Made by a program: the position numbers and the translations under genes. Under the pieces are notes generated by a model that ran no database searches, was not told the DNA's origin, and worked only from the letters and a program-made list of their open reading frames with translations. This document shows, piece by piece, positions 1 to 64,000 of a DNA stretch of 64,000 bases (positions within the stretch are counted from its first letter, which is position 1; each line of letters opens with the position of its first letter). The stretch spans positions 248,001 to 312,000 of the forward strand of contig JAKMXF010000199.1 of assembly GCA_024704765.1 (NCBI GenBank). The letters run 5' to 3'. The stretch is from Oopsacas minuta (Eukaryota > Animalia > Porifera).

Positions 1-472
1 ATAGAAGAAGGCAATTTGAAATAGTTGCTTGAATCAAAGTCTGGCACTGTGCAAACAATGTACCAACTGTCTAGTACATTTACTCAATGGCTTAAGGTTT
101 CAAGGAAGAAAATTCCACTCAAATTTTCACAAAATCGTAATAATAAATTCCAGGAATTCAAATATATCTAGGTGTCTTTTTCGCCAAATTTTTTGAAATA
201 TTTGTCAGTGTTACAATAATTGAAACCAGAGGCGGTTCCAGTATTTCGCATAGCCTGGGCCAAGATTACAAACCAGGGTAAATATTATTATATAATGGGC
301 AGTGATGGTCTGAAGATATGGCAAAAGGGAACCAGATCGGGGCCCAGATTTTCAAATCCGTGGCAAAAGCACAGTTTGCCCCACACTGAGAGCTCTACTG
401 ATTGATTGATTGATTGATACATTAGAAGTAATATAACAAATAGACAAATATATACTATTAAAACTCAAATAA

Positions 473-1014
473 TCTCTATACATATGTTTGTATATCCAGA
501 ATTGATTGAAGAAACTGAAGGACCACAGGGCTGATTTTTGGCATACAGGGGTATTTTGGGCCAGGCTTGGACAGGTTCGGGTCATGGACGAAAATTCAGA
601 CCTAATTATGATGTCATTACAATCTTTTTGGATTTCAAAAATAAAATTATTACCCACGGCTCAGTCAATATGCATGATAGAAGTTTGAAATTTGAATCAC
701 AGATACTCCTTAATGTGACAAATGTCCTGGTGTCATGATCCTGACAAAAATATATCATCATGGGATTATCACGTCGTCATGACTGAACAAAAAAGTCAAA
801 ATTTTCCTGATTTCTTCTACACGAGGGATGTAGTGCCGAGACTACTAACTAAAAGCGACATAACATCTCCGGTGTCACCATAGAAGCCCATTGAATGTAA
901 TTAGGATGGACCATGGATAATAATATCTTAAAATATTAACAATTCTGTGAATTCGAGGCACGTAATGCTGAGTATATTGTGTCGCGCAGCGACCTAGCAA
1001 GCGAAGCGCACTAG
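473..1014 (+). mobile_element. Non-autonomous Helitron-like element, copy A
   Basis: Sits between A and T (A|TCTCTATAC ... GCGAAGCGCACTAG|T). GC-rich hairpin-forming 3' end, no TIR or TSD. Internal segments align by eye with copies at 43528-45494 and 45545-46098 (e.g. GCTGATTTTTGGCATRCAGGGGTATTTTGGGCC). Confidence 0.75.
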
Positions 1015-1530
1015 TATATGTTGCAATGACAACCATAAAGAAATCCGCGTATCTCGAATTGATTATCGTGGGTGCTTGAGCTTCGATATAACAAGAGTTG
1101 TTTTACCTTTTAAGAATATTGGAAGCCAATGTAACGTAACTATATTAGGCAAATAAGACTACTCTAAATCCGAATTTGAAATTTAAGATATTTCATATGA
1201 AAAATATAGTTGTTTGATGAGTAGAATGTAAATAAAAAATATGAAAATCACAATGATAAGTAAATATCAACTCTCAACTGTTGTGTAGAAGGCAAAATAT
1301 GTATTCGCATGTTAGACTCTGGAAAATGTAAATGTACCAATCAATTTATGACTAAATGCATTAAGCATAAATTAGATAATGGGAATCATCAATAAATACT
1401 GTATTTCTAAATAAGCCCCCTTCAATTTGGAAATGAACGTCTAGTTCATTATAATGAAACGAGCAAAAGCTGGCATAAATGTATGCATGAAGAGATAAAA
1501 AAAAGTATTATAGTATAACAAAGAACTGAC

Positions 1531-1941
1531 TCTCAATGCCTTTTGGAAAGTGCTAACAGAAAGAAGGGAAAGATCTTGTTGTTCTTCGGCATATCTCTCT
1601 AAATATACATACACAAGTTTTCTAATCTCAGTATTTTTGGAAACAACATTCTTGACAACGGCTGCAAATAGTTCAGAACAATTTTGACCTCGGGCTACCA
1701 TTTCTATTATCCTACGCATCGCCTCAAGCTTCAGGGATTCCTTATTGTTATCTAATAGCCTACGGAGTTCATCAAACTTGCGATAATTTTGAGAAAGAAA
1801 TGAGGTAGGGTCTGTACCAGGTAAACTGTAATTGCTAGATCGACGATTATCAAAGTTTGGTCCAAATCCAACCGAAGATAATTTCGGATCGGGACTAATA
1901 CCAACATCAGAGGCATTGTAACCAGAATTAGCAGTAGACAT
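1531..1941 (-). CDS. AP3B1: AP-3 complex subunit beta, first coding exon (gene continues left of the window)
   Basis: Translation ...[76 protein letters not shown] closely matches the AP3B1/2 N-terminus. ATG at 1941; phase-0 donor GTCAGT at 1530. The next exon (expected DPNQLIR) was not found in 1-1500. AP3B1 and AP3B2 cannot be distinguished. Confidence 0.93.
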
Positions 1942-4890
1942 TGACAAAAACACAAATCTAAAGATAAAATATCAATATTTACAATATCAGAGATATATTA
2001 CAGAATAAGTAATTCATGGGCCTTGTAAATTGTAACTAGGGAGCATGGGCCGATAGTATGACGTGTATGACATAGGTCAAGGTCGTATACCAGGCGAATT
2101 AGGTTGATATCCAACACCAAAGACAAGATTTAGAGCTGTGAAGAACTGTAAAGAGACTGAAGCTATATCAAACTCTACTTACACATTTATCATGCTATAA
2201 TAGTCATGAAATGGTGACTTAGGATAAATTTGGAACTAGATTATAGAGTTCGAATAATCTTTAGGAATCATTTTAGACAACAAGCTAAATTTATAATAAC
2301 ATCATCCAATGGATTAAGAACATTAGTACTACATTGAAGACTGAACTAAGTATTCACTATTTAATCAATTTGAGAGCGGATCATTAGGTTGATAAAAATC
2401 ATAGAGGATGATAGATTCATTTTCAGATTGATTTGGCACAATTTTCTAAGAAAACCTTAGGTTGAACTAATTTCGTAAAAGTGGTACAGGTTCACTTTTA
2501 CTAAGCGTAGCATAAGGGACTAAGGATTGTTAAGGGATAGTTCTAGCTTATCTTGATTCTTGCTCCAGGGGGTATCTCAAGATGATAAAATAATTGGAGG
2601 GTTCCCATCACTTCCCTCTGAGTTGTACATAATGACGTAATATATACTATTCCATATTTAGTGACGTAATCTCAATCATCGTAGTCCTTCAGAATATATT
2701 CGAATTCTTTGATACTAAGACTCTCAGAATTTAATCGTTGCAGCTATCACTTAAAGGATATATCAAATTATATTGAAAATTATCATATAATTTGTAAGGA
2801 ATCTCGAATCTCCTTTTCGAGGCATCAAACTTGGGGCTATGGTTATCTCAAAAACTATTCAGTATTTTGTTATAAAATGTATTATTGTCACATAGAAAGT
2901 TGTATATGTAGGGCCCAGTTTTGTTGCCAAGTTTGGAAATGTCCAGGATTTGTCCAGTGTCCTGTTTTTGTCCAGTGTTTTTATTTTGTCCAGGTAGTTG
3001 TTTTTCAGAATTATTAGGTTAATGTTCGGGCTTGTCGATTTTGGAGTGTGTTCATCCAATCAATATTATATTCTGTTACAATTTCAATAATAGATATACG
3101 CTGTCGAGACCACTATCTAATTTTTATATTAATGGTTGGTGAAGGAAATCCAGTTGGCTAAAAATAGCTAGTAGCACATTTATTCAAGTATGAGTATGAC
3201 TTGACACTCCAACTTAGATAAGCTTAGTGTAGCATGCTACAAAACATGCAAATACTGATAATTATGCACATAATTAGGACACGGTTCACAATACAGTAGA
3301 TAACTTTTAATTTATCTCGTTCATAATTGTTATTGTTTACTTTTTAGCAAACTTAAATAGTGAAAACGAGTTTGTTGCCGTCTCAAAGATCAGATTATCA
3401 TAGTGTGAATTCATACCTCAAACTTATTGAAAATATTACCAAAATCAATCAAATGTTTCAAAACATTTTATGTACTTCTCTTGGAAATCATGCTTTAGAG
3501 CAAATATACAGTAGGTCATTATTGCGAATTACTAGTATTAGGGATTTACGCGTTTTATTTTAGAGATAGGCTTATAAAATACATTATTACTGCATAGTAA
3601 GTTGACTATTGCGGTTCTTTTGTTGATTTAATTTGTTGTATCACATCAGGTTTTCAATATACGTCGTAATCTTAATTACCATATACAATAATACAGAAAT
3701 CTAGATATACACTAAACTGAGTTTTATTAGAAGAAATAGAATATGAATATATTATGGCTATGGTAACTGAAGAATAGCTAACATACGAATATCTTATTGA
3801 TGAATTAATGTTAAATACAAGAAGAGTTCATCTATGGAATTTTGAAGGAGAGAATCTTCATTATCAATATTATTAGTGACGTTTTCACCTTGCCTGTTTT
3901 TAACATAATTATTTTGATGGCCTACTTGACCACAGGTGGAACAAATGATGATCTTTCTGAACTTTTCAATCAGAATTAGACAACCATAGATGTAGAGCCT
4001 CATTGCAACATCACTTAACCCACTTAGAAAATCTGATTTCCTGCTCAAATGTGTGTTGAGAACTCACGGATCAACTTATGTCCTTGTTCTAACCCTTCTT
4101 CAGAAAGACTACACAATCATATCCTGTCATTTCTTTCAATGACTTGATAGATATGAACCAAGAATTTGTGGAGTGTAATGCTAATAGATACCCAGGGAAA
4201 GGTTTATAAGATTAGTATGTGGGTTTCTTGACTTAACACACGAAATCTGTCTTATCGACAACTTCATTACTATTAGCAACTATGAGTAATACAGATAGAT
4301 TCCTATGAATCTCTGCCAGAGCATCTCTATAAACAAAGCGATCCTAAAACACGAGTTTGTATATGAAAAAAATGTTCTTGCCATGTTATCAGTGCTTGTG
4401 TTCCCACTTCCTCCTGGTTGGTCGAATAATAAGTTTGTAAGCTCATGGATACGCTTGCATACTAAACCTCGATAATCTCGCACCATTTGATCTTCAATCC
4501 ACCTGGACTTTGCTGCTGCAATTCGGTAGATGAGGTTCAAAACCAATCTAAAATCCTTAGGTAAGAATGTAAAGGTGCTGCAGGAAATACATCAATGCCA
4601 CTTGCAGGTTTGTGTGTAATCCCACACCGTGCTTTGTATTGTAGCTCATCAGTTTTTTTTCATCAGAGGTTAATTGACGGATTGTCTCTTTGATATCCTC
4701 TATCGAATAATCTAAAGGAAACCCACAGACAACTTTCGTAATACCATTGAAATCACTTCGGGTTGCTTTACAGGCAATACATGGCGCTCCTCCTTTACCT
4801 GTCATTGTTGCTAACGTTTTTCCGTCAAACATTGAAGCTTTGACTTCTACTTTAACATGGCCATTTAGGTGATCAAAACATTCTCATTTA

Positions 4891-7226
4891 CACGTTTTTT
4901 TTTTTATAAGGAACCCTAATTCAAACTTCAGGCTGAAGTTCCTTATTTTTTTTGCCAATTTCAGCCTCAAAGTTCCTTATCGGTTCCTTATTTTCTCGGC
5001 TCGAAATATTGCTTAGTAAGAAGGTACCTACGTATTCAATTACTTAATTAACTGATTATTAACATTTTAACATTGTAAAGTGTGTATTTAGCTTTTACAT
5101 GTGTGCTAACAGACAGCCAACACTTGGCAGTTTTGGATTTATAAAACGCGTTAGACACCGTGGGGTATGGAACGAAATCATTCTACCTGACATTTCAGAA
5201 CAGCCCAAATTGGAATGTCCCCACTGTGATAACAAATTCAAAAATCAACAAGGATTGACGGTACACCTAAAATGTACACACGGTAACATTTCAGAAAGTA
5301 CCAATGTCGAAATAAACAACGTCCCACTTACTAGTAGTATAGCTGAAATCGAACATGTTTCGAACGTTGATTCAGAAGAACTACAGCTAGGAGTATTTGA
5401 AGCGCAAGATATTTCAATTGAGCCACCTGCTAAAAGATCCCGTGGTCAAGATAGTAGACGGCAGTATAATTCAGTGTTCAAAGCGAAAATTGTTTCAAAT
5501 CTTGAAGCAGGAGTATCACCCAAGGTACTAGCTCAGAAACATGCTATCAGCAAATCAATGTTATCTATGTGGCGCTTGAACAAGGGAAAGATAATGTTGG
5601 CGGCTTCAAATGACCACAAGAAACTCTTGAAAATCAGACCTTCGACAAAATACGCGGAATTATATAGGGATCTAAGGAAGGTTTTCCTAGAAGCTCGTAG
5701 TAAAGGACACCGAGTTGATTTCAACTGGATATGGTCAAAAGCTAGAATTCTATACAGGCAGAAAACGAACGATCCAAATGCCATCGTAAGGAAGCATGTA
5801 ATCGTGAACTTTATCAAACGAAATGATTTAAGATTACGCTCCCGCCAGAGAAATCGTAAGTTAAGCAAGGAGAACTTTCGTCTCCCGATGCAACAATGGC
5901 ATGCTACTACCAGAGAGCGGTTGATAAGGACAGGATGTGCAGACTCTTATAACTCCAAATGGGGTAGGTATGCACCGGAGCAGCGATTTAATGTTGATCA
6001 ATCTCCTTGTCCCTTTGTCATTAATACAAAGAAAACATATGAAATGTTAGAAAAGAAAAACCCAAACAATCGTGAACATAAAGTTTGGATATCCCAACCT
6101 GGAAGTGGCTTGGACAAACGTCAGTGCACTCTCCAAATCTGTTTTCGGCCAACTGGGAAGCAGCCTCGAGTTGCAATTATATTCAATGGAAAGGGAAAAA
6201 GGATAAGTGAGGATGAAAAAAATGCATGGCACCCAGATGTTGATGTGTATTTTCAAGAAAACGCATGGGCAGATACCGCATTTTCTGTCGAATGGGTAAA
6301 ACGTACCCTCTCCCCCATAGTTCAACATAGTATTGATCGTTTTGTCTTATTTTGCGACAATTTATCAGCCCAGATATCTGACGAATTTAAGAAATCTGTT
6401 TCAGATTTAAATGGCGTTTGCTGGTATGGATTACCTAATGCAACTGACATCTGGCAACCGGTAGATGCTGGATATGCTGAATTACTGAAAGTTTTCCTAA
6501 ACCAAAAGCATCATGAGTGGCTTGACTGCGATGGCAATGCCACCAAGTGGTATGAAAGCACGCAAAGTTTTAGGAGGAAAGAGCGGTGGATTTTACTTAC
6601 TCATTGGGTCGGTGAAGGATATAAAAAATTGATAAGTTCGCAATACGATTCATTCAGATTGCGGATATGGCAAAAGACTGGTTGTCTCATGACCGCTGAT
6701 GGTACTGAGGATCACCTAGTGCAACCAGAAGGATTACCTGGCTACAATATTCCTCCTCCCTCTATGATTGACCCGGACACTGTGACTCCAGGCATGCAAA
6801 ACCCAGAACCAAATGAAAATGTAGATATTCAATCCGAGAAAGAAAGTCTTCTAATTGATAATGATGATGAGCGTGAAGAATTTGAGGATAATATAGCTGA
6901 TAGGATTTTTCACCATGAACTCGTTGGAAAACAAGTTAAAGGGTTATATGAAAATGGGTGGTTTATTGGAAAGATCCAATATTTTAACAGTAGGCTTGAT
7001 GAGTTTAAAGTAGTATTTGAAGATGATTCAATTGATTATATATCAAAGGAAGATATAGACGATGTTGAAATATTCTTGATAAATTAATAAATGATACTAT
7101 GATAGGTATATTATTTATGGGTTTTATAATCTCAGGCTGGGCAGTTCCTTAAGAGTTCCTTAATTTTTTGCCAATTCTCAGCCTGGAGTTCCTTATAAAG
7201 GTGTTCCTTATAAAAAAAACAACGTG
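4891..7226 (+). mobile_element. Full-length pogo-superfamily DNA transposon (2336 bp)
   Basis: 24-bp TIRs CACGTT(T/G)TTTTTTTTATAAGGAAC with 1 mismatch; TA on both sides (4889-90, 7227-28); subterminal GTTCCTTA repeats; single intact ORF. Confidence 0.95.
5099..7087 (+). CDS. Intact pogo-type DD35D transposase, 662 aa, with N-terminal C2H2 finger and C-terminal Tudor-like domain
   Basis: CPHCDNKFKNQQGLTVHLKCTH (C2H2); RRQYNSVFKAKIV... (psq-like HTH); CENP-B-type HTH; triad FNVDQ / LFCDN / WQPVD with 35 residues between D2 and D3; acidic linker; ELVGKQVKGLYENGWFIGKIQYF...FKVVFEDDSIDY (Tudor-like). Confidence 0.92.
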   Translation: MCANRQPTLGSFGFIKRVRHRGVWNEIILPDISEQPKLECPHCDNKFKNQQGLTVHLKCTHGNISESTNVEINNVPLTSSIAEIEHVSNVDSEELQLGVFEAQDISIEPPAKRSRGQDSRRQYNSVFKAKIVSNLEAGVSPKVLAQKHAISKSMLSMWRLNKGKIMLAASNDHKKLLKIRPSTKYAELYRDLRKVFLEARSKGHRVDFNWIWSKARILYRQKTNDPNAIVRKHVIVNFIKRNDLRLRSRQRNRKLSKENFRLPMQQWHATTRERLIRTGCADSYNSKWGRYAPEQRFNVDQSPCPFVINTKKTYEMLEKKNPNNREHKVWISQPGSGLDKRQCTLQICFRPTGKQPRVAIIFNGKGKRISEDEKNAWHPDVDVYFQENAWADTAFSVEWVKRTLSPIVQHSIDRFVLFCDNLSAQISDEFKKSVSDLNGVCWYGLPNATDIWQPVDAGYAELLKVFLNQKHHEWLDCDGNATKWYESTQSFRRKERWILLTHWVGEGYKKLISSQYDSFRLRIWQKTGCLMTADGTEDHLVQPEGLPGYNIPPPSMIDPDTVTPGMQNPEPNENVDIQSEKESLLIDNDDEREEFEDNIADRIFHHELVGKQVKGLYENGWFIGKIQYFNSRLDEFKVVFEDDSIDYISKEDIDDVEIFLIN

Positions 7227-9543
7227 TAGTGAAACAAGACAATAACCCAGGAGATGAATGAGATCCAAAACCATCCAGTCCATGCTTGATTTTGAGTGTT
7301 AATAGATAGAAGTGTGGTGCAGGAAAATTTAGCACACATTCTTTTAACTACCGGTCAAAGAGAGAAATTACATGTGATGAGTAAGATATACAGACCCTAT
7401 AGGATTGGAAACATTAGGATACCAGTCAAATGTTGGAACATTGATTTTCTAATTTCACTGATTTTTTCCCAAGTTGCCAAAACGAGGCCTTCTGATTGGA
7501 GATAATATCTAAGATCTCCCCCATTTTCCTTTCCCCAACTTAACTTGATATGCTAAGAATGTTGATTTTTCTGGTGAAACTATGTTACTGAGGGTTGGTA
7601 TCGATTCTTCGTTATAGATTTTCCAAGCGATATTTGCGATGCCTTTAAAACCAATTTGTTCTACAGCTACAATATACAAGAGGAGAGCAGCGTAGCGAAT
7701 AACAGAAATATTTTCAAGTTGTGATAACTGACGGATGGAAGTAAGTATTCAGGTCTGATCAAGCCTTATCTTCTTTGAACGAACTTGAATGTCATCAATT
7801 GATTTTCTCCTCTCTACATTTGGAACCAATATAACACCGCTTTCTACATCACAGCCTGAGACAGAAGGAAATGATTGGGTTCGCTTAGGTTTAACAGGGA
7901 TCCATGGAATACTTGCACTCCACCACTCACCATTTAAGCTCTCAATAGATTTCTTACTCTTTCTGAAATTATACCATACTTTAGACATTAGAGAGGATAG
8001 AGAATGTCTCTTGTCTTCCTCGAGATTTAGTATACGCACCACTTTATCGCTGCTTCATTGATATCATAGTCGTGAACCTTCAATATGATAGCCAAGTCCA
8101 TACGTGTTTGCGGGCTTTCAGATACTATTGTTGTTTCAGCCATCTTTAAATTGATAATTAGAGGTTTAATGGGTTATCAAATTAATGAACATGTATACTA
8201 CCGCGTAATATGCAGTGTATATATATATAATTATTGCGTTATATTGGTGTAAGATTACAATGGAATTACATTGCATTGTACCATAGCAACGTAGATGTGA
8301 GAATGGAATTTGACAAAGTTTAATATGTTGCGCCATGAAGCGGCATTTGTAGTTTGAATATAATGTTTTATTACTTGACAAGAATACATACTAAAAATTC
8401 AGGGTGGAAACTAGTGGAAAAAAATTTTGCTGTCAACAGGATGGCTTATGGCCGAGAGAAATTTCTACAAATTTTTCACAGTATTGTATACGTAATATCT
8501 GATTAATCTTTTAGCTCTTGAAGAAATTCAATGATAGATTCAAATTCAGCGCACTCACTTTGCTGGAAAAGCAAGTAAATGAACAATGGTATGCATCATA
8601 AATTCAACAGATTACTGAAATAGCTTCAGTCATTTATATAATGGAGGTATATAACATAGAATACAGCAATGAAGTTCTACATTTGATTGACAACAAAAAT
8701 AGAAATATTTAACTGTTTCATCTGATACTTTACATATCGTTCGTTGAATATATCTAGAATCTAATCCCTAATTTAAAATGGTAAAAATGGAATGTAAGAA
8801 TTTGGGCCTAATGCACCCTAGTAGCCCACTGTGCAAATAAAATCTTAATCCTGGATAAGTAGCTTAAAGTCTTCAGATCTAATTCATTGTTTATTATCCA
8901 TTCATACTCAAAACTATTGGGTTATTGCCTTGATATCAATCAAATATATTCTTTGTTTTTTTATGATGCATTTAGGATTTCAAGTAATATTAACAAGTAT
9001 AATTCAATCTTAACTAACTCACTTGCATAGTACTTAATTAGAAATTTGGGATCAGATATAGAAAAATATTCCACTGAAATCTTCAGAAACTTTTCTAAAA
9101 TTCCATTGGGTAGTTACATCGAAACTGCCACTGGATAGTTATCTAATGAGATTCAATTGTAGAGTTTTGAAGAAATTTTTTGGGCATATATTAGTGGTTT
9201 TGTGGAAATTGTTTTTGACATTCAAATTGATAGTTTTGTCGTTTGGTTTACAAACATGCCATTGAAAAAGAAGGTTATAACTGTGTGGTGTATATATTAT
9301 AGGTCGCCAAATATTTTTCATTTCTAGCTCACTTCTAGACACGGATTATCGAATCATTTTCCTCTGAATCTATTTGAAATCGAATGCTGAGAGAATTAAA
9401 TGGAGGTGCAATTATTGTAACTCAGCCTTGGGATTCACAAATTAAACTACCTCGCTAAATGATACTTGAATTATTTTGATATTGACAATGTTTCATCCGA
9501 AATTGTGGTTACTATAGGATCTAGGGAGAGGATGTCATAATTC

Positions 9544-9690
9544 CTAGGGGGTAACTACCATTGAGGCAGAGGAAGCAGCTGCCTCCTCACTTTTCCGAGC
9601 GTTGCCTCATCTGCCTATTATAATCGCCATTATATTGAGGAAAATATCCATCCTTGCCTCCTCGCTATGTGATCCTTAGCTACATCCCAG
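9544..9690. mobile_element. Probable short hAT-type MITE
   Basis: Imperfect terminal inverted repeats (CTAGGGGGTAACTA / TAGCTACATCCCAG) and repeated GAGGCA/TGCCTC motifs. No TSD recognised. Confidence 0.4.
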
Positions 9691-9769
9691 CAACAGTACT
9701 AATTTACAGACTAATTTTCCATTCTTAATTCACGTAGACAATCATCAAGTTAAATGCAAGGTATGTTCA

Positions 9770-10320
9770 AGCGCATTTTCAGTCAAATATAAAGGAAATC
9801 AAGCAATTAATACTCATATTTTGACAAAGGAACACCAGAAAGCTCTAGTTAATAATCCGCAAACATGTTCCTTAGAATCTATTGGTGTCACTCATGAAAT
9901 TGATCTTTTATTGGTAGCAAAAGAAGCTACTTGGTCATTTAACATTGTCAAACATGACCAGAGCTTCAGATCAATGGATTGTACCACACAAAGGATTCGA
10001 AAGTAGTTTGACTCAAATATTACTTGTCCCAGGACCAAAACAGAAGCTATTGATCGTAATGTTATTCACCATATTGCATGTTTCTATGTATACATGACTT
10101 AGAGGCAACTAGATTTATTTCTATATACACGGATCAATCAAGCCATAGAGAAACTAAATGCTATATATCCTTGTCAGATGCTTTTCAAATTTTAATGGTT
10201 GAATTGTGAAGCTTGCTTCACAACCCGGAGAAACATCAGCTATATTAAGCGAATATGTAATGACTACTGTTCATAAGTTTGATCTCAAAAGCAAAATAAT
10301 TGGGCTCAATACAAATCTAT
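9770..10320 (+). pseudogene. Decayed hAT-type transposase fragment
   Basis: VAKEATWSFNIVKHDQSFRSMDCTT, then C-P-R-T-K-T-E-A-I and FISIYTDQSSHRETK across frameshifts. These resemble the hAT N-terminal/first-Asp region. Confidence 0.55.
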
Positions 10321-10819
10321 TCTTATTTTTCCATTCACTTTATGGGTAGAATTATTGAAGGATATTTTTTATGAAGCTGAGATAGAATATCGAAAACTGC
10401 TTGCTAATAACCAGATGGCTAACATCACTAGCTGCTTTAGAGAGAATGTTAACAATTATATCAGTGTCGTTCTCCTGGATAAGGGAAGGGTCTTATGCTC
10501 CGATAACATTTGGAGTATTAATACGATGTTATCCACACAGGGCTACCACATTAGGAATAATGAAGCATTCAGGGGTTTATCTAGGTGCTTGACTGGCACC
10601 TAAAAGTGCCAGTTCAGCAACCATTTAGTACAAAAGTTCTTGCCATGAGACTACAATTAGTCAAGATCAATATGTGACCGTCCAGAAAAGTGCCATCCCA
10701 GGAGAGCCAGGGTAAGAAGCAATGCCGATTCAGAAATTTCTGTAGAAACCCCTGGAAGCAATATTGAAAAATATAATATGGCTTTGGCTAGGCAGACTCA
10801 GGGATATTTAGACCTGTTG

Positions 10820-10949
10820 CGTAGGATTTTGACCCGCATCAGAATGTATTACACGAATTACAGCCGTAGGATTTTGACCCGCATATAATGTATTATTATC
10901 GTAGGATTCTGACCCGCATATATGCATTATTGTCGTAGGATTTTGACCC
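10820..10949 (+). repeat. Four copies of CGTAGGATT(T/C)TGACCC in the Ginger left subterminus
   Basis: Copies start at 10820, 10865, 10900 and 10934; the first is part of the TIR. Only one copy is present at the other end. Confidence 0.9.
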
Positions 10950-12128
10950 TATAGTAATCTTACTTCTCTTTCATTTGACTTTTTCGAATTCCATACACTC
11001 TCATTACGTAATTACCACTAAATGTACGGAATGTAATTCAACTTTAGACTAGCTATACGTATACGTAACTGAATAAACAAGTCAATTTAGAGTTGGATTC
11101 TAGAAAGTAGTGAATTTGTTTGATAACATGTAAACTACGTTCCCACTACGTATTACAAATTACAATATGTATAATTATCCAAAATGCCAAAAATAGACAG
11201 TGTATACAAATATTTTATAATAATATTACTTGTACAGAAAGTGGTAGGTATTTGATAATTGTATTTAATAACTCATAATAAATAAAATAATTTAACATGT
11301 CAATCTATATATTGCAATATATTCTATCAAATAATAAAAATTTACGAGCATTAGCATGATAATGAATATTCGGAATATCTTAAGTACGAATTGTAGGCGA
11401 GTTCATCTTTACCCATTTCTCTATACTTCCTAACAAGCTTTAAGGAATATACCACTGAAATATGTTCATCTATTGGACAAGGGTAGACTATGCATTTGTT
11501 ACGGGAGTCTTGGTATAATGTTGATACACATATAGAGTTGAGGTGAAAACCGCGAGCCTCTGGCACGCTACATACTCCTGGAAAAAACTAAATTTCTATA
11601 AACAAAACAAGTCAGCTGCGGTGGCCTCTTCCTTCCCCTTACAGCCACCCCCTAACGCTAAACGTTTAACGTTAACCTCACCTTGTTTATGTATGTAGTG
11701 TTGGAGTGAGTTTGATGTGATTGCGATCACACCAAATTCGATTCTAAGCTGCAGCATAAACGAATACGTATAATAAATCGTAACTTAACAGACACGCGAC
11801 GAGCTAACGACCCCGAAAGACCACATACAAGGAGACATTAAAAAATAAAAAATAGATAAGAAACTCGCTTGTATCTGATTCCATGCTGTATTTCGTCTCG
11901 GCGTAGACTCGTCAGTTGCGCTGCCTTTCTCGCAATATACTTAGATGGTAGAGTGATGATATTCGCCACTGGGGATGTGTTGTTGCAGGTCGCGTTTCCA
12001 TTATCTGGGCTCACCATGATAGGGATTGCGTTGCCTGAATAACTTCGGGCAGAGGTCCCCACAAGGTTCGATGTACCTTGCCTTTGAGCGCTTTCGAATG
12101 ATGGAAAAGAGTCGTGAATCGCTAAGAA

Positions 12129-15100
12129 TTAGTCAGAAGAGTGCAAGAGGTAGAATACAGTATTGAGTGATTCGATGAAAGTGTCACAGTCCCAAAGTTG
12201 GATAATTGGTTCTCTCATTCCGTCATATTTATAGAATTGCCCGTTTTGGTAAAGGATTGAATAAAAGTGTCTATTACTCAATATGCTAAAGCCAGCAAGT
12301 TGGTAGTGAAGTGTCCGTTGGTTGTGACTGATGGTAAAGTGTTTGTCAATATCACTTACAAAAATGTCTGGCAATTCGGGTAGATGTCCGATTTCAATTG
12401 TTAGCATGACAGGTATTGACTTGAATTGACCAGATATCCTCTCTAAGACAGCAGTAGTTGATCCACAAGACTTGCATTTAATAGGAACGAGACTTCGATT
12501 ACCAGATGATTCCAGGTTTGTAATCTTGGATTGTGTCTCAAAGATATTGGTGCATTAGTAGCATTGGAAGATAGTGAAATATTTGTCGTTACACAAATCT
12601 TCTATTCGTAAATATTTGATGATGTTACCCTCTGATCCAAAGAAATCGTAAGACCGTGTTAATCCTGAGGAATCATAAATAACCTCAAGCCCAATTTTAG
12701 TAGCAACATATTCTCGAAGTTTCTCAAATTCACAATTAGCACCCAATTGGAATATGTAGTGGAATTTAGCTTCAATATGTGTACTTCCGATTAACTTCAG
12801 TGAGTCTATGATGATTGCTTTATTCGAACTAAGAATAGCCAATATATTGTCGATAGAACAGGTGTTAGATTGCACGATGTTGTTATACTCTCCTCCCCAT
12901 TTAGGATATGGGATAAGATCTGATGCATTTTGTTTAGATTGTTCTGGTATTTCAATGATCTCATGAACTTGCTCAGTTGGGAATATTAACTCAATTATTA
13001 CTGGTAATAGAACAGCAATTGGATAGTCAAGATCTCTTCGTGTCTCTTCAGGTATTTCAGTAGGATAGGAGGAACGATATTCTGCGTACCAATTACCGGC
13101 TGATACAGCAAGTTTCTCCTTAATCGCAAAATTTAGTTCGTTGGGTGGATGGTAAGAATATAGTAAATTCAATGAAGTTAGAGATGCAGCTTTTGTAGCG
13201 AGTTTCTCATGTAGTTGGGTTAAGTATGTGTTATTGACAAGAGCTGATAGTATTCGAGGTTTCAATTGAAGTAGCTCAGAATTGATATTTTCATAGATTG
13301 AGTGTTGTTGCAGTGTTTCAAATGTTTCTTCCATGGTATCCAGGTTCAATATATCATCCAAAGAATCTAAATACAAATAAATATGTGAAATGTAGGATTG
13401 CTATTACTTATTAATCGAATCAATACTGAACAAACTAGTTTATATGTACTTAATCATGGGCTGAGTCAATTAGTTATAGTTCAGTACAATATTGTCTCGC
13501 TAATATATTTTCCGCTAGAAGGGAATTTGGAAGATCTTTTGGACTTCTTGGATTTGCCTGTCTTCGTCCGAAACTGCCATTTTTCGTCCATGCGAGAATG
13601 ACATTTTCTTGATAGATGGATAGGTAATTTTGTTGTTTGCTATCTGGGTCTTAGCAACAACTAGGTAGCTTGGTTTAACTTCCTCTATCATATATGGTCC
13701 CAAATATTTCTTTGCATCTTTTGTTCCTGGGAATCGCTTGGCTTTCTTTATATTATGTACAAGTACTTCATCTCCTTCCACAAATTCTGATCTAAAGTTA
13801 AAACAATGATTATACAAAGAATTATAATGTGCCAATTACGTACAGTTTGTAATGATGCTAATTTTATAACTAAAAGTAAGTGTTTTGGAATTTAAGAATC
13901 CATATAATTGAGGAAACAATAAATTAGTTCCGATTCAAGACTATTTCATATTTACCTGATTATACAACAGTCAGGTAATTTAATTTAATTTTGTATGAGA
14001 TGATGCATGAAATTCCAACAGGTTACATCACAAAAGGAATGTGTTTCGTTATTGCTTACCTGTTGTGTTTAACTTTGCTGTCATGTGTATTCTTTTGAAC
14101 TCTCTGACCTGCCTTGATGTTTTCAATAGCAGTCATCCTGTCAGCTTTACGTGTGGAAGAAAGATTTTCTATCCATTCATTATCAATTATAGGAAAGTCA
14201 AATGGGCGTGGTTCGTTTGCATCCATTTGAATATTCTCATCTTCTGATACTTCTGCCTCTGAGATATCAGCTTCGGTTAGTATTCGGGGTTAGTTGGAGA
14301 AGTGATAAGATTGAGAAGGTTAGATGAATCAAAGTCTCCCCCAAACATGAGATAAAAGGGTGTGTAGCTTGTAGAGATTTTGGTTTGAGCATTTGCTGCT
14401 AGTACTGCTGTCTGTAATTTCTCTGTCCATTCAGTGTCCCCTTCAGATTGCATCTTGTTGATTTTTCTATTTGTAAAAGTGTTAAATTGATTCAAAGGTA
14501 TCTAATTATAAGCGACGTGTATTAAACGTATCTAAGGCTTAGAATAGATATATATTTATATTTAGCATCAATACTCACGTTTTCAATATTCGGTTGTGTG
14601 ACTCAACAAGTCCGTTACTTTGTGGGTGGTATGCTGTGGCTCTTCTGGTCTTGACATTTATCTTCTTGTGAAAATTCTTGAAATTCCTATTTCGAAAGTA
14701 AATAAGAGAACGATAACAATCTACTACGCGCATGTATTTAGTCTTGTACAACAATAGTTAGAAAGACAAAACGATTAATAAGGTAAATTTTCCATCCGAA
14801 GGTAGTTGCATCAATTCGTAAATTCTTATTTATTAGTATTCAACATAAATTAAAATCCAATTTTCCACACGGTTTCCTAAATATGGCCATCAGGGTGCAC
14901 AATTTCCTATCAGGGTATATATTGAACCAATGCGTTGACAATTGACAATGCAACTTGTTACGTACGTATATCCAATATAGTAAGTTATATTGTGCATCAG
15001 GAATAATTTCTTTGGTGTATTTACTATTACTAATCTCGAGTATGCAAAAAATATGAGTTACCTTGCTTGAGAATTCTGTTCCCTGATCATATTGGAGGAT

Positions 15101-16412
15101 GTTAGGTACGCCGAATGAGAGATTAATTTCCTGTAAACAATCCAATATTTCTTTAGAGGTTTTAGTCTTGAGTGGTCGGGCAATTACAAATTTACTCAGG
15201 TAGCACACGATGACAAGAATGTGCTGAAATCCAAGTACAGTGCGAGACATATTGCATATGAGATCAATTCCACTATGACACCATGGTTCTCCAGGAGGAG
15301 GAATAGGTTGAACCTCTCGTTGTGGCTGAGGAGGTAGAGCAGCAGAGATTTGACAGTCATGGCAAGTTCGGATCTAGAACGGGAAATGATTTAATTGTCA
15401 GTTTGTAGTCCAGTCTAATGTAATTTGCTACGTCCCAGATGTCCCACTAAATTAGCATTCCGTCCCGCTTTTTCTTCACTCAGGTTGGCAAATATGTTTA
15501 TGTGAAATACTCCCACTACTTATCCCAATTACTCCACCGCAAGGATTATTATTTTTAGACACATAGTTGGTTGGTTGTACCGTACAAATAGATTTCCATA
15601 TGATAAAATTGTATACCGGTATACTAAATATCATCAGATCGCACAATATTAATTTTACAATCGCACAAATAAAGCTATAAACAGTAGAATAATTACAAAG
15701 GGAATAACCTCAAACTATAAAATACATTCTGTTCTCAGACTTAACAACCCCTTTTGCAAATTTCCCTGGATTTTCAAAATTTGTAATCCAGGGATCCCTG
15801 GACGGTTGGTAAGTCTGTGTTCTCAGCCACATTTTCTTGGAAAATCATATATGAAAGAAATAAGTAATTTAGTAACTCACGTAGGATCCAACAACATTGT
15901 ATATGCCATTCCAATCATATTTGTTTCGGATTCCATCAATAGTAGTGTTGATTCTAGGATGAGTGACATTGTGATAGAATCCGATAATGTTGTCAATTTC
16001 TGAGACTAGTGGAATCTCCAAGTATTTCACACAGCCATTTTTCTTTCTGAAAATCTACCAAAAAATTACTTTAGTCAAACTCAGAGGTTGTACGTAGCAT
16101 TGAGGGACAGAGGAGCCCCCTAGCGTTTTCGCCCTTCTCATCTCGCTGTGGTACGCAAATTTAATGAGGCAACTACATATCTGCCTCCTCGCAGATATGT
16201 AGTTCCCTCAAGATTTCTAATTATGTCCCGAAATAAGTATAAATCAAAAATATCATTCAGGAATATACCTTCATTAGCTTATTCTCTTGAAAGTAAATCC
16301 CCTTGCACTTTCTGACAAAATTCTTCTTTCTGTAGCGATCACTCTTGATTTCTGTTGGAATAATATTCGTCTGGAGGTATCCACGAATTGCTTCATGCTC
16401 TGTCGCATCCAT
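12129..16412 (-). pseudogene. Multi-exon Ginger transposase (H2C2 + D,D35E integrase + GPY) followed by a USP-like protease domain; disrupted by a few frameshifts and stops
   Basis: Exons with GT-AG boundaries: 16412-16269 (MDATE..KLMK), 16054-15881 (..YHNVTHPRINTT..VVGSY), 15373-15062 (IRTCHDC..GIDL..YDQGTEFSSK), 14686-14579 (..AYHPQSNGLVESHN), 14466-14060 (..YTPFYLMFG..), 13791-~13450 (FVEGDEVLV..LGPY), 13366-12129. Phases match at introns 1, 2, 4 and 5. The end of exon 6 is not fixed. Confidence 0.88.
16165..16210. other. Near-perfect hairpin in Ginger intron 1
   Basis: TGAGG-C-AACTACATATCTGC, loop CTCCTC, GCAGATATGTAGTT-C-CCTCA: 14-bp perfect stem, 20 bp with 1 mismatch. Confidence 0.85.
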
Positions 16413-18216
16413 AATGAAAAATGTCAAAAGTAAATATAAGTGTTGATGTTGAAATCTAGAAACAAAGTAAAATGTTAGTGTGTGCATTCAGGAAGTCACA
16501 CATGTATAAATGCGAATACCATGTGACTAGGGATGAAATGTTGATAGTACTTGATCTGCAAATGCTACTTGTGGGTCAAAATCCTACGCAACAGACCTGT
16601 TGTGCGAGGAAATTACTACCTTACATCGGGTAATTTTAAAGTTTGATCGTGCCTGATATATTCAATACACAACACTTATTTCTGTTCAAACATTATGACA
16701 TTGCAAATTGAACGGCTTCTATATGATCTGTGAGTGATTCTTCACAAACTGATGAATACATTCGTCATAATTGATGAATTATTTCATAACAACATACATA
16801 TATTGCTATATATAAAAGTAACAACAATGTTGCTACGAGAAATCTTTTAATATATTAAATGTGGTGACAATAATTATTTCATGCTATTTATAGTAACAGT
16901 AGCATCAAAATTTAACAGCATAATTAATCAGTATAAAAGGAAGCTGTTGAATATCAAATTGTTCAAACAGAACTAAGAGTTGTGTATCGAAAATTCAAGT
17001 CACGATCAAAGTCTAAAATATGCTATGTAAGGTTGTAATTTCTTAATGATCAAGAGTATCCATGATACCAGTAATAGAGGTTATAAAAAGTTCATGCTAG
17101 TAATTTCCTCACAAAATAGAAAATCAATGATTAATCTTTCTAATTGCTTGATAATACAGAACATTAATATTATAGTTATAGGTAGCCAAATTCACAGTGG
17201 GCAGAAATGGCTCTTTAGGGGAAATAGCCATTTATAGGCATCTTAAACTACAAAAAGTATGATTTGTGTATATGAAATTGACCCTGATGAATCATTTGGC
17301 ATTCCCAAAATTATTATAGGACTTATACTTTTCTCTTATGATAACCATGGATAAAAAATGTTGAAGTGTATTGTTCTATTTCTGATCTATGTATTGAATT
17401 AATATCTTGACAATGCTGATATAATTACTAGTCATATTATAAAAGAATTGAATTAAATACACTTTCTCGTTCTTTTGAGTGTCTTGAGTTTTGGCACCTT
17501 AACTTACAAATATGGCCGATCTCTCCACAGTTTTAAACAAAAATTGTGTCGGAATTTTGATACTATGGGGTCACTATGACACAGAAGACGAATGAAAATG
17601 TCCTTGGTTTGAAACAAAAAGAATTCTTACGAGCCAGATGTTCTTGATACTTCGTATTAGCTTGTATGAAGATTCCAATGCTCTCTCTGTATATTCATTT
17701 AGACGAAATCGTTGATGCATTTTCTTATCAACTGTGTGCTATGAGCCAACAATTTATGTAAAGATGGGATAATGCTTGCCCATGGAAAGTGGACTACAAA
17801 TAATTCAAGTGTTTGTAGACATATAAGTTCATGCGAGCTCGTGCTAATTTCCTTGCTACAATTGAAGGAAAGCAAAATTACTGTAAGATTGTTGAGAATC
17901 TTGGTTAGAGGTTCATGGTATTGTAAATGAACTAAGGTTGTAATCTAATAGATAAAGTTGTTTTTCTACAAAAACATTCACAATGTTGCCAGTAGGCGTT
18001 GTTCCACCGTCACAAAACGTTGATCGATTGTTAACCCAGTTTTCTCCTGCAAAAACTTCAGACAAATTTTAGAGATGTTTGTACCCTGAGGGCTGATGGT
18101 AACCATTGTTAGATGCTCACTGTAGGTGGTAGTCCAAGCTCATGTACCAACGAAAGACGGAAGTTTAGGAATGGAGTGGAGAATCTGATATTACATTAAA
18201 TTTGGATAACGGTATG

Positions 18217-18969
18217 CAGTGGCGTTTCTAGACTTTTTGTTAAGGGGTGCAAGTGGTCAGTCAGTGGGATTGATATACAACGCCGGTAATAAGTGATGGA
18301 GTGTCAGCAGGAACAGTATTGCGGTGAATATGATGTCCACAAATTCGAGGTAGAGATGGTACTGTACAAACACTTTTGCACATCTCTTCCACAGTAAGAA
18401 TCCACCTGCTGTGATAAGAATCAATATTTTCTCTAACTTCTTGCAAAGTTAATTTCCCGTTGTTTATTTCTGATACAACTTCAACGGTTTCTTTAGCCTC
18501 TGCTGGTAGACTGGAGGTCCAAAGGTTTCTATGTATCTAAGGCTGTAATTTGTTAATACTAATGCACAAATAAAATCAGTACTGCAAATTGCTAGTTGTG
18601 GAGTCCCGGCATCAGTAATTGCATCTGATGTCCACAGGGTAGGACCATCGCTACAAACATTATTGAAACAGGTTACTACGGAAGCGTGGAGAGACTGAAA
18701 TTTCCTCGTGCATTAATACGTTCTACCCGTCCATCGGCATTGTTTGTGAAATTTAGGACAAAAAATATATATTTATAACAATAAAATTAGTCAGACTATT
18801 AATGGATTCTTCTCCATCAATGAAGTACATGTGATATTTGATATTTGATTGTTGAATTAATTTTTAACTAACATGAAACCGCCAGCGGAGCTAAATCATA
18901 ACAAATTACTATCACTGAAATTTAAGGGGGGTGCTGGAGCACCCGCTGCACCCCCTGGATACGCCACTG
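18217..18969 (-). mobile_element. Internally deleted hAT element (THAP12/ZMYM1-like transposase remnant)
   Basis: TIRs CAGTGGCGT(T/A)TC; subterminal GGGGGTGCT..GCACCC. Remnant PSLPRICG..HRNTVPADTP..YYRRCISIPL. 8-bp TSD not recognisable. Confidence 0.75.
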
Positions 18970-19065
18970 GGAGTGAGTACAAATATCTAATGGGATAGCA
19001 ATGCAAGAAATTCCACATTACCCACAGAATCAATTATTTCTTGTGCAGCAGTTATAGTACAATGA

Positions 19066-22000
19066 AACGAGTGTGAAGTGAGCAGACTATTCGACCATGT
19101 ATACTTCAATCACTAATTTAACCCACTTCCACTTATCAGATTTTAACGAAATAAATCACACTCAATAGAGGAGAGTTAAAATTTTTACGAAATATGATTT
19201 TTGTGCAAAAGTTTTACTTTTTATCGGAATTTTTTGATCAATTGCCCATGTATACGAATTCATTAAAATACACCACCTAAAAATCAGAAATCGATTCTGA
19301 AAATTCGTATACACATTTGTGCCATATGAATGTTTGTGTAAACATTAAAATATATTGAAAACTCGCGGAGTAATTCAAATTTTTTAGTTGGAAGTGGGCA
19401 TTTAAGAGGTACTACATAAAGTAGGCTCAGTTCAAACTCATATTTCTTACCCTAAATGTAACTGAAATACAATTATTTTGATATTAATCAATAGATGAGA
19501 TGTAAATGTTTATAACAATATCAATTTTATCCAGAAATACTGAAAATTATCACTCGCATCAACCTTTTAAAGATCTATAATTTGTGAATTTTTGTGAATT
19601 ACGACCTCCACCTTTGAACTCAATTCTGGAAATTATTTATCAACAGAATCGCCTCAAAATTTACAGATACCTTCTTTAGTATTCTATAATTCAATTATCT
19701 TAAAAAAGCAATAGGTCGCTAGTACTTTTTTTATAGATTTTTGTCATTTCTAAACTTCTACTCTTCACCATTTTCCGAACTAATTTATTAATGCATACAA
19801 GTATGACAGCCTCCAGTAAATGTTTGTCATGTTTACAATATGATTGACGTCAAGCTTAGAAAGTTATGATCCCATATTGGGACGGTCTATTTTTATCTAT
19901 TTTAACGAAATTGGTTCATCGACTGACAGAACATATTTACACACCCCTTTGCCATAATAATAGTTTTTTGATATTTTTGTTTCTTTTTCCTGATTTTGCT
20001 TTGTTTGCTTTTGCGTGTGCTCTCATATTTGGTATTACTTGTTTTTTGCTCTTCGTTATATATTTTGCCTATATTATATTTTCATTGATAGGACATATTC
20101 ATGATTACCATTGAGTTGTGACGTGCTCGCATTGGATTGCACTCTCTTCGGAAATCCTCCAATTGTTCCAAACTTCATCTGACTCTCTCATTTATCTCAT
20201 TTCGATGTCTACACTCATATCTACTCTGTGCGCCTGTGTAATTTCAATTCTGCTCTTCATTGGTGGTATCGAGATAAACCCAAGACCGATCACTCCAACT
20301 CAAGTTTCATATTCCGAACAAGCTAATTCATTAATATAAGTGATAGGATAGAGTTTTCTCCTACTTGAAAGACTTATCTTTGGTGTCAATAATTCAATTC
20401 CGAATACCTACATTGTTGAAAAGTGGTTTATACATGTTAAATCAAGCTTTGATGTGGAAGATGCAAGTAGTGTGTGTAATATATGTATTACACATACTAA
20501 GGAAGTTTTCGTGCAGTATATTGGAATCATTAGTTGTGTAGAATTATAAAGATAACTTTTGGTATTACAACATTGTTTAACATATGGATTAAAATATCTC
20601 TGGATGCTAAATCTAAATTCATCTCCTTGAACCATCTTGAGGAAGAATTTTTATAATATGAGAGTGGGATAATGATATTCTAATATCTAATTATTTCTGT
20701 AAATTGATGCTGATATTACTTGTGTTTGTGTAACAACTCCTTTGTGTGTATTTTAATACTGAATATTATCTCTATGAATGTATTCCAGATGTTACCTGTA
20801 TAATTCTATATCAGATATTACCTATATAAATGTTTGTATAATATTATGTATGTGTACAGCATTGTATCTACGTAATGTTCAGTTTCAAATTATATGGAAG
20901 AATTGAATATGGGTTTTTACCTTTAGCATTTACACATTCAGATTTACATATAATTTTATTGGCTGTTAACACTACACAATTATACCGATTGGTTGATGAT
21001 TTATAATTGAAGAATAAATAGAAGAAGAACTTAAAATGGAACCACCAATTAGCATGACTCTGCTTTTCTAATTGCTAGATACAACAACATTTTTAAGTAA
21101 TTACGTCTGAAACTTTGTTATGTAACTGGTTCAAATTATATTTTGTATTATGATTTAATTATTTAAATAAATAAATATATATATTTTCAACACATCTTAG
21201 CACCAAATTTTGGAATTGTTGATGATAAACAGTTAGAATGGGAACCATAATAGTATCATAATCTGACTTCCCATTACGAAAATGTGTGGTAGTTTCAAGT
21301 TAGTAATAATACAAATATATTTTACAATTAGAGATGCACCGGATACTTTTGTTAATATTTGGCCACTCCACCTAGCTCAGTATATAGTGAGAGATTATTT
21401 AGTAGAGCTGGAATTGTATTTAAAGAAAGGCATAACAGATGGTTACCTGAAAAAGGAGAGCATCTCCTCTTTATTCAGAAAAATTTGGGATTATTAGATT
21501 TCCATTATAGTGTCTCGATATGTTTGTTATAGCATAGTTTATCTAGGACTAGACATTTGAGTTATTGTACGTAGATTACATCAATTCATGCATTTTGCCT
21601 AGATATAGTATTATCCGACATATCAATGAAATTGGCCGGGTAACGGATAGAAACCGGATTTCCGGTGCATCTCTATATAATTATTAATTAAGAAAGGAAA
21701 TTGAAAATTCTTAAACAAAAAATCTTTAGAATAAAAAGTCTCAAAGTAATAGCGACCCCTTGTTGTTTTTATTGGAAATTGAATTATAGAATACCAAAGA
21801 AGGTATCGGTAAGTTTTGACGCGATTCTGTTGATAAATAATTTCCAGAATTGAGTTCTAAGTTGGAGCTCGTAATTCACAAAAGAATTCGAAATTATCGA
21901 TTATTAGAAGGTTAAGCTGGTGACAATTTTCAGTATTTCTCGATAAAATTGCTATTGTATGCAAAAATCATATTGCGTAAAACGTTTAACTCTCCTCTAT

Positions 22001-22098
22001 CGAATGAGATTAATTCCGTTAAAGCTGACAAGTGGAAGTGGGTTAAATTAGTGATTGAAGTATATATGGTCGAATAGTCTGCTGACTTCACACTCGTT
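19066..22098. mobile_element. Unclassified foldback-type element with long imperfect inverted arms
   Basis: 19066-19210 plus 19515-19700 is the reverse complement of about 21770-22098 (ends AACGAGTGTGAAGT / ACTTCACACTCGTT); the left arm has a ~300-bp extra segment. It interrupts the Transib reading frame. Possible 6-bp TSD CAATGA/CGATTA (4/6). Confidence 0.75.
21329..21675. mobile_element. hAT-like MITE (347 bp) nested in the foldback element
   Basis: Perfect 15-bp TIR TAGAGATGCACCGGA. TSD not clear. Confidence 0.7.
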
Positions 22099-22834
22099 CG
22101 ATTAATGGGAAACCGAGATCAGATAAACGCTTGAATATCTTTAGAAGATGCTGTGCAGAGTTGGCATTTTGCACCTCCTGCACCAGTCAGAATTCCAGAC
22201 ATCTTCGCATCGAATATACTACGAGTGACTTTAACTTTTACAAGTCCTGGTGGGGGAGATTGAGACCTCTACTTTCAATATTTCTGGATTAATATGTGTG
22301 AATCCATGAGATATTTCACATACATTTTCTTCGTCCATTGCAGTTAACGCGACAGGGCGAATCTCAAAATGTGATTTGGGATTTCATAACCCAGAACTTA
22401 GTATCAGATGCATCGTTAATAGGAAGGAGTTTAAAAGCAAATAAAAGAAAATTTTGGAGAAAAAGTTCACAGTTTGTTGCAGTGGTTGTAAACTTGATGC
22501 GATCCAGAACCATCGATGCCATCTGCAACTCTCAGAGTTAGAGGAAATTGATCACTATTTAAACCAGGAAGTGCAGAAAGACAACGAGAAACTGTCTGTT
22601 TTAACTGCAGTCTATATGATATGATAACTCCGATGGTCAATTGGTGTGAATTGGTTATGCATTGGAGTATATTCGCGCGAGTAATACCGGTGTGGTATAA
22701 AGCAACATCTTTATACTAAACAAATAATACATTGTCAACTTTTAGAAGTCTATTCAAATCGATATACGTTTACTTAACGTTGTCAAGTTGATCAAGGAGG
22801 AAAATGGAGTTTTCAATCGATATCCGGTTACCTA

Positions 22835-24047
22835 CAGGGTGGCCAATAAGTTCTGACACAGTGAAAATTATTGTAACTTAACGAATTCTCATTTGATCTT
22901 GTTGCCATTATAACATGCGCTTCTACAGACTATTACATATATTTTATACGACTGTCAATCAATATATCCGCTCTTTTGCTTGATGACAGACTTCAGACGC
23001 TGATTGACTGCCGCTTGACTCCAAAATCTAGCAAAGAGAGAAATCCAAAAGGGTTAGGTCTGGACTAGAGGGAGGCCATTCTACCTTCGTGATAAAGTGG
23101 GGAATATTCGTACCAAGCCACTCTTGAGTGCTTTTTGTAGTGTGAACAGGCGCACTGTCCTGTTGAAACAGAAATGAACCATTCTCAAACATGGTCTTGC
23201 CAAGGTCTTTCGCTAAAGGTTCTAGAATGAGCTCCTTGTACATGTATGTTGTAGCGTTGATTTTTACACCAGATGGGACGAAAACAAGCGTTGTCCAACA
23301 ACAGAGGATATTCCCGCCCAAACCATCACCAAGAGTGGTTTCTGGACTCGTTTGACTAATCTGATTTTCTCAGGGATGGCAGAGGTACATGTCGACAAAA
23401 TTATATCATTCTGACGATTTGATGCATGCTCCACAGTAAAGAGTTTCTCGTCAGAGAAAAGTACTCGATCTAGGCCATGGGTGGCGAATCGAGAAAGGAG
23501 TCCTTTGCTTCTTGACAGCCTCTTCATTTGTATTTGATTAGTAATGAAGTGAACTTTTCTCCGCTTAAAAGAAGATAACCCTAAGTTTCCTCTTACAATA
23601 TTTTGACGCGATCCACGAGATATTTTTAGTTTTTTGGCCATTTTTCTTACTGATAGGATTCCGCCATGTCCGACTCCTGACTATCTTTCTCATCCGTACA
23701 GTCGTAACTGACACTGGGGAACCACTTCTAGGTTTGTCTATAATGCTACCAGTCTCGTTGAATCGTTTTATAGTACGAAATATCAACTTTTTTCTTGTTT
23801 CTGGAATATTTAGTATTCTCATGATTTCCTTTGATTATATCTAGTTTTAAATAATTCAATTATTGCTGATCTTTTGCTTTCCATTGCCGCCAAATTTGTT
23901 GCTATGTACTAAATGCTATACTATTCGGTTGAATTTCGATCCCAAGACTTAAATCAATGAATTGAATACGAAAGCTACCTATTTATCATGGTTATATATA
24001 ATATATTACTATATGAAGTTATGGGACAGATCTTATTGGCCACATTG
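22835..24047 (-). mobile_element. maT (DD37D) Tc1/mariner element, frameshifted
   Basis: Imperfect 26-bp TIRs CA(GG/AT)GTGGCCAATAAG.TCTG; TA TSD. ORF pieces contain LFSDEK, QQDSAPVH and WPPSSPDLTLLD, with 37 residues between D2 and D3. Confidence 0.9.
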
Positions 24048-25349
24048 TACATTGGCAAAATTTCGGATAGAGACGATCTCCTTAAAAAATAGGGAAATGT
24101 TATGATCATGTGTTTGATTAGCTATATGGTGGAAAGCATGAAAAGCTATAGTTTTGCAATCGAGTTATTCTTTAGAAGCAATCACACAGTTCAACACAGG
24201 GCTAATCGAATCATTAATCCCTTGAGAATTATTTAAGACAAAGGTTTCGTATTTCAGCTGATAGGTCAGAAGTAAATACAATTTCATCTATTAACGATCA
24301 ATCTTCTCTGGAGTTTCAATAGTAGGAGAGTAAATTAACATTTCTTCCTATAGTTAAATCCTTCCTTTTGAGATACATATCCCTGGTAGATTTTATTTCA
24401 CGGAATTTGATACAGATCGTGTTGAGTTCTTGTTTAAGGTCAAAAATCTGAATAAGTTCTTCGGATGAAGCTCTGATATAAGGTTTACACTTTGCGAGAT
24501 AATAGGGATACTTGTTGTTCATCATAGCTCCAAAAAGATTTATAAAAAAGTTACAAATTATGTCAGAAATATTATCTCTAATATTTAATTTGAAAAAAAT
24601 CATTTATGGCCGAAATCATGTGAAATTGTAGATATTGGGGGACTTTGGTGTCTGCATATCATCTTAAATTCGAGTTTATATACTGAGCTATCATTTGAAA
24701 ACTTTAAAACAACTGGCCAAGAGCGACCATCCAAGGCTGTTTCACAAATTTAGTAAATAATATTGTTTCCGAAAACAAGAAACTCTGACGATATGAAAAT
24801 TTTTTAGAATGAATATTAGCTCAAGAATTCTCTTCATACTTATTGTGTTTAGCTTGAATGTATACAAATTCAATACGATGAGGAGATTCCATGGAAGTAT
24901 AATGGAGTTAGTTGTATTATAGGAATTTCACGCTTGTGGAACTACAATCTTCATTAGTGTGAGATTGATTTCAAGAAATTCAATTAGGCACTTGTTATTC
25001 AAAAAATCATGAAATAGACAACTTCTCAAACTTGGCGTCATAGGTTTTAAACCATGCTGATTCATGTTATAACAAAATATTAGTCAATGGCGACTACGTA
25101 AAATGACCCTATTTCTCCTTGTTTGCCTATGTGCCAAGCAACTCCAATTCTAAAATATATTAAACAGACCGAATACATTGGTTACTATTTCTTAGCCTGG
25201 CAACAAACTTTGTTCGGTTCTGAAAGTTCTAAAAGGAACATCCACAATGATCTTGTGCAAGTTTGTGGAGACCAAGATCTTGTATATCCTACAGCACAGA
25301 AGATGAGCATCGACTGGTACCTAAATCTGCTAACTGTGATCATTCAATT

Positions 25350-26110
25350 GCGTTGGTGAAGGAGTTTCTTCGAAATGATCCTTTTTACTCAATTGAAGAG
25401 ATTTCTAGATATACCGCCGTCTGAACTGGAAATATTTATCGCATCCTGAAGTCTCGAGATCTCGAAGTTAGAGAAGTTCACACTTGGTGGGTCCCGTAAA
25501 TGCTTTCAGAGGCCCAGATGAAACATAGGATAGAATGTTTTCAAAAACTCCTTGAACAGTTTGAAAAATGTGATAAACGGAGGCTGTATGAGGTTGTAAC
25601 CATAGACGAAACCTGGATATACTTCTCCCAACCAAAATCAAAAGAAAAATCTATTTTTTGGCGGACTCCTGAAGAACCACGGCCTAAAAAAGCGCGTCCA
25701 TAATTCCGTGCCAAGGTTATGTACGATATTGCCTTTGACCCAGTAGCTCAAGTTTGCGTTCCAAAGGGGCAGAATACGACAGGAATATTCTACTGCACTC
25801 AGGTACTCGCTGAAGTGAACAACACTACAGTGAATGTCAACCTAGAACTGGTTCTGGTGGATTAAACTTCTAAATGATAATACAACTAGCCATCCAACTA
25901 AACATATCACCGCATACATCAATGAATGAGGATGCAAACATTTGATCATCCTCCCTGCTCTCCTGACTTGAGTCTGTTTAAATATTGGTTGTTTTCAAAG
26001 CTTAAAAGTCACCTTAATCGATCCTACAAACGGAGTACAAAAGACATTTTATTGTTGGATAGATCGATTAAAGGAATGTATTCAAGTTAAGGGGGACGAT
26101 TTCGAGGATC
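25350..26110 (+). pseudogene. Decayed mariner (DD34D-type) transposase
   Basis: VVTIDETWIY, LLNDNTTSH and PPCSPDLSLFKYWLFSKLKSHL across frameshifts. TIRs not identified. Confidence 0.78.
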
Positions 26111-26652
26111 GTTAAATAAATTACATCTCCCCAGTAATATCTATTGTCAATCTAATCAGGGGTGATCAATATGCACTATTATTTGGCGACATGACTACAG
26201 AACATTTCAAAAGTGTAAATATATTGATGAATTGAATAAATGATATATCTCATAGCATTCTACATACACAGGCAATGGTGATCACTAAAAGATTTTGACG
26301 ATGGATTGATTGAATATCTCAATGTTCCGATAGGAAAATTCAATTTGTTGTGACAAAAAGCGAGTTTCAGAGTTATAGTAGTGACCATGGGTGGCATATT
26401 TGGACCAATATTCATCCATAACTTGACATCCTTCAACGTTACGACCAAACCAACTTACACACGCATAGCATATACACGGCTTCCCATACCCTGATAATAC
26501 GTTTTGATATGATATCTCTGATATTTATGACGTTATCTTTAAAATGACCATATATGGTCTCATTGATGACTGCGCAATATTCTTTGGATATATCATATCA
26601 AAATGTATTATTAGGATATGGTAAGTCGGGTATATACCATATGTGTGTAAAT

Positions 26653-27650
26653 CAGGGCTCCGCAAACTGGCTTTTTCAGGCCGCATGCGACCTGAAACGA
26701 CGTTTTATGCGGCCTGTACCTCTATATAATTTCTTACACTAAACAATCAATCTACAATAGAGGTCAATTTGTATATTTTAGATTTTCGAATTATTGATTT
26801 CCCAATATATTAATTATATGAAGTAGAAATATCTCATTGTAAGTCTAAATACCTATTTTGGTTTATTAGTAAATGAAGAAGAAAATGAAGCTGCAAAAGG
26901 AGTTCCAGAAATTCAACCCAGTATGGAAAGGAGAGTTTGTTGTAATTGAGCACAAATTTGCCAGTCTGCTTAATTTCTGATTCACAGATATCTTCCATGA
27001 AGAGGAGCAATTGGAACGATCATTATGCAGCAAGGCACAAACTTGTGTACAATGACAAATATCCCATCTACACTGCTGTCCGATCGGCCAAATTGGCTTC
27101 TCATAAATCAGCCAAATTAACAGCCCAGAAGCTGATGATGAGGACGTACAATGGTGACTCAATCCTTCGTGCTACAATTACATCGAGGAAAATTTCCTAG
27201 ATGGGAGCTCAAACTAAGAAGGCATACTCTGATGTGGATATAATTAGGAATGCGGTCGGGTTATGTTGAAGAGATAGCTGCTGACAAAGAAACCAAGTTG
27301 ACAAGTAAGACAAAATCCCACTGTCTGCTGATACTGCAACACGCCATATATCATTTTGTATTGTTAATGTGAATGCACAAATTTTTCATGATGCTGCAAT
27401 TTACATCATTTTGGAGTCAGGTAGATCAGAAAAATCTGAGAAATATAGCAAAAATTGTACTGTCAATGTTTGGATCAACATATTGTTGAGAACAAACTTT
27501 TTCTGTTTGAATGGAGTAAAGTCGAAGACAAGGAATAGTCTTACAACACAATACACATCTGAATTAATTAAAACTATAGTGACAAGATATTCACCTCATT
27601 TCGAAGTTATCGCTAAAGAAGGACAAGTGCATCCATCACATTAGTATCAA
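26653..27650 (+). mobile_element. Internally deleted hAT element, GTF2IRD2/SPIN-like
   Basis: Left end CAGGGCTCCGCAAACT..GGCCGCATGCG. N-terminal remnant PVCLISDSQISSMKRSNWNDHYAARH..YNDKY; C-terminal remnant LNGVKSKTRNSLT. Right TIR not found. Confidence 0.65.
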
Positions 27651-28744
27651 CTTTTTCACTGAGCTATCATGAAGAATTGATGAATTTCACATTACATATT
27701 TAACTTAGTACATTCTATAATGCTTACAAATGAATTTGCATCAAATACATAGTGAAGGAATCAGGTAAAAGTGGTACATTAAATAATTTCGCTCAAAAAT
27801 TGGAATTTGAGCTTACATATTTTTGATATTTTGTGTAGCAGCACTGTTAGATCCCATGGTACACATTCGGAAACGAAAACATGCTAATTAACTCATTATA
27901 GCGTTTAACATTGAAGCATTACTTTGACATAATTGATAACTAAACAAGCAGATGATGTCATTTCGACCCGGAAATACTTCGTAGTTACAGAATTTGTGTA
28001 TTATCAAATATCATTAATACATTTATTCGGGGTCAAAATATAACATTATAACTTATCATGACAAAGAAAATTTTATTATCGGGAACATTGAGATATTCGA
28101 TTAGTCCATGGTCAAATTTTTAGTGACCACCATTGCCTGAATGTATATAATGCTATGATCTGAAATTATTAAGGAAGATTTAAATTCGATAGATAATACG
28201 TAGTTGCAATCGTTATAGCAAGTACATTCATTTTCAACCCTGATATGAACCGATGAATTGCTCAAAGAAAAAGCAAATAGTCGAGGATTAAATTGCAAAC
28301 AACAAATAAATCACAAAACTATTATACGCAAATAGTCAAAACTGCAAACGGAGAGCAACCAAACAGCGAAGGCTGCCAAGCAAACTAAATGATCCAACTC
28401 AAATCTTTGATTGATGATCTAACTCAATCTAAATCTATCAATCAATCAAACAAACCATGAAAAATTAGTGGAAATCAACCATCACATCAATGATTTAACT
28501 CAAAAAAACATGGATTAACATAGAAATACGATCTATAATTAGGGGTATAATATAGTTGATTATATAGTTTAAAATAATCAAGGTGCTGGAGGTGTAGAAT
28601 TATAGAAAACCAATGACTAGGCGAATTTAATGACTGAGAATCAAAATTGGCAAAATCATGTCTAAAATTGTGCATCAACAAATTCTTTTTAATAATTTAT
28701 TGTATCAACTTAGTACTGTAGTTAGATTTGAATGAAATCACAAG

Positions 28745-30124
28745 TTATTGCAGAACAAGACCAACGTTATCAGTTGCAATATTTTCACAGCACCAATTAT
28801 AGAAAAAATATTGTAAGTTTCCATCTCCCATTCCAAATTTCAAATCCTCCAATACACTTTTATTTTCCATAATATCAAGTGCATTAAATACATCGAAGTT
28901 ATTTGATTTGGCAAGAATGAGTGCATCATAAAGCAAATCCTGAAAGAGAGTTCTTGTTGTAAAATAATAAAATAAATATGCTGTATATAAGTGTTTATGC
29001 TTTGGATGACGAATTACAGAAGAAGGAATCGAATAAAAACTTATCATATCAGTGATAGGTTCAGAAGGAGTAGGCTGAACTACCCATGAATAAATTATTC
29101 CTTCATGGGGAGTTAACCAATGGGATATATCCGTTTCAGTGAATTTAGGGCATAACTCGAACCTTGATAAATATAGATTTAATCCATCACACACTGCCTT
29201 AGAATCAGATAATTTGAATTTTCGAAGTCCAGGTGTAATTGGTTTTTCAGGGAGTTTGTATAACTTTAAAGCTCTTTGTAAAGTCATATTACGTGTCAAG
29301 TAAGAGAATTCAACTTCGATCAATTTCTTAGGATTTAGTGAACGATGCCAATATCTACAAACTGCTACAGGACGATTTGGCAATTTAGCACCCGAAGTAA
29401 AAACAGCTTGAAATATCCCTTTGAGATTGACGCGCCTAGTTATCTCTCGAATTAACACAGGGGCGACTCTCTTATTTCTCAACTTTTCATGGACACATAG
29501 GAAATTTATCTCAACCATTTGCTTCAATTTACCTTTAACAAATATCTGCGCAGGTACGGCACTAATAAATGCAACTAACTTATGGCTAGTTTTAACTCTA
29601 ACTCCACAGTGAAATTCTGATAGCCAACCAGGTGGTTTCAGTGCCCATATAAGAAACTGTTTTGAATAAGCAAAACGAAACATATGATCGTCATCTTCAA
29701 CATAGTTTTCACATAATAATTCGTAAAGTTCTTGAATCTCACAGTCAAGTGTTAGATCAAGTTCAGACCATTCAAAAGACGAGGAAAGCGTAAAAGGTTG
29801 CTCGCGTATTGCTATAGAATCTTGTATAATTGGTGAATTTAATTCAGAAAGTTCATTGTTTGAATTCAAAAGGATTGGTTGTGAACCCCAAAATTTGTGT
29901 ATGGATTCAGGATTCTCAGATTGAGAGATATTAACGCTATCATGCGATAAATTTTTGGCACTCCTTAAATCGGTAATCTCTGGCATTATTTTACTAGGAT
30001 ACATTCCCTCAATTTGTGTTTGCTGATTTTTAGGATCAATAGCTAGTGAAACAGATTTCTTAGAACCTGAACCTGAAAGGTCATTTTGAGATTGTGACAC
30101 AAAAGATGATGGTTGTCCTTCCAT
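28745..30124 (-). CDS. NMT1: Glycylpeptide N-tetradecanoyltransferase (N-myristoyltransferase), intronless, 459 aa
   Basis: HKFWGSQP, LCENYVEDDDHMFRFAYS, VEINFLCVHEKLRNKRVAPVLIREITRR, CRYWHRSLNPKKL, FDVFNALD, KFGMGDGNLQYFFYNW and C-terminal GLVLQ. NMT1 and NMT2 cannot be distinguished. Confidence 0.97.
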   Translation of the reverse strand: MEGQPSSFVSQSQNDLSGSGSKKSVSLAIDPKNQQTQIEGMYPSKIMPEITDLRSAKNLSHDSVNISQSENPESIHKFWGSQPILLNSNNELSELNSPIIQDSIAIREQPFTLSSSFEWSELDLTLDCEIQELYELLCENYVEDDDHMFRFAYSKQFLIWALKPPGWLSEFHCGVRVKTSHKLVAFISAVPAQIFVKGKLKQMVEINFLCVHEKLRNKRVAPVLIREITRRVNLKGIFQAVFTSGAKLPNRPVAVCRYWHRSLNPKKLIEVEFSYLTRNMTLQRALKLYKLPEKPITPGLRKFKLSDSKAVCDGLNLYLSRFELCPKFTETDISHWLTPHEGIIYSWVVQPTPSEPITDMISFYSIPSSVIRHPKHKHLYTAYLFYYFTTRTLFQDLLYDALILAKSNNFDVFNALDIMENKSVLEDLKFGMGDGNLQYFFYNWCCENIATDNVGLVLQ

Positions 30125-31615
30125 GTGTTTTTCTACGAAGTGATGAACTCTAAAAATCTAGGTAAATAGAATTAAGCATTCATATCCCAAAATAGTATGT
30201 GGTATAAAAAGGTAATTAAAAGCAAGACGAAGAGAAAGAACAAATGAATGGTAGACAGAATTAGACAGTTGTAAAAGGTTTAGGGGACAAATCATAAAGG
30301 GCTGGTGCATAAATAATCTGATAAATATAAGAGAAATGATGAGAATAAATATGTATATTGAAGCCTAAATCACGTCTAAAAAACTTGGATTGCCTCATAC
30401 CAAGCATCTAAAGCTTGGCTCGCTTCCCTCGATATGTGCACAATCCTTATAAAATTCCTGTATTCGCCACTGGACAGTCATGTATAGTAAACTATAAACC
30501 AAAAATTTCAAATTATTGCAATTTCATGCAGTAGTAGAATAACTGATGAAAATTGCTCAAAATTTAGTGCCATGTAGAAGGTTTACGGTTCTGGTATGGT
30601 ATTTGATTTCAAAATTTTCAAAAGTTGAGAATTATTTTAAAAAACATGGTTTTCGTAGATATATGAAAATTATGTCATCTTACATTATTTTCAAAAAAAA
30701 TTGAAACAAGTTGTTTTTCTGATTTTTTCCAAATTTTTGGGGATATACTTATATCTCAGACCACATGTTGCAGTATTACATCACAAAACATATTATAGAT
30801 GACAAAATATTTATATTATGACGGTACATATCTTTTCTTAATCCTACGTCACTATGACGCAGTATTTCACACCTTTTTTGCTTTCTGGAATGTTGAAAGT
30901 CTCGAAACCCTAGTTGAGACAAGCATCTTTGTCACGTAGACAAATATCTATTGGTTTCGTGCAATGCAAAAGCTAAAAAACGCGAATACATCGGTAATAT
31001 TGTAAATCGGATTCCGAAAATTGTATAAGCCCCCCCTCGACTCAAGGTCAATTCATATTAGGATATTCATTATTTCCAGTGAAAACATGTCTAGGAACAT
31101 TTTCAAAGGTTGACTGAATATTATCTATCGAAATTCGAGCACCCAACACCTGCTTTTGCCCAAATAATATCGTCATATTATATCATTCTTTGAAGTCGTT
31201 TTTCTCAAAATAATAAATATATCAAACTTGGAATTATGCGACCGTGTAGTTTCACAATGCTAGGATACAGTACCTCAAAAATTACCACGATTCTTCCAAG
31301 CCGTTTAACTTCATTTTCCATTTGCTCAGAACCTAGAATTCAGGATTATTTCTCTTGTAAATTAGCCAAATATATAGGAAAGTTGTACAAATATTCAAGA
31401 ATACGGAAGACATATCGAAAAGTGCATAGAAAAACAAAAAGCCTAGCCCAAATGTCAAATAACAGTCCGAGATTTAGTATATAGTGTATTCTAATTCTAG
31501 TAGACTAGAATATAAAGAAACTTGATCCTATCCAATATTGTATATATAGTTGCGCATATTAGTATAATATACCATAGGAAACAATAATAGTGTTCTAAAA
31601 ATATCTCATGAAATA

Positions 31616-32939
31616 CAGTCTGTCCGATAATTCTTTCGAATTTTTAAAATTATAATTCCTGGCGAACTAGCACAGCGATAGACTAATCTTGGTAAATATA
31701 TCATGTAGAATATTGCGAAATTAATATTTTATTTTGCGTCCGTCATTATCTATCACTAATTGACACCTCTTTGGCATTGATCTCCAATAATTTTCTAGAA
31801 AATCTCCATTGATATTTTCCCACAAGTCGGTCAACTTCTTCTTCAGCTGTGTAATATTCTTAGGACCCTTTTTTAACAGCTTTTGTTTGACCCATACAAA
31901 CAAGTTTTCTATAAGGTTAATGTCTGGACTTTGACTAGGCCAATTCATCTTCTTATTGGGCATGTTTTCACCATCCAAGCCTTGGTCAATTTTGTGGTAT
32001 GCTTGGGATCATTGTCCTGAACTAAGAACCAATCATCTTGGTGGAATATATGAGCTTGGGCAAGCAAATGAACTTCCAACATCTTTACAAACAATTCTGC
32101 ATTCAGCATATTTGTGAAGATACACAATGGGACGTCCCATAGAGGGGAAAGCTGCCCATATGTGAATTTGTGAGTATGTTTGACTGTGGGTTGAGTCCTC
32201 ACCATGCTCTTTTGGTCCACATCCGAATTCGCCCTCGACACAACCAAATTGAGACTATATCAGCGAAAATACATGCTGCCATTGGTTATCAATGTTATTC
32301 CTTGCCCATTGAATCTATAGAGCCGATTCTTTTCTGATAACAGGGGAGCAGGCGTCGGATAAGGTTTGGGATAATCAAGTTTTTTCAAGCAACGATTCAT
32401 GGTATCTCTTCCTCCTTGAACTGGACACTTAGCTGTCAAATTGCGAATTGAAATCGCAGGATTTATGTTAATGGTCCTAGCAGCATATTTCATTATTTGG
32501 TGACAAGTGTCGCAGGTCTACCTGCTCCACTCTTGTGAAGAAGAGATGCTTCAGTCTTTAGACCAGAAATCAAGTTGCAAACGGTTGCAACAGACACACC
32601 TAAGATAGAGCAGATTTCCTTCTGAGAGTGTTTCTTTCTTACTAAGAGTATTTGACTTTGTTTCCTCTTTGATTCTTGACACATTTGGACGATAATAGCT
32701 ATTTAATGTATGAATAATGTCAATTAAATAAAATTTAAAAAAATGCTCCGTCATCTTAACGTCATGCGATATTATTTTCACCCAAAGATATATTTTGTAC
32801 ACAGCCAATGTTAAATTGTTGAAGTAAACCCCACTACTAATAGATAGTAATAATAGTACATCTATCACTTGAATAAATATTGCAGAAATGACTAGGAATG
32901 CAAATTATAGGCTATTCTAAATAATTATCGGACATACTG
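31616..32939 (-). mobile_element. Tc1-like element (about DD34E), multiply frameshifted
   Basis: 26-bp TIRs CAGT(C/A)TGTCCGATAATT.TTT.GAAT with 3 mismatches; TA TSD. Contains SGAGRP, VQDNDPKH and WPSQSPDINLIE. The spacer is ambiguous (34-35) because a frameshift lies within it. Confidence 0.9.
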
Positions 32940-33399
32940 TATAGTAATTACAGCTTTCTAAGGAATACATACATATCTTATTATGACACTTGATCGAAGA
33001 ATATGAATGTTTTAGATTGCAAACATAACAATGATGCATCTGCAATAGTATAAGACAGTGGTTTTCACCCCTTGTTAATCCTGGAACCCCTAAACATGTT
33101 GCGGCAACATGCGGAACCTTACCATCTCTATCTTCTTTCACTCATACATTTTTCACAAAGAAACCATTATAACAAATTATTTATTAATGCAATTACTTAT
33201 TAATTCACATACTTATTCCCATGTGCGCGCCTGGCTATATTTACATATCTCTTTTATTCTTGGCCTGATTATCGATAAACACATTCACATGTCTTCCTCA
33301 ACAGACAAAGGCCGTTCTCTTTTTATATTATTTAATGTTGTAATAACAGAGAATCCTAGTTCACACATATATCTGTCGAAAATAGCAGCATGATTTTCA

Positions 33400-34520
33400 G
33401 AGCTTTGTTGACTAAGTTAGGGTATTCATTTTCAATGGCGATCCCAAGGAATCCAGAGATACATCTGAATGTTTTCACTCCTATGTCCTATCATGAAAAA
33501 ATTTCGTTAATTCTTATTCTCTAAGGGAAAACTGTCCTACGCTGGATGGTACTTTTGAAAATGGGTTTATAATCCAATCAAAATCATCCACTATCAATTT
33601 AGGAAATCGATTCTTTCCTGTAGAGTAGTCAGAAGACCCAAAATGAGAGGTACTACTTGTATTTATTTCATTTTCTCCTTTCAACAATAAGAAACATCTC
33701 TCGAGTACTTTCTAAGGCCCGAGATTTCAAGATTCCAAGTTTATATTTGAGTGCACGAAGTTTGTTTGTAGATCTCAAGACATTTTCCGTTCTTCCCTGT
33801 ATGTTAGTGTTGATTTTGTTTAAGTGTTGAAATATATCAGCTAAGTATGCTAACTTAGAATACCTTGATTGATCCACAAAGTAATTTGGTAAATTAATTA
33901 GATTTTCCTGGCCAAAGAAAAGGAGATTTCTTCTCTTAGGTCATATCACATTATCTTACATTTCTTCTTGAATGCCATCGAACATTCGTATAGTATAAGA
34001 GGGTTATGTGCGAAGAATCACTAGATTTGCATAGTTTTGCAAATATACTTGATTTCAGCGGTATTTGTCTTATCAAGTTCACCATGTTAATGACTTGACC
34101 CAAGACTATTTAGCATCGAGTTCTGCCACTAAATAACTAGCCTCTTGAGCTTTGTCGCTGACTTTACAGTGAGTTTAAAATCTTGAAGTTTGTAAACTTT
34201 GTTCTTCCCTCAGCCTCTTGAAATACTCAACATTCTTATGTGCAAGATCGACGTGTTTTGTAGCAAAATGTCCCTTTAGTTATGCTGGTGCCATAGTTTG
34301 AGAGCTTTTCTCCACAAACAATGCACTCAGGCAGAGAAACATCTAATTTCCCCAGTCCAACAAGAACTCATAGCTAAATAACTATCATTACAATCACGGA
34401 CTTTGCTTGGTTTACTTTGAATTCCAGTTTCACTGATTCTACTTGAATTAAGATCACTAGAATTAGATAATCTGGGTTTATTATGAAATGATCCATCTGA
34501 TCGAAAATACAACTAGGTTT
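33400..34520 (-). pseudogene. Decayed hAT Buster/ZBED5-like transposase
   Basis: SKLAYLADIFQHLNKINTNIQG..KLRALKYKL, plus a degenerate BED-finger region (SYLAMSSCWTG..HCLW..). Confidence 0.7.
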
Positions 34521-34572
34521 TATTTGACGATAATAGGTGATGTCGGAGTTAACAGGTTACATTATAATGAAT

Positions 34573-37500
34573 CGTGACCTACGTTGTAATAAGGCCTGTT
34601 CACTAGTGCGATTTTTTGGACCGTGGATGTCGTTTAAGTCCATTAAATTTTACTTCAAATAATCATGTATTTGATGTTATTCACCCAAATCGTGAACTTA
34701 AAAATTGTTCTTAGGCGATTTTAAAGACCATGGATGTCGTTGAAGGCTTGTGAAAAGTATTTCTTAGAAACCCATAACATTTATATTAATTTATGAATCA
34801 ACCTTTTTGTTACATTCAATTTATTGAAACAATACATTTACGTACTCACTACCCGTTCTACCTTGTCCTCTTGTACTTTTATCCAAGTTGTTTAGACAAT
34901 TTAGCTTTTATCTCTGTAATGCCGCTCTCCACCCTGTTCTGTCAGTTATGTGCATTTCTTTAATCTACCTCTCGATTTCTCCTTTTTACACTTTCAATTA
35001 GCTTGTCATGCCCAACAGGTGTTCTGCCCCCGGATGTCGTAGTAATTACGCAGGAGAACCTTATACTCCAGTATTTAAGTTGCCAAATGGTCCACCTGAT
35101 CTTGTCAATCGTTGGCTTCGAGCGCTCTGTAGAGAAGGTATCAGAGACTTAAAGAATGTGTTTGTGTGCTCAAAACATTTCCTCGACGAAGAAATTCAGA
35201 CCAGTTTTTCTATCCATCAACCAGATGGAACATACTTAGAAGTGCCAGCTAAGCCTAAATTGCAGAAGGATGCAGTGCCAAGATTTCTACCTTGGATGTC
35301 CACTTCATCTCTCTTCGTCATCTGACACCATACCTCCGAGATTTGATAGATCTTTGAGAGAACAGCATTTGATTGATACTGCAATAAATGAGAGTCTATT
35401 ACAGTATAACCAAGACAAAGAACTTTTTCAGATTACCACACTGGAATACTTGGCATCCAAAACGAAGCACTCGGGTTTGCCTAATCATTGGTTAGTTTGG
35501 TCTTCTGATGATAATTCCTTTAATTTACTCAAACCTTCTATAACGAATAACAATTTGATTGCAATTAGATGCTCGTTAACTATTACCGAAACATTACATA
35601 CTATGGGTTTCTACGAAGGTATACGCATTCCTCTTTCTCTCACTCAGATAAATGATATTCGTCAACTTAACGATTTGCTTAAAGAAATTGAAAACCATTC
35701 TGCCCCTACTAATTCTCCTGAAACATTCCAACACCATGTCAGAGAAGCAACCGGAAGCATTCGTAAAGCTATTGACTCCCTTTTAACTGGAGAAGAATCT
35801 GGAAACCAACAGCCTCTATTATCAAGTCTTCAGTTTATTCTATGCCAATTGGATAACGCTTTGATCGCGAAAACTATGAGGCGATACAACATCGAAACTC
35901 TTGTCTTGTCCCTCAAATGCCAGCTTATCTCGCCAGTTTGTTATAGATATCTTCAATCTCTGGACTGTCTATCATTGCCGCACCTTTCTACTCTAAAGCG
36001 CTTATATTCCAATTTTGGTTTGGATTCTGAGTTTACCAACTATCTCAAACAATCAGTCACTCAGTTTAACAAATGGGAACGAAATGTAGTGATTCAGATG
36101 GATGAAATTCATGTAAAATCCACATTTACATACAAAGGAGGTAAGATAATTGGATCTTCTTTGAATCCTACTGATCCTGCAAAAACCGTTTTTGCCTTCA
36201 TGATATCAAGTTTGTCCAGTATTGTCCGTTTATTGCCCTGTTCCAGCTCATCTGCTGAGGTACTCTTTCCTATCATCAAAGATGTTATTCGTGATGTTGA
36301 AGCATGTGGACTCTCTGTACACGTTTTATGTACAGATAATTACCCGATGAACGTTAACATTTTCAAGTTATTTTCTCCCAGCCGACTTCTAGAGCATATT
36401 GTTCCTCACCCTATGGACTCAAACCGGCCATTGTTTTTTGCTTTTTGACTTCGTTCATATAATCAAATCGATACGTAATAACTGGCTAAACCAAATAGAT
36501 TATAATAAAACATTCACTTATCCAGATTTTGAGAACATACAAGTTGCGAGCACTGCAGTTTTCGAAGAAATTCGCAAATTATATAAAAGTGACCAACACT
36601 CTGTTGCTAAATTAGCTCTAAGATTAACCTCTAAAGCTTGTTGGCCTTCCACTTTAGAACGACAAAATGTTTCTTTAGCTTTAAGGATATTTGATGAATC
36701 TACAGCCGCTGCATTAAACGTTAGCTACCAATCGCGATACCACACTTCTACAAATTCACAGACTACAGACTTTATTGCCATTATTTGTAATGTTTGGAAG
36801 CTATTCAACATCAATACTCCGAACAAGGGTATCCTTCACAAAGATGAATTTTCAGTTCCACTTACCTACAATGATATCAGATTTATGTTCCTTCAACGTG
36901 TAGTTGATTGGGCTGAATGTTGGCGAGTCATGCCTGACAAAAGAGGTAAATTAAGTCCTCAAACCTTTACAAGTTTCCGTCACTCTTGTATTGCACTCCC
37001 GTGCATTGTAAACCATCTGACTGGAAATTGTGGCTATTCGTACGTCCTTTCTTCGTTCTTGCAAAATGATCCACTTGAGCATCATTTTGGCTTGTATAGG
37101 ATGATGTCAGGAGCACAATGCCACATTAGCTATTGCCAGGTCCTTGAAACAGAACGGAGAATAAAGTTGTCCAGCATACTCAAATTATTTTCGAAAAAGC
37201 CTGTAGAAGATAGCATATCACTTAAGAACTTCTTAGAATCATGCTCATCCTCTTGTGACCAAGACTCCCATGCGTCTTTTAGCTTGGAGATGTATCTCTC
37301 GGCGATTCAGGGATATTCAGGGATAGAATTAAACAAGCAAATACTCCAATCACTCTCCTTTATAGCAGGCCACTCAGTGCATGCCTATTACAAACATTCT
37401 ACTAAATGTCAATCATGTCACTTATTCCTCACTGAAAACAAAGAAATGGAAATTGAAGAACCTTCAGATTCTGAATATCGATTAATTCAGATAATCGACC

Positions 37501-38186
37501 GAGGCTCACTAAAATGGCCAAGTAGTGATGTCATAGATGCAATTATTACGCTATGGAAAGTATTCTCTTCTATCGAGAGTCAATCAAGCATATTCAATAA
37601 CTTTATAACCGGCCCTTCTAGGAGTATCCTGATACAGTTAACAACAAGTCTTATAGAAGATGAACAAGCTGAAGTATGGAGAGTGCTGTGTGACGAATGT
37701 GGTACACTCATGTGGGATGTATTAGCTAAACTATTGACTGCTACTTCAAACTGTCTTATATCAAATAAGATTAAGAACATGAATTCCCAGCTACCCTTGA
37801 AACCGTGAGTCGAAAATACTCGAAAATTAAAGAAATTGAAGCCTAATTAACTTATCACATACCACTTTAATATACGTATCTTTTATTATTCTGTACTATT
37901 ATCAGGCACTCACTATTTGAAATATGCTCAGTATTAAACCCAATAATATTTATCTCATGGATTCACATTTTAGTTAATTTTCTCTAACTATAACATTTAT
38001 TGTAAAAATAAGGACTTAAATGCATCCATGGTCTTCAAAATCGCTTAAGAACAATTTTCAAGTTCACGATTTGGGTGAATAACATCAAATACATGATTAT
38101 TTGAAGTAAAATTTAATGGACTTAAACGACATCCATGGTCCAAAAAATCGCACTAGTGAACAGGCCTTATTATAACGTAGGTCACG
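34573..38186 (+). mobile_element. P-superfamily (THAP) transposon with 164-bp TIRs, 3614 bp
   Basis: 34573-34736 versus 38023-38186 inverted, about 5 mismatches; termini CGTGACCTACG. Possible degenerate 7-bp TSD AATGAAT/ACTGAAG (5/7). Confidence 0.9.
35008..37808 (+). pseudogene. THAP-domain P-like transposase, about 930 aa, two frameshifts, no introns
   Basis: THAP C2CH (MPNRCSAPGC..W..VCSKHF..AVP); IQMDEIHVK; CTDNY; FDFVHIIKSIRNNW; LQNDPLEHHFG; RGSLKWPS. Frameshifts at about 35290 and in the T-run at about 36434-36439. Confidence 0.9.
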
Positions 38187-38579
38187 ACTGAAGGTATTAT
38201 GCCAAAAGCTAGGATTCGTGTGTAACTCTTGTTAGCAGTATGGCTGTGATAATTGTATAATATGGCTCTTATTAACAATTGAATATGTGTATTCCAATAT
38301 TTTAGTTTATGGGGCCAATAAATCGTGTAACTTGAAACGATATATGTATTAATTTTAATTGGGAATCGACTCTGAAATCGGACCAGGGATGAAAGAGAAG
38401 TCATTTAAATATAGTATCCCATGACAACTAAACCACAATAAAATTATATGATTAATATATTTTATTAATGAATACTTGTCTATTTTTAATATTCTATGCT
38501 GTATTTCCACGGTATTCCCATCGGGCCCATCATATTTGAATACAACTGGTGAAATATCACAGCATATATATCTTGAATC

Positions 38580-41110
38580 TAAGGTAGGAGAAAACTTTGC
38601 TGAAGCTCTTCATGATAGCATTATTCAAGATTAACAAGATTCATTACGGTTCGCTCTAGGGAATTTTGAGGATCTTAAAATTACGTTGCCAGAGTTACAA
38701 CTTAACCAAGATTGGGCGATCTGGTAGTCATCTAGTAATACCTTAGAGCTCATACAGCTGGAATTCGCTACATTTTCAATTCATTCAGATTTAACAGGTC
38801 GGCAGTTTGTTGCCAACACCAAGTTCCTTCGAGTCAGTCGATTAACCGATATACTACAAATTGAAACCTTAATTGGTATTATTTAAACTACACTCGTCCT
38901 GAGTTGTTTGAATCCAGTCTGTTCTAGAAAATATCAAAGACATCAATCTCAATATTAGCAATTACAGAACAAACTAAGCAAGATGTAAAGTTTAATACTT
39001 TGTTACTCCTCATACAGTTCATTACTTGTCAGCTTGAAAATTCATTAGTTTCAGCAACCAAACGGAGGTACAGTAAAACTTCCAAAGGGTGAACACCCTG
39101 CTGACCAGCCAAAATGTTCACTTTAGATGACCGGAACAATTCAACTGACAATGACCACAGATTTCTGAAAATGTTGCTTATAGGACCTCCATGTTTACAC
39201 AAATGTGTCAAGCTTGTACAGGCAAATATGTTGTCTCTTCAGCCCATTGTATGAGGAAGCCTCTAGTATATTGTAAAGCCACATCACAAACATCCCTGCT
39301 TTTCACAACTAGTGTGCAATAAAGCTGACAGCCTGCTTAACAATCTAGCAGAAACACTGGCGTTCGCAGTTAAAAGGTCATATCCTATGCAATATAGACA
39401 TTTGGGACTAAATTAAGTGTTCACATTTCACTTTTCAGAGGTGTTCACATTCTAAAGGGATGACCACTATGTAAACAATATGAGACATTCGGGACCAAGA
39501 AATAGTATTCATATTTTGGAGGTGTTCACTTTTGGAGGTTTTACTGTGTATAACGTAGTTAAACAGGTTAGTGTTTCAAAATTTATTATCTATTTACATT
39601 CTTTTTTATCTTTAACTGATTCTAGGCAGTTTCCTTGAAAGCATATTTGATCTCACAGGCTTGCTATCGTTTTTTCAATCATTGGATAGTCTATTGCTTC
39701 CAAAAACTGGAAGATTTCTTGCATTTTCTTCTTGCATGGGGGTTAGATAGAGAATATCTTCTATCTACTTAAGAACTTAACAGTAGATTTTTCTGTGAGG
39801 GATCGACATGTTGCCCTCAATATGGACAAGATCCAAGTTTCATCAGATATTTCTCGTCAAGGGGATAAATTTCTAATTACTTATTCTAACTATTCTTATT
39901 ATGTGTTTAGGTGGGAAGATGGTTGGTGAAATTGATCCCACTACTCCGACTAAAATATTTTTGCCTTGTCAGCCTTGATGATCTTTAGTTTATTCAAAAA
40001 ATGGTCACAAGTCGTTTATTTGTTCCCCAAACTTTTCTACTGCAGAAGTCTATACCCAATTCTCAATTCTGTAATCTGTGATTTAGAAAAATGTCGTTTA
40101 TTCGTTGAAGTACTCTTGACAGACAACTTCCCATTGAATGTATATTTATTCAAATTATATTATTCCGACCAATAGACATTACTTCCAGTTGTTCCACATC
40201 CAACTTGTCCTGAGAGAACCTCTATATAATTTTGATTTTGTATATTTATCAAATCGATAAGAAATAACTGGCTAAACAAAGGACTCTGATCTTACTTGTA
40301 CATATCCAGATATGCATATCTATTCTTTACTTCATGCCTCTACTCCAACCAGAATGAGGCAAGGTTAAATATATATATCAGATTGTTGTACAAGAGTGAA
40401 CAGCATTCTACTGTCAAGCAAGCTCACAAACTAAGTTCCAAGGCGTGTTGGCCCATAAGTCTAGAACGTCAAAATGATAATCTAGCTCTTCTATATTCAA
40501 TGATTCTATTTGTGCAGCTATTAAAATTCAACATGAGCTGCACCCAGATACAGCAAACGGCACTTCTAACTCTCTCGATGTAATTACTAAGGTTTAGAAA
40601 ATCTTCAACATTCATACGCCTATAAAACACCTCCGCTTGAATGATGAGTATTCCAGGCCTCTCACAAACCAAGATTGACGTTTTGTGATCTTGAATTAGT
40701 TTCTATATCGAATGATGAGTGGTGCTTGGTATTACAATTCCTATTCTCAAATATTAGAGAGCAACATCGCTTAAATATATCAAGTATGCTTAAGTTATTT
40801 CATTACAACAAAGCAAAAGTGACTTACCCTAAAACAATAAATCAACGCTTTCCTCCAACTTCAGGTGGACTTACAAACATAGCTTGCGATAACTACTGTG
40901 CTGAAGTTTTACATGATCTAAATTCTATTGTGCTCGGCCTTCATGTTCTCCAATCAATTGGAGTTATTGGTGGTTACACTGTATACTCATATCATAAAAT
41001 TTCCATTTGGCATCTTTATAGTCAGCAACTAACTGAGAACCACGAAATTAAGAATACAGACGCTGTTAAATATGACCTTAAAGGTACATTGATCGTGCTT
41101 CTCTGAAATG
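38580..41110 (+). pseudogene. Second, heavily decayed P-like transposase, apparently intron-containing
   Basis: Collinear with the upstream copy: LNQDWAIW, LISQACYRFFQSLDSLLLP, LNMDKIQV, GGKMVG, LLTDNFPLNV, KSIRNNWLN, LYKSEQHS..KLSSKACWPISLERQN. Intron-like inserts at about 39862-39910 and about 38990-39626. Confidence 0.8.
39071..39546. mobile_element. pogo/Tigger-type MITE (476 bp)
   Basis: TIRs CAGTAAAAC(T/C)TCCAAA.GTGAACACC; TA on the left, TG on the right. Confidence 0.7.
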
Positions 41111-41365
41111 GGCTTCAGAAGTAATAATTGAATCAATTGTTGTATTATGGAAAATATTATCAAGATTGATGAGAATGGAACTCTCTATTCCTCGCCATTA
41201 AAAAAGGTATTAATTCAGCCAACTGAAAATGTGTTGGTTGAAAATTTTACCCAGCATTGGAGGGATAACTGTAATAGCTTTAGTATTCTGGTTGAAACAT
41301 CTTAGAAAGATCCTTGGTGTATGTATAAATTGCATATAAGCAAAAAAAGTTCGCAATGTCAAATA

Positions 41366-42733
41366 CCGGGTGGGCCAAAAATAACAGAACCCGTACTAAA
41401 TTTGTTATTTCTCTACTTTCTTCAAGGGTAGAGAATTATAACTAAATATTATCTAATTCCAAGTATTTAAATCAAAATTGCAAATTTATACTGTCTTAGC
41501 TCAAGGTGTTCTTGATCTATAGAACATGTTCGAGATGGCATCCATTTAGATTTGCGCATTTCTCCAGTCGTAAAACAAAGGTTTGCATCACTGATTTGCA
41601 AGTTGTCCTTGAGATGCTTCTCATCTCCTCCTGGATCTTTTTCTTGAGTTCTCCGAGTGTCCTTGGCTTTGTAGCATATACCCTGTCCTTCAGGAACCCC
41701 AGAGGTAATAGTCTGGAGGACTGAGATCCGGAGAGTAGGCTGCCCACTCATGGTCACACCTGCGACTGATCACTCGGCTTCCGAAGTGGTTCTTGATCCA
41801 ATCTAGGCATTTGTTGGAGGTATGGGGTGTTGCTCCATCCTGTTGGAACCAGAATTTAGGCAGGTATTCTCTATAGTTCTCTTCAAGCTCCTTCCAGAAG
41901 ACTTCCAGGATCTTAAGGTAACGGTCAGCGTTAATAGTCACAGTCTTTTCTTGCTCCTCGAAGAACAGCGGAGCAACAACCCCTTTCATTGAGAATGCAG
42001 CCCAAACTGTGACCTTCTGAGAATGTAGAGGTTTTTCTGTCACTTCTGCCGGCCGTTCTGAACCCCAGTAGACGTTGTTTCTAGAATTCACCCGCCCATC
42101 AAGATGAAAATGAGCTTCGTCCGTTGTTCAGAGATGGTCCAAGAAGGTCTTTTGATGTCTCAATCTTAGCAAGTAACCACTTAGCCATCTCAAATCTCGA
42201 CACTTTGTCGGCATTTGCGAGTTTCTGGTGTATCTGTATACGGTATGCATATAATCTTAAGTCATCATGAAGAACCCTGCGAAGTGTAGTGCGTGATAAG
42301 CCAACTAATTGACACCTCTTTCTTGTCGACCTCTTTGGGGAGTGAAGAACCGACTGACGAACGGCTTCGATAACTTCATCCGTACGAATCTTCTTCCTCC
42401 CTGAGTGGCTCAGACGACTATCTAATTTAGAGTTGAGGTTCTTAACAGTGCCCTCCTGTTCAAATTTCTTGATCCATCCAAAGATAATGGATTTGCTGGG
42501 TGCTTTTGGCTGCTTAAACTCTTGCGAAAAAAGTTTGGTCTGTACAGTATTGTAAGAATGTACTTGTAGTAGAGCTTGACACAATATATCCGCTTCTCTG
42601 TGCTCCACTGCTTGCCATTACAACTCCTAAGTGAGGTATCTACCATATCCTAATATATTATTTGATTAGTACAAAAGGCATAAGCAGAGTGACCCAAAAT
42701 CAGTTAGGGTTCTGTTTTTTTTGGCCCACCCGG
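41366..42733 (-). mobile_element. DD41D (rosa/VS-type) Tc1/mariner element, frameshifted
   Basis: 27-bp TIRs CCGGGTGGGCCAAAAA(T/A)AACAGAACCC; TA TSD. TTDEAHF, QQDGATPH and YSPDLSPPDYYLWG, with 41 residues between D2 and D3. Confidence 0.92.
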
Positions 42734-43527
42734 TATGAAATCACATCTAGTAAGAATGATTCCCGGAAATGAAGATATTTAGATCTATTTAAAATACATA
42801 TTCCTTTCAATTAGATTTTATTTATCTCATGTACTACATATATATTTAGTTCCTGTTGCTGAAGACATATTAGTTCTTGCTAATAAATCTCTCACCAGTT
42901 TTGTAGTGATTTTAGTTTCCTGTTCTTATATTTTATGCATATTGTTTTTAGAACTATTATTATGTTATTACTTCAGTTATATGCAAATAATACCTCAATG
43001 ATATTATAATTACAGATACTCTGTTTTCAGAGTCTACTCCCCAATTCAAATAGTACATTTATCGTTTAAAGTTAATAACCAATAATAAATAGCAAAAAAC
43101 GAATTTACTTGTTGTTCTGCCATGGGCCAGTTTCTATTGCTGTTTCCAGTACTTATATTACATAGTTCACGGTACAATGTACATTTTCAAGTGTCCAAAA
43201 ACTATTTTCACTTGAAGGTGTTTTTCGTTGGCTCCGATCGTTCTCTTCCAATTTAGTGAATATGTAATTTTGCAAATATTCAAGATAGCATTACAAAGAT
43301 AAAACCTATACAATTAAAACGCAATTAATCTGTATATATATATATAAATATATGTTAAGATTAGTGCTATTATCCCACCCAAGGTGCTTGTAGTATCACC
43401 TGTGTATAGGCTTACAATAGTAATTATAGGGACAGCTATATTCTTATCTGTTTGTTATTTCTATTCATCTTAATCACATTCTGCTTCGGTATAATACTAC
43501 CTAGTTCATTACATATATATATATATA

Positions 43528-45494
43528 CTAGCGGGCTTCGCTTGCTAGGTCGCTGCGCGACAGCTTAGGGCCTCAGGTTAGCTTATGTATTAAACAGCTA
43601 CATTTCTTGATGCTTTTGGTCATTATGCAAAGGGATATACTCGGAACGACGTGCCTCGAATTGACAGAAAATTTTAAATTGTTAGGGTATTATTATCCAT
43701 AGCCCATCCAAATTATGTTTAATGACCTTCTGTGGTGAAGCTGGAGATACTATGTCACTTTTGCTCGGTAACTCGGCACCTAGTGCCTCGGGTATTCAGA
43801 AATTAAGGAATTTTTCAAAATATATAAATTTTTGATGTTTACAGGGTGTAACAAAAGTCTTGGCAGGTTCTCAATCGTAGATGGATTTAATATATATTAG
43901 TAATTATAGCATACAACGGAAATGCTAGTTGACTGATAGTTACTATATAGTACTACATTTATACTATAGGCATATTGAATATCTTCAACCCTGCTCTCGA
44001 ATTTTTTTTAGCATATTTACCTTACCAGTTTTTTTCGGGAAAATGAATGTCGGTGATCACGGAGTCGAGCTCCGTTCTAAAGCAATTGGGATGCTTGAAG
44101 GAGGCCTTACTCAAAAAGAGGTAGCTACACGTCTAAGTGTTGGAGTAAGATCAGTACGGAGATGGTGGAGTCAACACAAATGCGGTGAGACTATAGAGAC
44201 TAAGCCTCGATCTGGACGGCCTCAAATTTTGAAACGGGTATCACGAATTGTGATTAAGAGATCCTTGGGGAAAAGGAGGCAATCAACCCGAAAATTGTCG
44301 AGGAGACTATCTATCAAAGGAAACCTCATATCTCACATGACAATTCAGCGGCACTTAGCACAAAGGCTTGATGCCAGACCCTATAAACGTCCCAAATGGC
44401 CAAAAATTACACAAAAAATCAAAGAAAATCGGTTGAAATTCGCCCGGAATCATGAGAATTGGTCTTGCGAAGATTGGAATAATGTGTTCTGGTCTGATGA
44501 ATCACCATTTGAGTTATTTCATTCGCCAAACAGACAGAATGATCGAGTATGGGCAATTGGTTCACAAAATATTGAACCTATTTTTCAGGTCAAATTCCCA
44601 GCGAAAAATATAGTCTGGGGAATGATGTCACACAGAGCGCTGTCAGAACTGCACATTGTACCCCAAAAACAGACCGTCAATGGAGCCTACTATAGGAACG
44701 AAATATTGAAGAAAACATGTCTCGATGCGATCGCTCGTAAAGCTAAAAAGTGGTCCGTTATTGAGAGGTCCAGGTTGGAAAACATGTCAGAATTTCTGTT
44801 CATGCAGGATGGTGCTACCCGCACACACGGCCAATGTCACGCAGCAGTGGTGTTCAGAGAAGTTCCCTCGGTTTTGGAAGAAAGGGGAGTGGCCAGCTAA
44901 CTCCCCCGACTTGAATCCGATTGAAAATCTTTGGGGTATTTTATATGAACGGTTGGATGAAATGGGCCAGGTCACCACGATTCAGGCCCTAATTGCAAAC
45001 CTAAAAACGGCATGGAAGACGATTTCGTCGAACTTACTTCGAAATCTGGTGAATGGGATGCCTAATCGAATGAAATTAGTTTTAGAAAGAGGTGATTATA
45101 TTGGTAAATAATTAGATATTGTGACCTTGAAATATTTTATGTGAGCCACCATAATGCAACCGGCCAAGACTTTTGTTACACCCTGTATGTAGGACAGGAT
45201 TACGAAATAATCCCATGAGGAGTAGTTTTTGGCTGCAATCTAGGCGTCAGGATTTTTGTCACACTGAGGGGCAACTATGATTCATATTTCTAACAACAAT
45301 ATTGGCTGAGCAGTGGGTAATAACGTGATTTTTCGAAATCTAAAAAGGTTACAATGACGTCATAGTTTCGTCATTGAATTTTGTCCAAGACTCAACTTGT
45401 TCGAGCCCACGCCTCAGATACCCATTTAATCCAAAATTAGCCCTGGGGTCATCCAATTTCTTCAATCAATTCTGGACATACAAACGTAGATAGA
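43528..45494 (-). mobile_element. Non-autonomous Helitron-like element, copy C, carrying a nested Tc1-like insertion
   Basis: On the minus strand A|TCTATCTACG ... GCGAAGCCCGCTAG|T. Homology to copies A and B resumes on both sides of 43842-45185. Confidence 0.78.
43842..45185 (+). mobile_element. Tc1-like DD37E element, single frameshift
   Basis: 28-bp TIRs CAGGGTGTAACAAAAGTCTTGGC(A/C)GGTT; TA TSD. CDS 44043-45111 has WSDES, QDGA(P)AH and NSPDLNPIE. One extra base at about 44816 breaks the frame; removing it gives a 37-residue D-E spacer. Confidence 0.93.
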
Positions 45495-45544
45495 TAAATA
45501 TATTCACACATACACATACATCTGTATTTATAAAACCCAATTCA

Positions 45545-46098
45545 TCTATATATGAGTATATGTATGTTTTTATGTCCAGAATTATTGGAAAAACTGACGG
45601 GCCCCTAGAGCTGATTTTTGGCATGCAGGGGTATTTTGGGCCTTACTCGCACAATTTCGAGTCTTGAACAAAATACACATCTATGACGAAACTATGACGT
45701 CATTGTCACCCTTTTGGAAATTCGAAAAATCACATTATTAACCATTGCTTAGCCAATATCATGATAGAATTTTGAAATTTAAATCTCAGGTAACCCTAAA
45801 TATGAAAAATGTTCGAAAGTCATTATTTGGATCAAACTTAACTCTTTATGGGATTATTATGTCATTATGATCGTTCAAAAATTAACTATTTTCCAAATTT
45901 CAAGAATATCAGAATTTCTTAATACTCGACTCACGAAGTGCCGAGATCACTACCACAAGCGACATAGCTTCCCCAGTGTCACCACAGAAGGCAATTCAAT
46001 GGAATTTCGATGGACCATGGATAGTACTATCTTAAAATTTTAACTATTCTTGTGAATTCCAGATACATAGTACCTAGTATATTCTTTTGCGTAGCTAC
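45545..46098 (+). mobile_element. Non-autonomous Helitron-like element, copy B (3' end degenerate)
   Basis: A|TCTATATATG start. Aligns with copy A through GATGGACCATGGATA..GTGAATTC; terminal hairpin and CTAG are eroded. Confidence 0.7.
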
Positions 46099-46144
46099 AA
46101 ATAACACTGTAAAATTTTCGCGTTTTATAATAATAGCTCACCTG

Positions 46145-49100
46145 GGTACAATTATGGAATGTTGCACTCCCCAACCTTTTGCAAGATGGTATAAATCGCT
46201 ATATGTGCCGTTATAGAGCATGTTGAGAGATGAAGATTGAGTTAGAGATTTCTAAAATCGGTCAATAAACAAAAAAAGTTACAGCAATTCTAGCTTATAA
46301 GCCAAAGTCTATGGGGAAAATTGCAACTTCATTGAGCCAAATATATTACAATAATAGTGTTGCAAATAGCATAGTAGTGTACATACAATACTACAACATA
46401 CCTAATTAGCATTCCAATGTCTGAGTAATTTGTGTTACGTATTAATCAATCTCTTAAATCTCCAAGTAAATAGACATATTTAGTAAACATAAAATCTGCA
46501 ATAGTTATATTCAGTTATTTAACTACATTTCAAGAGATTATTTAGTAACTACTTCAACTTTAAATGGAGACGGTTGTTAGTTCTATACCTCGGGAATCAC
46601 ATCTTCTAACAATCTCCAGCGATTCTTTTTAGTTTGATTAATGTAAAGCCCACTATACACAATGCAACTATGTTGTACCCTGTATTACAGGATGGTGTAC
46701 ACAAAATTGTTGCAGCGTGTGCATTGATCGTTGCATGCAAAAATGTTGCACATAAAAATTGTTGCATGTGTAGGGTGGCTTAAAACAAAGCTTTCAATGA
46801 AATTTTGAAATTAATTAAATCATACTATAACACAGGACACCTTTTTACACTTGCATGAAACTTCTATTGCAACTGATTGCCTGAAACTTTCATGGAATGC
46901 ATATTTTTTGGTTGTTTGTCTGGAATTGATTGAGGAACTTGTAAGAACTAATGACATTATTTTTGCATGGGGTTGTAGGATACTCTATCTAGCAACTTTT
47001 TGAATAACCAATGCAAGAGTTTCTTTGTGAATCAATTCAAATTGTATTGGTATAATAAAGTATTGGGTTCACTGACTAAGGCCGATAATTCGAGCAAAAT
47101 TCCCATATTAAGGAAACTGGAATAAGGCCGAAAATTATTCATTACTTCAGTAACAAGCAGCCTTATAACAAAGTCCTTTAACGCCTCTGCGTCTTACGGT
47201 TCAGGGGGCTGCTTGCTACTGGACCCCCCTGAACTGTAGGACAAGGAAGATTTCGCGTACTTGGTTATACGGCTGTTTGCTATTGGAGTAATGAATAATT
47301 TTCGGACTTAGTCATGTTTCAAAATAAAGAGGAATACAAAAGGTTAAATTCAATATTATAATCTACAGCAAAGACAAAGAACCTACACGAATGAGTGAAT
47401 ATACCCTTCAGTGAATTATAATAAATAAAAATGAACGGATTTTAGCATATTCTAAGTGTTCCTTTACAAGTTAGAGATCGTTATCTGCCATGCGTGTTGG
47501 AACAACTGATAACATCATAAAAACACTGAATTATAATGGACTGTTGATGAATTATATTGTTCATCATGCGAATTATTTGCATCTGTATAGTTTTTAACAT
47601 TTTTAGATGGATTGTGTACAATTTTTCTTGCCTGTTAATGTAGTATGGCTGTTTCATGGTTGAAAAAGTAACAATTGATTTTTCTATCTGAGTGATAAAA
47701 AGCAAATCAATAGGGTGGATCATCTCCAAGTGGACAGATATAAGCAATCTCTATAAATATAAACTATGTACTTCGATATCAGAAATACACCTGCATATTA
47801 TTTCAAACATATATTTTTCACAATTGTCGCAATTTTCATGGCTACTCCCGTATTTAGACCTGTAATGATGCCTACATCTTTCGTTCGTCGATGAGATTAG
47901 ATTGAAGGAATTATTCTTAAAGATAACCATCAATCGTGACAATTGTATCTATTGGTTGAGGGTTCACGGATTATTAGCAAGAGGTAGGAGATGTAAATGC
48001 GGGGCAAACATGTCGGAAGGCGTACTTTCTAAGGTGCAGGAAGAGAGAAGTTGGAGATGTCCTGAAAAGGATTGCAGAAATTTGCATCCTACGAGTAGGA
48101 TCATTCTTTGAGGGATCCAATATTCCTCTTACTCAGTTGGTGGAATTTCTGTATTTTTGGGCAGAAGGACTACAAAGTACACATATCTTAACCCTAAATC
48201 TTAAGTGGTTTCCAAACACCATCACGGATTGGAAAAATTTGTTGAGGGACATCTGTGTGGAGAAGTACGTCTCTAATACCGAACCAATCGGGAGGGCATG
48301 GGCACATCGTTGAGATCGATGAAAGCAAATTTGGGAAAAGAAAGTACCATCGAGGAAGGCAACTATCAGGAAAATGGGTGTTTGGTGGGATTGATAGAGT
48401 GACCAAAGGAGCTTTGCGGTCACAGTTGAAGATAGATCAGCTTCTACATTGATTCTCATTATAGAACAATATATCAAACCCAGTACTATTATTCTATGCA
48501 ATGAATGGGCTTCATACAATCTTATTCCACCAGCTATGTTCATCCATTTGACTGTTTATCACAGTATCAGTTTGTGGTCCCTGGAACAGAGATTCATACA
48601 CAAACAATAGAAAGCACTTGGGGTCAAGCCAAGAAAAGGATGAGAAGTTCCATAACCATCAACCCCGAGCTCCTGGATACATACCTCGCTGAATATTGCT
48701 GGAGAGAGAAATATGGTGACAATCCATTTCACAACTTGCTAATAGAAAGAAGAAACCAATATACTGTTACTTAGATACAATTTTTGCATGCTAATTACTA
48801 GTTTTTGATAGTTGCTAGATATTTACATGTGAATCAAAATAATTCTAGATGTTCAAACATTGCAACCAGCCATGAGCTCAAACCATTTAAAAGTAGTTTA
48901 TTTGACAATATTATACAGTTATTATTTGATATTGTTCCAAATTTGTTCCGTTCATAGCGAGTAGAATCCCATTGTTTGCTATATATCACACAATAGAGAT
49001 CCTTTTGTTGCGTAAAAATGGCAACAAGTGTTGGTGAAATGACAGGCGAAATTCTGTTTGAAGTTTGCATGTATTTGTTGGTAAAATGCAACATTCCCAA

Positions 49101-49521
49101 ATATACTCAATTAAATACCTATATTTCCATTCTATAATTATAATTATTAAATAATATAGAAATATTGCAGATTGTATGTTTACTAAATATGTCTATTTAC
49201 TTGGAGATTTAAGAGATTGATTAATACGTAACACAAATTACTCAGACATTGGAATGCTAATTAGGTATGTTGTAGTATTGTATGTACACTACTATGCTAT
49301 TTGCAACACTATTATTGTAATATATTTGGCTCAATGAAGTTGCAATTTTCCCCATAGACTTTGGCTTATAAGCTAGAATTGCTGTAACTTTTTTTGTTTA
49401 TTGACCGATTTTAGAAATCTCTAACTCAATCTTCATCTCTCAACATGCTCTATAACGGCACATATAGCGATTTATACCATCTTGCAAAAGGTTGGGGAGT
49501 GTAACATTCTATAATTGCACC
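46145..49521 (+). mobile_element. Merlin (IS1595/ISXO2-like) element with 359-bp TIRs
   Basis: 46145-46503 versus 49163-49521 inverted; GG termini. Broken transposase at 47902-48774: WRCPEKDC, HIVEIDESKFGKRKYHRGR..WVFGGIDR, HTQTIESTWG..KK, YLAEYCWR. No TSD found. Confidence 0.88.
47123..47310. repeat. Nested inverted-repeat (double hairpin) unit inside the Merlin element
   Basis: Outer ~47-bp imperfect arms (TAAG(G/T)CCGAAAATTATTCATTACT...) and inner 14-bp arms TACGGTTCAGGGGG / CCCCCTGAACTGTA. Confidence 0.75.
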
Positions 49522-49581
49522 TTAAATATTGATACTTTTAACTAATAATTGGTGAATCGATTTTCTCAACTATGTAACTAT

Positions 49582-51430
49582 GAATCCCGGAAATTTCGTC
49601 CCCGGATTTTCCCTCCCCAGGTGATTCAGTGTCCCTTGTTATTCAGGTTTTATTCATGCATCTAGAGGATAAATATGGTTTAATTAATTATTGAAATGGG
49701 TATGTGAGGAATAATACAATAGTTAAAACTCAAAATTGTATGCGATTCCCCTAAGATATGTTGTTATATCCCTGTTCTCATAATCTCCAACAAGTAACTG
49801 TATACGTTCATCTCGTTCAATGGACTTTTGCTGCGTACTATTGTATCACCAGACTCCCACTTTATCAGTTTGGCCTCCTGTAGTGACTGTTCTCGTTGCA
49901 AAGATTTGAACAGCTTTGACACACTAGGGTGGGAACAACCAACATTAGAATTAAATGCATTGTGCCACCCCTCAACTATGTTATTAGTTCGTGGTAGTTG
50001 TTGACGTACCCTTTCGTACATGTTCCAGATTCTGATAGGAAAGGGCGGGATCCTTCTACTGTTATTAGTAAGTCTTTTACCATTATAGTTATCTTCAAAA
50101 TTTGTAGCAACTCCTAGAGCAGATTCTGGAAAATCTGCCATCAGAATATCGAAACAGTCCATCACATCTTGTTCTGGCACAAAAGCAAGGCTGGGAAGCA
50201 TCTTTAATTTCAGGAGGAATTCTCTATTTACTTGATAGATTGTTGTTAACCCCTCTAATTGTATTTTTCTATATACATTTTGGGAGAGATGAAAGAAGCA
50301 CCCCGAAATTACAGCAAGAAATTTGTCCTCAAATACATTAATTACTGCTTTTTCGAAATCGATCATTATCGTGGAAGGGTCTAATTGTGTTTGTATTTCG
50401 AGGAGTTTAGAGAGAAGTCTGTTGTAAGTAGAACCAGATTTATCAGGTAGTAATGCATATACGCAAGGGTAGAAGAATCCATCTCTCTCTGCATGAATGG
50501 TATACTGAAAGAAATATTCTGGTACTACCTTGAAAGTTCCATCAGCACACCAAGTTTCAGATTCTTAAATTAGAGCGAAAATTTTGGGGTTAGCAAATAT
50601 AATCATCCGATTGACGTCGCCAAAGCCAGAATCGAAAAGTAAAATGGCTCCCCTTTAACCGTCACTTTGTATTTTCCGCAATGATTATTTCAGCAGCACA
50701 GGTAGGATTCCCACAGTTTTCTTCAGATTTGCTTTTGTGTATACGGATGACTTTCTTCACAGATTCCAATTTAGGGAGTTGTGCAATACTTGAATATCCC
50801 ATTCGCTCGATACTATGTGAGAGAATGACCCTTGTACTTTCTTCAGATTTATTAAACGTTCTTTTACTAAATTATAACCTCAAAGCATTTCGATTCGATA
50901 GGGTTAGATCCATGTGTATGACTAGAATAAATGTCGTTTATCTGTGTCAGTTTGATAATTTCATCTCCTTTAGTGTGCATACGAGCTTTACACGTCCCCC
51001 GATTTTCACATACCCACTGTTGTACGTCCAATGACGACTTTGTCAATGTATACACGAACCCTTGGAACGTAGCTTTATCTTTCCCCCTTATAGTTTTAAC
51101 CAATTCAATTTTGAGAGCAGCGGTCATACAATGTGAAGTTTATGACAAGTGAATAATTCATGGACTATGATTGATCTTATTCTTAATATATGTATCCTTA
51201 TATACTACGTGGAGTATTCACGGATTGTTTATTTTTGCCAGACAGTGGTCAGGAAGTATACCTTTCACACCTACGATATGACTAGTGTAAATTATATACA
51301 TCTATTGTATCTGCAAGACTAGTTTGGTTTCACTAAGGATACAGGAATTTAGTGTATCTAACTTGTGGGATATCCTGGGGACGAAATTCCCTGGGGACGA
51401 AATTTCTTGGGGACGAAATTTCCGTTTACC
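49582..51430 (-). mobile_element. MULE (Mutator-like) element with FLYWCH domain, decayed and internally deleted
   Basis: FLYWCH-like FQGFVYT..WVCENRGTCKARMH..HTH; MULE motifs ADGTFKVVP, MIDFEKA, GCFFHLSQ, RTNNIVEGWHN. Shared terminal motif CGGAAATTTCGTCCCC; TSD GTAACTAT/GTAACCAT (7/8). Three 16-bp tandem GGGGACGAAATT units at 51377-51423. Confidence 0.85.
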
Positions 51431-51876
51431 GTAACCATAGTATCATCTAATCAATCTGAAATAGTATACCCATCTAGTAGCATAAGAAATTTATCTTTAC
51501 TATAATCATGTCATTCATGCGTAAATATCATATTATGGTAACACATTTGACAGGTTCTATTAATCAACGATACTGGATGTTCATTATTTGGTTCCTTGAT
51601 AATACACGTAGTATAATTAAATCATACTCACTCGAGATTTATTACACACAAAAGTGTATTCATACACGCTGAAATACACGCTATGGCAATTTTATTGGAC
51701 TTAGTTATGACCCCCGAAACTTGTCGTCCTCGGATTTCATGTACTTTTTTTTGAAGTTCCTTCTGATCTTCCAATGCATTTAAACAATAATGCAACTTTT
51801 TGGGTTGAACTTTATATTAACCCGTCTACTTTAGTTTTTTTTAATTATTTACATCATCACTTTTATTCGAGATTTT

Positions 51877-52949
51877 ATGGACAGTAATAGCTCAACTCTC
51901 ACTCTGCTTGTAGATTCTCCTATTCTCAAAATCGATTCATTGTTTCCTGTTCCAGTGGCCCAGGTGCTATTTTGCGGGAATTCTCTCCTTAAGTCAAGGA
52001 TATATAACGTTTTTCCTGGTGAAAACATTATAGGTCGTGATCGTTCCTCACATATTTTCTTACCATCTCTCCATTTATCTCGATTTCATGCTTCACTCTA
52101 TTTTCAATCTGGTTTCGGATTTTTATCAGATTGTAACTCCCACAATGGTACTTATAGAACAAATCTCCGCCTTACTCCGCGATTTCAATATGAATTATTC
52201 GATGGGACAGAATTTAAACTGGGAGACTTGTTGTTCATTTATCGATATCCTATACCTGATGGGAGTTTTAGTAATGTTTCGGAAACATCTTATTCAACTC
52301 AACAATCTCTCAATACCCCTTCTCTCACATTAATTCCTCGGGTTACGCATGATAGTAGCAATGGTTCGCTTCACGATTTGGAACAAAAAAGTAAGGATAA
52401 TAATGAAAATACTCTTCTCACTCTGAATACTGAAAAATCTATCGATATATATGATTCGCAAACCAATAATTCTCATATCTTTTCTATTCCCAAACTACTA
52501 GATCAGGATATTTGTGTACCAAGTAATCTTAAGCACTCCTTCCAAAAGATATTTAAGGATTCAAATTTCATAACTGAAACAGATCAAGTCGTTGCTGCTG
52601 ATAAACAATATGAATGCTCGTCTCTTAATGATGAGTATGTCAATAGTCATTCAAAGATACAAACCACGCATGATATTTTATCATTACAATATGATTTATC
52701 TTCTATGGATGATGTATTACCCGTGAATAGTGGTGTTGAACCGCCTTTTATTATTTTCACGTACATTATCGCAGATACTTATTCCAAATGTGTTGCTGAC
52801 CTCGGTGGCGTGATTACTGATGATGTCTACAAAGCAACACACCTTATTACTGACAGAGTCCGCCGAACAATTAAGTTTTTGTCCTGCCTTACTCGTGGGT
52901 GTGAGATAGTCTCTATTAATTGGCTACTTAAATCCAAAGATGCAGGGAA
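51877..52949 (+). CDS. MDC1: MDC1-like protein, exon 1 (FHA, linker, BRCT1)
   Basis: FHA: IIGRDRSS..LSRFHA..DCNSHNGT. BRCT1: IIFT..LGG..ATHLITDRVRRTIKFL..GCEIVSINWL, matching the MDC1 SHLVTDRIRRTVKFL motif. Phase-2 donor GTAAGT at 52950. Confidence 0.88.
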
Positions 52950-52989
52950 GTAAGTTATGTACTATTCTGGTCTAAAAGTTAGTAATCTT

Positions 52990-53220
52990 CTAATTGCTTT
53001 AGTAGTTGTTTGACCATATTCTGGTTTTTTTCTTGGCAGGTATATATACATTTAAGCTCTGTAAAACATGCCTTGGGGAAGGCCAAATTTTTGCTGGACG
53101 TATCACTGCCTTTCTTACTGCCATTTGTTCTCGAAATCTCGTTTTTGTTAATTCTAATGAATACACATATGTGACTCGCAACCATGCGTGCTACAAGTTC
53201 ATCTTTGTCGTGTCTCAATG
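52990..53220 (-). pseudogene. Possible Tc1 transposase fragment in the MDC1 intron
   Basis: RFREQMAVRKAVIRP... resembles the Tc3-type HTH region. Short and degenerate. Confidence 0.35.
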
Positions 53221-56200
53221 TACAAGACGAATTTACCTAATTAATGAATGGAGATAGATTCCAAATTTTTGAACCTGTGTTCCTTGTTTCTGTTAAATCA
53301 AAATTCACAAACACTTCAAAGTGATACAAAAATTGTAAGTACTTGGGAAATATTTCTAATTATTTAATTTCCCTCATATTTGATAAAGAACCTCAATATA
53401 ATGGCGATTACAATAGTGAGATGAGGCAACTGCCTGCTCTGTCATAATGCTAGTTATGCCCTAGTATATGACTCGTAATGAATTAGTTATCAGATAGAAA
53501 TTCGTTCTAGTTTATGTGTTATTTTTCCAATCAATTTATTGCCTCAATTGAGAATCGTTAATATTTACAACTTTTACATTCAATGAAAACATTATCAGCT
53601 TGTTGGTTAAACAATTAACACGACTCAATAATAAGCCAATATACTGGTACATAGGCTACTTATTGCTTCAAATTGCGAAATTGGAACTATAGATGATTTA
53701 TTGGCATTCAAATTAGCCTGTTTAAGAGCCCAATATCTTATAGGACAGGATTTTCTCAATTGATAAACCCTGAAATCTGATAAATCAAAACAATTTACAC
53801 GTAGCCCAGATACTGTATTTGATATCACTTAGATAATAGAAAATCGAGCTAGATTAATCACATTCCATATACCTGCTGAGCTCTTACCTAGTTCTCAATC
53901 TAGAGTCACTATTTCCCAATACATTTAGCATGAGATAGAATATGTGGTCACCTTTTATTAGAGATGGGTGAAGATTTACCTTGGAAATTTAAATTTCATC
54001 TAAGTTGGGCCATTTGGCATACACATGCCAAATCATAACTTTTACCAATTCTTCAATCAACTTGAACAAATCCACAAAAGATCTTTCGAGATCTAGTATA
54101 TAAGATATATATGTCTTCTCTCTGCTGTTCACACCTTTAGAGATAAAGACACCAAATTTAACCTTATATTTGAAAAATTCCTGTATATTCTTTCACATCT
54201 TTTCGCATCTCTGTATTTAGCCCAATCAGTTAGTTGTTTACAAATAGGCATAAATGCATAAAATTCATACTGGTGAAGTGTATGTGGTTTAATTAGCCCT
54301 GTAATTTCATTCCATTGATGTAGAATGCAATTCTATCTTTCAATGCATTCTATCATAAAGATTAGCTTCCACTGTTGAATAGAGGTAAACATTGACGTAT
54401 AATTCGATTTTGACATTTTTAATGCCTAACAACTTTAGTAAAATTCAATTTATCTTTCTTTGCTATAATGGATATTTAGTAAAATAATATATAGTTAAAT
54501 AATCCACCAAAATTCACTATGTAAATTTCACAGAGATTTGAGATTTCCTTCAAATCTTTAACAGCTCTTTTCAGAAATACTTTACTAAAATTTGGGAGAT
54601 TTTACCAGTGTATCTATTCAAAGTTTCTGCCATTACTTTCCAGGACATCTTCCTTTACTAGGAATTTGGGTATTATCATCGGCTCCTAAACATTTCGCAA
54701 TTTACTGAGCCTAATGCCCCTGGTCCAGTGATCAATTAAATGTATTCAGCCGATCCCGAAAGTCTATTTTTTCGCATACAGTCTGTCCGGAAGAAGCCAT
54801 TATTAACAAATCCAATCCTAAATCCGTATTCTATTCACTTCAGTCCGCATTTTGTGGAAATAGGATAAATTTCAAATATTTTCTGGGTAGTTAAGCAAGG
54901 TGTTTAATTTGGCAGTTAGTAAATTATAGGCTTCTCTATGCTAGGCAACAGCATCATCATTGTAATTATATAGGTTATCGATATTGACAAAGCCATGGGA
55001 CCCTTAGAGCCATTAAGATAATTTTTAAACAATTTCGCTAAAAGTGCAACAAATACATATTTTCGTTTCTTACAAAATATCTTTAATAACCCATGATTTT
55101 TACGTATTTTAGTACAATGTTCATTTTTAACCAATATTTGTTTTAATCTAATAATCGACCCAAAGATGCACTGTAGAATACCAAAAGAAAGTTAGACGGT
55201 TGGGTTATTATCATTCACCATTGTCAAACTCAATAATATATATTATTCTTAGAATGTATGTTGTAATCATACAAAAAGTACCCAAAATTAGAACACCTAT
55301 TTTATGATCTCATTTGATTATCCCATCATAATTTGAATAGCCGGCTAAACCAACGTGTCTTATGTGTATCTGAAGACATGATAAAGCGTTTTACTTCTCC
55401 CTATTTGCTTACTAACATCTACAAACTTTCCTAAGGCGAGAATTATTTAGCTCTGAAACAATCCCAACAACCAAAAGTTAACATGGAATTTCATATAAAT
55501 TCTACTTTCCGGATCGAAGCGGGTCCTGCAAGTTTTATAAATGGGATTATATAACTTTAGAAGTACACCACGTGAATTTCTGTCTGGTCAAATGTGGACT
55601 TTCTCCCTTCCAGATTAATGTAAAATCTTTGGTATTTTTGAGTTGGTAACAATTCCAAAATTGAAAATTTCGATAGTTCCATTGTAATAAGCATTTTCTG
55701 ACTAGTTATCGAATTATTAGATTCCTATTATAATCAGAACTATGATACTGGGAATAACTTTTTCCTAACCCAAGTTATATCTTAAAAATGCGAAATTTGA
55801 TCGAGCTTTGACAATTAAATGATTCACTTTTGGGCTCTTATTCGACTCGATACTAGGCATGAATATTCTGCTTACATTACGAACAATAATATAAAAGAAA
55901 TTTTATCAGACAATGAATTTCACCTTAATACGTACCCTAAACACTGAATTTGGTTGTGATCAATATCATCATTTATAATTTTAGGATATATATTCTTGCA
56001 CTTCGTAAAAATCAATATGTTTCAATGACATAACCTGTTCACTGATCATACTTTCCTGTGCCATGGATTCTTTTAATCTTTTAAATTTGGTACACTATCT
56101 TAATATTCTCGATAATATCGAATTGGTACATTTGGCTCGAAAATATGTATAATTTATAGAAAATTCTCAGCACAAGACTCGTCATCCAACTATCCCCAGT

Positions 56201-57374
56201 TAGGCATGTCGTCATCTGTTTGGTTAATAGGGCAATATGTAGTTAAATCTTCTCTGCTAACGAGGAGTAGTGCGTCTTCGGTCCCAGAATTAATATCAAG
56301 TGAAAGATATTTATACCTAAAAATATACATTTTTCGTATTTATAATTTGAGTTAATTAGTACCATGAATGGAGATTTTTGGCCAATATCTACTTATTCCT
56401 CGATTGTCTCGAGTTTTATTCATATCAGTCTGGCTATGCATTTGTTAGACAGATGTTTCTAATTGCTGATTATATGAATTTTGTTCACTATTCTTGCTGA
56501 AACGCAGAGCTTTCCTTCGGGTTAGTGCCAACGTTAGTCCTGGATGTATCCGGAGGTCTGACTGTTACTATATTTTGAATCGATTGATGGTATTTTTATC
56601 GTATTATTTATATTTGTTATTATAATCGCTTATTTGGTGGATTATTTCACTACTCTTAAAGTACTCAAGAACTTTTGCTTCGGATTAGTGTAAGTATCCC
56701 AGATGTTATTAGGATGTCTTACTACCTGATGTTTGTTTGTCAATATCTGGACAAACGTATCTCCAAAATTCAGACAAATGCTTTGGGTATTTCGAGACCA
56801 AAGTGCTTATTACGTAGTCATATGACATTTTTCCTACCCGAACAAGGTTTTGATAACATGTATTAGGGGTGGTAAATCACTTCTGCAGCGCAGTGTAGGA
56901 ACGCAACGCCATTCAAAAAAGTTCTTCGCTTCCAACACTGCCTTCATACAATAATTCTTCCTTCTGTGTTTATGATTGTATTATCACTGTAATGTATTTG
57001 TATATTGAATACAGACTGTAATTCCATTGTTCCATCTACTCTATTAGGTATATAAAGGATGCAGTGTATATGCAAACAATGCATCCTTCAGTGTCATGCA
57101 CTAGTGCATATGCAAAAAATATAGTATTCATATTTCAATGGTGGTATTTTAAATTGTTCCGTTATTTAATCACACAAAGATCAAAAGACTATTACATCAA
57201 GTCGAATCACAAGCAGTATCTGGATGTTGCAAATTCATATTCGAATGCTATCTGAATACATCTGTTTATATGTTGATAGGTGTGATAAATTACACTTAAT
57301 TTTATTATATTGAGCTTGTTTTATTTTACCTTGTGAATATATTTATATATTTTCTCGAAATCTTAACATTCTAG

Positions 57375-57813
57375 GTTTTTGGATACTAACCCATTTATTA
57401 TTGATGACAAATGTTCCGAAAAGAAGTTCAGATTTATTCTTAAAGATTCATGTATTTTAGCAAGAAGTAATAGATTGTTTGTTAATTATGTGTTTTACCT
57501 TACGCCTAACATTCTGCCTCAACACAGAGAGGTTGAGAAATTGATTTATTGCTCTGGTGGGAAAATATGTAATTCTCTGCAGGTTGCGAAACTCCCTATT
57601 ATTATCATCTCTTGCACGAAAGATATCCCACTAATTTCTAAATATTTTGGAAATTCTCTTCCTCCAAATATTCAATTATTCACATGCGAATTTATTCTTA
57701 GTGGTATCCTCAGACAATGTGCTGATTTTCATTCCTTTGGATTACTTAATGAGTTCAGAAATTTTATTTCCAAATCTAAATTTACGAGAAAACGACAGAA
57801 GATTAGTAACTAG
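57375..57813 (+). CDS. MDC1: MDC1-like protein, exon 2 (inter-BRCT linker and BRCT2)
   Basis: Acceptor TTCTAG at 57369-74 restores KDAG-K-FLDTNPFIIDD..EKKFRF, then YVFYLTPNILP..IYCSGG..IISC..D..EFILSGILRQ, collinear with MDC1 BRCT2. Spliced CDS is 1512 nt (503 aa); intron is 4425 bp. Confidence 0.88.
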
Positions 57814-58649
57814 ATTATACTTCAATTTATATTTCTTAATTTTTTTGTTGCTTCTTTATTACATACAAGTATACTCTTTGTCTTTGGAAGTTTTTTCAAC
57901 ATTTGTTCTTCCATTATATTTTTCTCTAATTGAATTTTATAAAGCTATTCATTCTTTAGTAACTTTCCTGTCTCCTTCCTATTAATTACGAGTTTTGCCG
58001 CTGCTCAACATGCATTGCCATGTGTTGATTGATTCTTTAAGTTGTTGAATTAGTAGATTCTAACTTGGCGTCTAACCATGCTGTTAGATATCTTTTCGAT
58101 TTGCGTGGATTTGGCCTCTTCCTTCAAATTATACTTTGAAATGAGATTCGCGAATAGTGAGTGTTGTCAACTCTATAGTACATAGAGTAAACTCTCGCGG
58201 TTGGGACTATTCGCGGATTATATTTTGTGTCTTGTTTAGTTATTCGCGACTCATTCCCCGCATCTATTCGCGGTTTCCCTTTCAAAAATCTCCAGTTTGT
58301 TTGGATAATATATGAGTATCCTGAATAATTTATACACTTTCAATTAGGATCAGATGTATCCAATCTTATCTTCCCTAATAACATTCGATATATCATCAGT
58401 CACTACCCAGAATTGTTGATATGGTTCGAGGATAAACATTGTTATTTAAACTTCGCCAGAGTTTTAGATTTGTTGAAGTGAATTGATTTGATTAGAGTTT
58501 GATGCGATTTGGAGAGGTATAATGGCCTTATACCGATTTGGCATCCACAGTTTGTTCCGGAGACCCAAGGTGGCGGTGGCGCTGACGCTGGATATGATGG
58601 AATTTGAAATGATTTGATTAGGATTTCATTGGGATATCAATACATTTTG

Positions 58650-59085
58650 CAGGGTTGGCTAGTTTAAACCATGGTTTAAACCGGGTAAAACTGGGTTAGA
58701 CCCTATTTTATGGTCATAACTGGTTATTTCACTGTACTAAACCTCATTTTATTGGGTGAACTACCTAAACTGTGTTTGAGGCTCTAATTTAGGATTTCCA
58801 GACAATAATTTGATTAAATTCTAATACAGTAAATATTCAGTCTTCATAATTAAATATCTGTAATCGTACAATTGACTTAAAACCAGACGTTATTTACTAA
58901 AAATTTTAGCATTCATTCCCCCAAAATATTTGTATTAAACAATATTAAAGTTGAGTTTCCAAAAGGAGGAATTATACTTCTATAGTTTGTAAAATCCGGG
59001 TTAAACTAGTAAGACCCGATTTAAACCGGGTTTACCCACTGGGCCGGGCTAAACTCATTTGACCCGGGTTAAACTCCCAACCCTG
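58650..59085. mobile_element. hAT-type MITE (436 bp)
   Basis: TIR CAGGGTTGG; repeated AAACC(C)GGG motifs; flanking 8-mers ACATTTTG/ATAATTTG (6/8). Confidence 0.7.
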
Positions 59086-60057
59086 ATAATTTGGGAGGAT
59101 TGGATTAGGATTTGAGTATTTCTATAAATTTGAATGGTTTGATTTGATTGATTAAATCTTTGACTTTCAATAATTTCATTTTATTTTATTTTATTGAAAG
59201 CACACATCAATAGCATTCTATAAACCAAGGCAATGCTGTTGATTGATGGACTTGTACAAGGGATACGTCAAGTCAGTGCTTAGGAATTCTATTAATTGTG
59301 ATAAATTTAACTGGTCATTTTTGGCCCAAAATGTATTATTGATACCTGACATTACTCTCAGTAGGTAAGTAAGTAGGTAAATTTGATTTTAAGGGGATAG
59401 CCTGTTCACAGAATGTGGTCTACCACAGGGTCCTCTATTTTTACAAAACATACAAAACAGTGCTAGAAATGCAGTGCAATCTAGGTTGATGATATATACA
59501 ATTAGAAATATAATCCAAAAAATAAGAACAATAAAATCTAATAAGAGAACATTACTTAAAGGCATTCTTTAGGTAATTCAGGTAAATGGAATTGAAAATT
59601 CATTTTCAAATCCCTATACCTAAAGAATTCCTTTAAAGATACTGCTTGCATTATATGCACATATAGATTACTTGCTGAAGAATATTCAAATGAATTTTAT
59701 ACAGGGTTAAATTTGCCTTAGGAAGGTAAGACATCTCTGAATGAGTTCTAGTAGTCATATGGTGTTTCTTCTTATCTTTGAGCTTATGTACCATTTGACT
59801 AACATATTGTGGAACCATTTTATGCAAGCTCTTGCACACTAGCATAGATTTCCTGAACACTATTTTACTTGTTGAGAGCCATTAGTTCAGATAGCAAGAC
59901 GTGACATGGATGAATAATACAAGAACTATATTCAACTCCACTAATAAATCTAGCAGAATGCTTCTGTAGCCTGGTTAAACGTTAAATTTCATTAGCAGCT
60001 GCTCCTCCCCATACAATGCTACAGTAATCAAGAAGAATGGCAATAAATGAATGATAA

Positions 60058-62777
60058 CACTGCTCAACAAAAATTTTGTTGCATTTCTACCAACACTTGT
60101 TTTTACCTAATATTGGGGCGCTGAATCCGAATCCGACCTTAGTTTTTTTCCGCAAGCTCTAGATTTTTTGCAAATCGAGATTTTTAATTTTTTTGCACAA
60201 AATTCATATTTTTTGAAAAAGTGACATGATTTGTCAAATGATGTTCTGCTTACAGTTGAATAACTAGCCTCAAAACAAAAATAGGTGCCAAAAAACTTTT
60301 ATGTTGCCAATAGAAATTGTATTTGTAGACAGATGGGCAACAAATGTTTTAAAAAATGTAAAAAACAACAGTTTTGCTGGTAATATGCATGTAAAAATTG
60401 ATTTTTTTTTGCAAAATAACGTAGAAAAGAACGATGGCAATCTACAATAGTAACTTAAAGCGATCAATGACAAGATGCAAAAGATTCAAATATTCTACAA
60501 ATCTGGACAAAATTTCCTCTTATAACTTCTGCGTTTGTACGCTTTGTGAGGACAGTCACGTTTAATGCCCCAACAATAGTCTGCAATCATATATCGATCC
60601 CATCGACCTTGGTAACGTTCTTCCACTGTCATAAGATCCTGGTGGAAACGCTCTCCCTGTTCGTCACTGACAGCCCCAAGGTTTTCAGGGAATTTGTCCA
60701 GGTGGCTGTACAGAAAATGTACTTTTATGCTCATGTTGCATCCCAAATCACGAAACCCTGAGAGCATCTTGGATACAAGCATTTCATAGTTTGGAGCTTT
60801 TCTGTTACCAAGAAAGTTCTGTATAACATCCACAAAAGATAGTCATGCAGCTTTCTCCCTGACATTCATTTTCTGAATGAAGTTTTTGTCGCGAATAAGT
60901 GTACGTATCTGTGGTCCATCAAACACTCCTGCTTTGATTTTATCATATGACAAAGCAGGGAAAGTATACACAAGATGATGAAAGGATTCATTGTCAGGAT
61001 TTAGGGCTTTAACGAACTGTTTCATCAGACCTAGCTTGATGTGCAGGGGTGGAAAAACAATTTTGTCTCTGCTTACGATCGGGTCGTGTGTTACGTTAGG
61101 CATGCCAGCTTGAAATGTTTCACGTAAGGGCCACTCCTTCTGTATCCAATGTTTTTCACGTGCTCTGCTGTCCCACATGCACAGATAACATGGAAATTTA
61201 GTGTATCCTTTTTGCTGACCTAGCAGAAAACTAACCATTTTGAGGTCAACACAAATGATCCAGTTGTGATCATGATATCCGAGTAAATCCATAACAATTC
61301 TAATGTCATCATGCTGTTCCTTCAAGACAGTGGAGTGACCAACTGGAACAGCTCCATAAACATTTCCATTGTGTAAAAGAACACACTTGAGGCTGCGCTT
61401 GGAACTGTCCAAAAACAATCGCCATTCTCCTGGATCATATGAGGAGATACCCAGTTGTCCGAGAAGACCAGGAATATCGTTGCAATATACCAGCTTATTT
61501 TCTACTGAAAAATAAGGCAGAAGGAGTTCTTCTCTTTTTCGAAAAAGGAAACCTTTACAGATTGATCCAGCACCTGTTTTTCTTTGAGCCTGGAGGCTAA
61601 GAGCTCAGCTACTTGCTTGGGCAGATCTAAATCACGTACTAAGTCATTCAGTTCTGATTGATTAAACTGCTGGACAGTTACTCTGGTTTCACAAGAAGAA
61701 TCTTCAGATTCTGATTCTGTGTCTGTTTTTTGATATTCCATCTCTACGATCTCTTCCCTTTCCAATTTAATTTCTTCATCATTAGGAAAAGCAAAACCAC
61801 TAAAAACCGGAGGAGGAAGTCTATCAGAGTGCGGGACAGGTCGCATAGCTGATGGTATACTAGGATAAGAAAGCGTTTGTCGGCTCTTCTTGCCAACACC
61901 TTTTGTATTGACCATGCAAAAGTAGCAGTCAGTCGTGTGGTCTTGGGGTTCACGCCACACCATTGGAATGGCAAAAGGCAGACCCTTCCGCTTTCCTTTT
62001 GTCCAGTCTCGGAGCATTTCTTCGCAGTTATGGCACACAATATGAGGAGACCATTTCTTATCTTGATCACCAAGAGGGATACCAAAGTATGCTATGTAGG
62101 CACGCTTCACAAACGATGTTATATTTCGTCTTTGACGCGAAAGCGTATACACACCACAGATGTAACAAAATGAATCAGGGTTATTTTTGCATTTATGTCT
62201 ACTAGAAGAAGCCATGATCAAATCTGAAGAGTTAAGAATCGAAAGAAAGTCTGTTGATATCTATGTAACTTAACACAAACAAACTGAATAACAAAACCTT
62301 GGTTCTAATTAAGGCTACCAGCAGACGAGCGGAAAATACAGCTTAAATGCCTATTCTGCTGCATCTATCCACGATACTTCACTACAATCACTTAGGGTTG
62401 TTTGAATTAAATCATTTCAAAAAAATCAACATGATGATTTTTGATTTATTTAAATTTTGACACTTCGCTAATAGTGTCATGTTTTCAGAGAACAATAGAG
62501 TGGTGCTTTTGTTTTCAATAGATTGAAGCCATTACTAAATCATAGTAACAGCTACAATCTAAGAAAAATGGCTTGATAGATAAAAAGTATTTGGTGGAGA
62601 TCAGATTTATGTACTAAATAAGTACCACAAACGAAAAAATTTAAATTGTCGATTGCATGAAAACTAGAGCATGCAGAAAGAAACTGATTGCAGATTTGAA
62701 ATCAGCATCCCAAAATTATATAGAATCAATTGAAAAATCTCATGCAACAAAAAATGAGAAAAAATTGTTGAGCAGTG
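60058..62777 (-). mobile_element. Chapaev3-type (CMC superfamily) transposon, 2720 bp
   Basis: Termini CACTGCTCAACAA (13 bp perfect, further similarity after an indel); 3-bp TSD TAA. Confidence 0.88.
60495..62215 (-). pseudogene. Chapaev3 transposase with one frameshift (about 61540) and one nonsense codon (60843-45)
   Basis: Chapa Zn motifs CKNNPDSFCYICG..HIVCHNC..HTTDCYFC; FLDSSKRSLKCVLLHNGN; CVDLKMV; CYLCMWDSRA; LHIKLGLMKQFVKAL; SDEQGERFHQD. Confidence 0.88.
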
Positions 62778-62945
62778 TAATATGTTAATTGCGCTGAGAA
62801 AGAAAAAAATAAGATATTCCTTAAAATATCCTCAACCTAAATTTATCTTTCTAACTAAATAATCAATAGCTTGACCATGGATAGCCTATCATCAACTTTA
62901 TTACCAAATAATCTGTAAAAAGAGACATTCTCAATTATTTCATCA

Positions 62946-63032
62946 CTAGCGCACTTCGCTTCCTGGTCGCTCCTCGACAGCTAGGTTCTCAGGTTAGCTT
63001 AGGTATTGTCCAACGAAATTCTTGATGGTTTG
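62946..63032 (-). mobile_element. Helitron-like element, copy D (3'-terminal fragment)
   Basis: A|CTAGCGCACTTCGCTTCCTGGTCGCT..CAGGTTAGCTTA..TTCTTGATG matches the 3' end of copy C. Confidence 0.7.
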
Positions 63033-64000
63033 GCACAGTGGCACACCCCCTGGAAATTGGTCACAATTTCAACTCGATATTTAGTAACCATTAAATGTTC
63101 CACGGAAAAATAAATATCCAATTACTTGAAATATCTAAAAATTGTAATAATTCATCATTTAGTTTAGCAACAATTGGAATATATATAAGCATTGATAATT
63201 TCTTGCTCAGAAATTATTCTTGAACACTGCAGATATTCATTTATATCAATGAACTGAAATTCCAGCATCTAAGCAACTAAGAAATTCCAGTCTTCATTCG
63301 ATTGCATTTTAGACTACTTTCTTATTACTGTGAGTATATAAGCTGAGTTCTAATTATAAATACTAAAAATAGACAAAATATTTTGATAAATTTTCTGTTA
63401 AAAATTACAGTTGTCATTCAACTTCGAAGTCTCAAAACTTCATCTGTCGCGTTCTGTCAAGTTATCTCCTAAGTTTTATAATATACTATTTCAAATTTTC
63501 TATAAAATGGAGCAATTTCCAAGTTCCCAAAATTCGCGCCAGTAGAGTTTCAAATACTTGAACTTGTGAATTTACTTAATATATTTAAGAATTCTTTTTT
63601 TCAAAATTTTTATATTATGGTTGCTTAGTGATATAATGAAAACGTACAGTATCTTATAATATATGGTTGTGTTTACAAATTCAGCTCGTAATTAATATAC
63701 ATAAATATTCTCACAACGTTTTGACAAAGATTCCATTAAAAAATAAACAATCCATGTGGAGTAGGGATTTCTTATACCAGACTAATCACACATATAGTTG
63801 AACGAATTGTATCTAACTTAAGTCCTGACAACCTTGTCTATCCTCTTAAAGTTCGGGTATCCGATCGTTTATTTGGATCTGGGTAACATCCAGTTTACCA
63901 GCAAGCTATTACTAACCCTGACCTCTCGACTAAAGTCTTTATTTATTTTATTTCAAGGTTAAGGCAATCATAAATGCAACTGATAATATCCTATGGAACC

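Follow-up and report, generated by a model that had tools for sequence, protein, structure and literature searches.

Where a cut-and-paste transposon inserts is put down mostly to DNA sequence and accessibility, and most known cases of a built-in chromatin reader come from LTR retrotransposons, as chromodomains, together with scattered Chromo and PHD fusions. A locus in the glass sponge Oopsacas minuta raises the question of whether a pogo-type DNA transposase carries such a reader of its own, and what that reader might do. The locus lies in a 64,000-nucleotide stretch of contig JAKMXF010000199.1 (the window, on whose numbering all positions are given), for which a preliminary description had reported an intact DD35D pogo transposase with a C2H2 finger and a Tudor-like C-terminus, and had proposed that the latter directs the element to chromatin.

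A pogo element with one unbroken reading frame

We find that the element is 2,336 bp long (4891-7226) and holds one unbroken ORF, with ends organized as follows.

4889-4890, unstranded: 5' TA target-site duplication
4891-4914, + strand: 5' terminal inverted repeat (TIR), 24 nt, starting CACG, with two matches in 64 kb
4907-4990, unstranded: 5' subterminal cluster of four GTTCCTTA octamers, one of them inverted and within the TIR
7144-7210, unstranded: 3' subterminal cluster of four GTTCCTTA octamers
7203-7226, - strand: 3' TIR, one mismatch relative to the 5' end
7227-7228, unstranded: 3' TA target-site duplication, adjoining the 3' inverted end

The earlier picture of a TA-flanked element with nearly perfect TIRs holds in detail: the ends are inverted over 24 nt with a single mismatch, where shuffled sequences give a chance expectation of 0, and TA lies just outside both ends, here as well as in three other copies set in unrelated sequence. 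Short TIRs with a TA duplication, seen on both sides of four independent copies, are characteristic of the pogo superfamily. Position 4888/4889 is also the exact point at which contigs in other runs break or change. An octamer count places eight of the nine window occurrences of GTTCCTTA in the two element ends, with 2.3 expected for the whole window, and this clustering suggests that the octamers are probably binding sites for the transposase. With the element removed in silico, no ORF spans the insertion site, and the flanks are decayed repeats.

The ORF and its parts are arranged as follows.

5099-7087, + strand: transposase ORF, 662 aa, uninterrupted, same sequence as a GenBank O. minuta protein record
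5108-5284, + strand: N-terminal folded module, residues 4-62, comprising a Q-x-T-L-x-x-F-G-F motif, two strands and a C2H2 finger
5456-5833, + strand: paired HTH DNA-binding domain of CENP-B/Brinker type, residues about 120-245, from the family profile against the PDB
5867-6688, + strand: DDE_1 catalytic core, residues about 257-530, from Pfam DDE_1
6587, + strand: private T (C in other copies), giving R497W
6677-6766, + strand: post-catalytic motif K-T-G-C-L..T-A-D-G...P-E-G-L..Y..P-P-P, residues 527-556, the most conserved stretch of the family
6776-6898, + strand: acidic linker, mostly disordered, residues about 560-600 (pLDDT < 50 at 574-592; 19% mean identity)
6920-7081, + strand: C-terminal Tudor domain, a five-stranded barrel, residues 608-661, from AF2, Foldseek, VIA and Pfam

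This is the longest ORF of the window, and the ORF list bears out that it runs unbroken over all 662 codons and that it is the sole intact transposase, the other long ORFs being an N-myristoyltransferase, an FHA/BRCT protein, a P-element-like transposase spread over two frames and a Tc1-like HTH fragment. Its assignment as a pogo DD35D transposase also stands. A CENP-B-type paired HTH, another hallmark of the superfamily, is recovered with the family profile, which matches the CENP-B DNA-binding domain (1HLV) at E 6.7e-6 over both HTH motifs and Brinker at 1.3e-3, and the helical pair is visible in the AF2 model; the window protein itself matches Pfam HTH_Tnp_1 weakly. The DDE_1-type D,D,D catalytic domain typical of pogo scores 32.4 bits (cut-off 22), with a triad of D300 (5996-5998), D420 (6356-6358) and D456 (6464-6466) and 35 residues between the last two. 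Among relatives D300 and D420 are invariant and D456 is at least 90% conserved, and the whole AF2 model matches the Mos1, Sleeping Beauty and SETMAR transposases in fold. The post-catalytic motif, with a mean pairwise identity of 67% in 13 full-length members, served as a pogo marker.

The C2H2 finger had been placed correctly at 5216-5281, its ligands being C40, C43, H56 and H61; weak Pfam C2H2 matches and profile matches of the N-terminal module to solved C2H2 fingers (E 1e-3) agree, and AF2 models the module at a pLDDT of about 90. The finger and the preceding Q-x-T-L-x-x-F-G-F motif recur throughout the family. Drosophila pogo has a PCNA-binding PIP box, and we considered the motif as one and rejected it: position 8 is Gly, not aromatic, and the motif folds into the zinc-finger module with the same high pLDDT.

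Recent mobility and the state of the window copy

L001, L004 and L005 are three further copies: each ends as the window copy does, is bounded by a TA of its own at either side and lies in unrelated sequence. Two of them are full-length copies of O. minuta, with identities of 99.70% and 99.74%; the third, internally deleted and from another assembly, is about 97% identical. Contigs of three other organisms contain exactly 4889-7228 with different flanks, and internally deleted derivatives as well; copies in other species, at 97-99% identity, would mean horizontal transfer if those species are distant. Since full-length copies with their own TA flanks are 99.7% identical, the family has been mobile very recently.

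The same observations weigh on the idea that the ORF is a domesticated host gene, encoding a pogo-derived C2H2/Tudor chromatin protein and not a transposon product. The GenBank label (hypothetical or C2H2-domain protein) would allow this, and proteins with the same Tudor type and C2H2 fingers, without DDE_1, do exist; we nevertheless find it scarcely credible, given that the locus has TIRs, TA duplications and subterminal repeats, that O. minuta holds three or more full-length copies at separate loci, two of them broken, that internally deleted derivatives exist, and that relatives sit on repeat-length contigs of 2-3.5 kb whose ends carry a related TIR motif. L003, a contig of 3,014 bp, ends on both sides in a TIR-like TTATAAGAAC motif; TIR detection at the Nematostella locus L002 returned none.

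The proposal that the window copy is intact and may still be active is thereby qualified. Its ORF is unbroken and its family recently mobile, but intact is not wild type: relative to every other copy seen it has four private missense changes, at 5277 (K60T), 6574 (S492R), 6587 (R497W) and 6618 (A507G), of which R497W replaces a near-invariant Arg (at least 90% conserved in 22 relatives), and both full-length sister copies are broken. The window copy may be a working or an impaired version of a mobile element. No RNA runs holding the element were found, and a tblastn of the protein against a phage collection gave no match. The insertion sites seen number four, in O. minuta two of three among other repeats, which is too few to indicate any preference.

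The C-terminal barrel is a Tudor domain with a predicted cage

The C-terminal peptide that first suggested a Tudor-like domain comprises residues 607-655 (6917-7065), and we find that the barrel to which it belongs is a genuine Tudor fold. AF2 models five strands at a pLDDT of 92.9, and the top Foldseek matches are all Tudor domains. The best structural match is the Tudor domain of Arabidopsis RDM15 (Z 7.6, rmsd 2.1, 54/58 residues), followed by PHF1, PHF19, Spindlin and 53BP1, with the caveat that a Z below 8 can reflect a common arrangement. At the level of profiles, PF21743 (PTM_DIR17_Tudor) is matched by 35/47 relatives at E < 0.01 (best E 3.3e-7), and the window protein falls under the gathering cut-off of 27.2 bits, at 16.8 for the whole protein and 21.9 for the domain alone; by these scores the Tudor of the element is a related but divergent PF21743 subtype. 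Agenet, the JMJD2A Tudor and RDM15 are further profile matches.

The structural matches also feed a different explanation, namely that the barrel is a nucleic-acid or transpososome-assembly domain comparable to the SH3-like C-terminal domain of retroviral integrases, which would bind target or donor DNA or a transposase subunit and make transposition more efficient without chromatin specificity. The whole model also aligns with two- and three-domain retroviral integrases, in which a catalytic core is followed by a small barrel; the integrase C-terminal domain is itself among the structural matches, and small barrels of this kind bind DNA, RNA polymerase or other proteins. Non-reader barrels (TraI, Spt5 KOW, PcrA Tudor and myosin SH3-like) reach Z 5.7-6.7 in VIA, about 1-2 Z below the best Tudor, and the caveat on Z also speaks for this explanation. 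We nonetheless judge this explanation unlikely: the profile matches are specific to methyl-lysine readers, the conserved columns are those of the cage and not of a basic DNA-binding surface, the acidic character of the domain and its linker disfavours contact with DNA, and the nearest Atlas structures to the barrel are chromatin proteins (PDS5, PWWP, SET, ENT).

RDM15, an H3K4me1 reader of PDS5C type (PDB 7DE9), is the best structural match and also a match at the level of sequence profiles, and its residues W616, Y623, Y641, D643 and E647, with roles described in PMC8184781, align with Y617, F622, F640, D642 and D646 of the element in a profile alignment to 7de9. Across the 47 relatives, Y617 is Tyr in all 47, F640 is Phe or Tyr in all 47, D642 is Asp in 45 and D646 is Asp in 46; F622 is aromatic in 35 and Ala or another non-aromatic residue in 12. 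The predicted cage, by alignment to RDM15, thus comprises Y617, F622, F640 and D642 plus D646. For the aromatic cage that the preliminary description left to be checked, alignment predicts three aromatic positions and the Asp, the F622 column being non-aromatic in those 12 relatives.

The three cage aromatics of RDM15, the Asp that follows the third at a distance of two residues and the acidic contact of H3R2 are each matched by a conserved position of the element. Pairwise identity is only 11-13%, and the second cage Asp of RDM15, D645, is Ser or Thr in the element. RDM15 has a two-residue insertion in the first turn, and it is a host chromatin/RdDM factor, not a transposase. The Tudor domains of PHF1, PHF19 and MTF2, which read H3K36me3, are the top Foldseek matches at 24-29% identity and TM 0.64-0.66 (target-normalised). 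The PHF1 cage is built of four aromatics, unlike the three plus Asp of the element, and we take its fourth position, by shared register, to fall on an Asp in the element.

Candidate ligands of the Tudor domain

The arrangement of the predicted cage bears on what it may bind. In 53BP1, a histone methyl-lysine reader, an Asp likewise follows two residues past the third cage aromatic. In the SMN Tudor, a fourth cage aromatic lies three residues after the third; the corresponding column of the element, 643, is G, D or S with no conserved aromatic counterpart, and we judge SMN-type methyl-arginine reading less likely.

Methylated histones are the usual ligands of the Tudor fold, and within the class methyl-arginine and methyl-lysine on non-histone proteins are recognized as well; the domain could accordingly bind a methylated non-histone host protein, such as a repair, replication or small-RNA-pathway factor, and serve regulation of the transposase (timing, excision-gap repair or escape from silencing) instead of target choice. 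Repeated loss of the domain fits such an accessory, host-dependent role, and the end of Tudor-less relatives, described below, resembles a protein-docking motif. Against this stand the non-aromatic column 643, the agreement of the Asp two past the third aromatic with RDM15 and 53BP1, both histone methyl-lysine readers, and the minimal form of the domain, a lone Tudor that lacks the SN-like extension found in Tudors of the piRNA pathway; we consider a non-histone ligand improbable, to a degree similar to the assembly-domain explanation.

Docking on a methylated histone lysine is the reading that we favour, at what we regard as an even chance: a young, cut-and-paste pogo DD35D element whose C-terminal Tudor docks the transposase there and biases its landing sites. 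The CENP-B-type HTH pair would recognize the element ends, probably aided by the N-terminal C2H2 module and the GTTCCTTA repeats, and the DDD RNase-H-like core would carry out excision and then insertion at TA. The single Tudor, held on a flexible acidic linker and with three conserved aromatic cage positions plus Asp as in RDM15 and 53BP1, would most likely dock the transposase or transpososome on a methylated histone-tail lysine, probably in a lower methylation state. Such docking would bias the landing site and make the domain a built-in counterpart of the chromoviral integrase chromodomain.

A standing feature of a sponge and cnidarian lineage

The C2H2 finger and Tudor had been presented as extras of this copy, and this does not hold: judged from the sequences of relatives, both belong to the regular make-up of a large pogo lineage in cnidarians and sponges. 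The Tudor is present in 46/81 members with complete C-termini, and among 13 full-length members its mean identity is 44%, where the HTH pair reaches 40% and the linkers 9-19%. Conservation at this level across a transposon lineage means that the domain must benefit the element.

A quick tree requires at least 5-6 changes of state in gain or loss of the Tudor, with Tudor-less clades, including Hydra, nested among Tudor-bearing ones, so transposition can proceed without the domain. In relatives that lack the Tudor, a short conserved acidic peptide (N-I-F-D-I-like) forms the C-terminus instead. The preliminary description had held that a domain routine in Passer elements and dispensable for target choice would tell against its proposal; half of this applies, the domain being routine in its lineage and repeatedly lost. 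We entertain, more tentatively than the reading for the element itself, that the whole sponge and cnidarian lineage has had a methyl-lysine-reading Tudor since near its origin, steering integration to one chromatin state, and that the Tudor-less sisters are perhaps tethered to the host by the acidic peptide.

Relationship to Passer and to other reader-bearing elements

Within pogo, the DD35D spacing agrees with Passer, as had been suggested, and is also typical of Fot/Fot-like elements, so that it is not exclusive. The element resembles Passer, which occurs in sponges and cnidarians, in its DD35D triad, TIRs below 30 bp, TA duplication and single ORF (PMC7386202, PMC9976928). In the descriptions by Gao et al. 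2020 (PMC7386202) and Wang et al. 2023 (PMC9976928), Passer transposases are 400-500 aa long and comprise no more than Brk, HTH_Tnp_Tc5, an NLS and DD35D; the transposase of the element differs, at 662 aa and with an N-terminal C2H2 module and a C-terminal Tudor. A Pfam scan of the window protein gives no match to HTH_Tnp_Tc5, and among 22 relatives BrkDBD and CENP-B_N are each found in 4. The nearest named Atlas clusters for the catalytic core are POGK-like (BrkDBD) and oomycete DDE_1, and the Passer assignment is only a lead. The Nematostella and Amphimedon entries in the accessible part of Gao's table (PMC7386202) are different elements, of 459-625 aa, with DD30/31/34/35D and other TIRs.

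The closest functional parallel is with chromoviruses (Ty3/gypsy), likewise mobile elements whose enzyme ends in a royal-family methyl-lysine reader; the chromodomain of MAGGY directs integration to H3K9me chromatin, as cited in bioRxiv 10.1101/2021.11.30.470311. In that survey Grau-Bove et al. describe mainly Chromo and PHD fusions, among them hAT-Chromo fusions of a sponge and cnidarian fusions with Chromo and PHD, and leave pogo and Tc1 unmentioned. Unlike all of these, the reader here is a Tudor, not chromo or PHD, and the enzyme a pogo DDD cut-and-paste transposase. Gypsy-10_Ec32 of Ectocarpus has a C-terminal Tudor and is, to its authors' knowledge, the first transposable element reported with one (PMC12477816, 2025); it is a stramenopile LTR retrotransposon as opposed to an animal DNA transposon, and the acquisition is independent. 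A copia-type RVT_2 cluster in the Atlas also has PTM_DIR17_Tudor. Our literature search found no report of pogo transposases with a Tudor, and a choice of landing site through chromatin reading is not known to have been described for a cut-and-paste transposon.

Implications

A pogo transposase whose Tudor is conserved and kept by selection joins reader and enzyme in a new combination. If the steering reading is true, the element would provide the first case of a Tudor reader on a DNA transposase, and its lineage would offer a natural with/without comparison of chromatin-guided transposition; Tudor-bearing and Tudor-less branches occur in Nematostella, Hydra and corals, animals for which good genomes and chromatin maps exist, which makes the hypothesis directly testable through insertion landscapes. 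Passer-type pogo transposases are already under development as gene-delivery tools, and a natural chromatin-tethering module on a related enzyme would be of practical interest for steering integration. The finding is also relevant to the origin of chromatin functions in POGZ and other host proteins derived from pogo.

An intact pogo element nested in decayed repeats

The longest ORF of the 64-kb window (5099..7087, plus strand) encodes 662 aa without interruption, as the preliminary description had it, and lies within an element of 2,336 bp (4891 to 7226). The ends of this element are 24-nt inverted copies that start with CACG and differ by one mismatch, with TA immediately outside either end, which agrees with the TA flanks and nearly perfect terminal inverted repeats described for it. 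This end pattern is expected zero times in shuffles and is found nowhere else in the window. The octamer GTTCCTTA occurs nine times vs 2.3 expected for the whole window, and eight of these nine fall within about 100 bp of the element ends, four per end; the repeats are probably transposase binding sites, as judged from the sequence.

Contigs from four sequencing runs were mapped on window positions 3400-8700. The run from organism A covers the element and its flanks and has one loose end identical to the flank of L004, another copy in the O. minuta assembly, and organism A is therefore O. minuta. In runs X5, X6 and X9 (organisms B, C and D), contigs match just 4889-7228, with roughly 97-99% identity, and continue into different sequence past both ends, which fixes the element boundaries independently. 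The element in these three organisms could reflect a close relative or horizontal transfer. In organism C, depth is far greater at the element ends than within it and many joints skip about 1.9-2.2 kb of the interior, a pattern that suggests MITE-like deletion derivatives.

This transposase is the only intact one in the window, since the other long ORFs are host genes or split or fragmentary transposases, including a Tc1-like HTH fragment:

28745-30124, minus strand: N-myristoyltransferase, complete ORF, host gene (NMT and NMT_C, E about 1e-67)
51877-52953, plus strand: FHA plus BRCT protein, host gene, resembling NBS1/RTT107-type repair factors
35270-37808, plus strand: P-element/THAP9-like transposase (TNP-like RNase H N-terminal domain, GTP-binding insertion domain), split across two overlapping ORFs and therefore frameshifted

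Both host genes sit among repeats. On both sides of the element (4280-4832, minus strand, and 7229-8700) the O. minuta sequence also consists of repeats; contig depth there is high and variant contigs are numerous. With the element removed, the locus has no ORF that crosses the empty site. The window copy is nested in decayed repeats.

Domain organization of the transposase

The Pfam DDE_1 match scores 32.4 bits, above the cut-off of 22, and HTH, C2H2 and PTM_DIR17_Tudor (PF21743) are matched weakly. D300, D420 and D456 occupy the motifs usual for pogo, and 35 residues separate D420 from D456. A profile of 22 family members matches the CENP-B two-HTH DNA-binding domain (1HLV, E 6.7e-6), as well as Brinker and C2H2 fingers. 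A full-length AF2 model built from 99 sequences (pLDDT 85.4) matches the transposases Mos1, Sleeping Beauty and SETMAR, plus retroviral integrases.

Domain layout of the window protein in the AF2 model
Residues 4-62: folded N-terminal module (short helix, two strands, C2H2 helix)
Residues 65-108: disordered stretch
Residues 125-241: HTH pair
Up to about residue 530: catalytic core
Residues 574-592: disordered acidic stretch
Residues 612-661: five-stranded barrel

The C2H2 finger was correctly placed at 5216-5281 (C40..H61), as was the C-terminal peptide at 6917-7065 (residues 607-655). A post-catalytic motif, K-T-G-C-L..T-A-D-G...P-E-G-L..Y..P-P-P, at 6677-6766 (residues 527-556), is the most highly conserved feature anywhere in the family, with 67% mean identity. 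An N-terminal motif kept throughout the family, Q-x-T-L-x-x-F-G-F at 5114-5140 (residues 6-14), resembles a PCNA-binding PIP box; this reading is doubtful because position 8 is Gly and AF2 places the motif, with high confidence, inside the zinc-finger module.

The C-terminus models as a Tudor domain

We aligned 47 C-terminal pieces from the family and folded residues 592-662 separately, obtaining five strands (pLDDT 92.9, pTM 0.79). Nearly all Foldseek matches in the PDB are Tudor domains (PHF1, PHF19, MTF2, RDM15, Spindlin, PHF20, 53BP1, ADCP1 Agenet), with probability 1.00, TM 0.64-0.76 normalised to target, and E-values of about 6e-3, in line with a domain of 55 residues. By VIA, where Z < 8 is not decisive by itself, the best match is the Tudor of the Arabidopsis H3K4me1 reader RDM15 (7de9_A; Z 7.6, rmsd 2.1 Å, 54/58 residues), followed by the non-reader barrels TraI, KOW and PcrA Tudor (Z 5.7-6.7). 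Sequence profiles agree independently: PTM_DIR17_Tudor is matched by 35 of the 47 pieces (best 3.3e-7), some of the rest match MORC2 chromo-like, JMJD2A Tudor or Agenet, and a PDB search with the family profile picks up Agenet proteins, RDM15 and JMJD2A, all at weak E-values. The closest ESM Atlas structures are PTM_DIR17_Tudor clusters and plant PDS5, PWWP+Tudor, SET and ENT proteins. We consider the modeled Tudor fold to be real, as originally proposed.

The ESM Atlas also holds a copia-type RVT_2 retrotransposon cluster (84 members, 881-aa proteins) with PTM_DIR17_Tudor in 62%; another class of transposable element has therefore captured the same Tudor type.

A conserved predicted aromatic cage

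Cage positions were mapped by HMMER alignment to 7de9, which has the same starting register as the structural alignment, with the roles of the RDM15 residues taken from PMC8184781.

Predicted cage positions (RDM15 to window protein) and their conservation in 47 relatives
W616 to Y617: Y in 47/47
Y623 to F622: aromatic (F, H or Y) in 35/47
Y641 to F640: F or Y in 47/47
D643 to D642: D in 45/47
D645 to S644: S or T in 39/47
E647 to D646: D in 46/47

W621, Y628 and N630 are close to invariant as well, and we take the conservation of the predicted cage positions, as read from this alignment, to be real. 53BP1 holds lower methyl-lysine states via an Asp two residues past the third aromatic. An Asp sits likewise here, and on this basis the window Tudor may, with low confidence, prefer mono- or di-methyl-lysine.

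Gain and loss of the Tudor in the family

A word-index search recovers 124 relatives, many on repeat-length contigs (2-3.5 kb), including a Nematostella "C2H2-type domain-containing protein" and Hydra "jerky-like" proteins; cluster look-ups bring in Montipora, Rhopilema and Sanderia members, and the window protein itself is a GenBank record of Oopsacas minuta. The Tudor is present in 46 of the 81 relatives with a complete C-terminus and is thus not special to this copy; both domains described as extra, C2H2 finger and Tudor, are lineage features. Mean pairwise identity among 13 full-length members is 55% in the catalytic core, 44% in the Tudor, 40% in the HTH pair and 31% in the zinc-finger module, vs 9-19% in the linkers, and the Tudor is therefore under purifying selection in this transposon lineage.

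An exhaustive Tudor profile search of 1.84 billion representatives yields 651 proteins at E ≤1e-3 and 273 at ≤1e-10, the top matches being mostly short C-terminal fragments. In 48 proteins the Tudor is preceded by 75 or more residues; the pogo post-catalytic motif is present in 30 of these, and the rest include C2H2+Tudor, HTH+Tudor and multi-Tudor proteins. Six proteins (P0186, P0260, P0141, P0243, P0154, P0167) have this same Tudor subtype together with C2H2 fingers or an HTH and lack a DDE_1 core; such proteins are possibly transposon deletion derivatives or domesticated C2H2-Tudor genes.

A quick maximum-likelihood tree of the catalytic core, with tails excluded and a root that is not secure, places Tudor-bearing members on early and late branches and shows several nested Tudor-less clades, Hydra sequences among them. 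At least seven changes of Tudor state are required, six forced by starred branches, and the simplest reading of this pattern is that the Tudor was gained early and then lost repeatedly. Many Tudor-less members (P0008, P0011, P0013, P0033-P0040, P0044, P0049, P0059 and others) have an acidic tail with a short conserved N-I-F-D-I-like peptide that aligns with the segment directly before the barrel of Tudor-bearing members. This peptide may be left over from truncation, or may instead serve as an alternative docking motif.

Recent mobility and the state of the window copy

The O. minuta assembly contains two other full-length copies, L004 (99.70% identical to the window copy) and L005 (99.74%), each bordered by TA at both ends and set in unrelated sequence; L004 is broken by a 2-bp deletion at codons 313-314 and L005 by a stop at codon 542, upstream of the Tudor. 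L004 adjoins THAP and rve ORFs. L001, from another assembly, is 97% identical with TA flanks and has lost the D420..D456 region through a 219-bp internal deletion. Such near-identical TA-flanked copies indicate that the family was active very recently. The window copy, which the preliminary description thought possibly still active, is the sole intact one of these four; its private changes, K60T, S492R, R497W and A507G, are all non-synonymous, at least 90% of the 22 relatives compared keep R497, and every run mapped here has the other letter at all four sites. Its own activity is uncertain.

Relation to known elements

Passer transposases are described as 400-500 aa long, combining Brk and HTH_Tnp_Tc5 with DD35D (PMC9976928); the window protein shares DD35D and is longer at 662 aa, and Passer membership is a lead only. 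The Nematostella, Hydra and Amphimedon elements in the accessible part of Gao's table (PMC7386202) differ from this one. No Tudor is described in two 2020 pogo classifications (one PMC7386202) or the 2023 Passer paper (PMC9976928), where the word occurs solely as an author's name, and we found no report of one on pogo or any DNA transposase within the searchable literature. A survey of fusions between chromatin domains and transposable elements found mainly Chromo and PHD, with hAT-Chromo in a sponge (bioRxiv 10.1101/2021.11.30.470311), and a 2025 paper calls an Ectocarpus Tudor-bearing Gypsy the first transposable element with a Tudor (PMC12477816).

These analyses confirm a pogo transposase with a C-terminal Tudor and partly support the interpretation first given to it. 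Mobile elements bearing reader domains are already known, and a Tudor on a DNA transposase is unreported within the literature searched; chromatin targeting through this putative reader would be a reasonable mechanism, to which we give roughly even chances.
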